Of a DNA stretch of 64,000 nucleotides, positions 1 through 64,000 are shown one piece after another; the first letter of the stretch is position 1; the number at the start of each line of letters is the position of its first letter. A program made the translations under genes and the position numbers. The notes below the pieces were generated by a model. That model was not told the origin of the DNA. It made no database searches and saw only the letters and a list, made by a program, of their open reading frames with translations. Origin of the DNA: Escherichia coli. GTDB lineage: Bacteria > Pseudomonadota > Gammaproteobacteria > Enterobacterales > Enterobacteriaceae. The DNA is taken from the NCBI RefSeq assembly GCF_030013595.1, contig NZ_CP122768.1; one strand, written 5' to 3'.

Positions 1-2495
1 CGCATCCGGCAAACTGGCTGACGTTACAACGTTTAAACGATACCCAGTATGAAGCCCGCGTACCGGTGAGCAATTCCTTTGCGCCTAACATCACTTTTTC
101 GGTGCTGTATACCCGTAACGGTCAGTACAGTTTTCAGAACGCCGGGATCAAAGTTGCCGTTCCCCAGCTGGATATCCGGGTGAAAACGGACAAAACCCAT
201 TACCAGCCTGGTGAACTGGTTAATGTCGAATTAACCTCGTTGCTGAAAGGTAAACCTGTTTCTGCGCAGCTAACGGTTGGCGTGATCGATGAAATGATCT
301 ACGCGCTGCAACCGGAAATCGCGCCGAATATCGGCAAATTTTTCTATCCGCTGGGGCGTAACAATGTGCGTACCAGCTCCAGTCTGTCGTTTATCAGCTA
401 CGACCAGGCGCTCTCCAGCGAGCCGGTTGCGCCTGGCGCGACTAACCGCAGCGAGCGGCGAGTAAAAATGCTTGAACGTCCACGGCGTGAAGAGGTGGAT
501 ACCGCGGCATGGATGCCGTCACTCACAACCGATAAACAAGGCAAAGCGTATTTCACGTTCCTGATGCCTGATTCGTTAACCCGCTGGCGCATTACCGCGC
601 GTGGGATGAGCGGCGACGGGTTGGTCGGGCAGGGGAGTGCTTATCTGCGTTCGGAAAAAAATCTCTACATGAAGTGGAGTATGCCAACGGTGTATCGCAT
701 GGGCGACAAACCGGCAGCAGGACTGTTTATCTTCAGTCAGCAGGATAACGAACCGGTGGCGCTGGTGACTAAATTTGCAGGCGCTGAGATGCGCCAGACG
801 CTGACGCTGCACAAAGGGGCGAATTATATTTCGCTGACGCAGAACATTCAGCAATCTGGCTTGTTAAGCGCAGAACTGCAACAAAATGGGCAAGTGCAGG
901 ACAGCATTAGCACAAAACTGTCTTTTGTGGATAACAGCTGGCCCGTTGAACAGCAGAAAAATGTCATGCTCGGCGGTGGCGATAACGCGCTGATGTTGCC
1001 CGAGCAGGCGAGCAATATCCGGCTACAAAGTAGTGAAACGCCGCAGGAGATTTTCCGTAACAATCTTGATGCGTTAGTCGATGAACCGTGGGGTGGCGTG
1101 ATCAACACCGGTAGCCGTCTGATCCCGCTCAGTCTCGCCTGGCGTTCGCTTGCCGATCATCAAAGTGCCGCCGCTAACGACATTCGTCAGATGATTCAGG
1201 ATAACCGTCTGCGGCTGATGCAACTGGCGGGGCCCGGAGCGCGCTTTACCTGGTGGGGTGAAGATGGCAATGGTGACGCCTTCCTTACGGCATGGGCATG
1301 GTACGCCGACTGGCAGGCCAGCCAGGCGCTCGGCGTAACGCAGCAACCGGATTACTGGCAACATATGCTCGACAGTTATGCCGAGCAGGCAGATAACATG
1401 CCGTTATTGCATCGCGCGCTGGTGCTGGCGTGGGCACAGGAGATGAATCTGCCGTGCAAAACGTTGTTGAAAGGGTTGGATGAAGCTATCGCCCGGCGCG
1501 GAACTAAAACTGAAGATTTCTCTGAGGAAGACACCCGCGATATCAATGACAGCCTGATCCTCGATACACCGGAATCTCCACTAGCAGATGCGGTGGCAAA
1601 CGTCTTAACCATGACGTTGCTGAAAAAAGCGCAGTTGAAGTCCACGGTGATGCCACAGGTTCAGCAATATGCGTGGGATAAAGCGGCAAACAGCAATCAG
1701 CCGCTGGCGCACACGGTTGTGCTGCTCAATAGCGGGGGCGACGCTACCCAGGCGGCTGCTATTTTAAGTGGTTTGACCGCTGAGCAATCTACTATTGAGC
1801 GCGCGCTGGCCATGAACTGGCTGGCGAAATATATGGCGACAATGCCTCCAGTTGTGTTGCCTGCGCCTGCGGGCGCATGGGCCAAACATAAGTTAACTGG
1901 AGGGGGCGAATACTGGCGTTGGGTTGGTCAGGGCGTGCCGGACATTCTCTCTTTTGGTGACGAATTATCGCCGCAAAATGTGCAGGTCCGCTGGCGTGAA
2001 CCGGCAAAAACGGCTCAACAAAGTAACATTCCGGTGACCGTTGAACGCCAGTTGTATCGGCTTATCCCCGGTGAAGAAGAGATGAGCTTTACTCTGCAGC
2101 CGGTGACCAGCAATGAGATTGACAGCGATGCGCTGTATCTCGATGAAATCACGCTTACCAGCGAGCAGGATGCAGTTCTGCGCTATGGTCAGGTGGAAGT
2201 ACCGCTCCCGCCGGGAGCCGATGTTGAGCGCACAACATGGGGCATTTCGGTCAATAAACCCAACGCCGCGAAACAGCAGGGGCAATTGCTGGAAAAAGCG
2301 CGAAATGAAATGGGCGAACTGGCCTATATGGTGCCGGTGAAAGAACTGACGGGAACGGTCACTTTCCGCCATTTGCTGCGCTTCTCGCAAAAAGGGCAAT
2401 TCGTTCTGCCTCCTGCTCGTTATGTGCGTTCCTATGCACCTGCACAGCAAAGTGTTGCGGCAGGGAGCGAATGGACCGGGATGCAGGTGAAATAA
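1..2495 (+). CDS. yfaS: alpha-2-macroglobulin family protein YfaS, C-terminal part (5' end lies outside the window)
   Basis: The reading frame stays open from base 3 to the stop at 2495, so the GTG at 66 is not the true start. The 809-aa tail is followed by yfaQ and yfaP as in the E. coli yfaS operon. Recognised from sequence and synteny. Confidence 0.8.
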
Positions 2496-4145
2496 GTGAA
2501 CTGGCGCAGAATCGTCTGGCTATTGGCGTTGGTTACTCTGCCAACGCTTGCGGAGGAGACGCCGTTACAACTGGTGCTGCGCGGTGCGCAGCACGATCAA
2601 CTGTATCAGCTGTCGTCATCAGGCGTGACCAAAGTCTCAGCATTACCTGACATGCTCACCACGCCGTTAGGGAGTTTGTGGAAACTGTATGTTTACGCCT
2701 GGCTGGAGGATACCCATCAACCGGAGCAGGCCTACCAGTGTCGTGGAAACTCCCCGGAAGAGGTTTATTGTTGTCAGGCTGGGGAGAGCATAACGCGCGA
2801 TACCGCGCTGGTACGTTCCTGTGGGCTCTATTTTGCGCCGCAGCGGTTGCATATTGGCGCAGATGTGTGGGGGCAATACTGGCAACAGCGTCAGGCACCT
2901 GCGTGGTTAGCGTCTCTTACTACGCTGAAGCCAGAAACCTCGGTAACGGTTAAATCACTGCTTGATTCATTAGCGACGTTACCCGCGCAAAACAAAGCTC
3001 AGGAAGTCTTACTGGATGTGGTGCTGGACGAGGCGAAAATCGGTGTCGCATCTATGCTCGGTAGTCGGGTACGGGTGAAAACCTGGAGCTGGTTTGCCGA
3101 TAATAAACAGGAAATCCGTCAGGGTGGTTTTGCTGGCTGGTTAACCGATGGTACACCGCTGTGGGCTACTGGCAGTGGCACCAGCAAAACGGTACTAACC
3201 CGTTATGCGACGGTGCTTAATCGAGTTTTGCCAGTGCCGACGCAGGTTGCCAGTGGGCAATGTGTAGAGGTGGAACTGTTTGCCCGCTATCCGCTGAAGA
3301 AAATCACAGCGGAAAAGAGTACGACGGCAGTAAAACCCGGCGTACTTAATGGGCGCTATCGTGTGACGTTTACTAATGGTAACCACATTACGTTTGTCAG
3401 CCACGGTGAGACGACCTTACTGAGCGAAAAGGGCAAACTGAAATTGCAGTCGCATCTTGATCGTGAAGAGTACGTTGCCAGAGTTCTGGATCGCGAGGCG
3501 AAAAGTACGCCCCCTGAGGCAGCGAAAGCCATGACCGTGGCGATTCGCACTTTTTTACAGCAAAACGCCAATCGGGAAGGCGATTGCCTGACCATCCCCG
3601 ACAGTAGCGCCACGCAGCGTGTTTCTGCTTCGCCAGCGACCACGGGGGCGCGAACGATGACCGCCTGGACGCAGGATCTCATCTATGCGGGCGATCCGGT
3701 TCATTATCACGGCAGTCGCGCTACCGAAGGGACGCTTTCCTGGCGGCAAGCCATGGCCCAGGCGGGGCAGGGGGAGCGTTACGACCAGATACTCGCGTTT
3801 GCTTATCCCGACAACAGCCTTAGCCGCTGGGGAGCGCCACGCTCAACCTGCCAGTTATTACCCAAAGCGAAAGCCTGGCTGGCGAAAAAAATGCCGCAGT
3901 GGCGGCGTATATTACAAGGTGAGACGGGGTACAACGAACCAGACGTGTTTGCGGTTTGCCGTTTAGTCTCAGGTTTCCCCTATACCGATCGGCAGCAGAA
4001 ACGGCTGTTTATTCGTAACTTCTTTACGCTTCAGGATCGGCTCGATTTAACCCATGAGTATCTGCATCTGGCCTTTGATGGTTATCCCACCGGGCTTGAT
4101 GAGAACTATATCGAAACGCTGACCCGACAATTATTAATGGACTAA
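2496..4145 (+). CDS. yfaQ: DUF2300-family exported protein YfaQ
   Basis: 549-aa ORF with an N-terminal signal-like segment (LALVTLPTLA). It abuts the yfaS stop codon. Size and position match K-12 YfaQ. Confidence 0.8.
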   Translation: MNWRRIVWLLALVTLPTLAEETPLQLVLRGAQHDQLYQLSSSGVTKVSALPDMLTTPLGSLWKLYVYAWLEDTHQPEQAYQCRGNSPEEVYCCQAGESITRDTALVRSCGLYFAPQRLHIGADVWGQYWQQRQAPAWLASLTTLKPETSVTVKSLLDSLATLPAQNKAQEVLLDVVLDEAKIGVASMLGSRVRVKTWSWFADNKQEIRQGGFAGWLTDGTPLWATGSGTSKTVLTRYATVLNRVLPVPTQVASGQCVEVELFARYPLKKITAEKSTTAVKPGVLNGRYRVTFTNGNHITFVSHGETTLLSEKGKLKLQSHLDREEYVARVLDREAKSTPPEAAKAMTVAIRTFLQQNANREGDCLTIPDSSATQRVSASPATTGARTMTAWTQDLIYAGDPVHYHGSRATEGTLSWRQAMAQAGQGERYDQILAFAYPDNSLSRWGAPRSTCQLLPKAKAWLAKKMPQWRRILQGETGYNEPDVFAVCRLVSGFPYTDRQQKRLFIRNFFTLQDRLDLTHEYLHLAFDGYPTGLDENYIETLTRQLLMD

Positions 4146-4149
4146 TGCT

Positions 4150-4926
4150 ATGCGAAAGATTTTTCTTCCGTTGTTACTGGTGGCGCTTTCGCCTGTTGCC
4201 CATGGCGAAGGTGTGCAGGAAGTCGAGATTGATGCACCGCTCTCTGGCTGGCATCAGGCAGAGGGCGAAGATGCCAGTTTTTCACAATCGATCAATTACC
4301 CGGCGTCGTCCGTCAACATGGCAGATGATCAAAATATCTCAGCGCAGATCCGCGGCAAAATAAAGAATTATGCTGCGGCGGGTAAAGTTCAGCAGGGCCG
4401 GCTGGTGGTCAACGGTGCCAGTATGCCGCAGAGAATTGAATCCGATGGTTCATTTGCACGCCCTTATATTTTCACTGAAGGCAGCAACAGCGTGCAGGTC
4501 ATCAGCCCGGATGGGCAAAGCCGACAAAAAATGCAGTTTTACTCAACGCCGGGCGCTGGAGCGATCCGCGCGCGTTTACGGCTGGTTCTCTCCTGGGACA
4601 CGGACAATACCGATCTCGACCTTCACGTTGTTACGCCCGATGGCGAACACGCCTGGTACGGTAACACCGTGCTGAAAAACAGTGGTGCACTGGATATGGA
4701 TGTCACGACGGGGTACGGACCCGAGATCTTCGCCATGCCAGCGCCAGTTCACGGACGTTATCAGGTGTATATCAACTACTATGGCGGACGCAGCGAAACG
4801 GAATTGACGACCGCCCAACTGACGCTGATCACCGATGAAGGATCGGTCAATGAGAAACAGGAAACATTTATTGTACCGATGCGTAATGCTGGCGAGCTGA
4901 CGCTGGTGAAAAGTTTTGACTGGTGA
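4150..4926 (+). CDS. yfaP: DUF2135-family exported protein YfaP
   Basis: 258-aa ORF with a signal peptide (LLLVALSPVAHG). It is the last gene of the yfaS cluster before the convergent atoB. Confidence 0.8.
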   Translation: MRKIFLPLLLVALSPVAHGEGVQEVEIDAPLSGWHQAEGEDASFSQSINYPASSVNMADDQNISAQIRGKIKNYAAAGKVQQGRLVVNGASMPQRIESDGSFARPYIFTEGSNSVQVISPDGQSRQKMQFYSTPGAGAIRARLRLVLSWDTDNTDLDLHVVTPDGEHAWYGNTVLKNSGALDMDVTTGYGPEIFAMPAPVHGRYQVYINYYGGRSETELTTAQLTLITDEGSVNEKQETFIVPMRNAGELTLVKSFDW

Positions 4927-4999
4927 TTAATGGGGTTACCTTCGCCGTCGATGTTCAAGAAAACGCCCGATAACTTTCGCTATCGGGTGTTTTTATTGA

Positions 5000-6184
5000 T
5001 TAATTCAACCGTTCAATCACCATCGCAATTCCCTGGCCGCCACCAATGCACAGTGTTGCCAGCCCCAGCGTTTTATCGTGTGCCTGCATGGCATGTAATA
5101 GTGTGACCAGAATACGAGCACCACTGGCACCGATAGGATGCCCGAGCGCGATGGCCCCGCCGTTGACATTCACTTTCTCAGAATCAAAGCCCAGGGTTTT
5201 CCCAACGGCAAGGAACTGTGCAGCAAATGCTTCATTAGCCTCAATGAGATCAATATCCGCCAGTTGCAGCCCCGCCAGTTGTAACGCTTTTTGCGTGGCA
5301 GGTACTGGCCCCATACCCATCAATGCGGGGGGCACGCCACCGCTGGCATAACTTTTAATGCGAGCCAGGGGGGTAAGGCCTGCTGCCAGCGCCGCAGATT
5401 CTTCCATAATCACCAGAGCGGCAGCACCGTCGTTAATACCAGACGCGTTCCCGGCGGTGACTGTTCCTGCTTTATCGAAGGCCGGGCGCAATGCGCCTAA
5501 CGCTTCAGTCGTAGAATCCGCTTTCGGGAATTCGTCTTGACTGAAGACGAAGGTTTTCTTCCGGGTGACAACATTTACCGGGACGATTTCGGCTGTAAAA
5601 GCACCGGACTCAATTGCGGCTGCCGCTTTACGCTGTGAATGTAGCGCCAGTTCATCCTGCATTTCTCGGGTAATTCCGTACTCTTTGGCCACGTTCTCGG
5701 CGGTAATCCCCATATGATAACCATGGGTGGCGCACATCAGACCATCGCGCAGGATTACGTCATAAACCTGTCCGTCTCCAAGACGATAACCAGCGCGTGC
5801 TTTTGCATCGAGTAAGTAGGGCGCTAAACTCATATTTTCCATACCCCCCGCCACAATGCTTTGCGCCTGACCTGCCTGAATTGCCTGGGCGGCAAGCGCC
5901 ACACTTTTAAGACCCGAACCACACACTTTATTGACCGTGAATCCGCATACCGTTTCTGCCAGCCCGCTTTTTAACAGTGCCTGACGTGCCGGATTTTGCC
6001 CCAACCCGGCTTGCAACACGTTACCCATAATCACTTCATCAATGTGTAGTGAATCGATTTTTGCACGTTCAATGGCGGCTTTAATTACTGTCGCCCCCAG
6101 GTCGATGGCGCTGGTGGAAGCGAGTGAACCGTTAAAACTACCGATAGCAGTACGTACCGCACTGACGATGACACAATTTTTCAT
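5000..6184 (-). CDS. atoB: acetyl-CoA acetyltransferase (thiolase II)
   Basis: 394 aa with thiolase active-site contexts ([27 protein letters not shown]). Last gene of atoDAEB. Confidence 0.95.
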
Positions 6185-6214
6185 TTTTTATTCCTTCTGT
6201 CTGTAGGGTTGCCG

Positions 6215-7537
6215 TCAGAACAGCGTTAAACCAATGACGAAAATGACGCCGGAGAAGAGCAGGGCAGTGATGCAATAGCCCATGATGTCGCGGACACCGA
6301 GTCCGGCGATTGCCAGTGCTGGCAGCGCCCAGAATGGTTGTGCCATGTTCATCCATTGCTCGCCGTAGGCGATCGCCATTACCGATTTACCGAGATCAGC
6401 GCCCAGCGCCTGGGCTGCGGGTATCACGAAAGGTCCCTGAATAACCCAGTGACCGCCGCCAGACGGAACGGCGAAGTTAATCAGTGCAGAACTAAAAAAG
6501 GTCATTACCGGGAAGGTGTCTTTGTTCGCAACATTGATGAAGAATTCGGTAATGAGTCCGCCCAGACCGGAATGCTCCATCATCAGTTGGATGCCAGCGT
6601 AGAAGGGGAATTGCACCAGAATACCGGCAGTACTGCGTGCTGCCGCGCTGATAGCACGCATATAAGCCATTGGCGTTTTATGTAGCAGCAGACCCGCAAT
6701 CATAAACATCAGGTTGACGGTATTGATGGTGATGTTGAAGCCATGTTCGCTGAAGTACATCGCAAGGTAAGCGATACCGAGTGCGCCGATGATCAACGTC
6801 AGAATGCGGCTTTCTTCCAGTCGCTCGGATGGTGGGGCATCTTTCGGTAGCTGCTTTTGGAAATCAGCCTCTTCCATGAGTAGTTTCGGATCGATACTCA
6901 CCACGTCAGACGGTTTTGGCATCATCATGCGGGTGATAAATGGCATCACCACAATCAACGCCACAGTGATGAAAATGTTAAAACCACTGAACAGAGTATC
7001 GCCCACCGGGATCAGCCCGGCGATATGCTCAACCGGGTTGCCCGGTGTTGCAGCCAACAGAGGCATTGAGCCAGAGAAACCGCCACCCCAGGTGAGAAAA
7101 CCAATGTAGGCGCAGGCAATGAGCAACGGATAATCAGAACCGGGTACTCGGCGGGCGACTTCACGGGCAAACATTGCGCCGACAACCAAACCAAATCCCC
7201 AGTTGATGACACAAGCGACTGAACCGAAGAAAGTAACCAGCATGACGCCCTGTACGGGCGTCTTTGCGGCGGAGGCGGCAGTACGCAGCAAACTTTTTAC
7301 CGGAGCAGAGCTGGCAAGGGCATGACCGGTAACGATGATAAGCGCCATCTGCATACCAAACGCCAGCAAGTTCCAGAAACCGTCACCCCACATTTTCACC
7401 ATGCTGATCGGCGTTTGTGGTGTTAACCAAAGCGCGATCACGAAAGTTAGCAATGTCAGCAACATGGCAAAGATCAGTGGATCGGGAAGCCACCGGCTGA
7501 CAAAACGCGTCATAAAACGCGATATGCGACCAATCAT
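6215..7537 (-). CDS. atoE: short-chain fatty acid transporter
   Basis: 440-aa polytopic membrane protein lying between atoA and atoB. It overlaps the atoA stop by 4 nt. Confidence 0.9.
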   Translation of the reverse strand: MIGRISRFMTRFVSRWLPDPLIFAMLLTLLTFVIALWLTPQTPISMVKMWGDGFWNLLAFGMQMALIIVTGHALASSAPVKSLLRTAASAAKTPVQGVMLVTFFGSVACVINWGFGLVVGAMFAREVARRVPGSDYPLLIACAYIGFLTWGGGFSGSMPLLAATPGNPVEHIAGLIPVGDTLFSGFNIFITVALIVVMPFITRMMMPKPSDVVSIDPKLLMEEADFQKQLPKDAPPSERLEESRILTLIIGALGIAYLAMYFSEHGFNITINTVNLMFMIAGLLLHKTPMAYMRAISAAARSTAGILVQFPFYAGIQLMMEHSGLGGLITEFFINVANKDTFPVMTFFSSALINFAVPSGGGHWVIQGPFVIPAAQALGADLGKSVMAIAYGEQWMNMAQPFWALPALAIAGLGVRDIMGYCITALLFSGVIFVIGLTLF

Positions 7538-8184
7538 AAATCACCCCGTTGCGTATTCAGATCGGCGGCGACTTCAAACCGAGCTTCTGTTTTGGCACGC
7601 ACGGTGGCTAAATCACACCCGTCGGCAATTTCGGTGAGCCACATTTTGCCGTCAATAAAACGAAAGACAGCCAGTTCAGTAACCAGCATATGCACCGCAT
7701 GTTGCGCAGTGAGTGGCATGGTGCAGCGGCGCAAAATTTTTGCTGAACCATCTTTGGCACAATGTTCCATGGCGATGATCACTTTGCGCGACCCGGTCAC
7801 CAGATCCATCGCGCCACCCATACCGGGCACCATTTTCCCAGGCACTACCCAGTTCGCGAGGTTTGCTTCTTCGTCTACTTGCAAACCGCCGAGCACGCAG
7901 GCATCAATATGACCGCCGCGGATTAGCGCAAATGACATGGCGCTATCAAACATGGCTGCACCGGGTAAAACACCGCACGGTTGCCCGCCAGCGTTCACCA
8001 GATCTGGATGCGCTGTCGTGACCGGGCCTAAACCGAGGAAGCCGTTTTCCGATTGCAGAGTGATATGAATACCCTCCGGTAAATAATTGGCGACCATTGT
8101 GGGTAAACCGATCCCTAAGTTAACGATGTCACCATCACGAAGCTCTTGCGCCACACGGCGCGCAATACGTTGTTTCGCATCCAT
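7534..8184 (-). CDS. atoA: acetate CoA-transferase beta subunit
   Basis: 216 aa; the sequence is that of a CoA-transferase B subunit. Operon position supports the call. Confidence 0.95.
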   Translation of the reverse strand: MDAKQRIARRVAQELRDGDIVNLGIGLPTMVANYLPEGIHITLQSENGFLGLGPVTTAHPDLVNAGGQPCGVLPGAAMFDSAMSFALIRGGHIDACVLGGLQVDEEANLANWVVPGKMVPGMGGAMDLVTGSRKVIIAMEHCAKDGSAKILRRCTMPLTAQHAVHMLVTELAVFRFIDGKMWLTEIADGCDLATVRAKTEARFEVAADLNTQRGDL

Positions 8185-8846
8185 TATTTGCTCTCCTGTG
8201 AAACGATGATGTGGTCGATAACGGCACCAGGGGTGACAATATGGTCAGGTTGCAGCTCGCCGGTTTCGACCAGTTCATCCGGCTCTACCAGCGTGATATC
8301 AGCCGCAAGGGCTATCAGGGGGTTAAAGTTGCGGGCGCTAAGGTGATAGGTCAGGTTGCCAAGTGTGTCGCAACGATGAGCGCGAATTAGCGCCAGGTCG
8401 GCGCGCAGCGGGCGTTCGAGCAGCCAGGTTTTACCGTCGAGTGTCAGTGTCTGTTTGCCTTCCTCTACGACGGTGCCGACACCCGTTGGTGTGAGAAAAC
8501 CACCAAGTCCAGCTCCACCACAGCGAATTTGCTCGATTAGCGTACCTTGCGGCACCAGAACGACGTCCATCTCACCAGATATCATGCGCCGACCTGTTTC
8601 CGGGTTGGTGCCGATATGTGAAGCAATCACTTTGCGGACTCGACCATTGACGATGAGCGGACCGATGCCAGTATCAACAAACGCGGTATCATTGGCTATC
8701 AATGTCAGGTCGCGAACACCAGATTCCAGTAATGCTTCAACCAGGCGGGATGGAGTGCCAATCCCCATAAATCCGCCCACCATGATGGTCATGCCGTCAC
8801 GAAAGAAGCCGGTGGCATCTTGTAATGTCATCAATTTTGTTTTCAT
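8184..8846 (-). CDS. atoD: acetate CoA-transferase alpha subunit
   Basis: 220 aa; the sequence is that of a CoA-transferase A subunit. First gene of atoDAEB. Confidence 0.95.
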
Positions 8847-8891
8847 TTTTTATCCCTCTTGCATACACCGTTGTGGGTACAGTCAGGGAAT

Positions 8892-8907
8892 AGCAAGGGG
8901 AGTGCCA
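8892..8907 (-). promoter_or_regulatory. sigma54 (-24/-12) promoter of atoDAEB
   Basis: The minus strand reads TGGCAC-N5-TTGCT about 45 nt upstream of the atoD start. This is the expected promoter type for the NtrC-family activator AtoC. Confidence 0.7.
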
Positions 8908-8989
8908 GAATGAGATTATTGGATTTTGTTATTTAACTAATTGAATATGAAGGGATAAATTGGATGGGGATTTATAAGGAGAATGAGCG

Positions 8990-9030
8990 GCTATGCAGAA
9001 AATTGCGCACTGTGCAAATTTCTGCATAGC
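8990..9030. promoter_or_regulatory. AtoC upstream activating sequence (41-bp palindrome)
   Basis: GCTATGCAGAAAATTGCGCA C TGTGCAAATTTCTGCATAGC is a near-perfect inverted repeat about 100-150 nt upstream of the sigma54 promoter. This is consistent with the described AtoC binding element. Confidence 0.6.
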
Positions 9031-9041
9031 AAGTTTTGGCG

Positions 9042-10427
9042 TTATACATCCGCCGGATCGATACCGTATTCCTGCAGTTTATACATCAATGCACGGCGAC
9101 TGATGCCCAGCATTAAAGCAGTGCGGGTTCGGTTTCCTTCTTGTTGTTCCAGCACTTCCATAATGATGCGTTTTTCGACGCGTTTAATTTCCTCTTTTAA
9201 ATTACGCTCACCGACAGGGGCTGTTTTTGCCTCACCAGCATTACAGACTGGCTGACGAATCTGTGGCGGAAGATCCTCAGAAAAAATGATCGGGCCTGAG
9301 TTCATCACGACGGCGCGTTCAATAACGTTGGAAAGCTCTCGAATATTTCCCGGCCATGACCAGGCGGTAAGCAGTGACATTGCCATCGGATCGATGTCGA
9401 TAATATCGCGCTGATTCTCACTACTGAATTTTTGCAAAAAGTGATTAGCTAACAGGGAAATATCTTCCCGGCGATCGCGCAGAGGCGGCAGTATTAAATG
9501 AATAACGTTAAGGCGATAAAAGAGATCTTCACGGAAGGTGCCTTCTTTTACCATTGCCTGCAAGTCACGGTTGGTGGCAGCAATGATGCGGATATCAACT
9601 TTTATGGTCTGATGGCCGCCAATCCGTTCAAATTCCCGTTCCTGCAGAATGCGTAGTAATTTGGCTTGCAGTACGAGCGGCATTTCGCCAATTTCGTCGA
9701 GGAGCAGAGTACCTTCGTTGGCACGTTCAAATAATCCCTGACGCAAGGTTTGTGCACCAGTAAATGCACCTTTTTCATGACCAAACAGTTCACTTTCGAG
9801 CAACGATTCCGGCAGCGCCGCGCAGTTGACTTTAATGAACGGCCCCTTTGCCCGCCGCGAATTGTAGTGAATCGCTCTGGCAATCAACTCTTTCCCGGTG
9901 CCGCTTTCACCGCTAATCAAGACGCTGGCCTGAGAAAGGGCAATTTTGGCGGTGTCTTTGCAGATGTCCATCATCGCCGGGCTGTTGGTGAGAATGTGCC
10001 CCCATTGCCAGCTGGTGCTCAGTGCCTGGTGCAGATGGCGGATCTCTTTTTTCATTGACTGGAGTTGTAAAGCGCGCTGAACGATTAAATTCAACTCATC
10101 GAGATCAAACGGTTTGATAACATAGTCGAAGGCTCCGCAGCGTAGCGCTTCGACGGCGTTTTCCACTTCAGCATAGGCCGTCATCAGAATAACGGGTGTC
10201 CGGGTCTCATTACTGCGCATCTCCTTGAGTGCCTTGATGCCGTCCATCTCTGGCATGCGGATATCCATCAACACCACGTCAGGGTGAATATCAGCAAACA
10301 GGTGTAATGCTGTGCGTCCGTTGTTCGCACAATGTGTTTCGAAACCTTGTAGTGCAAAAGCGGTGCTCAGCATACGGCGAACATTATCTTCATCATCCAC
10401 AATAAGGATGCGATTAATAGCAGTCAT
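9042..10427 (-). CDS. atoC: sigma54-dependent response regulator AtoC
   Basis: 461 aa with a receiver domain (DDEDNV...D), an AAA+ sigma54-interaction domain (GESGTGKE, GAFTGA) and a C-terminal Fis-type HTH. Confidence 0.95.
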   Translation of the reverse strand: MTAINRILIVDDEDNVRRMLSTAFALQGFETHCANNGRTALHLFADIHPDVVLMDIRMPEMDGIKALKEMRSNETRTPVILMTAYAEVENAVEALRCGAFDYVIKPFDLDELNLIVQRALQLQSMKKEIRHLHQALSTSWQWGHILTNSPAMMDICKDTAKIALSQASVLISGESGTGKELIARAIHYNSRRAKGPFIKVNCAALPESLLESELFGHEKGAFTGAQTLRQGLFERANEGTLLLDEIGEMPLVLQAKLLRILQEREFERIGGHQTIKVDIRIIAATNRDLQAMVKEGTFREDLFYRLNVIHLILPPLRDRREDISLLANHFLQKFSSENQRDIIDIDPMAMSLLTAWSWPGNIRELSNVIERAVVMNSGPIIFSEDLPPQIRQPVCNAGEAKTAPVGERNLKEEIKRVEKRIIMEVLEQQEGNRTRTALMLGISRRALMYKLQEYGIDPADV

Positions 10428-12250
10428 ACAGTCTGATTTCCCTGCGGGTTGATCGGTAAAATAAGGGTGAAGGTTGCGCCGTAGCCCGGCAAACTGGCGA
10501 CGCGAATATCACCCTGATGGGCATTAATGATGCGTTGACTTAACGCCAGACCAAGCCCGGTTCCTGAGGCTTTGGTGGTGAAAAAGGGATCGAAGATCTT
10601 TTTTTGCAGCGAGAGATCAATGCCACAGCCGTTGTCCTCTATCGAAATGGCCTGTTGTGAGTCGCTGTATTGCCAGGTTTGAATGCGAATTTTCCCTCGT
10701 GCGCTGATAGCCTGGACGGCATTGATCAGGATATTCAGTAGTACCTGTTTGAGCAGTTCACGATCGGCGTTAATCGGGTTTAATTCATTATCCAGTTCGC
10801 TTATGAAGTCGACCCGCGCTTGTACGCCGGCGGTTTGTACCAGTACCAGAGTTTCTTCAACCAATGCATTGAGACTGACTTGTTGCCATTGACTGTGGCG
10901 TGGACGTGAAAATTCGAGCAATTGCTGAATAACTTTGTTAATTGAATCGATTTCTTTGAGTACTACGGACAGATATTCCTGATGTATTAGGTCGCTGGTT
11001 TGTTGGCGCAAGATCTGTACATAACCACGAATAGCCGTTAGCGGATTACGTACTTCATGCGCGACGCCAGCCATCAGCTCACCCAGTGTAGCGAGGCGTT
11101 CTGCTTGCGCCATGCGGCGCTGGGTTTCTTTGCGGGCAGTTAAATCAGAGAAAATCACCAAAGCACCTATCATTTCACCATGCGTGTTATGAATACGACT
11201 GGTAGTGACACTGAGTTCAATGGTGCGGTCACGGCCTGGAAAACTGATCTCCAGCGCCACATGTTCGGTGCCATGTTCCAGCGTATCCAGTACGGGACTG
11301 TAGAACTGAGTATTGTCGAATAACATGGAGTAAGGCTGCCCTACCAGTTCATGACGTTGATAGCCAGTGATGACTTCTGCTGCCGGGTTCATGGTGGTTA
11401 CATCACCCTGGCGGTCAATGGCAATGACGCCATCGGCAGCGTTTTCAATAATCAGATCGTTAAGTGTCCGCGTTTCACGCAGTGCCTGGGCGAGGTTGTT
11501 AACACTCTGACTGATTTGCCCCATTTCACCGGGCAATTGTGGTAATCGAGTGGGAATATTTTGCGCCAGAGTCGAGAGGCCATCGGTGATGATATCAATA
11601 TTGGCGCTCAGGCGACGGGAGAAAAGGACAATCAACAGCAGGCTTATCAGCAAACCGGCGGTGAGCACAATGATAATCCTCACATCCATTTTCCAGGCCT
11701 GGCGGCGAATATCTTCGGTTAATTCATTGGCCCAGATATAGCCGAGGATTTCACCATTACGCTCAATGGGGATCATTGAATTCAAAATATCGCCGCGCAC
11801 CTGCCTGCCTGAATAAACCAAAGGGGTATTTGTACGCATGACTTCGCGACCAGGATGATCTGCGGCAATGGTAACGCCGACATTATTTTGATATAGCGCT
11901 GAAGGCGCGTAGGTGATTATCGCATCCAGCGTTTTGTTGTAATAACCAGCGCCGATGCCAGGGAAGGCGTGAGTGATATTTTCGGTAATGGGGGCAAGTT
12001 CTGCATTTAATGCGCGGATACGCTCCTCACGTGGTAAGTCGATGTAGAGATCATAGCGATCGCCTAGTGCCTGATTAAGCAGGTTGACCACGGCAGAAAG
12101 TTTTTTCTCTTTTTCAGATAAGACTGCTGAACGTCCTTCCGTTTCTACGATATAACCAATAGTAAGCGTTGGGACAATGACCATCAGGATTGCCATCAGG
12201 ATCATTTGATTGCGTAAGCGGCGTGGATAAATCCACTTCATATAATGCAT
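10424..12250 (-). CDS. atoS: sensor histidine kinase AtoS
   Basis: Carries HAMP and PAS domains, an H-box (AGVAHEVRNPL) and an HATPase domain. I placed the start at MHYMKWIYP (608 aa) rather than the first Met of the ORF track. It overlaps atoC by 4 nt. Confidence 0.9.
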   Translation of the reverse strand: MHYMKWIYPRRLRNQMILMAILMVIVPTLTIGYIVETEGRSAVLSEKEKKLSAVVNLLNQALGDRYDLYIDLPREERIRALNAELAPITENITHAFPGIGAGYYNKTLDAIITYAPSALYQNNVGVTIAADHPGREVMRTNTPLVYSGRQVRGDILNSMIPIERNGEILGYIWANELTEDIRRQAWKMDVRIIIVLTAGLLISLLLIVLFSRRLSANIDIITDGLSTLAQNIPTRLPQLPGEMGQISQSVNNLAQALRETRTLNDLIIENAADGVIAIDRQGDVTTMNPAAEVITGYQRHELVGQPYSMLFDNTQFYSPVLDTLEHGTEHVALEISFPGRDRTIELSVTTSRIHNTHGEMIGALVIFSDLTARKETQRRMAQAERLATLGELMAGVAHEVRNPLTAIRGYVQILRQQTSDLIHQEYLSVVLKEIDSINKVIQQLLEFSRPRHSQWQQVSLNALVEETLVLVQTAGVQARVDFISELDNELNPINADRELLKQVLLNILINAVQAISARGKIRIQTWQYSDSQQAISIEDNGCGIDLSLQKKIFDPFFTTKASGTGLGLALSQRIINAHQGDIRVASLPGYGATFTLILPINPQGNQTV

Positions 12251-12416
12251 GCTGAAATCCACTAGTCTTGTCCGGTATATGACGATTATCAGAGGTTAAG
12301 GTGATGATTTCTCGGCGGTGTATCATATTCCAGAGAAGAGAGAACATTGCGGTAACACGCTTTTACCGCTACCTTAACCACACTCCATCGGTCACCTGAG
12401 GCGGAGCTTCGCCCCT

Positions 12417-15266
12417 TTGAAATACCTTGCTTCTTTTCGTACAACCCTGAAAGCCTCGCGCTACATGTTCAGAGCATTGGCGTTAGTGCTCTGGCTGTTG
12501 ATTGCTTTTTCATCCGTTTTTTACATCGTTAATGCGTTACATCAGCGAGAATCGGAAATTCGTCAGGAATTTAATCTGAGTTCCGATCAGGCTCAGCGCT
12601 TTATTCAACGTACCTCTGATGTGATGAAAGAGCTGAAGTACATCGCTGAAAATCGCTTATCGGCAGAAAACGGTGTGCTTTCCCCGCGTGGACGAGAAAC
12701 GCAGGCGGATGTGCCTGCGTTTGAACCGCTGTTTGCCGACTCCGATTGTTCCGCAATGAGTAACACCTGGCGAGGCTCTCTGGAGTCATTGGCGTGGTTT
12801 ATGCGCTACTGGCGCGATAATTTTTCTGCGGCTTACGATCTCAACCGGGTATTTTTAATCGGCAGCGATAACCTCTGCATGGCCAATTTCGGTCTGCGTG
12901 ATATGCCAGTGGAACGCGATACCGCGTTGAAAGCGTTGCATGAACGCATCAATAAATATCGAAATGCACCACAAGATGATAGCGGCAGTAACCTCTACTG
13001 GATCAGCGAAGGTCCGCGCCCTGGCGTCGGGTATTTTTACGCGTTGACGCCAGTTTATCTGGCGAACCGGTTGCAGGCGCTTTTGGGTGTCGAGCAGACC
13101 ATCCGGATGGAGAACTTTTTCTTACCTGGTACGTTGCCGATGGGGGTTACCATTCTTGATGAAAATGGTCATACCCTGATTTCGCTTACCGGACCAGAAA
13201 GCAAAATTAAGGGCGATCCTCGCTGGATGCAGGAACGCTCCTGGTTTGGCTATACGGAAGGGTTCCGGGAGCTGGTGCTGAAGAAAAATCTGCCACCCTC
13301 ATCGCTAAGCATCGTGTATTCGGTGCCGGTTGATAAGGTGCTGGAACGCATTCGCATGTTGATCCTTAACGCAATTTTGCTGAATGTGCTTGCCGGAGCT
13401 GCATTGTTTACTCTCGCGCGGATGTACGAGCGACGTATTTTCATTCCGGCGGAAAGCGACGCCCTGCGACTGGAAGAACATGAGCAGTTTAATCGCAAGA
13501 TTGTCGCCTCCGCGCCAGTGGGTATCTGCATTTTGCGTACCGCTGATGGCGTCAATATTTTAAGTAACGAACTGGCGCATACCTATCTCAATATGCTTAC
13601 GCATGAGGATCGCCAACGACTGACGCAAATTATCTGTGGGCAGCAGGTCAATTTTGTTGATGTCCTGACCAGCAACAATACCAATCTGCAAATCAGCTTC
13701 GTCCATTCGCGCTATCGTAATGAAAACGTGGCCATTTGTGTGCTGGTGGATGTTTCTTCGCGCGTGAAGATGGAAGAGTCGTTGCAGGAGATGGCACAAG
13801 CAGCGGAACAGGCGAGCCAGTCAAAATCGATGTTCCTTGCCACCGTCAGTCATGAGCTGCGAACGCCGCTGTATGGCATTATCGGTAACCTGGATCTGTT
13901 GCAAACCAAAGAGTTACCGAAAGGCGTCGATCGTCTGGTGACGGCAATGAACAACTCTTCCAGCCTGTTGTTGAAAATTATCAGCGATATTCTCGATTTC
14001 TCGAAAATTGAATCAGAACAGTTGAAGATCGAACTGCGTGAGTTTTCACCGCGTGAAGTGATGAACCATATCACCGCCAACTATTTACCGCTGGTGGTAC
14101 GCAAGCAGCTAGGCTTGTACTGCTTTATTGAACCGGATGTGCCAGTGGCCTTAAATGGCGACCCGATGCGTTTACAGCAGGTCATCTCCAACCTGTTGAG
14201 TAACGCCATAAAATTCACCGATACCGGCTGTATAGTTTTGCATGTTCGCGCTGATGGCGATTATCTCTCTATCCGCGTTCGCGATACCGGCGTGGGGATT
14301 CCGGCGAAAGAAGTGGTGCGCTTGTTTGATCCCTTCTTCCAGGTCGGAACGGGCGTACAGCGTAACTTCCAGGGGACCGGTCTGGGGCTGGCGATTTGTG
14401 AAAAACTGATCAGCATGATGGACGGCGACATCTCGGTAGATTCAGAACCGGGAATGGGCAGCCAGTTTACCGTGCGTATTCCGTTGTACGGCGCTCAGTA
14501 CCCGCAGAAAAAAGGCGTGGAAGGGTTGAGTGGTAAACGCTGCTGGCTGGCGGTCCGCAATGCGTCGCTCTGTCAGTTCCTGGAAACCAGTTTGCAGCGC
14601 AGCGGCATCGTCGTTACAACATACGAAGGGCAGGAACCGACTCCCGAAGATGTGTTAATCACTGACGAGGTAGTGAGTAAAAAATGGCAGGGCAGAGCGG
14701 TAGTGACCTTCTGTCGTCGCCATATTGGTATTCCGCTGGAGAAAGCGCCAGGGGAGTGGGTACACAGTGTGGCTGCCCCGCATGAGCTACCGGCATTGTT
14801 GGCGCGTATTTATTTGATCGAGATGGAGAGCGACGATCCTGCTAACGCTCTGCCGTTAACGGACAAAGCGGTCAGCGATAATGACGATATGATGATTCTG
14901 GTCGTGGATGATCATCCGATTAACCGACGTCTGCTGGCAGATCAGTTGGGATCGTTGGGTTATCAATGTAAAACCGCGAATGATGGCGTCGATGCGCTTA
15001 ATGTACTTAGCAAGAATCATATTGATATCGTGCTTAGCGACGTCAACATGCCAAATATGGATGGTTACCGCTTGACGCAACGCATTCGTCAGTTGGGACT
15101 GACGTTGCCGGTAATCGGAGTAACTGCTAATGCGTTGGCTGAAGAGAAGCAGCGGTGTCTGGAGTCCGGTATGGACAGCTGCCTGTCGAAGCCGGTAACG
15201 CTGGATGTGATAAAACAGACGCTAACGGTATATGCCGAGAGGGTCAGGAAATCGCGGGATTCGTAG
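12417..15266 (+). CDS. rcsC: hybrid sensor kinase RcsC
   Basis: 949 aa with an H-box (VSHELRTPL), an HATPase domain and a C-terminal receiver (VVDDHPINRRLL...D). It converges on rcsB. Confidence 0.95.
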   Translation: MKYLASFRTTLKASRYMFRALALVLWLLIAFSSVFYIVNALHQRESEIRQEFNLSSDQAQRFIQRTSDVMKELKYIAENRLSAENGVLSPRGRETQADVPAFEPLFADSDCSAMSNTWRGSLESLAWFMRYWRDNFSAAYDLNRVFLIGSDNLCMANFGLRDMPVERDTALKALHERINKYRNAPQDDSGSNLYWISEGPRPGVGYFYALTPVYLANRLQALLGVEQTIRMENFFLPGTLPMGVTILDENGHTLISLTGPESKIKGDPRWMQERSWFGYTEGFRELVLKKNLPPSSLSIVYSVPVDKVLERIRMLILNAILLNVLAGAALFTLARMYERRIFIPAESDALRLEEHEQFNRKIVASAPVGICILRTADGVNILSNELAHTYLNMLTHEDRQRLTQIICGQQVNFVDVLTSNNTNLQISFVHSRYRNENVAICVLVDVSSRVKMEESLQEMAQAAEQASQSKSMFLATVSHELRTPLYGIIGNLDLLQTKELPKGVDRLVTAMNNSSSLLLKIISDILDFSKIESEQLKIELREFSPREVMNHITANYLPLVVRKQLGLYCFIEPDVPVALNGDPMRLQQVISNLLSNAIKFTDTGCIVLHVRADGDYLSIRVRDTGVGIPAKEVVRLFDPFFQVGTGVQRNFQGTGLGLAICEKLISMMDGDISVDSEPGMGSQFTVRIPLYGAQYPQKKGVEGLSGKRCWLAVRNASLCQFLETSLQRSGIVVTTYEGQEPTPEDVLITDEVVSKKWQGRAVVTFCRRHIGIPLEKAPGEWVHSVAAPHELPALLARIYLIEMESDDPANALPLTDKAVSDNDDMMILVVDDHPINRRLLADQLGSLGYQCKTANDGVDALNVLSKNHIDIVLSDVNMPNMDGYRLTQRIRQLGLTLPVIGVTANALAEEKQRCLESGMDSCLSKPVTLDVIKQTLTVYAERVRKSRDS

Positions 15267-15346
15267 GACGGATAAGGCGTTTACGCCGCATCTGGCATTC
15301 AGTGCAAATGCCAGATGCGACGCTGACGCGTCTTATCTGGCCTACA
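15266..15346. repeat. REP/BIME element pair
   Basis: Two inverted REP-type palindromic units (GACGGATAAGGCGTTTACGCCGCATCTGGCA ... TGCCAGATGCGACGCTGACGCGTCTTATCTGGCCTAC) lie in the rcsC/rcsB convergent gap. Confidence 0.6.
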
Positions 15347-15351
15347 GATGA

Positions 15352-16002
15352 TTAGTCTTTATCTGCCGGACTTAAGGTCACAGAAGAGAGATAATTCAGC
15401 AGGGCGATATCGTTCTCGACACCCAGCTTCATCATCGCAGATTTCTTCTGGCTACTGATGGTTTTAATACTGCGGTTCAGCTTTTTAGCGATCTCGGTCA
15501 CCAGGAAGCCTTCCGCAAACAGGCGCAGAACTTCACTCTCTTTTGGCGAGAGACGCTTGTCACCGTAACCACCAGCACTGATTTTTTCCAACAGGCGAGA
15601 AACGCTTTCCGGGGTAAATTTCTTCCCTTTCTGCAGCGCGGCGAGAGCTTTCGGCAGATCGGTCGGTGCACCTTGTTTCAGCACGATCCCTTCGATATCC
15701 AGATCCAATACCGCACTAAGAATCGCCGGGTTGTTGTTCATGGTCAGAACGATGATCGACAGGCTTGGGAAATGGCGCTTGATGTACTTGATTAAGGTAA
15801 TGCCATCGCCGTACTTATCGCCAGGCATGGAGAGATCGGTAATCAACACATGCGCATCCAGTTTCGGCAGGTTGTTGATCAGTGCTGTAGAGTCTTCAAA
15901 TTCGCCGACAACATTCACCCACTCAATTTGCTCAAGTGATTTGCGAATACCGAACAAGACTATCGGATGGTCATCGGCAATAATTACGTTCATATTGTTC
16001 AT
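15352..16002 (-). CDS. rcsB: response regulator RcsB (LuxR/FixJ-type)
   Basis: 216 aa counted from MNNMNVIIADDHP, which is an internal Met of the 231-aa ORF-track entry. It has a receiver domain plus a LuxR HTH. Confidence 0.95.
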   Translation of the reverse strand: MNNMNVIIADDHPIVLFGIRKSLEQIEWVNVVGEFEDSTALINNLPKLDAHVLITDLSMPGDKYGDGITLIKYIKRHFPSLSIIVLTMNNNPAILSAVLDLDIEGIVLKQGAPTDLPKALAALQKGKKFTPESVSRLLEKISAGGYGDKRLSPKESEVLRLFAEGFLVTEIAKKLNRSIKTISSQKKSAMMKLGVENDIALLNYLSSVTLSPADKD

Positions 16003-16018
16003 GTAATAGGCTACCTTG

Positions 16019-18691
16019 CTACAGCAAGCTCTTGACATAACTGTCAATGTCGCTGATGTATTTTTCTATTCCTGGAACATCCTTTTCACGAATCAGATGT
16101 TCCAGCGTTTCACATAACTGCTTGCCGGGTACCAGATTTAGCATGGCAAACACGCCTTTAAGACGATGAGCCGTTTGGGCTAACGCAGCAAAGTCACTGG
16201 TTGCTGCTTCAGTATACAGCCTCTTAACATCATCCGGTACTGTGTCTACAAAGAGCGCATAATAGCCGCTGGCATGGAGTTGCGCATTTTCATCTCCGCC
16301 CAGAGGCGATTCTGTCACCTCTTCCTGCGCCAGTTGCACTTCAATTAATTGTAAGACCGCTTCCTGCATAGCGTTGCTCATATTGAAGTTGACGCACAAT
16401 TGACCAGGCCCAATTTCCCGTACGCCAGACTCATCATCGCTTAAAAGCAAGCCAGAGGCAGTAAGATTAGACGGATTATCCGTTAAAAAGATATCATAAT
16501 CTTGACTAATTAATCTTTCATCGGGTGTGATACAGGTTGCACCCCAATTTTCTAACTGGCGAGTGACAATATTCCGAATTTCTGCCGAAGTAACATCCAC
16601 CATTACGCAGACATCATCCAGTAATCGCTCTTCTTCCTCTTCAACTTCCGGGTCAGCTGCGAGCATTTTGATATGCACAGAGTAGCGTGTACCAAGCCCA
16701 TCCCGCGTTTTGATGTTTAAATGACCGCCCAGTTTACGCGCCAGTTGATCGCTCAGCCAGAATGCCAGCGGGTCCGCCTTGCCATAGCGATCGTTTTGGG
16801 TCTGGTTGATAAACGGGAAGTGCAAATTATCCATTTCATGAATGCTTACGCCTTCTCCGGTGTCCAGAATGCGGAACGTCAGGCGGTCTTCGGAGGACTC
16901 ATCCTGATCAACCTCAAGGGTGATTTTTCCCAATTGCGTTGAGGTCACGGCATATTGCATCAGTAGCAGCAAAATACGTCGTAAGGCATCGCGATCGCCG
17001 CGGCGCATATCGTGTGCTTTCAGATGATTGTTAATCAGCAGTTGCAGACCTTTACGCTTGATGGCAGGCAACACTGAAGGCACAACTTCATCAATCAAAT
17101 CCTGCACGGAGAACAGCACCGTCTCACTTTTCCAGCTATCGTCCGCAAGCATGTTCGCTAACTGTATTTCATCGACCAGCCGCACCAGCACATCAGCCTG
17201 ATTCGCCAGTTGTTTGCTTTCCGGGGCGTTGAGTTTAGCCGCGCTCTCCGCCAGGGACTGTGCGGGTTCTTTCAGCGCATCGCCAATGTTTTTCATAAAG
17301 GTCATCCGCCCCTGCTGGTTTTTCTCATACAGACGCTGCGCCTGCTTGAGTTTCTTGTTTACCAGCACTTCGCGATCCTGATCGCGAATAATGAAAATTT
17401 GTGTGCGCGGCGCGACCTGGCTGCGGAACATGCGGATCTCATACAGCTCGTTATTGATCGTCGCCTGAATAATCCCCTGATGCTGTTCCGCCATGGTGGT
17501 GATGTTTTGCAGATTCAAATGCGGCAGCAAATGATCGGCAATTTTGTTACTTATGACAGTGCGGTTCGATTCCTGATCGTGAACCAGCAGGCCGAGCGGC
17601 AGCAGTGAGACTATCTCTTCATTGATTGCCCGTAAAATGCGCAATTCGTTATTGACCGCCGTGTTGGGTAGACTTTCTGTACTGCGACTGGAGAAATGGC
17701 GGAATGTGGTATAGCCAAATAACGCCAGCGCCAGCAAACCGATGTTCAGCAGCAGTGGCAGCAGAATGTTTTGCAACGTATCTAGCAATAAGGTGCCATA
17801 AGGAACCTGCCAGACCAGGCGCATATCGGTAGAGTTGAGTGCCGAGGAGATTTCAATCTTCGTACTGTTAAAGTGGATACTGACGCTATCCGTCCCTTCT
17901 TTCTCATTATCATTGTTTCCCGTTGCCGTCGCGTCTGGCTCAAGGCGGAAACTGTCCAGCGGCATACCCGGTGGGATCAAATCATTAATCGGCAGATCAA
18001 AAGCCACGACCGTTGCCAGATGTCCTGGCTGGTTAAAGGTAGTACGCAAGGTAAAGTAATGACCGTTCTGCCAGGCCAGGCGGCGCATGTTAGAAAAGCT
18101 TTCGCGTTCATCGAGGGCGTTGGCCTGTTGCAACATCTCTGCACGACGTGAATCAACAATGTCGCTGACGGTCGATTCTTTAAATCCGGAGGTGAGATCT
18201 TTGAGGGGCAGGGTTGAGATCAGCACCAGACTGTTATCCTGACCATTCAGGTAATACATCGACCATGGTACATTTTCTGCGCCCCACAACGTGTCAAGAT
18301 AAGTGGACATCCGTTGAGTCATCTCAAGCGTTGAGTTGTCGTGAGAGCCAAAGATTAACGCTTCCGTTTTGCGACGAGGTTTTTCCAGATAGTAGACATC
18401 CTGTTTCAGGCGCGTCTCTTGTAAACCTTCGCCGGAGGAGGGGGAGGTCGTCGCGGCAATGTTGTCGTAGATCTGCCAGGTCACGTAACGCCAGGTATCG
18501 ACGCGCTTTTGGATAGCGTGGGTAATGTCGACAATCTGGTAACTTTTATCTTTCAGCCAGGCGTTAACGGCGCTTTGTACCATTACCCCCATCGTCACCA
18601 GTAACACAATGATCAACAGTAAAAAGAAGCGGGTAATGCTCCCCGGTAGGAGTGAAAAGCGGGTCGTGGCCGTTGTCTCTTTCTGACGCAT
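16019..18691 (-). CDS. rcsD: phosphotransfer intermediate RcsD
   Basis: 890 aa, membrane-anchored, with a degenerate kinase core and a C-terminal HPt domain (AHRLKG). It lies 16 nt upstream of rcsB. Confidence 0.95.
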   Translation of the reverse strand: MRQKETTATTRFSLLPGSITRFFLLLIIVLLVTMGVMVQSAVNAWLKDKSYQIVDITHAIQKRVDTWRYVTWQIYDNIAATTSPSSGEGLQETRLKQDVYYLEKPRRKTEALIFGSHDNSTLEMTQRMSTYLDTLWGAENVPWSMYYLNGQDNSLVLISTLPLKDLTSGFKESTVSDIVDSRRAEMLQQANALDERESFSNMRRLAWQNGHYFTLRTTFNQPGHLATVVAFDLPINDLIPPGMPLDSFRLEPDATATGNNDNEKEGTDSVSIHFNSTKIEISSALNSTDMRLVWQVPYGTLLLDTLQNILLPLLLNIGLLALALFGYTTFRHFSSRSTESLPNTAVNNELRILRAINEEIVSLLPLGLLVHDQESNRTVISNKIADHLLPHLNLQNITTMAEQHQGIIQATINNELYEIRMFRSQVAPRTQIFIIRDQDREVLVNKKLKQAQRLYEKNQQGRMTFMKNIGDALKEPAQSLAESAAKLNAPESKQLANQADVLVRLVDEIQLANMLADDSWKSETVLFSVQDLIDEVVPSVLPAIKRKGLQLLINNHLKAHDMRRGDRDALRRILLLLMQYAVTSTQLGKITLEVDQDESSEDRLTFRILDTGEGVSIHEMDNLHFPFINQTQNDRYGKADPLAFWLSDQLARKLGGHLNIKTRDGLGTRYSVHIKMLAADPEVEEEEERLLDDVCVMVDVTSAEIRNIVTRQLENWGATCITPDERLISQDYDIFLTDNPSNLTASGLLLSDDESGVREIGPGQLCVNFNMSNAMQEAVLQLIEVQLAQEEVTESPLGGDENAQLHASGYYALFVDTVPDDVKRLYTEAATSDFAALAQTAHRLKGVFAMLNLVPGKQLCETLEHLIREKDVPGIEKYISDIDSYVKSLL

Positions 18692-19002
18692 TCGTGTTTA
18701 TGACCTGTTAAAACTTCGCGAAGTGATAGGGCAGTATAAAGGGTACAGTGTGAAATTCCAGACTCTTACCTGATTGATGATTCTCTATTCTCCCGTGATA
18801 TTTATCATCCTGCATTGGGGAAAATAGATGTACAAGCGCCATTTTGCTGTACAAATAACCTACAAAAAGCCCAACGAAATTAATTGCAAATAAACGAAGA
18901 TTGCTGGAAATTATGCTGATGTTAATTGTTTGTGAAATAGTTAACAAGCGTTATAGTTTTTCTGTGGTAGCACAGAATAATGAAAAGTGTGTAAAGAAGG
19001 GT

Positions 19003-19095
19003 AAAAAAAACCGGATGCGAAGCATCCGGTTGAAATAGGGGTAAACAGACATTCAGAAATGAATGACGGTAATAAATAAAGTTAATGATGATAGC
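19003..19095 (-). ncRNA. micF: MicF antisense sRNA
   Basis: The minus strand reads GCTATCATCATTAACTTTATTTATTACCGTCATTCATTTCTGAATGTCTGTTTACCCCTATTTCAACCGGATGC..CCGGTTTTTTTT. This is the known micF sequence, ending in a terminator hairpin. It is divergent from ompC. Confidence 0.9.
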
Positions 19096-19250
19096 GGGAG
19101 TTATTCTAGTTGCGAGTGAAGGTTTTGTTTTGACATTCAGTGCTGTCAAATACTTAAGAATAAGTTATTGATTTTAACCTTGAATTATTATTGCTTGATG
19201 TTAGGTGCTTATTTCGCCATTCCGCAACAATCTTAAAAAGTTCCCTTCTA

Positions 19251-19310
19251 TTTACATTTTGAAACATCTATAGCGATAAATGAAACATCTTAAAAGTTTT
19301 AGTATCATAT
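19251..19310 (+). promoter_or_regulatory. OmpR-binding boxes of the ompC promoter
   Basis: Repeated TTTACATTTTGAAACATCTA / TGAAACATCTTAAAAGTTTT motifs match the known ompC C-box architecture. They sit about 120-180 nt upstream of the ompC start. Confidence 0.65.
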
Positions 19311-19414
19311 TCGTGTTGGATTATTCTGCATTTTTGGGGAGAATGGACTTGCCGACTGATTAATGAGGGTTAATCAGTATGCAGTGGCATAAAAAAGCAA
19401 ATAAAGGCATATAA

Positions 19415-20557
<1,143 letters not shown>

Positions 20558-20575
20558 TCTCGATGGATATCGAAC

Positions 20576-20598
20576 AAAGGGCCTGCGGGCCCTTTTTT
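20576..20598 (+). terminator. rho-independent terminator of ompC
   Basis: A GGGCC-tgcg-GGCCC hairpin followed by TTTTTT, 20 nt after the ompC stop. Confidence 0.8.
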
Positions 20599-20668
20599 CA
20601 TTGTTTTCAGCGTACAAACACAGTTTTTTGGTGTACTCTTGCGACCGTTCGCATGAGGATAATCACGT

Positions 20669-21724
20669 ATGGAAATAAGCTTTACCCGCGTGGCACTGCT
20701 GGCTGCCGCGCTCTTCTTTGTTGGTTGCGATCAAAAACCACAACCCGCCAAAACCCACGCTACTGAAGTTACCGTCCTTGAAGGCAAAACTATGGGTACC
20801 TTCTGGCGTGCCAGCATTCCGGGCATTGACGCCAAACGCAGTGCCGAACTTAAAGAAAAGATTCAAACCCAGCTGGACGCCGACGATCAGCTGCTTTCGA
20901 CCTATAAAAAAGATTCCGCGCTGATGCGATTTAACGACTCGCAAAGTTTATCGCCGTGGCCGGTAAGTGAAGCGATGGCCGATATCGTCACTACCTCGCT
21001 ACGCATTGGCGCGAAGACCGATGGCGCGATGGATATAACCGTCGGGCCGCTGGTGAATCTGTGGGGTTTCGGTCCGGAACAACAGCCGGTTCAAATTCCG
21101 AGCCAGGAACAGATCGATGCGATGAAAGCCAAAACCGGCTTACAGCACCTGACGGTGATTAATCAGTCCCACCAGCAATATCTGCAAAAAGACCTGCCGG
21201 ATTTATATGTCGATCTCTCTACCGTCGGTGAAGGTTATGCGGCGGATCACCTGGCACGCTTGATGGAGCAGGAAGGGATTTCCCGCTATCTGGTGTCGGT
21301 GGGCGGCGCGCTGAACAGCCGTGGTATGAACGGTGCAGGCCAGCCGTGGCGGGTAGCGATTCAAAAACCAACCGCTCAGGAAAATGCGGTTCAGGCGGTG
21401 GTGGATATCAACGGTCATGGCATTAGCACCTCTGGCAGCTACCGTAACTATTACGAACTGGACGGCAAACGTCTTTCCCATGTTATCGATCCGCAAACCG
21501 GGCGTCCCATCGAACACAATCTGGTATCCGTGACGGTGATTGCTCCGACGGCGCTGGAAGCCGATGCCTGGGATACTGGCTTGATGGTACTCGGGCCGGA
21601 GAAAGCCAAAGAGGTTGTTCGCCGGGAAGGGCTGGCGGTTTATATGATCACCAAAGAAGACGATAGCTTTAAAACCTGGATGTCACCACAGTTTAAAAGC
21701 TTCCTTGTCAGCGAAAAAAATTAA
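20669..21724 (+). CDS. apbE: FAD:protein FMN transferase (lipoprotein ApbE)
   Basis: 351 aa with a lipobox (LFFVGC). Recognised as ApbE from sequence; its position between ompC and ada supports the call. Confidence 0.9.
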   Translation: MEISFTRVALLAAALFFVGCDQKPQPAKTHATEVTVLEGKTMGTFWRASIPGIDAKRSAELKEKIQTQLDADDQLLSTYKKDSALMRFNDSQSLSPWPVSEAMADIVTTSLRIGAKTDGAMDITVGPLVNLWGFGPEQQPVQIPSQEQIDAMKAKTGLQHLTVINQSHQQYLQKDLPDLYVDLSTVGEGYAADHLARLMEQEGISRYLVSVGGALNSRGMNGAGQPWRVAIQKPTAQENAVQAVVDINGHGISTSGSYRNYYELDGKRLSHVIDPQTGRPIEHNLVSVTVIAPTALEADAWDTGLMVLGPEKAKEVVRREGLAVYMITKEDDSFKTWMSPQFKSFLVSEKN

Positions 21725-21730
21725 AGCGCA
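21715..21730 (+). promoter_or_regulatory. Ada box of the ada-alkB promoter
   Basis: AAAAATTAAAGCGCA (the AAAGCGCA core) lies about 70 nt upstream of the ada start, as in the described methyl-Ada binding site. Confidence 0.6.
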
Positions 21731-21797
21731 AGATTGTTGGTTTTTGCGTGATGGTGACCGGGCAGACTAAAGGCTATCCTTAACCAAGGAGCTGATT

Positions 21798-22862
21798 ATG
21801 AAAAACGCCACATGCTTAACTGACGATCAACGCTGGCAATCTGTCTTAGCCCGCGACCCGAATGCCGACGGCGAATTCGTTTTCGCCGTGCGCACCACGG
21901 GTATCTTTTGCCGTCCGTCTTGCCGCGCCAGACATGCCTTGCGGGAAAATGTCTCCTTCTACGCAAATGCCAGCGAGGCACTCGCCGCCGGATTTCGCCC
22001 CTGCAAACGTTGTCAGCCAGACAAAGCCAATCCCCGGCAACATCGCCTTGATAAAATTACCCACGCCTGCCGACTGCTGGAACAGGAAACGCCTGTAACG
22101 CTGGAGGCCTTAGCCGATCAGGTGGCGATGAGTCCGTTCCATCTGCATCGATTGTTTAAAGCCACCACCGGGATGACACCGAAAGCCTGGCAACAGGCCT
22201 GGCGCGCTCGCCGTTTGCGCGAGTCGTTAGCGAAAGGGGAGAGCGTGACTACATCTATTCTTAACGCCGGATTCCCCGACAGCAGCAGTTACTACCGCAA
22301 AGCCGACGAAACGCTGGGCATGACGGCTAAACAATTCCGTCACGGTGGCGAAAATCTGGCGGTGCGTTACGCGCTGGCTGATTGTGAGCTGGGCCGTTGC
22401 CTGGTGGCAGAAAGCGAGCGGGGGATTTGCGCGATATTGCTGGGCGATGATGACGCGACACTAATCAGCGAGTTGCAGCAGATGTTTCCCGCTGCCGACA
22501 AAGCGCCTGCCGATCTGACGTTTCAGCAACATGTGCGTGAAGTGATCGCCAGCCTCAATCAACGCGATACGCCGCTGACGTTACCGCTGGATATTCGCGG
22601 CACTGCTTTTCAGCAACAAGTCTGGCAGGCACTGCGCACGATACCTTGTGGTGAAACCGTCAGTTATCAGCAACTGGCGAACGCCATCGGCAAACCGAAA
22701 GCGGTACGTGCCGTTGCCAGCGCCTGTGCCGCCAACAAGCTGGCTATCATAATACCCTGTCATCGGGTGGTCCGTGGTGATGGCACACTTTCCGGTTACC
22801 GCTGGGGCGTGTCGCGCAAAGCGCAACTGCTGCGCCGCGAAGTTGAAAATGAGGAGAGGTAA
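21798..22862 (+). CDS. ada: bifunctional Ada regulator / O6-methylguanine-DNA methyltransferase
   Basis: 354 aa with an N-terminal Zn-Cys cluster (CRPSC...CKRC), an AraC-type HTH and the C-terminal PCHRV active site. Confidence 0.95.
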   Translation: MKNATCLTDDQRWQSVLARDPNADGEFVFAVRTTGIFCRPSCRARHALRENVSFYANASEALAAGFRPCKRCQPDKANPRQHRLDKITHACRLLEQETPVTLEALADQVAMSPFHLHRLFKATTGMTPKAWQQAWRARRLRESLAKGESVTTSILNAGFPDSSSYYRKADETLGMTAKQFRHGGENLAVRYALADCELGRCLVAESERGICAILLGDDDATLISELQQMFPAADKAPADLTFQQHVREVIASLNQRDTPLTLPLDIRGTAFQQQVWQALRTIPCGETVSYQQLANAIGKPKAVRAVASACAANKLAIIIPCHRVVRGDGTLSGYRWGVSRKAQLLRREVENEER

Positions 22863-23512
22863 TGTTGGATCTGTTTGCCGATGCTGAACCGTGGCAAGAG
22901 CCACTGGCGGCTGGAGCGGTGATTTTACGGCGTTTTGCTTTTAACGCTGCGGAGCAACTGATCCGCGATATTAATGATGTTGCCAGCCAGTCGCCGTTTC
23001 GCCAGATGGTCACTCCAGGCGGATATACCATGTCGGTGGCGATGACCAACTGTGGGCATCTGGGCTGGACGACCCATCGGCAAGGTTATCTCTATTCGCC
23101 CATTGATCCGCAAACAAATAAACCGTGGCCCGCCATGCCACAAAGCTTTCATGATTTATGTCAACGTGCGGCTACGGCGGCGGGCTATCCAGATTTCCAG
23201 CCAGATGCTTGTCTTATCAACCGCTACGCTCCTGGCGCGAAACTGTCGCTGCATCAGGATAAAGACGAACCGGATCTGCGCGCGCCGATTGTTTCTGTTT
23301 CTCTGGGCTTACCCGCGATTTTTCAATTTGGCGGCCTGAAACGAAATGATCCGCTAAAACGTTTGTTGTTGGAACATGGCGATGTGGTGGTATGGGGCGG
23401 TGAATCGCGGCTGTTTTATCATGGCATTCAACCGTTGAAAGCGGGGTTTCATCCACTCGCCGGCGACTGCCGCTACAACCTGACATTCCGGCAGGCAGGT
23501 AAAAAAGAATAA
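22862..23512 (+). CDS. alkB: alpha-ketoglutarate/Fe(II)-dependent DNA dealkylase AlkB
   Basis: 216 aa with an HxD...H motif (LHQDKDE ... FYHGI). Its start overlaps the ada stop. Confidence 0.95.
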   Translation: MLDLFADAEPWQEPLAAGAVILRRFAFNAAEQLIRDINDVASQSPFRQMVTPGGYTMSVAMTNCGHLGWTTHRQGYLYSPIDPQTNKPWPAMPQSFHDLCQRAATAAGYPDFQPDACLINRYAPGAKLSLHQDKDEPDLRAPIVSVSLGLPAIFQFGGLKRNDPLKRLLLEHGDVVVWGGESRLFYHGIQPLKAGFHPLAGDCRYNLTFRQAGKKE

Positions 23513-23587
23513 AAATAAGAATTATTATTGCTGTGTGCGCGAAGATGTTTAAACTGCGGGCTGTAATTCATTGTCCGGGTTTTCTGC

Positions 23588-25231
23588 ATGGAACTTCTTG
23601 TACTTGTCTGGCGGCAGTATCGCTGGCCATTTATCAGTGTGATGGCGCTAAGCCTCGCCAGTGCGGCTTTAGGCATTGGCTTAATTGCTTTTATCAATCA
23701 GCGCCTTATCGAAACGGCGGATACCAGTCTGCTGGTGTTGCCGGAGTTTCTGGGATTATTGCTGCTGTTGATGGCAGTCACTCTCGGATCGCAACTGGCG
23801 CTCACCACTTTGGGGCATCACTTCGTTTACCGACTGCGTAGTGAATTTATCAAGCGGATTCTCGATACTCACGTTGAGCGCATTGAACAACTCGGTAGCG
23901 CCTCGTTGCTGGCGGGATTAACCAGCGATGTGCGCAATATCACCATTGCTTTTGTGCGTCTGCCGGAACTGGTGCAGGGGATCATCCTCACTATCGGTTC
24001 CGCGGCGTACTTGTGGATGCTGTCGGGCAAAATGTTGCTGGTAACGGCTATCTGGATGGCAGTCACCATCTGGGGCGGTTTTATACTGGTGGCGCGGGTG
24101 TACAAACATATGGCGACCCTGCGTGAAACCGAAGATAAGCTGTACACGGATTTTCAAACCGTACTCGAAGGGCGCAAAGAGCTGACTCTGAACCGTGAAC
24201 GCGCCGAGTATGTGTTTAACAACCTCTACATTCCTGATGCGCAAGAATATCGCCATCATATTATCCGCGCAGACACCTTCCATCTTAGTGCCGTGAACTG
24301 GTCAAACATCATGATGCTGGGCGCAATCGGTCTGGTGTTCTGGATGGCGAACAGTCTCGGTTGGGCTGATACCAACGTTGCCGCGACCTATTCGTTGACG
24401 CTGTTATTCCTGCGTACGCCGCTGCTTTCGGCGGTTGGTGCATTACCGACGCTGCTGACGGCGCAGGTGGCGTTTAACAAGCTGAACAAATTCGCACTCG
24501 CGCCTTTCAAAGCAGAGTTTCCGCGCCCACAGGCGTTTCCCAACTGGCAAACGCTGGAGCTGCGTAACGTGACGTTTGCTTATCAGGATAACGCGTTTTC
24601 CGTTGGGCCGATTAACCTCACCATCAAACGTGGCGAGCTGCTGTTTCTGATTGGCGGCAACGGTAGCGGAAAATCGACGCTGGCGATGTTGCTGACGGGC
24701 TTGTATCAGCCACAAAGCGGCGAAATCTTGCTGGATGGCAACCCTGTCAGCGGCGAACAACCGGAAGATTATCGCAAACTGTTTTCGGCAGTGTTTACCG
24801 ATGTCTGGCTGTTCGATCAACTGTTGGGGCCGGAGGGTCAACCCGCTAACCCGCAACTGATTGAGAAGTGGCTGGTGCAGCTGAAAATGGCTCATAAGCT
24901 TGAGTTAAGCAACGGGCGTATTGTTAACCTGAAGTTATCAAAAGGGCAGAAAAAACGCGTCGCGCTGTTGCTGGCGCTGGCAGAAGAACGCGATATTATC
25001 CTGCTGGATGAATGGGCGGCGGATCAGGATCCACACTTCCGTCGTGAGTTTTATCAGGTGTTGCTGCCGCTGATGCAGGAGATGGGTAAAACTATTTTCG
25101 CCATCAGTCATGATGATCATTACTTTATCCACGCCGACCGCCTGCTGGAAATGCGCAACGGGCAACTTAGCGAGCTGACGGGCGAAGAGCGCGATGCCGC
25201 TTCGCGTGATGCTATTGCCCGGACGGCATAA
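23588..25231 (+). CDS. yojI: ABC transporter (fused permease/ATPase) YojI
   Basis: 547 aa with N-terminal transmembrane helices, Walker A (GGNGSGKST), an ABC signature (LSKGQKKR) and Walker B (ILLDE). Confidence 0.9.
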
Positions 25232-25436
25232 TATTACGACGCTGACCTGGCGGACTGCTGCCGCCAGGTCAATATGCTAAAAATCCCTTCATTTCTAATA
25301 ACCCTATAATTAATCAACGAAATTATAATGTTTCTAAAATTAGAATATAATTTATAAACATTATTTAAATGTTGTTACTTAAGTGTTACCGTTGATGCCG
25401 CGCAAATCTCACCTGCAATAAAGCGACTAAAAGTAA

Positions 25437-27095
<1,659 letters not shown>

Positions 27096-27101
27096 TGATA
27101 T

Positions 27102-27222
27102 GCCACATCCGGCATGGTATGCCGGATGTGGCTTATGCTGATAAGACGCGCCATCGTCGCATCAGTCAACCGGCTCGGGCGTTAGATGTCGGATGCGGCG
27201 TGACCGCCTTATCCGACCTACG
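27102..27222. repeat. palindromic terminator-like hairpin plus REP elements
   Basis: A GCCACATCCGGCAT-ggt-ATGCCGGATGTGGC hairpin is followed by REP-type units (for example GTCGGATGCGGCGTGACCGCCTTATCCGACCTAC). They lie in the mqo/eco convergent gap. Confidence 0.6.
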
Positions 27223-27244
27223 GGGTGCCGCACTTCACAGCAGT

Positions 27245-27733
27245 TTAGCGAACTACCGCGTTGTCAATTTTCTCTTCCGCCTTCCAGATGCGGTATTTCA
27301 CATCCACATTGTCTGGCGTATACACCACGATCGGCAGCTTGCTGTTGTAACGCAGCATTCCAGCATCGCCCAGATACGCGGTGACAAATTTCTTCTCTTT
27401 TTTGCCATCCGGGCAGGCCATCATCGTGGAAACCGGGGAACTGACTTTATCAAAGACATAATAATCATAGCCCCAGCCTTCCAGCGTTTTGCTTTCCAGC
27501 TTCCCGCCGAGACGATGCAAATTGCAATCGACTTCCAGCGTCTGACCGATTAACAGTTCTACTTTCAGGGTAGATTCATCTTTTTGCGGGGTTAACTGAA
27601 TCACCTGACGCTTCATGCCTTTTTCAGCTTGTGGATAAGGCGCGATTTTTTCCAGTGGCTGGACACTCTCTGCCGCCCAGGCGGAAGTGGTGGCGAAAGC
27701 GGCAAACAATACTGCAGGTAGAATGGTCTTCAT
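27245..27733 (-). CDS. eco: periplasmic serine protease inhibitor ecotin
   Basis: 162 aa with a signal peptide (AFATTSAWA). Recognised as ecotin from sequence. Confidence 0.95.
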
Positions 27734-27992
27734 TTTTTTGCTTTCCTTCTTTATTTATAGGTTTTCACCGATGATGTCGCTGAAGGTTAACATATTCATC
27801 AGATTTATTAATTTGCTTTATGAATAACTTAAAGAACATTCAGACAATTTTACCTGCTCTTTTAGTGTTAAATTCTGATGAGGGAGCAAACCGACATAAA
27901 TATCTCTGGTGAATTAATCGCTATATAAATATGTTTATAACCATTTGAAATGTGAGCAAAAGCCAGTTTTTGCCACGCTTCCCGCCACTCTT

Positions 27993-28027
27993 TTGATCCT
28001 GCTACAGGTTTTACCCCGATCGGGGTA
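27993..28027 (+). promoter_or_regulatory. napF control region: FNR half-site region and NarP/NarL 7-2-7 site
   Basis: TTGATcctgCTACA is FNR-like. The perfect palindrome TACCCCG-AT-CGGGGTA has the NarP/NarL heptamer 7-2-7 form. Both lie about 115-150 nt upstream of napF. Confidence 0.6.
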
Positions 28028-28140
28028 TGCATCTTTGACACATCCTTTAATATCTTAGCGGCTATAAAAATGGCTTATTAATTATGCGGTTTATTTGGTC
28101 GCTCTCAATTTTCAGAGCGCGTTAATGATGGAAGGTCAAT

Positions 28141-28635
28141 GTGAAGATTGATGCATCCCGTCGGGGCATACTCACTGGTCGCTGGCGCAAAGCCAGTAAC
28201 GGTATCCGTCCGCCCTGGTCCGGTGATGAATCTCATTTTCTGACCCATTGCACCCGCTGCGACGCCTGTATTAATGCTTGTGAAAACAACATTCTGCAAC
28301 GCGGCGCGGGCGGCTATCCGAGCGTTAACTTCAAAAATAACGAGTGCAGCTTCTGTTACGCCTGCGCGCAGGCTTGCCCCGAATCGCTATTTTCTCCGCG
28401 CCACACCAGGGCCTGGGATTTGCAGTTCACCATTGGGGACGCGTGCCTGGCGTATCAGTCAGTTGAATGCCGCCGCTGTCAGGATAGCTGTGAGCCAATG
28501 GCAATTATCTTTCGCCCGACGCTCTCCGGGATCTACCAGCCGCAACTTAATAGCCAACTTTGCAACGGATGTGGAGCATGTGCAGCCAGCTGTCCGGTAT
28601 CAGCCATAACTGCGGAGTATCTCCATGCACACTAA
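28141..28635 (+). CDS. napF: ferredoxin-type protein NapF
   Basis: 164 aa with a GTG start and multiple CxxCxxCxxxC 4Fe-4S motifs. Confidence 0.9.
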   Translation: MKIDASRRGILTGRWRKASNGIRPPWSGDESHFLTHCTRCDACINACENNILQRGAGGYPSVNFKNNECSFCYACAQACPESLFSPRHTRAWDLQFTIGDACLAYQSVECRRCQDSCEPMAIIFRPTLSGIYQPQLNSQLCNGCGACAASCPVSAITAEYLHAH

Positions 28636-28888
28636 CTGGCAAGTTTGCAGCCTGGTCGTGCAGGCCAAAAGCGAACGAATTTCAGACATCAGCACCCAAC
28701 TGAACGCCTTTCCCGGCTGTGAAGTTGCTGTCAGCGACGCGCCGAGCGGTCAGTTGATTGTGGTGGTGGAAGCAGAAGACAGCGAAACGCTGATTCAAAC
28801 CATTGAGTCAGTACGCAACGTAGAGGGCGTGCTGGCGGTGTCGCTGGTTTATCACCAGCAGGAAGAGCAAGGTGAGGAAACACCATGA
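28625..28888 (+). CDS. napD: NapA chaperone NapD
   Basis: 87 aa. It overlaps napF and napA, as expected from the nap operon order. Confidence 0.9.
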
Positions 28889-31371
28889 AACTCAGTCGTC
28901 GTAGCTTTATGAAAGCTAACGCCGTTGCGGCCGCTGCGGCGGCTGCCGGTCTCAGCGTGCCGGGCGTTGCCCGCGCCGTTGTTGGTCAGCAGGAAGCCAT
29001 TAAATGGGATAAAGCGCCGTGCCGTTTCTGCGGTACTGGTTGCGGCGTTCTGGTCGGAACGCAGCAGGGGCGTGTGGTGGCCTGTCAGGGCGACCCGGAC
29101 GCACCGGTTAACCGTGGTCTGAACTGCATTAAGGGCTATTTCCTGCCCAAAATCATGTACGGTAAAGACCGTTTGACGCAGCCGCTTCTGCGTATGAAAA
29201 ACGGTAAATATGACAAAGAAGGCGAATTTACCCCAATCACCTGGGATCAGGCCTTCGATGTGATGGAAGAGAAATTCAAAACCGCCCTGAAAGAAAAAGG
29301 GCCGGAATCGATCGGTATGTTCGGTTCTGGTCAGTGGACTATCTGGGAAGGTTATGCCGCGTCCAAGCTGTTTAAAGCGGGATTCCGTTCGAACAACATC
29401 GACCCGAACGCGCGTCACTGTATGGCGTCGGCGGTAGTTGGCTTTATGCGTACCTTTGGTATGGATGAGCCGATGGGCTGCTATGACGACATCGAGCAGG
29501 CTGATGCGTTTGTGCTGTGGGGCGCGAACATGGCGGAGATGCACCCGATCCTCTGGTCGCGCATCACTAACCGTCGTCTCTCCAACCAGAACGTCACCGT
29601 GGCGGTGCTTTCTACCTACCAGCATCGTAGCTTCGAGCTGGCGGATAACGGCATCATCTTTACGCCGCAATCAGACCTGGTGATCCTGAACTACATCGCC
29701 AACTATATCATTCAAAACAATGCGATAAATCAGGACTTCTTTAGCAAACACGTTAACCTGCGCAAAGGGGCGACGGACATCGGCTACGGTTTACGTCCGA
29801 CCCATCCGCTGGAAAAAGCAGCGAAGAATCCGGGTTCTGATGCTTCCGAACCGATGAGCTTTGAAGATTACAAAGCCTTCGTTGCTGAGTATACGCTGGA
29901 AAAAACCGCTGAAATGACCGGCGTGCCGAAAGACCAGTTAGAACAACTGGCGCAGCTGTATGCCGATCCGAACAAGAAAGTCATCTCCTACTGGACGATG
30001 GGCTTCAACCAGCATACTCGTGGCGTGTGGGCCAACAACCTGGTCTACAACCTGCACCTGCTGACCGGCAAAATTTCCCAGCCGGGTTGCGGTCCGTTCT
30101 CCCTGACCGGGCAGCCTTCCGCGTGTGGTACTGCGCGTGAAGTGGGCACCTTTGCTCACCGTCTGCCTGCGGACATGGTGGTAACTAACGAGAAACATCG
30201 TGATATCTGCGAGAAGAAGTGGAATATCCCGAGCGGCACCATTCCGGCGAAAATCGGTCTGCATGCGGTAGCACAAGACCGTGCGCTGAAAGACGGCAAG
30301 CTGAATGTTTACTGGACCATGTGTACCAACAACATGCAGGCCGGGCCGAACATCAATGAAGAGCGTATGCCGGGCTGGCGCGATCCGCGCAACTTCATCA
30401 TCGTCTCCGATCCGTATCCGACAGTCAGTGCGCTGGCCGCCGACTTGATCCTGCCGACCGCAATGTGGGTAGAGAAAGAGGGGGCTTACGGTAACGCCGA
30501 ACGCCGTACTCAGTTCTGGCGTCAGCAGGTACAGGCACCGGGCGAAGCGAAATCGGATCTCTGGCAGTTAGTCCAGTTCTCCCGCCGCTTCAAAACAGAA
30601 GAAGTATGGCCGGAAGAGCTGCTGGCGAAGAAACCGGAACTGCGTGGCAAAACGCTGTACGAAGTGCTGTATGCCACCCCCGAAGTGAGCAAATACCCGG
30701 TATCCGAACTGGCGGAAGATCAGCTGAACGATGAATCCCGCGAGCTGGGCTTCTATCTGCAAAAAGGGCTGTTCGAAGAGTACGCATGGTTTGGTCGCGG
30801 TCACGGTCACGATCTCGCGCCGTTCGATGACTACCACAAAGCGCGCGGTCTGCGCTGGCCGGTGGTGAACGGTAAAGAAACGCAGTGGCGTTACAGCGAA
30901 GGTAACGACCCGTACGTGAAAGCGGGCGAAGGCTACAAGTTCTACGGTAAACCGGATGGCAAAGCGGTGATCTTCGCACTGCCATTCGAACCGGCGGCGG
31001 AAGCACCGGATGAAGAGTACGACCTGTGGCTCTCTACCGGACGCGTTCTGGAGCACTGGCACACCGGCAGTATGACTCGCCGTGTACCGGAACTGCACCG
31101 CGCCTTCCCGGAAGCGGTCCTGTTTATTCACCCGCTGGATGCGAAAGCGCGCGATCTGCGTCGTGGCGACAAAGTGAAAGTGGTTTCTCGCCGTGGCGAA
31201 GTGATCTCGATTGTCGAAACGCGCGGTCGTAACCGTCCGCCGCAGGGCCTGGTATACATGCCGTTCTTCGACGCCGCACAGCTGGTTAACAAACTGACGC
31301 TGGACGCGACCGATCCGCTCTCGAAAGAGACGGACTTCAAGAAGTGCGCGGTCAAACTGGAGAAGGTGTAA
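28885..31371 (+). CDS. napA: periplasmic nitrate reductase catalytic subunit NapA
   Basis: 828 aa with a twin-arginine signal (SRRSFMKA), an N-terminal CxxCxxxC cluster and molybdopterin oxidoreductase sequence. Confidence 0.95.
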
Positions 31372-31377
31372 GCCATT

Positions 31378-32073
31378 ATGTCCCGGTCAGCGAAACCTCA
31401 AAATGGTCGCCGCCGCTTTCTGCGCGATGTCGTTCGCACAGCAGGCGGGCTGGCTGCCGTGGGTGTGGCGCTGGGGTTACAACAGCAAACCGCACGCGCA
31501 TCTGGCGTGCGGTTGCGCCCGCCCGGAGCCATAAACGAGAACGCCTTTGCCAGTGCCTGTGTGCGTTGCGGTCAGTGTGTTCAGGCTTGCCCTTACGACA
31601 CCTTAAAACTGGCGACGCTGGCCTCTGGCCTGTCGGCGGGCACGCCATATTTTGTTGCACGGGATATTCCTTGCGAAATGTGTGAGGACATTCCGTGCGC
31701 CAAAGTGTGCCCGAGCGGTGCGCTGGATCGTGAGATCGAATCGATCGACGACGCGCGGATGGGGCTGGCGGTGCTGGTGGATCAGGAAAACTGTCTCAAC
31801 TTTCAGGGGCTGCGCTGCGATGTTTGTTATCGCGAATGCCCGAAAATTGATGAGGCCATCACCCTGGAGCTGGAGCGCAACACGCGTACCGGTAAGCACG
31901 CCCGCTTTCTGCCGACGGTTCACAGCGACGCCTGTACCGGTTGCGGTAAGTGCGAAAAAGTGTGCGTGCTGGAACAACCGGCAATCAAGGTGTTACCGCT
32001 GTCACTAGCGAAAGGGGAGTTAGGTCACCATTACCGCTTCGGCTGGCTGGAGGGGAACAATGGCAAATCGTAA
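31378..32073 (+). CDS. napG: ferredoxin-type protein NapG
   Basis: 231 aa with a Tat-like motif (RRRFLR) and four Cys clusters. Confidence 0.9.
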
Positions 32074-32923
32074 ACGTGACGCCGGGCGCGAGGCGCTGGA
32101 GAAAAAAGGCTGGTGGCGCAGCCACCGTTGGCTGGTGTTACGTCGCCTTTGTCAGTTCTTCGTGCTGGGGATGTTTTTGAGCGGTCCGTGGTTTGGTGTG
32201 TGGATCTTGCACGGCAACTACAGCAGTAGCCTGTTATTCGACACCGTTCCGCTGACCGATCCGCTGATGACGCTGCAAAGTCTTGCCAGCGGTCATCTGC
32301 CTGCCACGGTGGCGTTGACCGGTGCGGTAATTATCACCGTGCTCTACGCGCTGGCAGGAAAGCGATTATTTTGCAGCTGGGTCTGCCCGCTGAACCCGAT
32401 TACCGACTTAGCGAACTGGTTACGCAGGCGCTTTGACCTCAATCAGTCTGCGACGATCCCTCGCCACATTCGCTACGTGCTGTTGGTGGTCATTCTGCTG
32501 GGATCGGCCTTAACCGGCACGCTCATCTGGGAATGGATCAACCCCGTTTCCCTGATGGGGCGCAGTCTGGTAATGGGATTCGGCAGCGGCGCGCTGCTTA
32601 TTCTCGCGCTGTTTTTATTTGATCTACTGGTCGTTGAACACGGCTGGTGCGGGCACATTTGTCCGGTTGGCGCGCTGTATGGCGTGCTGGGTAGCAAAGG
32701 TGTCATTACCGTTGCGGCCACCGATCGGCAGAAATGTAACCGCTGTATGGATTGTTTTCATGTTTGCCCGGAACCGCATGTGCTACGTGCCCCGGTGCTG
32801 GATGAACAAAGCCCGGTGCAGGTCACCAGCCGCGATTGCATGACGTGCGGTCGCTGCGTGGATGTCTGTTCTGAGGATGTATTTACAATAACTACACGAT
32901 GGAGTTCGGGAGCGAAATCATGA
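32060..32923 (+). CDS. napH: membrane ferredoxin-type protein NapH
   Basis: 287 aa with transmembrane helices and C-terminal CxxCxxC clusters. Confidence 0.9.
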
Positions 32924-33369
32924 AAAGCCATGACCTGAAGAAAGCGCTGTGTCAATGGACGGCGATGCTGGCCCTGGTGGTGAGCGGCGCGGTTTGGGCG
33001 GCTAATGGCGTCGATTTTAGCCAGTCGCCGGAAGTATCCGGGACGCAGGAAGGGGCCATTCGGATGCCAAAAGAGCAGGATCGGATGCCGCTGAACTATG
33101 TGAATCAGCCGCCAATGATCCCGCATAGCGTTGAAGGTTATCAGGTAACGACCAATACCAACCGCTGCTTGCAGTGCCACGGTGTCGAAAGCTATCGCAC
33201 CACTGGCGCGCCGCGCATCAGTCCTACTCACTTTATGGACAGCGACGGCAAAGTGGGCGCGGAAGTGGCTCCGCGTCGTTATTTCTGTCTGCAATGTCAC
33301 GTACCGCAGGCCGATACCGCGCCAATCGTGGGGAATACCTTTACCCCGTCAAAAGGTTACGGGAAATAA
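32920..33369 (+). CDS. napB: diheme cytochrome c NapB
   Basis: 149 aa counted from MKSHDLKK, an internal Met of the ORF-track entry. It has two CxxCH motifs (CLQCH twice). Confidence 0.9.
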   Translation: MKSHDLKKALCQWTAMLALVVSGAVWAANGVDFSQSPEVSGTQEGAIRMPKEQDRMPLNYVNQPPMIPHSVEGYQVTTNTNRCLQCHGVESYRTTGAPRISPTHFMDSDGKVGAEVAPRRYFCLQCHVPQADTAPIVGNTFTPSKGYGK

Positions 33370-33378
33370 GAGGTTATT

Positions 33379-33981
33379 ATGGGAAATTCTGACCGTAAGC
33401 CTGGTCTGATTAAGCGCCTGTGGAAATGGTGGCGTACTCCCAGCCGTCTGGCGCTGGGGACGCTGCTGTTGATCGGCTTTGTTGGCGGCATCGTCTTCTG
33501 GGGCGGCTTTAACACCGGGATGGAAAAAGCCAATACCGAAGAGTTCTGCATTAGCTGCCACGAAATGCGTAACACGGTGTATCAGGAATACATGGATTCC
33601 GTGCACTACAACAACCGTAGCGGCGTTCGTGCGACCTGTCCGGATTGTCACGTTCCGCACGAGTTTGTGCCGAAGATGATACGCAAGCTCAAAGCAAGTA
33701 AAGAGCTGTATGGTAAAATTTTTGGCGTTATTGACACGCCGCAGAAATTTGAAGCTCATCGCCTGACGATGGCACAGAATGAGTGGCGGCGCATGAAGGA
33801 CAATAACTCGCAGGAGTGCCGTAACTGTCACAACTTCGAGTATATGGATACAACCGCCCAGAAATCGGTTGCCGCGAAGATGCATGACCAGGCGGTGAAA
33901 GATGGGCAAACCTGTATTGATTGCCATAAAGGGATAGCGCACAAGCTGCCCGATATGCGCGAAGTCGAGCCAGGTTTTTAA
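33379..33981 (+). CDS. napC: tetraheme cytochrome c NapC (NapC/NirT family)
   Basis: 200 aa with an N-terminal membrane anchor and four CxxCH motifs (CISCH, CPDCH, CRNCH, CIDCH). Confidence 0.95.
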   Translation: MGNSDRKPGLIKRLWKWWRTPSRLALGTLLLIGFVGGIVFWGGFNTGMEKANTEEFCISCHEMRNTVYQEYMDSVHYNNRSGVRATCPDCHVPHEFVPKMIRKLKASKELYGKIFGVIDTPQKFEAHRLTMAQNEWRRMKDNNSQECRNCHNFEYMDTTAQKSVAAKMHDQAVKDGQTCIDCHKGIAHKLPDMREVEPGF

Positions 33982-33993
33982 CAGGGTTATTGC

Positions 33994-34617
33994 GTGGGTA
34001 TGCTTGAAGCCAGAGAGTTACTTTGCGAGCGGGATGAACGAACCTTATTTAGTGGCTTGTCATTTACGCTGAACGCAGGAGAGTGGGTACAAATCACCGG
34101 TAGCAACGGCGCGGGGAAGACAACGCTTCTCCGTTTGCTGACGGGGTTGTCTCGCCCTGATGCGGGTGACGTTCTCTGGCAAGGGCAGCCCTTGCATCAG
34201 GTACGCGACAGCTACCATCAAAACCTGTTATGGATAGGCCATCAGCCGGGGATCAAAACCCGGCTGACGGCGTTAGAAAATCTGCACTTTTATCATCGCG
34301 ATGGCGATACCGCACAATGTCTGGAAGCCCTGGCGCAGGCCGGGCTTGCCGGATTCGAAGATATTCCGGTAAATCAACTTTCTGCCGGGCAACAACGCCG
34401 CGTCGCTTTAGCGCGTCTGTGGCTAACCCGTGCCACGTTATGGATCCTCGACGAGCCTTTTACCGCGATTGACGTTAACGGCGTCGATCGTCTGACCCAG
34501 CGTATGGCGCAGCATACGGAGCAGGGGGGGATTGTGATTCTGACTACCCACCAGCCGCTCAACGTTGCTGAAAGTAAAATTCGCCGCATTTCACTGACGC
34601 AAACGAGGGCCGCATGA
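33994..34617 (+). CDS. ccmA: heme exporter ATPase CcmA
   Basis: 207 aa with Walker A (GSNGAGKTT), an ABC signature (LSAGQQRR) and Walker B (ILDE). Confidence 0.95.
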
Positions 34618-35276
34618 TGTTCTGGCGCATTTTCCGTCTTGAGCTGCGCGTAGCGTTTCGCCATAGCGCCGAAATCGCCAACCCGCTGTGGTTCTTCCTG
34701 ATTGTCATTACCCTTTTTCCGCTCAGTATCGGTCCGGAGCCGCAACTGCTGGCGCGTATTGCGCCGGGCATTATCTGGGTTGCTGCGCTGCTTTCATCCT
34801 TGCTGGCACTGGAGCGTCTGTTCCGTGACGATTTGCAGGACGGCAGTCTTGAACAATTGATGTTGTTGCCGTTACCCTTGCCCGCCGTTGTGCTGGCGAA
34901 GGTGATGGCGCACTGGATGGTAACCGGTCTGCCGTTACTTATCCTTTCGCCCCTGGTAGCAATGCTACTGGGAATGGATGTTTATGGCTGGCAAGTGATG
35001 GCGCTGACGCTACTGCTGGGAACGCCTACGCTTGGCTTTCTCGGAGCACCGGGCGTGGCGCTGACAGTGGGACTTAAGCGCGGTGGTGTGCTGCTCAGCA
35101 TTCTCGTATTACCGCTGACTATCCCATTACTCATCTTTGCCACCGCCGCGATGGACGCGGCTTCTATGCATTTGCCCGTTGATGGGTATCTGGCAATTTT
35201 AGGCGCGTTGCTGGCAGGCACCGCGACATTAAGTCCTTTTGCGACGGCGGCAGCGTTACGAATCAGCATTCAATAA
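34614..35276 (+). CDS. ccmB: heme exporter permease CcmB
   Basis: 220-aa polytopic membrane protein. It overlaps ccmA by 4 nt. Confidence 0.95.
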
Positions 35277-35317
35277 CGCTGGATTACTGATTTTTGTTCG
35301 AGTCTGGTATCGAAACT

Positions 35318-36055
35318 ATGTGGAAAACACTGCATCAACTGGCGATCCCACCACGGCTGTATCAAATCTGTGGCTGGTTTATACCGTGGCTGGCAATTGC
35401 CAGTGTGGTCGTGCTTACCGTCGGCTGGATCTGGGGATTCGGCTTTGCTCCGGCTGATTATCAGCAGGGAAATAGCTACCGCATTATCTACCTGCATGTG
35501 CCTGCGGCGATCTGGTCGATGGGCATTTATGCATCAATGGCGGTGGCGGCTTTTATTGGCCTTGTCTGGCAGATGAAAATGGCCAACCTGGCGGTGGCGG
35601 CGATGGCCCCCATTGGTGCCGTGTTTACCTTTATTGCCCTGGTTACCGGCTCTGCATGGGGAAAACCGATGTGGGGCACCTGGTGGGTATGGGATGCACG
35701 CCTGACTTCTGAACTGGTGCTGCTGTTTCTGTATGTTGGTGTAATTGCCCTGTGGCACGCCTTCGACGACCGCCGTCTGGCGGGCCGTGCGGCAGGTATT
35801 CTGGTGCTGATTGGCGTGGTGAATCTGCCGATTATTCATTACTCCGTGGAGTGGTGGAACACCCTGCATCAGGGATCAACGCGGATGCAGCAAAGTATCG
35901 ATCCGGCGATGCGTTCGCCGCTGCGCTGGTCGATTTTTGGCTTCCTGCTGCTGTCTGCCACGCTGACGCTGATGCGGATGCGTAATTTAATTTTGCTGAT
36001 GGAAAAACGCCGTCCGTGGGTGAGTGAACTGATACTGAAAAGAGGCCGTAAATGA
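35318..36055 (+). CDS. ccmC: heme lyase/exporter subunit CcmC
   Basis: 245 aa counted from MWKTLHQLAIPP. It carries the WWxWD tryptophan-rich motif (WGTWWVWDARL). Confidence 0.95.
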   Translation: MWKTLHQLAIPPRLYQICGWFIPWLAIASVVVLTVGWIWGFGFAPADYQQGNSYRIIYLHVPAAIWSMGIYASMAVAAFIGLVWQMKMANLAVAAMAPIGAVFTFIALVTGSAWGKPMWGTWWVWDARLTSELVLLFLYVGVIALWHAFDDRRLAGRAAGILVLIGVVNLPIIHYSVEWWNTLHQGSTRMQQSIDPAMRSPLRWSIFGFLLLSATLTLMRMRNLILLMEKRRPWVSELILKRGRK

Positions 36056-36261
36056 CCCCTGCATTTGCTTCCTGGAATGAATTTTTCGCAATGGGCGGTT
36101 ACGCCTTTTTTGTCTGGCTGGCGGTGGTGATGACCGTTATTCCGCTGGTGGTTTTGGTCGTGCACTCGGTGATGCAGCATCGCACAATTCTGCGTGGTGT
36201 GGCGCAACAGCGGGCGCGTGAGGCGCGTTTACGTGCTGCGCAACAGCAGGAGGCTGCATGA
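36052..36261 (+). CDS. ccmD: heme exporter protein CcmD
   Basis: 69-aa protein with a single transmembrane helix. It is translationally coupled on both sides. Confidence 0.9.
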
Positions 36262-36737
36262 ATATTCGCCGTAAAAACCGCTTGTGGATTGCCTGTGCTG
36301 TGTTGGCAGGTTTGGCGCTGACCATCGGTCTGGTGCTGTATGCGCTGCGCTCGAATATCGATCTCTTTTATACGCCGGGGGAAATTCTCTACGGCAAGCG
36401 TGAAACTCAGCAGATGCCGGAAGTCGGTCAGCGTCTGCGCGTTGGCGGGATGGTGATGCCGGGTAGCGTGCAGCGCGATCCCAATTCGCTGAAAGTGACC
36501 TTCACCATTTACGATGCTGAAGGCTCAGTGGATGTTTCTTACGAAGGCATTTTGCCGGATCTGTTCCGTGAAGGGCAGGGCGTTGTGGTGCAGGGCGAGC
36601 TGGAAAAAGGCAATCATATCCTCGCGAAAGAAGTGCTGGCGAAACATGATGAAAACTACACGCCGCCAGAAGTTGAGAAAGCGATGGAAGCTAACCACCG
36701 TCGCCCGGCGAGTGTTTATAAGGACCCAGCATCATGA
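36258..36737 (+). CDS. ccmE: heme chaperone CcmE
   Basis: 159 aa with a membrane anchor and the heme-binding His context ([13 protein letters not shown]). Confidence 0.95.
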
Positions 36738-38677
36738 TGCCAGAAATTGGTAACGGGCTGCTGTGCCTGGCGTTAGGGATTGCGCTGCTGCTGTCCGTGT
36801 ATCCGCTATGGGGCGTGGCGCGCGGAGATGCGCGCATGATGGCGTCTTCCCGCTTGTTTGCCTGGCTGCTGTTTATGTCTGTGGCTGGCGCATTTCTGGT
36901 ACTGGTCAATGCCTTCGTGGTCAACGACTTTACCGTCACCTATGTTGCCAGCAACTCCAATACCCAGCTTCCGGTGTGGTATCGCGTGGCGGCTACCTGG
37001 GGCGCGCATGAAGGCTCGCTCCTGCTGTGGGTGCTGCTGATGAGCGGCTGGACCTTTGCGGTGGCGATTTTTAGTCAGCGTATTCCGCTGGATATTGTGG
37101 CCCGTGTATTGGCGATAATGGGGATGGTCAGTGTCGGCTTTTTGCTGTTCATTCTCTTTACCTCTAACCCGTTCTCACGCACGTTGCCGAACTTCCCGAT
37201 TGAAGGTCGCGATCTTAACCCGCTGTTGCAGGATCCGGGCCTGATCTTCCATCCGCCTCTGCTCTATATGGGGTACGTCGGTTTCTCGGTGGCGTTTGCT
37301 TTCGCCATTGCTTCTTTGTTGAGTGGGCGTCTGGACAGCACCTATGCGCGTTTTACCCGCCCGTGGACGCTGGCGGCGTGGATCTTCCTGACGCTCGGCA
37401 TCGTGCTCGGTTCCGCATGGGCCTATTACGAACTCGGCTGGGGTGGCTGGTGGTTCTGGGATCCGGTAGAAAACGCCTCGTTTATGCCGTGGCTGGTGGG
37501 GACTGCGCTGATGCACTCACTGGCGGTCACTGAACAACGCGCCAGCTTCAAAGCGTGGACATTACTGCTGGCAATCAGTGCCTTCTCGTTGTGTCTGTTG
37601 GGGACTTTCCTCGTGCGTTCCGGCGTGCTGGTATCGGTACACGCGTTTGCGTCTGATCCGGCGCGCGGTATGTTTATCCTCGCCTTTATGGTGCTGGTGA
37701 TTGGTGGTTCGCTGCTGCTGTTTGCCGCGCGTGGACACAAAGTTCGCTCACGCGTAAACAATGCGCTGTGGTCGCGGGAATCTCTGCTGTTAGCGAACAA
37801 CGTTTTGCTGGTCGCCGCGATGCTGGTGGTATTACTGGGGACGCTGCTGCCGCTGGTGCACAAGCAACTGGGACTGGGCAGTATTTCGATTGGCGAACCG
37901 TTCTTCAACACCATGTTTACCTGGCTGATGGTGCCGTTTGCGCTGCTGCTTGGTGTCGGTCCTCTGGTGCGCTGGGGGCGCGATCGCCCACGTAAAATCC
38001 GCAATTTATTGATTATCGCCTTCATCTCAACGCTGGTGCTGTCGCTGCTGCTGCCGTGGCTGTTTGAAAGCAAAGTTGTGGCGATGACGGTGCTCGGCCT
38101 GGCAATGGCCTGCTGGATTGCGGTGCTGGCAATTGCGGAAGCTGCGCTGCGTATTTCACGTGGCACGAAAACCACCTTCAGTTATTGGGGAATGGTGGCG
38201 GCTCACCTGGGGCTGGCAGTGACAATTGTTGGTATTGCCTTTAGCCAGAACTATAGCGTTGAGCGTGATGTGCGCATGAAGTCCGGCGATAGTGTCGATA
38301 TTCATGAATATCGCTTCACCTTCCGTGATGTCAAAGAGGTGACTGGCCCGAACTGGCGTGGCGGTGTGGCGACTATCGGCGTAACGCGCGATGGCAAGCC
38401 GGAAACGGTGCTGTATGCGGAAAAACGTTATTACAACACTGCCGGGTCGATGATGACCGAAGCGGCGATTGACGGTGGCATCACGCGTGACCTGTACGCC
38501 GCGCTCGGTGAAGAGCTGGAAAACGGCGCGTGGGCCGTGCGTCTTTACTACAAACCATTTGTTCGCTGGATTTGGGCGGGCGGGCTGATGATGGCGTTGG
38601 GCGGACTGCTGTGTCTGTTTGATCCTCGCTATCGTAAGCGCGTGAGCCCGCAAAAAACTGCGCCGGAGGCTGTATGA
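36734..38677 (+). CDS. ccmF: cytochrome c heme lyase subunit CcmF
   Basis: 647-aa polytopic protein with a W-rich motif ([12 protein letters not shown]). Confidence 0.95.
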
Positions 38678-39231
38678 AGCGCAAAGTATTGTTAATTCCG
38701 TTGATTATCTTCCTGGCGATTGCCGCGGCGCTGCTGTGGCAGCTGGCGCGTAATGCCGAAGGGGATGATCCGACCAATCTGGAATCGGCGCTCATTGGCA
38801 AGCCGGTGCCGAAGTTTCGCCTCGAATCACTGGACAATCCGGGGCAGTTTTATCAGGCGGATGTGCTGACTCAGGGCAAACCAGTGCTGCTTAACGTCTG
38901 GGCGACCTGGTGTCCGACCTGCCGTGCGGAACATCAATATCTGAATCAGCTTTCTGCGCAGGGCATCCGCGTGGTCGGCATGAACTATAAAGACGATCGC
39001 CAGAAGGCAATCAGCTGGCTGAAAGAGCTGGGCAATCCTTACGCGCTAAGCCTGTTTGATGGCGATGGCATGTTAGGGCTGGATCTCGGTGTCTATGGCG
39101 CGCCGGAAACGTTCCTCATCGACGGCAACGGCATCATTCGCTATCGCCATGCGGGCGATCTCAATCCTCGCGTCTGGGAAGAAGAGATCAAGCCGCTATG
39201 GGAGAAATACAGTAAGGAGGCCGCACAATGA
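38674..39231 (+). CDS. ccmG: thiol:disulfide interchange protein CcmG/DsbE
   Basis: 185 aa with the thioredoxin motif WCPTC. Confidence 0.95.
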   Translation: MKRKVLLIPLIIFLAIAAALLWQLARNAEGDDPTNLESALIGKPVPKFRLESLDNPGQFYQADVLTQGKPVLLNVWATWCPTCRAEHQYLNQLSAQGIRVVGMNYKDDRQKAISWLKELGNPYALSLFDGDGMLGLDLGVYGAPETFLIDGNGIIRYRHAGDLNPRVWEEEIKPLWEKYSKEAAQ

Positions 39232-40280
39232 GGTTTTTATTGGGCGTGCTGATGCTGATGATCTCCGGCTCAGCGCTGGCGACCATCGACGTGTTGCAGT
39301 TTAAGGATGAAGCGCAGGAGCAGCAGTTCCGCCAACTCACTGAAGAACTGCGCTGCCCGAAATGCCAGAACAACAGCATTGCCGATTCCAACTCGATGAT
39401 TGCCACCGACCTGCGCCAGAAAGTGTACGAACTGATGCAGGAAGGTAAAAGTAAGAAAGAGATTGTCGATTATATGGTGGCGCGTTACGGCAACTTCGTC
39501 ACTTACGATCCGCCGTTAACGCCGCTGACCGTGCTGCTGTGGGTACTTCCGGTAGTGGCTATTGGCATTGGCGGTTGGGTCATTTACGCCCGTTCGCGGC
39601 GTCGGGTACGCGTGGTGCCGGACGTGTTTCCTGAACAAAGCGTGCCGGAAGGCAAGCGTGCCGGATATGTTGTTTATCTGCCGGGTATTGTGGTGGCGTT
39701 AATTGTGGCTGGCGTCAGCTACTACCAGACGGGCAATTATCAGCAGGTGAAAATCTGGCAGCGGGCCACGGCACAGGCTCCGGCGTTACTGGACAGGGCG
39801 CTGGATCCGAAAGCCGATCCGCTCAACGAAGAAGAGATGTCGCGCCTGGCGCTGGGGATGCGTACTCAACTGCAAAAAAATCCGGGAGATATAGAAGGCT
39901 GGATTATGTTGGGCCGCGTTGGCCTGGCGCTGGGTAACGCCAGTATCGCCACCGATGCATACGCTACTGCGTATCGCCTCGATCCGAAAAACAGCGATGC
40001 TGCACTGGGATACGCTGAAGCGTTGACACGTTCATCTGATCCCAACGACAACCGCCTCGGCGGTGAACTGCTACGTCAGCTGGTGAGAACGGATCATAGT
40101 AATATCCGTGTGTTAAGCATGTATGCGTTTAATGCCTTTGAGCAGCAGCGATTTGGCGAAGCCGTTGCCGCGTGGGAGATGATGTTGAAACTCTTACCTG
40201 CCAACGATACTCGCCGTGCGGTGATTGAACGTAGTATCGCGCAGGCGATGCAACATTTGTCGCCGCAGGAGAGTAAATAA
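39228..40280 (+). CDS. ccmH: cytochrome c maturation protein CcmH (fused CcmH/CcmI type)
   Basis: 350 aa with an LRCPKC motif, transmembrane helices and a TPR-like C-terminal half. Confidence 0.95.
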   Translation: MRFLLGVLMLMISGSALATIDVLQFKDEAQEQQFRQLTEELRCPKCQNNSIADSNSMIATDLRQKVYELMQEGKSKKEIVDYMVARYGNFVTYDPPLTPLTVLLWVLPVVAIGIGGWVIYARSRRRVRVVPDVFPEQSVPEGKRAGYVVYLPGIVVALIVAGVSYYQTGNYQQVKIWQRATAQAPALLDRALDPKADPLNEEEMSRLALGMRTQLQKNPGDIEGWIMLGRVGLALGNASIATDAYATAYRLDPKNSDAALGYAEALTRSSDPNDNRLGGELLRQLVRTDHSNIRVLSMYAFNAFEQQRFGEAVAAWEMMLKLLPANDTRRAVIERSIAQAMQHLSPQESK

Positions 40281-40286
40281 TAAGAG

Positions 40287-40316
40287 GCCCGATGGTGATG
40301 CCATCGGGCTATTTTT
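40287..40316. terminator. bidirectional hairpin terminator between ccmH and narP
   Basis: A GCCCGATGG-tgatg-CCATCGGGC hairpin followed by ATTTTTATT lies in the convergent gap. Confidence 0.7.
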
Positions 40317-40962
40317 ATTGTGCCCCGCGTTGTTGCAGGAACAGAATGGTGGCCGCCACGCGTGAGCGGACATTGAGTTTACGCAGCAGATTGCGAATGT
40401 GTACTTTTACTGTCTGCTCGGAAATATTCAACACCGAGGCAATCTGTTTATTTGACAGCCCCTGTGCCAGCTCGTGCAGAACATCCAGCTCGCGCTCCGT
40501 CAGCACGCTGAAGGGATCTTCTTCTGCTCCAAACATTTCACGTTCACGTAAGTACTGATTGACGCGTTCGCTAAAGACTTTGCTGCCTTTCGCTCCGGCA
40601 CGAATCGCTTCCAGCAACACTTCCGGGTCGCTATCTTTCAACAGATAACCGTCTGCGCCTGCGTCTATCAGCGCAAAGACATCGCTGGAGGCATCTGATA
40701 CGGTCAGGATAATAATTTGCGCGGTAACGCCATCCCTGCGCAAGGCATTGAGGGTATCCAGGCCACTCATACCTTTCATATTGAGATCCAGCAAGATCAC
40801 GTCGATATCCAGTCTATTCGCCAGATCGATCGCGCTCGCGCCGTCGCCCGCTTCGGCGACCACTTCAAAGCCAGGATCAAGCTCCAGTAACTGACGAACA
40901 CCGCGTCGCATAAGTGGATGATCATCCACAATCATCACCTGAAAAGGCGTTGCTTCAGGCAT
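40315..40962 (-). CDS. narP: nitrate/nitrite response regulator NarP
   Basis: 215 aa counted from MPEATPFQVMIVDDHP, an internal Met of the 225-aa ORF. It has a receiver domain plus a LuxR HTH. Confidence 0.95.
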   Translation of the reverse strand: MPEATPFQVMIVDDHPLMRRGVRQLLELDPGFEVVAEAGDGASAIDLANRLDIDVILLDLNMKGMSGLDTLNALRRDGVTAQIIILTVSDASSDVFALIDAGADGYLLKDSDPEVLLEAIRAGAKGSKVFSERVNQYLREREMFGAEEDPFSVLTERELDVLHELAQGLSNKQIASVLNISEQTVKVHIRNLLRKLNVRSRVAATILFLQQRGAQ

Positions 40963-41281
40963 AGTAGTCTCCTGAGGTTTTATTAGAATCATTATGTTTG
41001 AGCGTAGCGTTGGTAACGCTACCAGGCGCGTGAATGTTACCCCATTTTATGTATGGACATGTAGCGAAAACTACAACCTTGTCGTTCGCTTTGGCATCAC
41101 TTTCATTATAAAGACGGAATTTTGCATCAGCTTCTCATCAAGAAAAACAACTAAAAAATCAATCACAATACTTGTGCATTTCTTTAAACAGTTTTTAAAA
41201 ACTGACTCCGGGTATGGAGCTATGGGTATTTTCTCTACCCAATGCTTTTAACAGCAATTAATTTCATAGGATGAAAGCTCA

Positions 41282-43873
41282 ATGCATCAATCTGGTTCTG
41301 TTTCTCTTTGTCGTTCCGCAATATCTGTTCTGGTGGCTACAGCGTTATATTCACCCATAGCATTGGCATCAACAGTTGAGTATGGTGAGACAGTTGATGG
41401 TGTTGTCCTGGAAAAAGATATCCAGCTGGTTTATGGGACCGCCAATAATACGAAAATCAATCCTGGCGGAGAACAGCATATAAAAGAATTTGGTGTAAGT
41501 AGTAATACTGAAATTAACGGAGGGTATCAGTACATTGAAATGAATGGCACCGCAGAATACTCAGTATTAAATGACGGTTATCAAATTGTTCAAATGGGTG
41601 GCGCGGCAAACCAGACTACCCTCAATAATGGTGTGCTACAGGTTTATGGCGCAGCGAATGATACTACCATTAAAGGCGGGCGCTTAATTATTGAAAAAGA
41701 TGGGATTACCGTCTTTGCCGCTATCGAAAAGGGAGGATTACTGGAGGTTAAAGAGGGGGGATTAGCATTTGCGGTAGATCAGAAAGCAGGCGGTGCGATT
41801 AAAACAACCACGCGGGCCATGGAGGTATTCGGAACAAACCGTCTCGGTCAGTTCGATATCAAGGATGGTATTGCTAATAATATGCTGTTGGAAAACGGCG
41901 GAAGTTTGCGAGTTGAAGAAAATGACTTCGCTTATAATACCACTGTGGATAGTGGCGGCTTACTGGAGGTTATGGATGGCGGGACTGCAACTGGCGTTGA
42001 TAAAAAAGCAGGCGGAAAATTAATTGTCTCAACGAATGCGCTGGAAGTGAGTGGTACAAACAGTAAAGGCCAATTTAGTATAAAAGATGGTGTGTCAAAA
42101 AATTATGAACTGGATGATGGTTCCGGGCTCATTGTTATGGAGGACACGCAGGCCATTGATACTATCCTTGATGAGCATGCCACTATGCAATCGCTGGGAA
42201 AGGATACTGGTACGAGAGTGCAGGCAAATGCGGTATATGATCTCGGTCGATCAGATCAGAATGGAAGTATCACGTATTCCTCTAAAGCCATCTCTGAAAA
42301 TATGGTTATCAACAATGGCCGCGCTAATGTCTGGGCTGGCACAATGGTTAACGTTTCAGTCAGAGGGAATGATGGCATTCTTGAGGTCATGAAGCCGCAA
42401 ATAAATTATGCACCCGCTATGTTGGTGGGTAAGGTAGTGGTTTCTGAGGGCGCTTCTTTTAGAACGCATGGTGCCGTGGATACCAGCAAAGCGGATGTTT
42501 CGCTCGAAAATAGCGCATGGACCATCATTGCCGATATCACTACGACGAACCAAAACACTCGCCTCAACTTAGCCAACCTTGCGATGTCTGGCGCAAATGT
42601 GATTATGATGGCTGAGCCAGTGACTCGTTCATCTGTGACGGCAAGTGCGGAAAATTTCACTACGTTGACCACCAATACCCTATCGGGAAACGGCAATTTT
42701 TATATGCGTACTGATATGGCTAATCATCAGAGCGATCAGCTCAACGTGACCGGTCAGGCAACAGGTGATTTCAAAATATTTGTGACGGACACAGGGGCCA
42801 GCCCGGCAGCAGGTGATAGCCTTACACTGGTAACAACGGGCGGCGGTGATGCTGCATTTACGTTGGGCAATGCCGGAGGCGTTGTTGATATCGGTACGTA
42901 TGAATATACCTTGCTGGATAATGGCAACCATAGCTGGAGTCTGGCAGAGAATCGCGCGCAAATTACCCCTTCAACCACTGATGTGCTGAATATGGCGGCA
43001 GCACAACCGCTGGTATTTGATGCAGAACTGGACACCGTGCGTGAGCGTCTTGGTAGCGTAAAAGGCGTTAGTTACGATACGGCGATGTGGAGTTCGGCAA
43101 TTAACACCCGCAACAACGTGACCACTGATGCGGGAGCTGGCTTTGAGCAAACATTGACGGGCCTGACGCTCGGTATCGATAGCCGTTTCTCCCGTGAAGA
43201 AAGCAGTACAATTCGCGGCTTGTTCTTTGGTTACTCTCATTCTGATATTGGTTTTGATCGCGGCGGCAAAGGCAATGTCGATAGCTATACCCTGGGGGCT
43301 TATGCCGGTTGGGAGCATCAGAACGGTGCCTATGTTGATGGGGTGGTGAAAGTTGACCGTTTTGCCAACACCATCCATGGCAAGATGAGTAATGGGGCAA
43401 CAGCGTTTGGCGATTACAATAGTAACGGCGCGGGTGCTCATGTCGAGAGCGGGTTCCGTTGGGTTGACGGATTGTGGAGTGTTAGACCTTATCTGGCCTT
43501 TACCGGCTTTACCACAGATGGTCAGGACTACACGTTATCAAACGGCATGCGTGCGGATGTGGGAAATACCCACATATTACGCGCTGAAGCGGGAACGGCG
43601 GTAAGCTATCACATGGACCTGCAAAACGGTACGACGCTGGAACCCTGGCTGAAAGCCGCCGTACGTCAGGAATACGCCGATTCTAACCAGGTGAAAGTTA
43701 ATGACGATGGCAAATTTAATAATGATGTGGCTGGAACCCGTGGCGTTTATCAGGCTGGGATAAGGTCATCGTTTACCCCGACGTTAAGCGGTCATTTGTC
43801 TGTCAGCTATGGCAATGGCGCAGGGGTAGAATCACCGTGGAATACTCAGGCGGGTGTGGTCTGGTCGTTCTGA
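41282..43873 (+). CDS. yejO: AIDA-type autotransporter adhesin-like protein YejO (uninterrupted)
   Basis: 863 aa with a signal-like N-terminus, Gly/Asn-rich beta-helix repeats and a C-terminal beta-barrel ending ...GVVWSF. Its position next to narP and proL supports the call. Confidence 0.85.
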   Translation: MHQSGSVSLCRSAISVLVATALYSPIALASTVEYGETVDGVVLEKDIQLVYGTANNTKINPGGEQHIKEFGVSSNTEINGGYQYIEMNGTAEYSVLNDGYQIVQMGGAANQTTLNNGVLQVYGAANDTTIKGGRLIIEKDGITVFAAIEKGGLLEVKEGGLAFAVDQKAGGAIKTTTRAMEVFGTNRLGQFDIKDGIANNMLLENGGSLRVEENDFAYNTTVDSGGLLEVMDGGTATGVDKKAGGKLIVSTNALEVSGTNSKGQFSIKDGVSKNYELDDGSGLIVMEDTQAIDTILDEHATMQSLGKDTGTRVQANAVYDLGRSDQNGSITYSSKAISENMVINNGRANVWAGTMVNVSVRGNDGILEVMKPQINYAPAMLVGKVVVSEGASFRTHGAVDTSKADVSLENSAWTIIADITTTNQNTRLNLANLAMSGANVIMMAEPVTRSSVTASAENFTTLTTNTLSGNGNFYMRTDMANHQSDQLNVTGQATGDFKIFVTDTGASPAAGDSLTLVTTGGGDAAFTLGNAGGVVDIGTYEYTLLDNGNHSWSLAENRAQITPSTTDVLNMAAAQPLVFDAELDTVRERLGSVKGVSYDTAMWSSAINTRNNVTTDAGAGFEQTLTGLTLGIDSRFSREESSTIRGLFFGYSHSDIGFDRGGKGNVDSYTLGAYAGWEHQNGAYVDGVVKVDRFANTIHGKMSNGATAFGDYNSNGAGAHVESGFRWVDGLWSVRPYLAFTGFTTDGQDYTLSNGMRADVGNTHILRAEAGTAVSYHMDLQNGTTLEPWLKAAVRQEYADSNQVKVNDDGKFNNDVAGTRGVYQAGIRSSFTPTLSGHLSVSYGNGAGVESPWNTQAGVVWSF

Positions 43874-43933
43874 TAACAGACAATAAACAGGCCGTGATGT
43901 GTCGCGGTCTGTTTATCGAATTAAATGCAGATA

Positions 43934-43966
43934 TAAAAAAACCAACCTTTACGGTTGGTTTTTTTG
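43934..43966 (-). terminator. hairpin terminator, probably the ancestral proL terminator now separated from proL by the island
   Basis: AAAAAAACCAACC-tttac-GGTTGGTTTTTTT sits immediately outside the distal island junction. Read on the minus strand it is a canonical stem followed by a T-run. Confidence 0.6.
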
Positions 43967-43972
43967 GGATTT

Positions 43973-43995
43973 TTGGTCACGAGAGTATTCAAAAC
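43973..43995. repeat. distal att remnant (degenerate copy of the proL 3' end)
   Basis: TTGGTC---ACGAGAGTATTCAAAAC here compares with TTGGTCGGCACGAGAGGATTTGAACC at 54171-54196. GATTT(TT)GGTC is shared at both junctions. Confidence 0.6.
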
Positions 43996-44046
43996 ACGCC
44001 AATAACCTCTTGATTCAATTGAAGTCGAAAATTTTAAGTCAAAAAT

Positions 44047-44072
44047 CGTATAGCTTAACGTGTAGCTAAAAA
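44047..44072. repeat. 26-nt direct repeat (candidate integrase arm-type site), distal copy
   Basis: CGTATAGCTTAACGTGTAGCTAAAAA differs by 1 nt from CGTATAGCTAAACGTGTAGCTAAAAA at 54028-54053. Confidence 0.6.
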
Positions 44073-44622
44073 TGTTTGCTGCAAAAGTATACAATTTTAA
44101 CCGTTATGACTCCCTGTTATCCGTTATCAAGCTGGTGGATGATCATGGATAACCCGTTATGGGAATCCCCATATCGGCATCAGGCCCATGCCATAACAAA
44201 AACCCCATATTCGTGGGTTTTCTGTGTTGTGGCTATTCTGCCGTTGCCGTGCTGGTGGATATTTCCGGTATGTGGCTCACCATATCGGCATCACGCCCAC
44301 CAGCGCGACGCATTTTTTTAATTTCGCGGGTGTAAAAATTTGACGGGGCGGGCGGTCCTATAAGCAATGGGGGGTAGGGATTTCGATCCCCCCTCCTGAA
44401 TGCAATTTTCCGTATGTGGCTGTGCGGCAATCATACTCGTCACATGTTTTTGACAATAAAAGGCCCGACCGTGAGACTCACAAACAAAAAAGTTACGGAG
44501 AAACAGGGGATCGGGCTCGGTTGCCGCTAAATCTATTCAATTAAAAGAAGATGTCAATAGGGAAAACGAAAAAAAACAATGCTGATATTGTCATAATTTG
44601 AACAAAACCACTATATGTAGTT

Positions 44623-44853
44623 TTAGTTCATGAGGTTAGTCGCTACCAGATGCGTCAATAGTTTTTTGCTATTAATAATCCCTCTTTTTCCATCGGGAGC
44701 TTTGCACTTGTCACTACCTGGTAACTCCTGGTGGCGTTCCTGTTGCAGCACAACGGAAACAGGCGCTGAACACCTGTTAATTTTGCTTGCAGGTTGTTTG
44801 ATTTCGGCAATGCTGCGGATCATCTCCAGCATATCGGCTTCGGTGATGGTCAT
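44623..44853 (-). CDS. hypothetical small protein (76 aa)
   Basis: The ORF is preceded by an AAGGTG Shine-Dalgarno 6 nt from the ATG. I recognise no family, and it lies in an otherwise ORF-poor region. Confidence 0.35.
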   Translation of the reverse strand: MTITEADMLEMIRSIAEIKQPASKINRCSAPVSVVLQQERHQELPGSDKCKAPDGKRGIINSKKLLTHLVATNLMN

Positions 44854-44884
44854 GATTTACACCTTAGGAAATCTTAGGGGCTGG

Positions 44885-45142
44885 TTGACACTTTCCGGCT
44901 TAAGACCTTAACAAATCTTAACATCGCAGGTTGACACACTTGACACTTTTTCGCGAAAAACCTTATCAAACCTTAGCATTTCTAAGCATGGCAACTTGAC
45001 ACTTTTCGCGATTTTTTCGGCTTTTTGACGTGGTAAATCTGGCGCAAAGCCAGTAACGGCGGGGTTTACAGCGAGGTTGACACTTTTTCGCGTTCAGAGT
45101 GTAAAGTGTCAACCTGGCAAGCTGCTCAACTTGACACTTTTT
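44885..45142. repeat. iteron array TTGACACTTT(TT)CGCG (at least 6 direct copies plus 1 inverted)
   Basis: Copies start at 44885, 44931, 44940, 44996, 45077 and 45131, with one inverted copy at 45103-45112. They are interspersed with CCTTA(G/A/T) repeats and lie between the Nu1-like gene and the 76-aa ORF. Confidence 0.8.
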
Positions 45143-45146
45143 GAGG

Positions 45147-45674
45147 TCATTGATGGCCTGATTTTTCCCACTCAGCCAGGGCGTTTAGTCCGGCTTCACT
45201 CCAGTTATCCAGCTCATCGGGACAATCACCTGCAACATAGCAGAGCTCACAACGCAGCATACGAATTGCCAGCCTGGCATTTTCCCGAAAATCATACTGC
45301 TCAAAGTAATATTGCCCAGCATAATCCTCAAGGCAGATAGCACCATCATCAAGAAATTGCACTTCACAGCATAGTTCCCCGGCTGCATCCTGTACACGCT
45401 GCTGTATGTCATTGTCCGTTACTGGTGCAGGGATTTTACCGTCTCTGGCCTTAACTGCTTTCCAGAACTCGCCCCACGTCATTTCCAGCGTTCTCTCTGG
45501 CCACATTTCAGAAACGGTATCTTTTCCCTGTGCTGGTGGGCTGTTCCGCTGCTCTGTCGCTTCCACATCGATTTTTTTACCGGACATGACCACTTCGCCT
45601 TTCTCGATCCAGTCGTAAACTGTCTGGCGGCTTACGCCTTTGTGTTTGGCATATTCTGCCTTGCTCATAAACAT
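45147..45674 (-). CDS. protein with a lambda Nu1 (small terminase)-like N-terminal HTH; candidate packaging-specificity factor
   Basis: 175 aa. The N-terminus SKAEYAKHKGVSRQTVYDWIEKGEV resembles lambda Nu1 NKKQLADIFGASIRTIQNWQEQGMPV. The rest is unrecognised and Cys-rich. A good Shine-Dalgarno (GAGGGGAAG) precedes the start. Confidence 0.55.
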   Translation of the reverse strand: MFMSKAEYAKHKGVSRQTVYDWIEKGEVVMSGKKIDVEATEQRNSPPAQGKDTVSEMWPERTLEMTWGEFWKAVKARDGKIPAPVTDNDIQQRVQDAAGELCCEVQFLDDGAICLEDYAGQYYFEQYDFRENARLAIRMLRCELCYVAGDCPDELDNWSEAGLNALAEWEKSGHQ

Positions 45675-45844
45675 GACACTTCCCCTCAGACTGTATTAAT
45701 GCGCCGGAAAGCGCGTGTATTTAAATCATCCCAGGAACCGTTGAGCACCAATTAGTTGCGCGAAGTAATCGGCACCAGCGTTCCGAACAATTTCCAACTT
45801 AACGTTCTGATCATTGTTTCCTGCTGCAGGGACAATCCCACGAT

Positions 45845-46498
45845 TCATAGCCAGCGCCCGGATATTTCTTCCAGTTTTTCCAGAGCTGGCTTGCAGGCCG
45901 CATCAATAACTTCACGGACCATTCCGGCGAGCTGTTCTTCTTCTGTCGGCGTTGTTACTTCCACACCTGATGGTTTCCCGCCCTTATCCCATACGCCCAA
46001 CGGTACGAGCGCAACGTGATCGATAAGAAATGGCGTACCCTCAATGAAAAAATTGTCCTCGCCCATTACATCAGGAACTTCTGCCCCACCGGACGCACCA
46101 CAAAACACAACCGACGGGCTGGTGGATACCTCCCCCCGTGCTTTCTGGATGTAATCGATGATTTCCTGCCCGTAAATCCGGCATACGCCCCACACCTCGT
46201 CACCGCGAATATACGGCAACATGACGGTGCCAATAATGCGCGACCGTTCGCCCACGTCTTCAAGGGTTTTGCTTTCGGGATGGTCGATAATGACGGGTAC
46301 TCCGGCGCAACGTTCCAGGAACTGCGGATTGAGATAAGTTTGCGGTGAACGCCAGACAAATTCTTTTTCTTCGGCGCGATAGGCCATTCCGGTTCCTGTG
46401 ATACGCAGGTTAATCAGCCACATGTTGGAAAACTGATAAGGCGACGGTAGCTGACCGTCCCGAATCTGCTTTGCCGCCTCAATTTCTGTTAAAAGCAT
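45845..46498 (-). CDS. DUF2213-like protein (phage scaffold/prohead-protease-like family)
   Basis: 217 aa. The motifs GVPVIIDHPES, IGTV and IDHVALVPLGVWDKGG follow the pattern I remember for DUF2213. This has not been verified by HMM. Confidence 0.5.
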   Translation of the reverse strand: MLLTEIEAAKQIRDGQLPSPYQFSNMWLINLRITGTGMAYRAEEKEFVWRSPQTYLNPQFLERCAGVPVIIDHPESKTLEDVGERSRIIGTVMLPYIRGDEVWGVCRIYGQEIIDYIQKARGEVSTSPSVVFCGASGGAEVPDVMGEDNFFIEGTPFLIDHVALVPLGVWDKGGKPSGVEVTTPTEEEQLAGMVREVIDAACKPALEKLEEISGRWL

Positions 46499-46562
46499 AA
46501 TGTCCCCCGGTTATAAGCAATAAGCCCCACCAAATCCGGCAGGGCTGAAATCAGCACGTTTT

Positions 46563-47147
46563 TCATGCCCCCGCGAGGCTTGCAACGTTAATTTTAACCA
46601 GGCGACGGGGAGGGATTTTGAAAGCACTAAGCCAGTTATTCGGATCCCCCTGATATTCAGTAATCCGCCGTCCGGCTTCATCCATTCTTACGGTTTTACG
46701 CAAATAGCCCGGCGTATTTTCCACAGCCCACTGAACACTGTCTTTTGCAGCCTGGTAAATCTGATCTTCCAGCACCGCCAGCGTTGCAGAATCTGAAACG
46801 GAACGAATATCCACATCACTGAATTTTTTAGCCAGCTTCTGTGCACCAATTAATGCACGCTTGCGGTAATCCATCGACTTTTCACCAGCAAACGGGGCTG
46901 GAGCGCGACGGCCCATATTGCTGTATGCGGAATCCGCTTTAGCCTGGGCTTCTGCCAGTGAGGATTCATCTTCGACTGACGCGACGATGTTTTTATTCGC
47001 GTCATCCTCGTCCGCTTTTGTGAAATCCTGTGCGGGGATCGCATTCAGAATTTCGATAATCTCCTGCGGAGTGCTGCCCTGCGACTCTGACAGAGCGTTA
47101 ACCACCTCCATCAGTTTTAATCGCAAATCTTCTTTGCTTGCTGGCAT
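46563..47147 (-). CDS. hypothetical protein (194 aa) with an acidic N-terminal half
   Basis: The ORF has a GAGAGG Shine-Dalgarno before the ATG at 47147; the ORF track begins 9 nt earlier at a GTG. I recognise no family. It lies immediately upstream of the DUF2213-like gene. Confidence 0.5.
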   Translation of the reverse strand: MPASKEDLRLKLMEVVNALSESQGSTPQEIIEILNAIPAQDFTKADEDDANKNIVASVEDESSLAEAQAKADSAYSNMGRRAPAPFAGEKSMDYRKRALIGAQKLAKKFSDVDIRSVSDSATLAVLEDQIYQAAKDSVQWAVENTPGYLRKTVRMDEAGRRITEYQGDPNNWLSAFKIPPRRLVKINVASLAGA

Positions 47148-47186
47148 TTTTACCACCTCTCTTTTTTCACCAAAAAATCACGACCA

Positions 47187-47360
47187 TCAGGCCGGACGTT
47201 CTACGGGATAAAGCGCCCGCTGCATTAAACGCCGGGCGACCTCATGAATGCTCGGAGCAATCCCCAGCGGAGAATTGCGGCGTTCCTCGTCCTGGATGCG
47301 CTGTAATGCTTCAATCTGATCACGAGCGAGTAAAACGGGTTTCACGCTGGCTTTTCTCAT
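47187..47360 (-). CDS. hypothetical small protein (57 aa)
   Basis: An AGGAG Shine-Dalgarno lies 8 nt before the ATG at 47360; alternative ATGs are at 47366 and 47384. It is the first ORF after the tandem terminators. Confidence 0.45.
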   Translation of the reverse strand: MRKASVKPVLLARDQIEALQRIQDEERRNSPLGIAPSIHEVARRLMQRALYPVERPA

Positions 47361-47486
47361 AGTCATATCTCCTGAACAAAACAATGATTATGATTGCACA
47401 AACTGAAATAACGATCTACATCATTGCAATTTATGAAACAATAACGCATGATGATCGCGTTCTTCCCATTGACTTCAATCACCTGA

Positions 47487-47525
47487 AAAACAAAGCCCGC
47501 AACACTTCTGGCTGCGGGTTTTTTA
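47487..47525. terminator. hairpin with T-runs on both strands
   Basis: A CCCGCA-N11-TGCGGG hairpin is followed by TTTTTT on the plus strand and by TTTGTTTTT on the minus strand. Confidence 0.55.
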
Positions 47526-47531
47526 CTGGCA

Positions 47532-47557
47532 CAAAAAAGCCGGGAAAAATCCCGGCC
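47532..47557 (-). terminator. rho-independent terminator after the PerC-like gene
   Basis: The minus strand reads GCCGGGA-tttt-TCCCGGC followed by TTTTTT, 5 nt after the stop codon. Confidence 0.75.
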
Positions 47558-47561
47558 TCCG

Positions 47562-47849
47562 TCACTGACTGCAATTTTTCGATCCAGGGTATTTCCTGAA
47601 TGCCTTACCATTGGGCTGATGTAATCCCATCCCGGCATGTGCCCGGCTGATGGTTTCGCGCATTTCCCCGAAATTATCCTGCCTTGCTGGTGGGCGTGCT
47701 GCCTTGCGGATACATTCCGCGCGACGTTTTGCCGCCTGTTCCCGTGCCTTGTCATCATTCGCCAGCATGATGACCTCAGCCCACCGCGCCGCCGCTCTCC
47801 GGTACAGACCACGCGCTTCCAGTGCTTCCGCTTTGCTGTCGTGAATCAT
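47562..47849 (-). CDS. PerC/Pch-like transcriptional regulator
   Basis: 95 aa. The N-terminal AEALEARGLYRRAAARWAEV matches the PerC-family signature as I recall it. Its start overlaps the upstream gene's stop by 4 nt. Confidence 0.55.
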   Translation of the reverse strand: MIHDSKAEALEARGLYRRAAARWAEVIMLANDDKAREQAAKRRAECIRKAARPPARQDNFGEMRETISRAHAGMGLHQPNGKAFRKYPGSKNCSQ

Positions 47850-48388
47850 GCGCCTGTTTTCTCCTTTGCTGCCCGGCGCTGACGTTTGCGCTTCTCATTC
47901 AGCGCCACCAGCCGCGTTTCTGCGTCCTGTTGTTCCTGTGGTGTCACCTCGCCGCACGGCTGGCCTTTCAGGTCGTAGCGTACCCCACCAGCCATTAAGG
48001 CGCGGTAATAGCGCGGACACTGCGCATAAGATGCCAGCGTCGCACGCAATGCCCCTGGACCGAATGCCAGCCCCCTGACGGCGAGATCCTGCATCAGGTC
48101 GTCGAATATCCCCACCTTAAGCGGCTTCGGTGCTTCCCGGCTGAATAATTCAGGCCACAACTCAGTGAGGCGGTTAACGCGCCTGCGGTTTTTGCGCTGG
48201 CGTTTGGTCATATGCCGCCACGGTGTCGCCCCTGTGGGCTTCTGCTGCGCTTTCTGGTTACCGGGCATCACTTTATGCGCCGATGTGGTTTTATCCTGCT
48301 CCTGCGCCGCCTGCGTCGTTTTCTGCGGCGTGCCGTAAATGCCTTTCGGTTTTCTGTTAATGGTCAGCTTAGTCATGCTTTGCCCCAT
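47846..48388 (-). CDS. FinO/ProQ-domain RNA-binding protein
   Basis: 180 aa. KPLKVGIFDDL ... LRATLASYAQCPRYYRAL..GGVRYDLKGQPCGEV aligns with E. coli ProQ RPLKIGIFQDL ... [35 protein letters not shown]. Both the N- and C-terminal tails are basic. Confidence 0.8.
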   Translation of the reverse strand: MGQSMTKLTINRKPKGIYGTPQKTTQAAQEQDKTTSAHKVMPGNQKAQQKPTGATPWRHMTKRQRKNRRRVNRLTELWPELFSREAPKPLKVGIFDDLMQDLAVRGLAFGPGALRATLASYAQCPRYYRALMAGGVRYDLKGQPCGEVTPQEQQDAETRLVALNEKRKRQRRAAKEKTGA

Positions 48389-48537
48389 CGTTTTTACTGG
48401 TTGCTACGTTGCCCAACGGCACTGACACAACATTCTGTTTTCATTTTTAACATTCCTGATTTTTTAATTCCTCACCTGCTGCACAGTGAAAATTTATGAA
48501 GTTAATAACAATATGATTTTAAATGTATTTTTAAGTA

Positions 48538-48856
48538 CTCACTTTTTAATCCTTATATATACGCAAAAGTGAGGTAAATAGTTAAGTTTTAGTTAATATC
48601 TTGCATGGTGTGTTTTTTAACCTACCTGTTATTTTTATTACCTCATTTCTATTAACTCACCATTCCTCACTTTTGTTCCTCACTTTTTATTATTCTTGTT
48701 CTGCTCCTCAGTCGTTTTCTTTATTGTTGTAATCTGTTGTTTTGCAATGTGTTTTTAACTCCTCACTTTTTGACCTATATACAGGTGAGAAAGTGAGGAG
48801 TGGCGTTGATTTTTTGTTAAATTACCCGCCATCCTCACTTTTGCTCCTCACTTTTT
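48538..48856. repeat. iteron array CCTCACTTTT(T) in AT-rich DNA: candidate island replication origin
   Basis: Direct copies lie at 48538, 48665, 48678, 48761, 48833 and 48846. Inverted copies lie at 48565-48574 and 48789-48800, and there are degenerate copies as well. The array is immediately downstream of the helicase gene. Confidence 0.75.
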
Positions 48857-50270
48857 ACAGTGGGCGCACATAATCACCGTCAATAGCGATTACGCCGTCG
48901 CTTTCCAGCTTGTACAGCCAGCGCCGGAAGTGTTTCATCTCATACCCCAGCTTTTTCATATCATCGCGGAGAAGGGCGATAGTGCACGCCTCCCCGTGTG
49001 CTGTTCGCGTTCTGATGCACTGCCATAGCGCAGCGTGATTTTCCGTCTTGTTCCCGGCCTCCTCGATGCGTTCCAGTTCAACAGGTGGGCGCGGCTTATC
49101 CACAACCACCAGCGACGTGATTAACTCCCCGTCAGTGTCGGTAAAAAGCTCCACCACGCGTAAATCATATGCAGCCTCTTTCAGTTCCTCCGCGTCCTTC
49201 ATTTTGGTGCAGGAGATAACCAGGGCTTCACTGTCCGCACCTTCACGGCGAATACGGTATTCAGCGTCCAGAGATGCACGAAATGCACTGGAACCACGCG
49301 CCCCTTTTGTTTCATCCTTGCCGGAATGGTGAACCACCAGTACCGTGGCCCCTGTGCGTCGTTTCAGTTCGTCACATCCACGGATAAACGCCCCCATATC
49401 CCGCGCGTCATTTTCATCATTACCGCCAAAGCAACGCGCCAGCGTATCCAGAATAATCATGCGTACCGGTTTACCCGTTTCCCGTTCAACCTGACGGGAA
49501 GCGATGACCATTTCATCAACATCAAGCGGGACCGCCGGAAAAATCGGGCGGTTTACCAGGTACAGATTTTTCACCCGTTCATCATTAACGATTTCCCATG
49601 CTTTGATACGACGAGGAACACCGATCCCGCCCTCACCAACGACATACATAACCGCACCATGTACAACCCTGCGACCTCCCCAGTGGCGACCAGTGGCAAC
49701 ATGACACGCCCAGGAACACGCGAGGAACGATTTATAGGAACCGCTCGCGCCGTATGTGCTGCACAACGAATTAGCCGGAATCACGCCCTTAACGACATAA
49801 TCAAGCTGTGTGTCGTATCCTGCAGATCCAATACTCATTGGTAGCGTGGTTTTTCGCTGGCTGTATTGCTCGTCAGTAAGTATTTCCCCGCGCTCTGCCT
49901 GTTCGCGGATCCGTTGCAGGTAGTCGTGCCAGTTCTCCAGCTTCTGGCTGTGCATTCCCTCAGGGTAATAATTCGCATCCCGTACACCTGCCGCCGCCAG
50001 TTTTTGCCCGATGGCATTAATATTTGACGGCTTGATGTGGCCTGCCTTGTACAGCCGGACACAATAGCGACCATCGTCGATAATTTTCAGGTCTGCCAGT
50101 TCGTCAAGCTGGCTGTCTCCCAGCCATACAGGCGGAACATTGTCGCCAGCAAGTCGCCCGTCCTGTTCCTGCCATTGTTTCGCGTGCGCCCAGGCATCAC
50201 TACCCGCAAAAATAATGACTTCGGTCATTTTGTCGTGTGGCTGTTTTTTTAAGTTCGGTGCCAGTTTCAT
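48855..50270 (-). CDS. RepA/AAA_25-type replicative helicase-like initiator
   Basis: 471 aa with a RecA-fold core: Walker A-like GASGSYKS, Walker B MIILD and an HHSGK motif. The C-terminus is wHTH-like. It is translationally coupled to the upstream ORF. Confidence 0.7.
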   Translation of the reverse strand: MKLAPNLKKQPHDKMTEVIIFAGSDAWAHAKQWQEQDGRLAGDNVPPVWLGDSQLDELADLKIIDDGRYCVRLYKAGHIKPSNINAIGQKLAAAGVRDANYYPEGMHSQKLENWHDYLQRIREQAERGEILTDEQYSQRKTTLPMSIGSAGYDTQLDYVVKGVIPANSLCSTYGASGSYKSFLACSWACHVATGRHWGGRRVVHGAVMYVVGEGGIGVPRRIKAWEIVNDERVKNLYLVNRPIFPAVPLDVDEMVIASRQVERETGKPVRMIILDTLARCFGGNDENDARDMGAFIRGCDELKRRTGATVLVVHHSGKDETKGARGSSAFRASLDAEYRIRREGADSEALVISCTKMKDAEELKEAAYDLRVVELFTDTDGELITSLVVVDKPRPPVELERIEEAGNKTENHAALWQCIRTRTAHGEACTIALLRDDMKKLGYEMKHFRRWLYKLESDGVIAIDGDYVRPL

Positions 50271-50566
50271 TTTGTGCCCCTGAATGCGTTAATCATGTTT
50301 TTCATTTTCTGAATATTTGCCCGTGCCTTTGCGTTGCTGGTGGGCTGTTTGCGTGGTGTGGCCTGTATCAGTGAAAAATCACGCCGGAACTGATAAACAG
50401 GCATCACGCAGTCGTAGCTGTACCCATCACGGCGGTAAGTAACGCACCGTCCGGCAATACTTTTAATCGTTACCGTGCCGCCGTAGTTATCCCGGAAAAT
50501 ATCGCCGGGGCGGATTTCAGGCCGAGGGAGACCACTGGCAGTAAAGCCAGAATTTTTCTTTTTCAT
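50267..50566 (-). CDS. hypothetical protein (99 aa)
   Basis: The ORF overlaps the rep start by 4 nt. I could not confidently recognise a family. Confidence 0.5.
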   Translation of the reverse strand: MKKKNSGFTASGLPRPEIRPGDIFRDNYGGTVTIKSIAGRCVTYRRDGYSYDCVMPVYQFRRDFSLIQATPRKQPTSNAKARANIQKMKNMINAFRGTK

Positions 50567-50570
50567 GGTT

Positions 50571-50771
50571 TTATTTTCCTGTCAGCAGTTCCGGTTTTAT
50601 TTCCGCACGAATACAGAGTTCAGAAAAAAATTCAGGAGAACCAACAATCTCATTACTTTTCAGTCGGCATTGTGATTTCACTTTCCCTTTATCCAGGTAA
50701 ACCAGTATGCGTCCGGTGAAATCATCTGGCACACTCAGGGTAATTGTCATTGTTGCTTGCTGATTATCCAT
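50571..50771 (-). CDS. hypothetical protein carrying one copy of the FTG(R/Q) module (66 aa)
   Basis: It shares the pattern FTGRILVYLDKGKV...VGSPEFFSEL with both halves of the upstream 121-aa protein. Confidence 0.5.
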   Translation of the reverse strand: MDNQQATMTITLSVPDDFTGRILVYLDKGKVKSQCRLKSNEIVGSPEFFSELCIRAEIKPELLTGK

Positions 50772-51129
50772 GATTCACCCCCTGAATAACCTGATAACCG
50801 CAACTGGTCAGCAATTCGATAAATTCCGGCAGTGTTCCGAAACAGCAATCATCTCGCAGCCGTTCTCGGGATACTTCAACGCCGTTTTCGTAGTGACTCA
50901 CCATGCGTCCGGTAAAATGCAGATCATCATCGTGATGGCTCGTTAACGGCTTAATCAGTCGCGCACGTTCTGCCAGCTCCAGCAATGCTTCAACGCTTCC
51001 GGCAATTGCACCATCCGGCAGGTGATAATTACTTGCCACGCGTCCATTCTCCACGTTAACCAGTAGCTGCCCGGTGAATTTCTCATCAAACTGAATGCTG
51101 TTAAGGTCAGAAATTGACAGGTTAATCAT
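50764..51129 (-). CDS. hypothetical protein carrying two tandem copies of the FTG(R/Q) module (121 aa)
   Basis: Internal duplication: FTGQLLVNVENGRV...AGSVEALLEL and FTGRMVSHYENGVEV...FGTLPEFIEL. It overlaps both neighbouring genes by 8 nt. Confidence 0.55.
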   Translation of the reverse strand: MINLSISDLNSIQFDEKFTGQLLVNVENGRVASNYHLPDGAIAGSVEALLELAERARLIKPLTSHHDDDLHFTGRMVSHYENGVEVSRERLRDDCCFGTLPEFIELLTSCGYQVIQGVNHG

Positions 51130-51325
51130 GGCGTACCTCCTGGCGAATACGGGCAGCGAATACCATCACGCAGCCATCAGGAGATTGCTGACGCGCTTCC
51201 TGTTCGCTGGTGGCCTCAATGGTAATCACGCGCGGTTGTGCCGTGCTCAGGGCGATAAAACGCCAGATGTATTTATTCAGGTTGTGCGAGTCCCGCCCTT
51301 GCGGGTGTGTGGTATGATTTCTCAT
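51122..51325 (-). CDS. Icd-like small protein (67 aa)
   Basis: This is the 3' third of the 286-aa ORF-track entry, starting at MRNHTTHPQGRDSH. The segment YIWRFIALS...IEATSEQEARQQSP.GCVMVFAARIRQE resembles proteins annotated as host cell division inhibitor Icd-like in satellite islands. That match is from memory only. Confidence 0.5.
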   Translation of the reverse strand: MRNHTTHPQGRDSHNLNKYIWRFIALSTAQPRVITIEATSEQEARQQSPDGCVMVFAARIRQEVRHD

Positions 51326-51422
51326 AGCTACCTCGATACTCTTTCTATCGTTGGTGGTTAGAAGCCCCGTTACTGCTCCAACAGTGCGGGGTTTCGTCGT
51401 TTCTGTGCCTTGCATTAACAAG

Positions 51423-51504
51423 GTGTAAGACACAATGTAAAATACAAGTGTCTTACACGTCAAGCCTTCAAAATAATTTTTTTTCGTGTATATTGTCTTA
51501 CACC
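51423..51504. promoter_or_regulatory. operator-like repeats in the divergent control region
   Basis: GTGTAAGACAC (51423-51433) and its exact inverted copy GTGTCTTACAC (51448-51458) are joined by a third copy, GTCTTACACC (51495-51504). They lie between the Icd-like operon and the plus-strand RHH-like gene. Confidence 0.6.
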
Positions 51505-51524
51505 AACAACATAAGGAGTTAGAC

Positions 51525-60699: not shown

Positions 60700-61890
60700 G
60701 TGACCACCCGACAGCATTCGTCGTTTGCTATTGTTTTTATCCTTGGCCTGCTGGCCATGTTGATGCCGCTGTCGATTGATATGTATCTGCCTGCGCTACC
60801 GGTAATTTCAGCGCAGTTTGGCGTACCGGCGGGCAGTACGCAGATGACCCTCAGTACTTATATTCTGGGCTTTGCGTTGGGGCAGTTAATCTACGGGCCG
60901 ATGGCAGACAGCTTCGGGCGTAAGCCGGTGGTTCTTGGCGGTACGCTGGTGTTTGCCGCCGCCGCGGTGGCGTGTGCGTTGGCACAAACTATCGAGCAGC
61001 TGATTGTGATGCGTTTCTTCCACGGACTGGCGGCTGCTGCGGCCAGCGTGGTTATCAACGCTTTAATGCGTGATATCTACCCGAAAGAAGAGTTCTCGCG
61101 GATGATGTCGTTTGTCATGCTGGTGACGACCATTGCACCGCTGATGGCACCGATAGTTGGCGGCTGGGTACTGGTGTGGCTGAGCTGGCATTACATCTTC
61201 TGGATCCTCGCCGTGGCGGCGATTCTGGCTTCGGCAATGATTTTCTTCCTGATTAAAGAAACGTTGCCGCCAGAGCGTCGTCAGCCATTTCACATTCGTA
61301 CCACTATTGGTAACTTTGCGGCGCTGTTCCGTCATAAGCGTGTCCTGAGTTATATGCTTGCCAGTGGTTTCAGCTTTGCCGGGATGTTCTCGTTCTTAAG
61401 CGCCGGACCGTTTGTCTACATTGAAATTAACCACGTCGCGCCGGAAAACTTTGGTTATTACTTTGCGCTAAACATTGTTTTCCTGTTCGTGATGACCATC
61501 TTTAACAGCCGCTTCGTCCGCCGAATTGGCGCGTTAAATATGTTCCGCTCGGGGTTGTGGATACAGTTTATTATGGCGGCGTGGATGGTCATCAGTGCGC
61601 TGCTGGGGCTGGGATTCTGGTCGCTGGTGGTTGGCGTTGCGGCGTTTGTGGGCTGCGTGTCGATGGTGTCATCTAATGCGATGGCGGTCATTCTTGATGA
61701 GTTTCCCCATATGGCGGGAACGGCATCTTCGCTGGCAGGAACCTTCCGTTTCGGCATAGGGGCAATTGTTGGCGCATTGCTTTCTCTTGCGACCTTTAAC
61801 TCTGCATGGCCGATGATTTGGTCAATTGCATTCTGCGCAACCAGCTCCATTCTCTTCTGTCTGTACGCCAGTCGGCCGAAAAAACGGTGA
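60700..61890 (+). CDS. bcr: MFS multidrug (bicyclomycin/sulfonamide) efflux transporter Bcr
   Basis: 396 aa with a GTG start and 12 transmembrane segments. It carries MFS motif A ([11 protein letters not shown]). Confidence 0.9.
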
Positions 61891-62222
61891 TCTATTGCAC
61901 AACGAGGAAGCTAAAAGGCTTCCTTTGTTGATGCATGTCAACCATAAATCCATCATTCCCCCGATATATGTTTATTTTATGTAAAATCAATTTATGTAAA
62001 AAGTCACATCATTGTAGTTAAAAAGGTTGAGTTAGATCGCAGAAACGGGTACATATAGCCCCGCAAACGTGACCACGCCCGCAGATATTATTTAAATCAG
62101 AGCCATAGAGGCCACGCTGGCGAGGCATCAATCTTTACGATCTGTATAAAGACGGATTGTTGATGATGTGTTAAAGTTGATGTAAACAAATTGTGAAGTA
62201 AATGTGCTTCCGGGGAAAATAA

Positions 62223-62567
62223 GTGACTTCATTACAACTCTCAATCGTCCATCGACTGCCGCAGAACTATCGCTGGTCTGCTGGTTTCGCAGGTTCGAAG
62301 GTTGAACCGATTCCGCAAAATGGACCGTGCGGTGACAACAGCCTGGTGGCGCTTAAATTGCTTAGCCCGGATGGCGATAATGCATGGTCGGTGATGTACA
62401 AACTCAGCCAGGCGTTAAGCGACATCGAAGTTCCATGCTCGGTACTGGAGTGTGAAGGTGAGCCGTGCCTGTTTGTAAATCGCCAGGACGAGTTTGCAGC
62501 AACATGCCGATTGAAAAATTTTGGTGTGGCAATTGCCGAACCCTTTTCAAACTACAATCCTTTTTAA
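62223..62567 (+). CDS. yejG: uncharacterised protein YejG
   Basis: 114 aa with a GTG start. Recognised from sequence and position. Confidence 0.8.
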
Positions 62568-62570
62568 GCG

Positions 62571-64000
62571 TCAGCTCAACGCCAGTAGCTGACGCGTATA
62601 CTCCTGCTGCGGTGCGGCAAACACGCGCGCGCACGGTCCTTGTTCCACTACTTCCCCTTGTCGCAGTACGATAACCTGATGACATAACGCGCGGACAACG
62701 TGCAAATCGTGACTGATAAACAAATAGGCCAATTGATGCTTCTGTTGCAATGATTTCAATAGCGTCAATATTTGCGCCTGTACCGTTTTGTCGAGCGATG
62801 ATGTTGGTTCATCGAGTATGATCAGCGAGGGCTTAAGAATTAACGCCCTGGCAATCGCAATACGTTGCCGCTGACCACCAGAGAACTCCGCTGGATAACG
62901 GTGGCGTGTTTCAGGATCTAATCCCACTTCATGCATCACGGCTATCACTTGTTGTTCGCGTTGTACGGCAGAAAGCGTCGGCTGTTGAACCCGTAAGCCT
63001 TCCTCAATAATTTGCAAAACGTTGAGTCGTGGGTTGAGCGAGGAGTTTGGATCCTGAAATACCACCTGAATGCGATGACGAATAGGTAACAGCTGGCGGC
63101 GATTTAAATTTTGCAGTGGCTGACCGTCAAAGATAATGCTGCCCTGAGAATTAATCAGTCGCAGCAGCGCCAGTCCCGTCGTGCTTTTCCCGGAACCTGA
63201 CTCGCCTACTAAACCCAGTGTTTCACCCGCCCGTAGCGTAAAACTGATGTTTTTCACCACCACATTATGATCCACAATGCGCTTCAAAATCCCTTTGCGA
63301 ATGGGGAAGGCAACCTGAAGCTGTTCAACATCCAGCAACGTTGAGGCAGGTTCTGGCAATGGCACCGGGTCGCCTGACGGTTCACTGTTGAGTAGCCTTT
63401 GTGTGTAAGGATGAGTGGGTGAGGCAAATAGCGTAGCGGCGTTATTTTGCTCGACACAGCGACCGTTTTGCATTACCGCCACGCGGTGGGCTAGTTTTCT
63501 GACAATGCTGAGGTTATGAGTAATAAACAGCATGCCCATATTCAGCTCGCCTTGCAGTTCGCGCAACAGCTGTAAAATCTGCGCCTGGACAGAGACGTCC
63601 AGCGCGGTGGTCGGTTCATCGGCAATTAATAATTCCGGTCGCGTTAACAGCGCCATCGCAATCATCACCCGCTGGCGTTCGCCGCCGGAGAGCTGATGCG
63701 GATAATCTGTCAGCCGTTTTGCCGCCTGGCGGATACCGACGCGATCAAGGCAGTTAAGAATTTCGCCACGAGCCGCTTCCCGACGCATCCCGCGGTGGAG
63801 TGAAAGCACTTCATAAAGCTGTTTTTCCAGGGTATGCAATGGATTTAACGACACCATCGGTTCCTGAAAAATCATGGCAATCTTATTACCGCGTACACCG
63901 CGTAACGTTTGATCGCTGGCATGAAGCAGCGATTCGCCATGAAAACGAATATCGCCGGAGAGATATTCAACCGGCGGGGAAGGGAGCAGGCGTAAAATTG
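62571..64000 (-). CDS. yejF: ABC transporter ATPase YejF (two ATPase domains), N-terminus outside the window
   Basis: The frame stays open to the window edge; upstream residues read ...[17 protein letters not shown]. The C-terminal domain has a full Walker A (GESGSGKS). The window also holds both ABC signatures ([16 protein letters not shown]) and both Walker B boxes. Confidence 0.9.

What the first reader, a model, noticed from the sequence alone, without database searches (positions are those of the whole stretch)
48389..48856. AT-rich iteron region downstream of rep: candidate island origin
About 470 nt without ORFs carry six or more direct and two inverted copies of CCTCACTTT(T/TT), plus degenerate copies, at irregular spacing in very AT-rich DNA. 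The last copy overlaps the rep stop codon.

The order rep followed by an iteron ori is the arrangement described for SaPI/PICI replication modules. The inverted copies (48565-48574 and 48789-48800) bracket the densest cluster and could define the melting region.
Basis: partly seen in the sequence, partly recalled or inferred. Interest (0 to 1): 0.5.

Follow-up and report, generated by a model that had tools for sequence, protein, structure and literature searches.

The report
Phage-satellite island replication origin
The repeat-filled, AT-rich stretch just after the island's helicase gene is very probably the replication origin of a 10-kb phage-parasitic island (PICI) in E. coli, a kind of origin already described, but in this copy the helicase's DNA-reading residue does not match its own repeats.

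Summary
CCTCACTTT occurs 7 times in 64 kb, against 0.33 expected, and all copies lie in 48566-48854. GC falls to about 0.26, and the last copy overlaps the rep stop codon.

The region sits in a 10-kb PICI-type island (int, alpA, DUF4222, rep, ProQ/FinO, PerC) between yejO and tRNA-Pro/yejM. Only the rep-proximal ~200 bp (48655-48856) is a conserved module. It has three direct iterons, a T-rich spacer, an inverted iteron pair around TATATAC, a second spacer, and three direct iterons ending at the stop codon. The distal half (48441-48654) is a decayed tandem copy of this module.

The same architecture follows Rep homologues in about 170 loci across Enterobacterales. Within a locus all copies change together. 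Rep is a RepA/SF4-type helicase with a C-terminal winged helix. The residue capping its recognition helix tracks the variable iteron base: Asn with T, His or Lys with C, Ser with G.

The window is the only exception found with an intact Rep, pairing His447 with T-type iterons. Iteron origins after rep were already published for E. coli PICIs, so this is a new member of a known kind. Nothing here was tested experimentally.

The parts
48855..50270 (-). rep: 471-aa initiator-helicase. It has an N-terminal ~130-aa module, a RepA/DnaB-like (AAA_25) ATPase core and a C-terminal winged helix.
   Evidence: ORF found. Pfam AAA_25 matches at E 2e-44 over residues 152-320. The full length matches phrog_2850. 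There is a weak sequence match to RSF1010 RepA, PDB 1g8y. The Walker A motif (GASGSYKS), Walker B motif (ILDTLARC), the HH motif and an Arg are invariant in alignment A3.
48858..49058 (-). Coding region of the C-terminal winged-helix domain (residues 405-471), the predicted iteron reader.
   Evidence: The AF2 model has pLDDT 93-96 with a helix-helix-helix-strand-strand (H-H-H-beta-beta) topology. All Foldseek PDB hits are winged-helix DNA-binding domains: DtxR/IdeR, PcaR, LexA, histone H1 and archaeal ORC2 (TM 0.74). Probabilities are 0.9-0.99 but E-values are only 0.05-0.3.
48930..48932 (-). Codon 447 (CAC, His), the N-cap of the predicted recognition helix. This position covaries with the variable iteron base across the family, and it is atypical in this window.
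   Evidence: Asn goes with T, His or Lys with C, and Ser with G. The same island in ETEC6335 differs in Rep only by N447.
48824..48856 (+). Proximal iteron cluster: a degenerate copy at 48824-48830, CCTCACTTTT at 48833-48842 and CCTCACTTTTT at 48846-48856. Spacing is 10 and 13 bp. The last copy overlaps the rep stop codon.
48758..48801 (.). Central palindrome: iteron 48761-48771 (+), TATATAC core at 48776-48782, inverted half copy 48783-48789 and inverted iteron 48790-48798. This is the candidate site for head-to-head helicase loading or first melting.
   Evidence: Inverted repeat I3 has 22-nt arms that are 86% complementary. The TATA(T)AC core and the arm distance are conserved across genera. 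The distance is 31 bp in 13 E. coli loci and 29 bp in 23 loci of other genera.
48689..48757 (.). T-rich spacer with a half iteron (48702-48710) and a motif like the oriC 13-mer, AATCTGTTGTTTT (48731-48743). This is the candidate unwinding element of the conserved module.
   Evidence: The TGTTTT and T-run columns are invariant in alignment A1. The 13-mer match has one mismatch. Duplex stability here is moderately low.
48655..48688 (+). Distal iteron cluster: ACTCACC at 48655-48661, CCTCACTTTT at 48665-48674 and CCTCACTTTTT at 48678-48688. It is a 26-nt near-duplicate of the proximal cluster, 168 bp away.
   Evidence: Family D2 is 96% identical with a spacing of 168 bp.
48441..48654 (.). Degenerate second origin module. 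It has decayed iterons (48468-48478, 48640-48650) and a second palindrome at 48537-48574, ACTCACTTTTT..TATATATAC..AAAAGTGAGG. The least stable duplex of the region lies at 48490-48560.
   Evidence: It aligns colinearly with 48667-48820 at score 82. Shuffles give 29.2 +/- 4.6 with a maximum of 44. It is present in only about 19 of 5426 E. coli genomes, whereas the proximal module is in 322.
50267..50566 (-). DUF4222 gene, always found directly upstream of rep in this island family.
   Evidence: Pfam DUF4222. The synteny holds.
47846..48388 (-). ProQ/FinO-family gene, the first gene after the origin. This position is variable in relatives.
   Evidence: Pfam ProQ matches at E 8e-24. Relatives carry an 83-aa ORF plus SSB here instead.
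52721..53962 (-). Tyrosine integrase of the island.
   Evidence: Pfam Phage_integrase, Phage_int_M and Arm-DNA-bind_3.
51987..52193 (-). AlpA-family regulator.
   Evidence: Pfam PF05930 scores 33.3 bits against a cutoff of 21.
44047..44072 (+). Left att repeat of the island, on the yejO side.
   Evidence: A 26-nt direct repeat matching at 25 of 26 positions lies 9981 bp from its partner. The yejO and yejM flanks are confirmed in ETEC6335.
54028..54053 (+). Right att repeat, next to int and 120 bp from tRNA-Pro(GGG) at 54172-54248.

Best explanation
The region is the vegetative replication origin of a 10-kb PICI-type phage satellite integrated between yejO and tRNA-Pro/yejM.

The working unit is the ~200-bp module 48655-48856. 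It has two clusters of three direct 9-11-bp iterons (C-C-T-C-A-C-T-T-T-T) spaced one helical turn apart. Between them lie a T-rich spacer and an inverted iteron pair around a TATATAC core.

Inferred mechanism: after induction, Rep is made from the gene that ends inside the last iteron. Rep is a RepA/DnaB-like hexameric helicase. Its C-terminal winged-helix domains bind the iterons, with residue 447 at the start of the recognition helix reading the variable third base. Binding to the two flanking clusters and the central palindrome concentrates and orients Rep, so that the duplex opens at the TATATAC core or the T-rich spacer. The helicase then loads itself without DnaA.

The distal 48441-48654 is a decayed tandem copy of the module. 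It supplies the most easily melted DNA but is dispensable in most relatives.

Shown here: the repeats, their clustering, the conserved geometry, the concerted change of copies, the protein-DNA covariation and the predicted fold. Inferred: binding, melting, helicase loading and firing.
For: 1. Enrichment and clustering. There are 7 exact copies against 0.33 expected, all within 290 bp.

2. Island context. The island carries int, AlpA, DUF4222, rep, PerC and att repeats next to tRNA-Pro. The same island is annotated at yejO/yejM in ETEC6335.

3. Conserved columns. In 10 E. coli modules the invariant columns are the C.CACTTTT cores, while the spacers diverge.

4. Homogeneity within loci. In 16 E. 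coli loci every detected copy carries the same variable base. Ten loci are all T and six are all C.

5. Rep homologues elsewhere. In 68 of 77 loci from other Enterobacterales and one Oceanospirillaceae genome, a 7-mer is repeated at least 4 times in the 260 bp after rep. In 63 of 77 this exceeds every other window of the locus. The architecture and distances are the same: palindrome arms 29-31 bp apart, 84-85 bp from palindrome to last iteron, 12-13 bp between neighbours.

6. Iterons follow the Rep type, not the island backbone. EcCICFT073 has the same DUF4222 and the same Rep N-terminal module (62% identical over 134 aligned residues). Its helicase and C-terminus are different, and its iterons are GGTAGAYA.

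7. The C-terminus is a confidently predicted winged helix.

8. Residue 447 covaries with the base before CAC.
   - Asn with T in 26/26 loci, Lys with C in 26/26, Ser with G in 8/8, and His with C in 11/12, the one exception being the window itself.
   - In 80 further IMG/VR loci tested after the rule was derived: His with C in 40/40 and Asn with T in 40/40.
   - Three N447/CCTCAC loci (L093, L094, L096) and two H447/CCCCAC loci (L095, L002) have 75-aa winged helices that are otherwise identical.

9. An episomal relative. The circular 16,971-bp K. pneumoniae 'plasmid' pKp_Goe_795-4 is such an island. It has this Rep type, a GCCGCAC iteron origin and no other typed replicon.

10. Literature. E. 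coli PICIs have their ori 3' of the replication gene with this organisation. The pri-ori segment of EcCICFT073 supported replication of a temperature-sensitive vector (PMC6092414). SaPI Reps bind iterons through a C-terminal winged helix (PMC9371898).
Against: - There is no experiment for this Rep type. The tested PICI replicon (EcCICFT073) uses an unrelated helicase domain and different iterons.
- This window's Rep has His447, which pairs with C-type iterons in all 52 other intact loci, yet its iterons are T-type. Its own origin may therefore be poorly recognised.
- The exact protein is not on record in a 153-billion-gene index.
- The most AT-rich DNA lies in the non-conserved distal half, not in the conserved module.
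- Fold-search E-values for the 77-aa domain are weak, at 0.05-0.3. The full-length model is poor, with mean pLDDT 64.5.
- Rep and the origin are physically linked, so part of the covariation could reflect shared descent.
Confidence: 0.82

Rival explanations
1. The module is an origin by descent, but in this particular island it is mismatched with its own Rep. The N447H change shifts Rep's preference towards CCCCAC iterons. The island would then replicate poorly, or depend on a co-resident island's Rep, or act in trans on C-type origins.
For: His447 pairs with C-type iterons in 52 of 52 other intact loci, and Asn447 with T-type in all 71 counted loci that carry it. The same island in ETEC6335 differs in Rep only by N447. 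The exact H447 protein is not on record in the public gene index. The only other H447/T-type case is a truncated rep pseudogene in strain cq9.
Against: The specificity of His at this position has not been measured. The wing residue Tyr467 and Ser459 are particular to this sub-lineage and could compensate. All Rep ATPase motifs are intact, and the island is otherwise complete.
Confidence: 0.3
2. The repeats are operator or copy-control sites, not the site of initiation. They could serve Rep autoregulation or handcuffing, or act as a promoter array for the downstream ProQ/PerC operon.
For: Iterons in plasmids also serve autoregulation and handcuffing (established knowledge of iteron plasmids). 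The region lies between two co-directional genes.
Against: The scan found no sigma-70-like promoter or terminator. The downstream genes differ among relatives, while the module always abuts the rep stop codon. The conserved palindrome with its TATATAC core and T-rich spacer, and the conserved helical geometry, fit an unwinding site.
Confidence: 0.06
3. The repeats are a packaging signal (a pac or cos-like site) recognised by a small terminase or a redirecting protein.
For: PICIs carry cos or pac sites (PMC6092414). Repeat arrays are typical of terminase-binding sites.
Against: The repeat sequence tracks the Rep winged helix and the Rep type, not the packaging genes. Those genes vary from none to full capsid modules among loci with the same module. 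A separate repeat array lies near the island end, at 44885-45140.
Confidence: 0.03
4. The region encodes a small RNA, for example a partner of the adjacent ProQ/FinO-family protein. On this reading the palindromes are RNA hairpins.
For: A ProQ/FinO gene follows directly. The palindromes could fold as hairpins.
Against: No Rfam family reaches threshold. The only hits are hairpin-like miRNA models far below their gathering scores. The module is equally conserved in relatives that lack the ProQ gene. The palindrome arms are simply iterons that change with all the other copies. There is no promoter or terminator.
Confidence: 0.03

Closest known systems
Replication origins of Gram-negative PICIs (EcCI elements; Fillol-Salom et al. 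2018, PMC6092414)
   Same: It is the same island family. The gene order matches (int, alpA, icd-like, DUF4222, replication gene, ori, PerC). The insertion region (yejM) is the same as for EcCI11368.1, EcCIED1a.1, EcCIATCC25922 and EcCI11128. The ori lies immediately 3' of the replication gene, with two iteron sets and an AT-rich part. EcCI11368.1 (L007) and EcCIDi14 (L002) carry the same Rep type and the same module, with CCCCAC iterons.
   Different: The replicon tested experimentally (EcCICFT073) has a 584-aa primase-family Pri-Rep. It shares only the N-terminal ~130 aa with this Rep and uses GGTAGAYA iterons. The att core here differs from the one listed for the yejM site. This copy has an extra degenerate module and the H447/T-type combination.
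SaPI Rep/ori (self-loading helicases Rep1, Rep2, PriRep5; PMC9371898)
   Same: The initiator is itself the helicase. A C-terminal winged helix recognises short repeats that start right after the rep ORF. There is an AT-rich part within the origin, and no DnaA boxes are needed.
   Different: The ATPase core is RepA/DnaB-like (Pfam AAA_25, RecA fold), not SF3 or MCM-type AAA+. The flanking clusters point the same way, and opposite orientation is confined to one central palindrome. There is no sequence homology to the SaPI proteins.
RSF1010/IncQ RepA helicase with RepC-bound iterons
   Same: The helicase core belongs to the same Pfam family (AAA_25). PDB 1g8y is the only solved-structure sequence match.
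   Different: In IncQ plasmids a separate protein (RepC) binds 20-22-bp iterons, and RepB' primes synthesis (established knowledge). Here iteron recognition appears fused to the helicase as a winged helix, and the iterons are 9-11 bp.
Satellite phage P4 alpha protein with ori and crr
   Same: It is a phage satellite whose single replication protein combines a helicase with a C-terminal origin-binding domain. That domain recognises short repeats (established knowledge; P4 is compared with PICIs in PMC6092414). A second repeat-bearing cis element (crr) loosely recalls the second module here.
   Different: P4 alpha is a primase fused to an SF3 helicase. Its repeats and origin layout differ. The second module here is a decayed tandem copy that most relatives lack.
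Classical iteron plasmids (pSC101, P1, F, RK2, R6K)
   Same: Directly repeated initiator-binding sites lie next to an AT-rich unwinding region. Iteron and initiator specificity evolve together.
   Different: Those iterons are 17-22 bp. The origins carry DnaA boxes and often IHF sites, and the initiator is a two-winged-helix protein without helicase activity (established knowledge). Here there is no DnaA box, IHF site or GATC, and the initiator is a helicase.

Membership tests
Gram-negative PICI (EcCI type) | Tyrosine integrase at one end and a specific attachment site with flanking direct repeats | tested here: met
   The integrase is at 52721-53962. The 26-nt direct repeats are at 44047 and 54028, 9981 bp apart. 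The island lies next to tRNA-Pro. The same island is annotated between yejO and yejM in ETEC6335.
Gram-negative PICI (EcCI type) | AlpA-family regulator downstream of int, with unidirectional transcription of the island genes | tested here: met
   PF05930 matches at 51987-52193. All island genes but one small ORF are on the minus strand.
Gram-negative PICI (EcCI type) | Replication gene followed immediately by an ori with two iteron sets and an AT-rich region | tested here: met
   The definition comes from PMC6092414.
Gram-negative PICI (EcCI type) | Small size (about 8-15 kb) and no phage lysis or tail genes | tested here: met
   The island is 10.0 kb between its att repeats. The ORFs scanned gave only a DUF2213 match and a weak head-protease-like match. 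Not every small ORF was scanned.
Gram-negative PICI (EcCI type) | Induction by a helper phage, Rep-dependent replication and packaging in phage particles | not testable with these tools
   This needs induction, marker-frequency and transfer experiments.
SaPI-type Rep/ori | C-terminal winged-helix domain on the helicase-initiator | tested here: met
   The AF2 model has pLDDT 93-96. The Foldseek hits are winged-helix domains with probabilities of 0.9-0.99. The definition is in PMC9371898.
SaPI-type Rep/ori | Iterons start immediately downstream of the rep ORF | tested here: met
   The last iteron overlaps the stop codon here and in all 10 aligned E. coli modules.
SaPI-type Rep/ori | At least two iterons on each side of the AT-rich centre, pointing in opposite directions | tested here: not met
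   Both flanking clusters have the same orientation. Opposite orientation occurs only within the central palindrome.
SaPI-type Rep/ori | ATPase of the SF3 or MCM (AAA+) class | tested here: not met
   Pfam AAA_25 (RepA/DnaB-like) matches at E 2e-44. The only PDB sequence match is RSF1010 RepA. The full-model fold search gave weak Rad51/RadA-like hits.
Classical iteron plasmid origin | Iterons of 17-22 bp bound by a Rep_3/TrfA-type initiator, with DnaA boxes in the origin | tested here: not met
   The iterons are 9-11 bp. No DnaA box is found even with one mismatch allowed, and there is no IHF consensus. The initiator is a helicase.
IncQ (RSF1010) replicon | RepA-type hexameric helicase core | tested here: met
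   AAA_25 and PDB 1g8y at E 0.005.
IncQ (RSF1010) replicon | Separate iteron-binding RepC and RepB' primase genes | tested here: not met
   No such genes turned up among the island ORFs scanned. DNA binding is predicted to sit on the helicase itself.

The most novel reading that the evidence does not exclude
One residue, the N-cap of the winged-helix recognition helix (position 447), sets which iteron variant this family of self-loading RepA-type helicases fires on. Asn reads T:A, His or Lys reads C:G, and Ser reads G:C. A single amino-acid change plus concerted change of about 8 iterons would then create a new origin-specificity (incompatibility) group of phage satellites. The window would be a natural intermediate or mismatch, pairing His447 with T-type iterons. 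It is one mutation away from its Asn447 sister island.
Probability: 0.5. Interest if true: 0.55.

Novelty: new member of a known kind. Interest (0 to 1): 0.33.

Why it matters
The origin is what lets a phage satellite amplify itself after induction, so locating it defines the island's replicon and its compatibility with co-resident islands.

The kind of feature is already published for E. coli PICIs, so the finding is mostly a correct annotation. What goes beyond it is a precise, conserved anatomy for the RepA-helicase type of PICI origin, which is widespread in Enterobacterales but has not been tested. There is also a simple, testable residue-to-base rule for Rep/ori specificity, and this window is the one natural exception. 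That gives a cheap experiment on how initiator-origin pairs diversify: swap Asn and His at 447, and swap T and C in the iterons.

Tried and rejected
- **Fold search of the full-length Rep model.** Mean pLDDT was 64.5 and no hit had E below 0.001. Only weak Rad51/RadA-like and unrelated Rossmann-like hits came up. I re-modelled the C-terminal 77 aa alone instead.
- **Pfam on the C-terminal 77 aa and the N-terminal 129 aa.** Nothing significant was found.
- **Rfam.** At E up to 1 on the region and at gathering score on the island, it returned only sub-threshold miRNA hairpin models on the palindrome and the tRNA. I rejected the sRNA reading.
- **Promoter and terminator scan.** None was found on the relevant strand.
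- **DnaA box, IHF consensus and GATC.** None is present. The only hit is a one-mismatch resemblance to the oriC 13-mer, which I treat as suggestive.
- **Exact-protein look-up of the window's Rep.** It is not on record.
- **A single winged-helix determinant from the first 10 E. coli sequences.** It looked inconsistent because the window itself is the exception. This was resolved only with more loci.
- **Literature search for work on the RepA-type PICI origin.** It found nothing specific beyond PMC6092414.
I rejected it on the comparative anatomy.

Full report
**Observation**

The repeats are there and they are not chance. Exact CCTCACTTT occurs seven times in the 64-kb window, all between 48566 and 48854. 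Five copies are direct and two are inverted. One hundred dinucleotide-preserving shuffles gave a mean of 0.33 and never more than 3. A one-mismatch direct copy lies at 48537, and several degenerate copies bring the total to about 13. GC drops to 0.255-0.29 at 48400-48700. The last copy (48846-48856) overlaps the TAA stop of the 471-aa ORF at 48855-50270 on the minus strand. No ORF in the region is conserved. A 50-aa ORF annotated inside it in two RefSeq genomes is interrupted by a stop codon in the window.

**Context**

The region lies in a 10.0-kb island bounded by a 26-nt direct repeat (44047-44072 and 54028-54053). The island sits beside tRNA-Pro(GGG). The same island is annotated between yejO and yejM in E. 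coli ETEC6335.

All but one small gene run on the minus strand:
- a tyrosine integrase and AlpA;
- an Icd-like gene and DUF4222;
- the helicase gene, then the repeat region;
- ProQ/FinO, PerC and a DUF2213 protein.

This is the gene order of the Gram-negative PICIs (EcCI elements) of Fillol-Salom et al. 2018. Their Table S1 lists several EcCIs at the same yejM site. Two of my comparison loci are named elements of that paper: EcCI11368.1 (L007) and EcCIDi14 (L002).

**Anatomy**

A blastn search with the intergenic DNA alone found the rep-proximal ~200 bp (48656-48854) in 322 of 5426 complete E. coli genomes. The distal half occurs in only about 19.

I aligned ten E. coli modules. The invariant columns are the C.CACTTTT cores, while the spacers diverge. 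From the end farthest from rep, the module reads:
- three direct iterons at 48655, 48665 and 48678;
- a half copy at 48702;
- a T-rich spacer;
- a palindrome made of one direct and one inverted iteron around TATATAC (48758-48801);
- a ~30-bp spacer;
- three direct iterons at 48824, 48833 and 48846.

The two outer clusters are 26-nt near-duplicates, 168 bp apart.

The distal half (48441-48596) aligns colinearly with 48667-48820, at score 82 against 29.2 +/- 4.6 for shuffles. It contains its own palindrome at 48537-48574. It is therefore a decayed tandem copy of the module, not part of one large origin. It also holds the least stable duplex of the region, at 48490-48560.

**The repeats belong to Rep**

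The ORF is a RepA/DnaB-like helicase. Pfam AAA_25 matches at E 2e-44, the only solved-structure sequence match is RSF1010 RepA, and the ATPase motifs are invariant.

A scan of one genome per species returned 80 loci, from Xenorhabdus, Serratia, Pectobacterium, Pantoea, Morganella, Kosakonia and others, plus one Oceanospirillaceae genome. In 68 of the 77 usable loci, a 7-mer is repeated at least four times in the 260 bp after the stop codon. In 63 loci that exceeds every other window of the locus.

The layout is the same everywhere, including the TATA(T)AC core between inverted iterons. The distances are also conserved:
- palindrome arms 29-31 bp apart;
- 84-85 bp from the palindrome to the last iteron;
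- 12-13 bp between neighbouring iterons.

The iteron sequence differs between lineages: CCTCAC, CCCCAC, CCCCCAC and GCCGCAC. It is uniform within each locus. In 16 E. coli loci every detected copy has the same variable base.

The island backbone does not determine the iteron. EcCICFT073 has the same DUF4222 gene and shares the first ~130 residues of its replication protein (62% identity). The rest of that protein is a primase-family protein, and its origin carries GGTAGAYA repeats. Strain cq9 has both cassettes in tandem, the second behind a truncated rep.

**How Rep probably reads the repeats**

The C-terminal 67 residues are predicted with pLDDT 93-96 as three helices followed by a beta-hairpin. 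Every good Foldseek match is a winged-helix DNA-binding domain. These include DtxR/IdeR, PcaR, LexA, histone H1 and archaeal ORC2 at TM 0.74. E-values for this short domain are only 0.05-0.3.

The residue just before the third helix (position 447, motif K-x-F-x-R-W) tracks the base preceding CAC. In 72 loci the counts were:

| Residue 447 | Base before CAC | Loci |
|---|---|---|
| Asn | T | 26/26 |
| Lys | C | 26/26 |
| Ser | G | 8/8 |
| His | C | 11/12 |

I derived the rule on those loci and then tested it on 80 IMG/VR loci. His went with C in 40/40 and Asn with T in 40/40. In E. coli, three N447/CCTCAC loci and two H447/CCCCAC loci have otherwise identical 75-aa domains. The pairings agree with common amino-acid-base preferences: Asn with adenine, and His or Lys with guanine. 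That last point rests on established knowledge, not on a test made here.

Rep and the origin are linked, so shared descent contributes to the association. The isogenic pairs and the recurrence in at least 12 domain clusters argue for a direct constraint.

**The window is the exception**

Its Rep has His447 with T-type iterons. The same island at the same site in ETEC6335 encodes a Rep that differs only by Asn447. UMNF18 and Z1323CEC0002 also have Asn with this origin. The exact H447 protein is absent from the public gene index. The only other H447/T-type case is the truncated rep remnant in cq9, whose DNA is 100% identical to the window over 48300-48950. The origin module is intact. Whether this Rep fires it efficiently is an open question.

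**Other evidence and rivals**

A circular 16,971-bp K. pneumoniae 'plasmid' (pKp_Goe_795-4) is an island of this kind. It has an integrase, capsid genes, this Rep type and a GCCGCAC iteron origin, and no other typed replicon. That is consistent with autonomous replication or at least amplification.

The region has no DnaA box, IHF consensus or GATC. It has one near-match to the oriC 13-mer in the conserved T-rich spacer. This fits a self-loading initiator.

I considered and rejected three other readings:
- **Promoter or terminator:** the scan found neither.
- **Small RNA:** no Rfam family matched.
- **Packaging site:** the repeats follow Rep, not the very variable packaging genes.

**Comparison with what is known**

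It works like a SaPI/PICI origin. A helicase-initiator with a C-terminal winged helix binds short repeats that begin at its own stop codon (PMC9371898; PMC6092414). It is a member of the EcCI class of PICIs.

It is not a member of the SaPI Rep families. The ATPase is RepA/DnaB-like rather than SF3 or MCM, and the flanking iterons are not in opposite orientation. It is not a classical iteron-plasmid origin either, because the iterons are short, there are no DnaA boxes and the initiator is a helicase.

**Verdict**

The finding is a correct identification of a known kind of element. It is a new member of that kind, with a refined anatomy. It also yields a testable specificity rule whose single natural exception among intact rep genes is this window.

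Noticed in passing
window 44885-45140: A second dense repeat array lies in the same island. There are six exact TTGACACTTT (five direct, one inverted at 45103-45112) plus TTGACACAC at 44931. They lie between a 175-aa ORF with a weak N-terminal HTH (45147-45674, minus strand) and a 76-aa ORF (44623-44853, minus strand). This is the only other cluster of this density in the 64 kb. It may be a packaging site or a regulator-binding array. It shares the CACTTTT tail with the ori iteron.
   Followed up: partly
window 49881-50270 (Rep residues 1-130): The N-terminal ~130 aa of Rep is a separate module. It is 62% identical to the N-terminus of the unrelated EcCICFT073 Pri-Rep. It also occurs at the N-terminus of DUF5906, DUF927 and P4-family primase proteins on plasmids, in most of the annotated cases next to a DUF4222 gene. 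Its function is unknown. It does not determine the iteron type.
   Followed up: partly
L001 14556-15280 (E. coli cq9); L013 (Xenorhabdus beddingii): Origins occur in tandem. In cq9 a primase-type rep with GGTAGAYA iterons is followed by a truncated RepA remnant with the CCTCAC origin. The Xenorhabdus locus has a CCCCAC-type palindrome module beyond its CCTCAC origin. This suggests that the rep 3' end plus ori moves as a recombination cassette.
   Followed up: partly
window 48680-48832 (-); L092 1881-2033; L097 1625-1777: RefSeq annotates a 50-aa 'hypothetical protein' (WP_001372362.1) inside the origin in UMNF18 and Z1323CEC0002. In the window the same frame carries a stop codon. The annotation is probably spurious.
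   Followed up: yes
L099 (CP018459.1, K. pneumoniae pKp_Goe_795-4, whole record): A 16,971-bp circular record deposited as a plasmid is a capsid-encoding PICI-like element. It has an integrase, terminase and capsid genes, a RepA-type rep and a GCCGCAC iteron origin, and no typed plasmid replicon.
   Followed up: partly
window 44047-44072 and 54028-54053; 53821-54210: The att repeat here is CGTATAGCT(T/A)AACGTGTAGCTAAAAA. It differs from the att core TTTGTAGTTATACG... listed for EcCIs at the yejM site. GTAGCTA is repeated four times around the int-proximal end, probably as integrase arm sites. This points to a different integrase/att allele at the same chromosomal location.
   Followed up: no
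window 51122-51982 (-): The mechanical ORF of 286 aa matches Icd-like and repressor families only in its last ~90 residues. RefSeq annotates shorter Icd-like genes here in relatives. The true start is probably far downstream of the first GTG.
   Followed up: no

Follow-up and report, generated by a model that had tools for sequence, protein, structure and literature searches.

Two overlapping genes in the early operon of a PICI-type island of Escherichia coli, here called A and B, encode three paralogous modules, two of which are joined in a single polypeptide. By their sequence, the modules are members of the FsoA/GfoA/Rem family of small antirepressors (PHROG 340, PF27490), and we favor, with moderate confidence, a reading in which both proteins work in trans as small antirepressors against the repressors of resident or helper prophages. 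The family and its mechanism are already known from work on FsoA, GfoA and Rem. New here are the fusion of two modules in one protein, a module number that reaches three, and the position of the modules immediately behind an Icd-like gene in the early operon of a PICI. The window analyzed here is a stretch of 64,000 nucleotides, and all coordinates refer to positions within it.

Results

Three paralogous modules in two overlapping genes

Gene A (50764..51129, minus strand) encodes a polypeptide of 121 residues that contains two tandem FsoA/Rem-type modules. Module 1 spans residues 1-58 (50956..51129, minus strand) and module 2 spans residues 71-117 (50779..50919, minus strand); these segments are the first and second domains recognized by the family HMM. 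Gene B (50571..50771, minus strand) encodes 66 residues and consists of a single third module. The start of B is superimposed on the stop of A, and the 8 nt shared by the two genes read ATGGATAA. When the family HMM was run over the entire 64-kb window, it recognized A twice and B once, with no other match.

The modules were compared with one another by Smith-Waterman local alignment, and z values were calculated against 2000 shuffles. A(1-62) scored 56 against A(63-121) (z = 9.1) and 79 against B (z = 15.7), and the comparison of A(63-121) with B gave a score of 47 (z = 6.6). In each comparison, the observed score was reached by 0 of the 2000 shuffles. Three paralogous modules had been proposed in the first-pass annotation, and these values bear the proposal out for every pair: the paralogy and the tandem duplication inside A are real, at a pairwise identity of only ~25-30%.

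Each module is ~55 residues long, and all three copies share FTG[RQ], an [ED][NK]G hairpin turn and a helix ending in EL. These elements of the motif drawn up in the first-pass annotation stand, but its G-x-V element is off by one residue in module 2 of A, which reads ENG-V-E-V. The second half of B is one residue shorter. Module 1 of A resembles B and does not have the canonical C-terminal "AGYxVtPP" strand, whereas module 2 carries the canonical C-terminus in the form CGYQVIQG. The A and B reading frames are both intact and every family-conserved position is kept. An AlphaFold2 model of B (pLDDT 88) predicts a beta-hairpin followed by a helix; the model of A is poor (pLDDT 58) and too weak for use.

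Sequence relationship to FsoA, GfoA and Rem

The first-pass annotation did not recognize the family, which already exists as PHROG 340 and as Pfam PF27490, "Rem". A matches PHROG 340 (phrog_340, labeled "unknown function") in two stretches at 1e-28 and B matches it at 5e-17; PF27490, which bears the name "Rem", is a precomputed Pfam flag on close homologues of A. Local scans of A and B with NCBIfam and with a copy of Pfam that lacks PF27490 returned nothing significant, and a tblastn search of GenBank phages with A gave no match, the family being reached only through a more typical member. No literature was retrieved under phrog_340, PF27490 or accession numbers. An exhaustive profile search of 1.84 billion representatives yielded only 95 clusters at E<=1e-3, nearly all of 56-95 residues and only a handful with two modules, with the consensus ..L.V...FTGRVLV..ENG.V.....L..dE.i.TL..F.ELA..AGy.V.pp. 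The named family members are from Enterobacterales, and every one is labeled "hypothetical". The norm is a single domain of ~60-90 residues; B falls within this range and A is a two-domain fusion.

The connection to proteins of tested function runs through Fels-1. With the module HMM, the Fels-1 open reading frame STM0898.2n obtains 91 bits. Scores against the family HMM are 63.6 bits for module 1 of A, 59.8 bits for module 2 of A and 88.6 bits for B. STM0898.2n is FsoA, because its exact N- and C-termini, MNSQQMM and EAGIRFEEISNVG, are encoded by the fsoA primers in the literature. Identity between FsoA and the window modules is only ~30%, and the alignments have z values of 10.6-12.5 (10.6 for module 1 of A and 11.2 for module 2). 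Other relatives are more distant. The module HMM gives 28.8 bits to a GfoA-type reading frame located 3' of dinI, whose C-terminus is that of the gfoA primer, and 28 bits to Rem of E. coli K-12. GftA shows significant similarity to FsoA (z = 8.5), but its direct comparison with the window modules is not significant.

As a guard against circularity, a second HMM was built from 71 FsoA-type sequences, with all E. coli relatives of A and B left out. Among 837 reading frames of the window, this FsoA-only HMM found only A (60.5 bits; 27.3 bits for module 1 and 31.4 bits for module 2) and B (50 bits, 1e-14). Probabilities from hhalign against FsoA were 98% for A, 99.1% for B and 95% for Rem; Rem aligned with B at 95% and with module 1 of A at 89%. 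Both the HMM bits and hhalign place the modules closer to FsoA than to Rem.

A few members of the family are fused to other domains: Bro-N, a zinc ribbon of the DnaG type, or a helical domain often encoded by a neighboring gene as well. The fusions examined (P0136, P0166, P0172, P0183 and P0156; loci L091-L093) carry Bro-N, a DnaG-type CHC2 zinc ribbon encoded beside an AlpA gene, or the helical phrog_5146/2512. P0136, annotated with Bro-N and Rem, matches the module HMM at 4.6e-22, and the stand-alone module P0124 matches the C-terminus of phrog_2379 at 7e-6. The Bro-N proteins phrog_2379 and phrog_4792, which are labeled "anti-repressor" by annotation, have the same module as A and B, placed C-terminal to Bro-N, but differ from A and B in being multidomain. 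The Bro-N proteins of PhiR26_1, Ab105-2phi and PSTNGR2lys were considered as counterparts of P0136 and have no module. STM2616 of Gifsy-1 (L095, 33513-34076; 187 residues; "similar to antirepressor") has a weakly module-like C-terminus (E ~0.006-0.012) and resembles the Bro-N plus module architecture of phrog_2379.

Several other resemblances were set aside. No genuine match emerged from searches of PDB sequences with A or with the family profile: designed armadillo repeats matched A but were judged spurious, with no stretch passing on its own, and a tandem RNF4 construct, the only PDB match of the family profile, was not taken as real. MORN_2/YwqK-type proteins (P0143, P0162 and P0171) match the module profile through the sum of many FTG....YENGQ.KS repeats. 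They were rejected as relatives, as MORN_2/YwqK repeats form arrays of ~23-residue beta-hairpins whereas the module includes a helix and is not built as an array; the resemblance is limited to the first hairpin (FTG..ENG.VKS) and we judge it to be convergent or very remote. A PADLOC scan gave no match, and a defense-system reading was set aside.

The island and its early operon

The genes lie within an element of ~10 kb (probable extent 44057..54053) with a copy of the 16-bp direct repeat AACGTGTAGCTAAAAA at either end (44057-44072 and 54038-54053), beside a tRNA-Pro gene (54172..54248). The repeats are probably the att sites of the island; the right-hand copy lies between the integrase gene and tRNA-Pro rather than within the tRNA. 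A yejM-like gene and an autotransporter gene flank the island. On the minus strand, the gene order is integrase, AlpA, Icd-like, A, B, DUF4222, RepA, ProQ/FinO-like, PerC and DUF2213-like. The tyrosine integrase (52721..53962, minus strand) was assigned from a homologue annotated as integrase, and the AlpA-family regulator (51987..52193, minus strand) matches Pfam Phage_AlpA at 4.5e-8. The Icd-like gene (51122..51322, minus strand) is the first of the operon; its RefSeq homologue is named "host cell division inhibitor Icd-like protein" and it matches phrog_6196. Between AlpA and the Icd-like gene, the plus strand carries a YlcI/YnfO-family gene that is divergent from the Icd-like gene.

The Icd-like gene overlaps A by 8 nt in the same manner as A overlaps B. 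Downstream of B, after a spacer of 4 nt, is a DUF4222 gene (50267..50566, minus strand; PF13973, E 2.7e-24), which is overlapped by 4 nt by the gene for a RepA-type AAA_25 helicase (48855..50270, minus strand; Pfam AAA_25 at 2e-44, full-length phrog_2850, RefSeq "helicase RepA family protein"). This helicase is the replication gene of the island and the last of the coupled block. The 4-nt spacer contradicts the first-pass statement that all junctions overlap. The fixed stoichiometry that had been deduced from those overlaps also fails, on account of the spacer and because related islands hold from zero to three modules.

By gene content, the element has the features of a PICI: an integrase next to att sites and a tRNA gene, an AlpA regulator, its own replication gene and a length of ~10 kb. 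The gene set is as described for Gram-negative PICIs, and the PerC, ProQ/FinO, Icd-like and YlcI/YnfO genes match lists for E. coli and Enterobacter PICIs. We therefore take it to be a PICI-type island. The PerC-family and ProQ/FinO-family genes (47562-48388) overlap by 4 nt, and a PerC homologue of another E. coli PICI has been reported as a silencer of LEE expression. Counterparts of sid/psu/delta, the alpha primase-helicase and epsilon were absent from the named Pfam, PHROG and NCBIfam matches of the scanned island reading frames. No DicA/GfoR-type repressor gene is encoded in the 64-kb window.

The promoter/operator region of the operon lies at 51423..51503 and contains a sigma-70-like promoter (51463->51434, minus strand). 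The window has just three exact copies of a 10-bp core, GTGTAAGACA, and all of them fall in this 81-bp region. A pair of the copies forms an 11-bp inverted repeat, GTGTAAGACAC/GTGTCTTACAC, around the -35/-10 elements; the third, another 35 bp upstream, is at the 5' end of the YlcI/YnfO-family gene that is divergent from the operon. The copies are a probable operator set for an island regulator. No LexA box was found at the operon promoter. Because an inverted repeat brackets the promoter and there is no LexA box, the Icd-like operon looks repressor-controlled, like fsoA in Fels-1.

Tested relatives and the likely target

Work on GfoA, GfhA, GftA and FsoA has shown that these proteins are small binders of the short, non-cleavable CI-like repressors GfoR, GfhR and GtgR, which are of the same class as DicA and RacR (Lemire, Figueroa-Bossi & Bossi 2011, PMC3121763). 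The sizes of the antirepressor-repressor complexes are consistent with A2B2, the antirepressors cause the repressor to leave its operator, and they can act on heteroimmune prophages (PMC3121763). FsoA inactivates the Gifsy-2 repressor in trans but has no detectable part in the induction of its own phage, Fels-1, for which it is dispensable (PMC3121763). Rem, from E. coli K-12's Qin prophage, was found by iterative searches seeded with Salmonella GfoA and FsoA; it is an antirepressor that derepresses the DicA-controlled dicB promoter 165-fold, and its expression leads to filamentation that depends on DicB and DicF (Ragunathan et al. 2023, PMC10448788). Three other K-12 candidates from similarity searches did not derepress dicBp (PMC10448788), and so family-level similarity is no guarantee of activity on a given repressor. 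Among the candidate roles listed in the first-pass annotation, anti-repressor or derepression function is the one backed by homology to these tested proteins.

FsoA has several features in common with the island modules. It is a homologue of all three modules and of the size class of B, it is encoded in a repressor-controlled early operon among small reading frames, and it acts on the repressor of another prophage. It differs in that it is a single 78-residue module in a complete phage, whereas three modules, two of them fused, are found here in a satellite island. GfoA, GfhA and GftA (of Gifsy-1, -3 and -2, respectively) belong to the same family but have one module each and are LexA-controlled, being encoded in a dinI operon behind a LexA box. 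Rem gives its name to the Pfam family flagged on close A homologues, and its antirepressor activity on DicA, a short repressor, has been tested, but it is distant, has an extra N-terminal hairpin and is a single gene in a nin-like region of a cryptic prophage. The N-terminal beta-hairpin-like segment of Rem (L094, 8652-8903), AVCVENGNLVSHYRI, matches the module hairpin a second time, and Rem itself may be a one-and-a-half-module protein.

One alternative is that the modules derepress cryptic-prophage loci such as dicBF and thereby, together with the Icd-like protein, arrest division and block competing phages, helper induction not being the goal. Consistent with this, Rem expression filaments cells through DicB and DicF, DicB also blocks phages that use ManXYZ (PMC10448788), and DicA/RacR-type repressors have been reported in most E. 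coli strains (PMC3121763). The Icd-like gene, moreover, lies directly upstream of A and overlaps it, and P1 Icd inhibits FtsZ. The modules, however, are nearer to FsoA than to Rem, nothing links the island to Qin- or Rac-type loci, and 40 related islands hold an Icd-like gene without any module. We consider this alternative unlikely, and our preferred target remains the repressor of a resident or helper prophage.

Copy number, distribution and selection

Related islands were surveyed by anchoring on DUF4222, which gave 80 IMG/VR loci, mostly elements of ~10 kb. Modules were counted in the 73 of these that have both an Icd-like gene and DUF4222. Between the two genes, 40 loci have no module, 27 have one, five have two, and a single locus has three, the arrangement of the window. 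The commonest form is a lone B-like module; an A1-like module alone, the fused A1A2 form alone, and A1 with B were also found. With zero to three modules across 73 islands, the module is an accessory, shuffled cassette and not a core island function, and its absence from 40 of them means that the island life cycle cannot depend on it. Tandem or fused modules also recur in other lineages. In two Salmonella prophages (L004 and L005, 6810-7234), adjacent genes for modules of 62 and 77 residues lie in the early-left operon, which indicates that tandem copies are not peculiar to the island.

The interval between the Icd-like gene and DUF4222 ranges from 205 to 1263 bp and forms a recombination mosaic in which small ORFs from at least six families replace one another (phrog_2512/24341/5146, 2196, 340, 1478, 3672 and others), all of them PHROGs of unknown function. 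Several of these small reading frames (IMG/VR loci L008-L087) are acidic and, by eye, seem helical, and they may represent alternative small effectors in one slot.

This mosaicism, together with the occurrence of the same small-ORF families in phages, is compatible with the view that the modules are passenger cassettes, acquired by recombination from lambdoid early-left operons, that contribute little or nothing to the island and are decaying. Public data also contain in-frame deletion hybrids of A of 67-91 residues (P0033, P0035, P0038, P0046 and P0048), which join module 1 to module 2 in differing registers, in some cases on several contigs, and look like recombination products of diverged repeats. 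The dN/dS ratio of the module genes, ~0.5 in pairwise comparisons, indicates only moderate constraint, and FsoA is likewise not needed for Fels-1 induction. Intact reading frames in which all family-conserved positions and the start/stop coupling are kept speak against this view. The identical A protein is present on 129 public contigs (all hypothetical) and the identical B on 149, and the 121-residue form extends into Salmonella at 74-82% identity. Among 5426 complete E. coli genomes, approximately 123 have the 1.1-kb arrangement of the window over at least 80% of its length. On balance, it seems quite improbable that the modules are mere passengers.

True phages (Fels-1, Salmonella and Enterobacter prophages, and Stx phages) have their family members in the early-left operon, with the CI-type repressor on one side and xis/int on the other, sometimes as two adjacent copies; the replication genes are located elsewhere, across the immunity region. 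This location, and the 40 of 73 islands that have the same DUF4222-RepA genes without the domain, make the replication-accessory role suggested in the first-pass annotation unlikely. More generally, we think it very unlikely that the modules bind a target other than a prophage repressor, either the island's own regulator for self-activation or a replication protein acting with DUF4222/RepA. In favor of such a target, P0166 joins a module to a DnaG-type zinc ribbon, A and B are directly upstream of DUF4222-RepA, and an operator of its own and a divergent YlcI/YnfO-family gene are present in the island. Against it, no DicA-like repressor is encoded by the island, and CI-like repressors are the target of all tested relatives.

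Discussion

A model for A and B as small antirepressors would run as follows. Derepression of the island early operon would produce one transcript for the Icd-like protein, A, B, DUF4222 and RepA. Each module would then bind a dimeric, non-cleavable CI-like repressor of the DicA/RacR/GfoR/GtgR type from a resident lambdoid prophage, and the module-bound repressor would release its operator. The prophage, presumably the helper that supplies capsids to the island, would thereby be induced without RecA cleavage. A would most simply be a single-chain, asymmetric antirepressor dimer, because the complexes of its published relatives look A2B2, and B would be the third module, dimerizing on its own. 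Given that the modules are only ~25-30% identical, a wider range of repressors, and hence of helpers, would probably be unlocked. The antirepressor activity, the single-chain dimer, the target's identity and helper induction as the purpose are what we infer from the paralogy, family membership, operon context and copy-number variation described above. Besides family membership, the model is favored by the early-operon setting that fsoA also has, the operator set of the island, the Bro-N "anti-repressor" proteins with the module, tandem modules in other lineages and the dN/dS of ~0.5. Counting against it are the lack of a DicA/GfoR-type repressor gene in the window, the 40 of 73 related islands that have no module, the dispensability of FsoA for Fels-1 induction, and the K-12 candidates that did not act on dicBp.

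P4 epsilon is a satellite early-operon protein that derepresses the helper prophage, in its case P2, and a helper-prophage derepressor, "Ash", is annotated in satellites. A and B as proposed here would be like P4 epsilon in function, as early-operon derepressors of a satellite directed at a helper prophage. The island is unlike P4 in that it has int, AlpA and a RepA helicase, and sid/psu/delta are not among the named matches of the scanned reading frames. The immI operon of P1, in which c4 and icd are followed by the antirepressor gene ant1/2, offers a parallel in gene order: a small Icd gene precedes an antirepressor gene, putative in the island. P1 Ant1/2, however, is far larger than A or B and has no detected similarity to them, and immI is controlled by the C4 antisense RNA, for which no counterpart was identified at the island.

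A more specific form of the antirepressor model is possible, though we hold it only tentatively. The three modules, including the fused single-chain heterodimer, might serve as a "key ring" with which the PICI satellite, rather than the SOS response, times the lytic switch of resident helper prophages whose repressors are non-cleavable and of the DicA/GfoR type. If this is true, the island has a PICI counterpart of P4 epsilon drawn from a different protein family, and the number and type of modules would set the range of usable helpers.

Because two modules are naturally fused in A, the proposed A2B2 stoichiometry can readily be tested with it, and it offers a way to a first structure for the family. 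An annotation can also be given to two genes that RefSeq labels "hypothetical" across thousands of genomes. If the two proteins are active antirepressors, then a common class of satellite islands of E. coli and Salmonella could trigger neighboring prophages, including lambdoids of the Stx and Gifsy types with repressors that RecA does not cleave. The "prophage cross-talk" network described by Lemire et al. (PMC3121763) would then reach satellites, and satellite activation would be tied to the release of phage-borne virulence genes.
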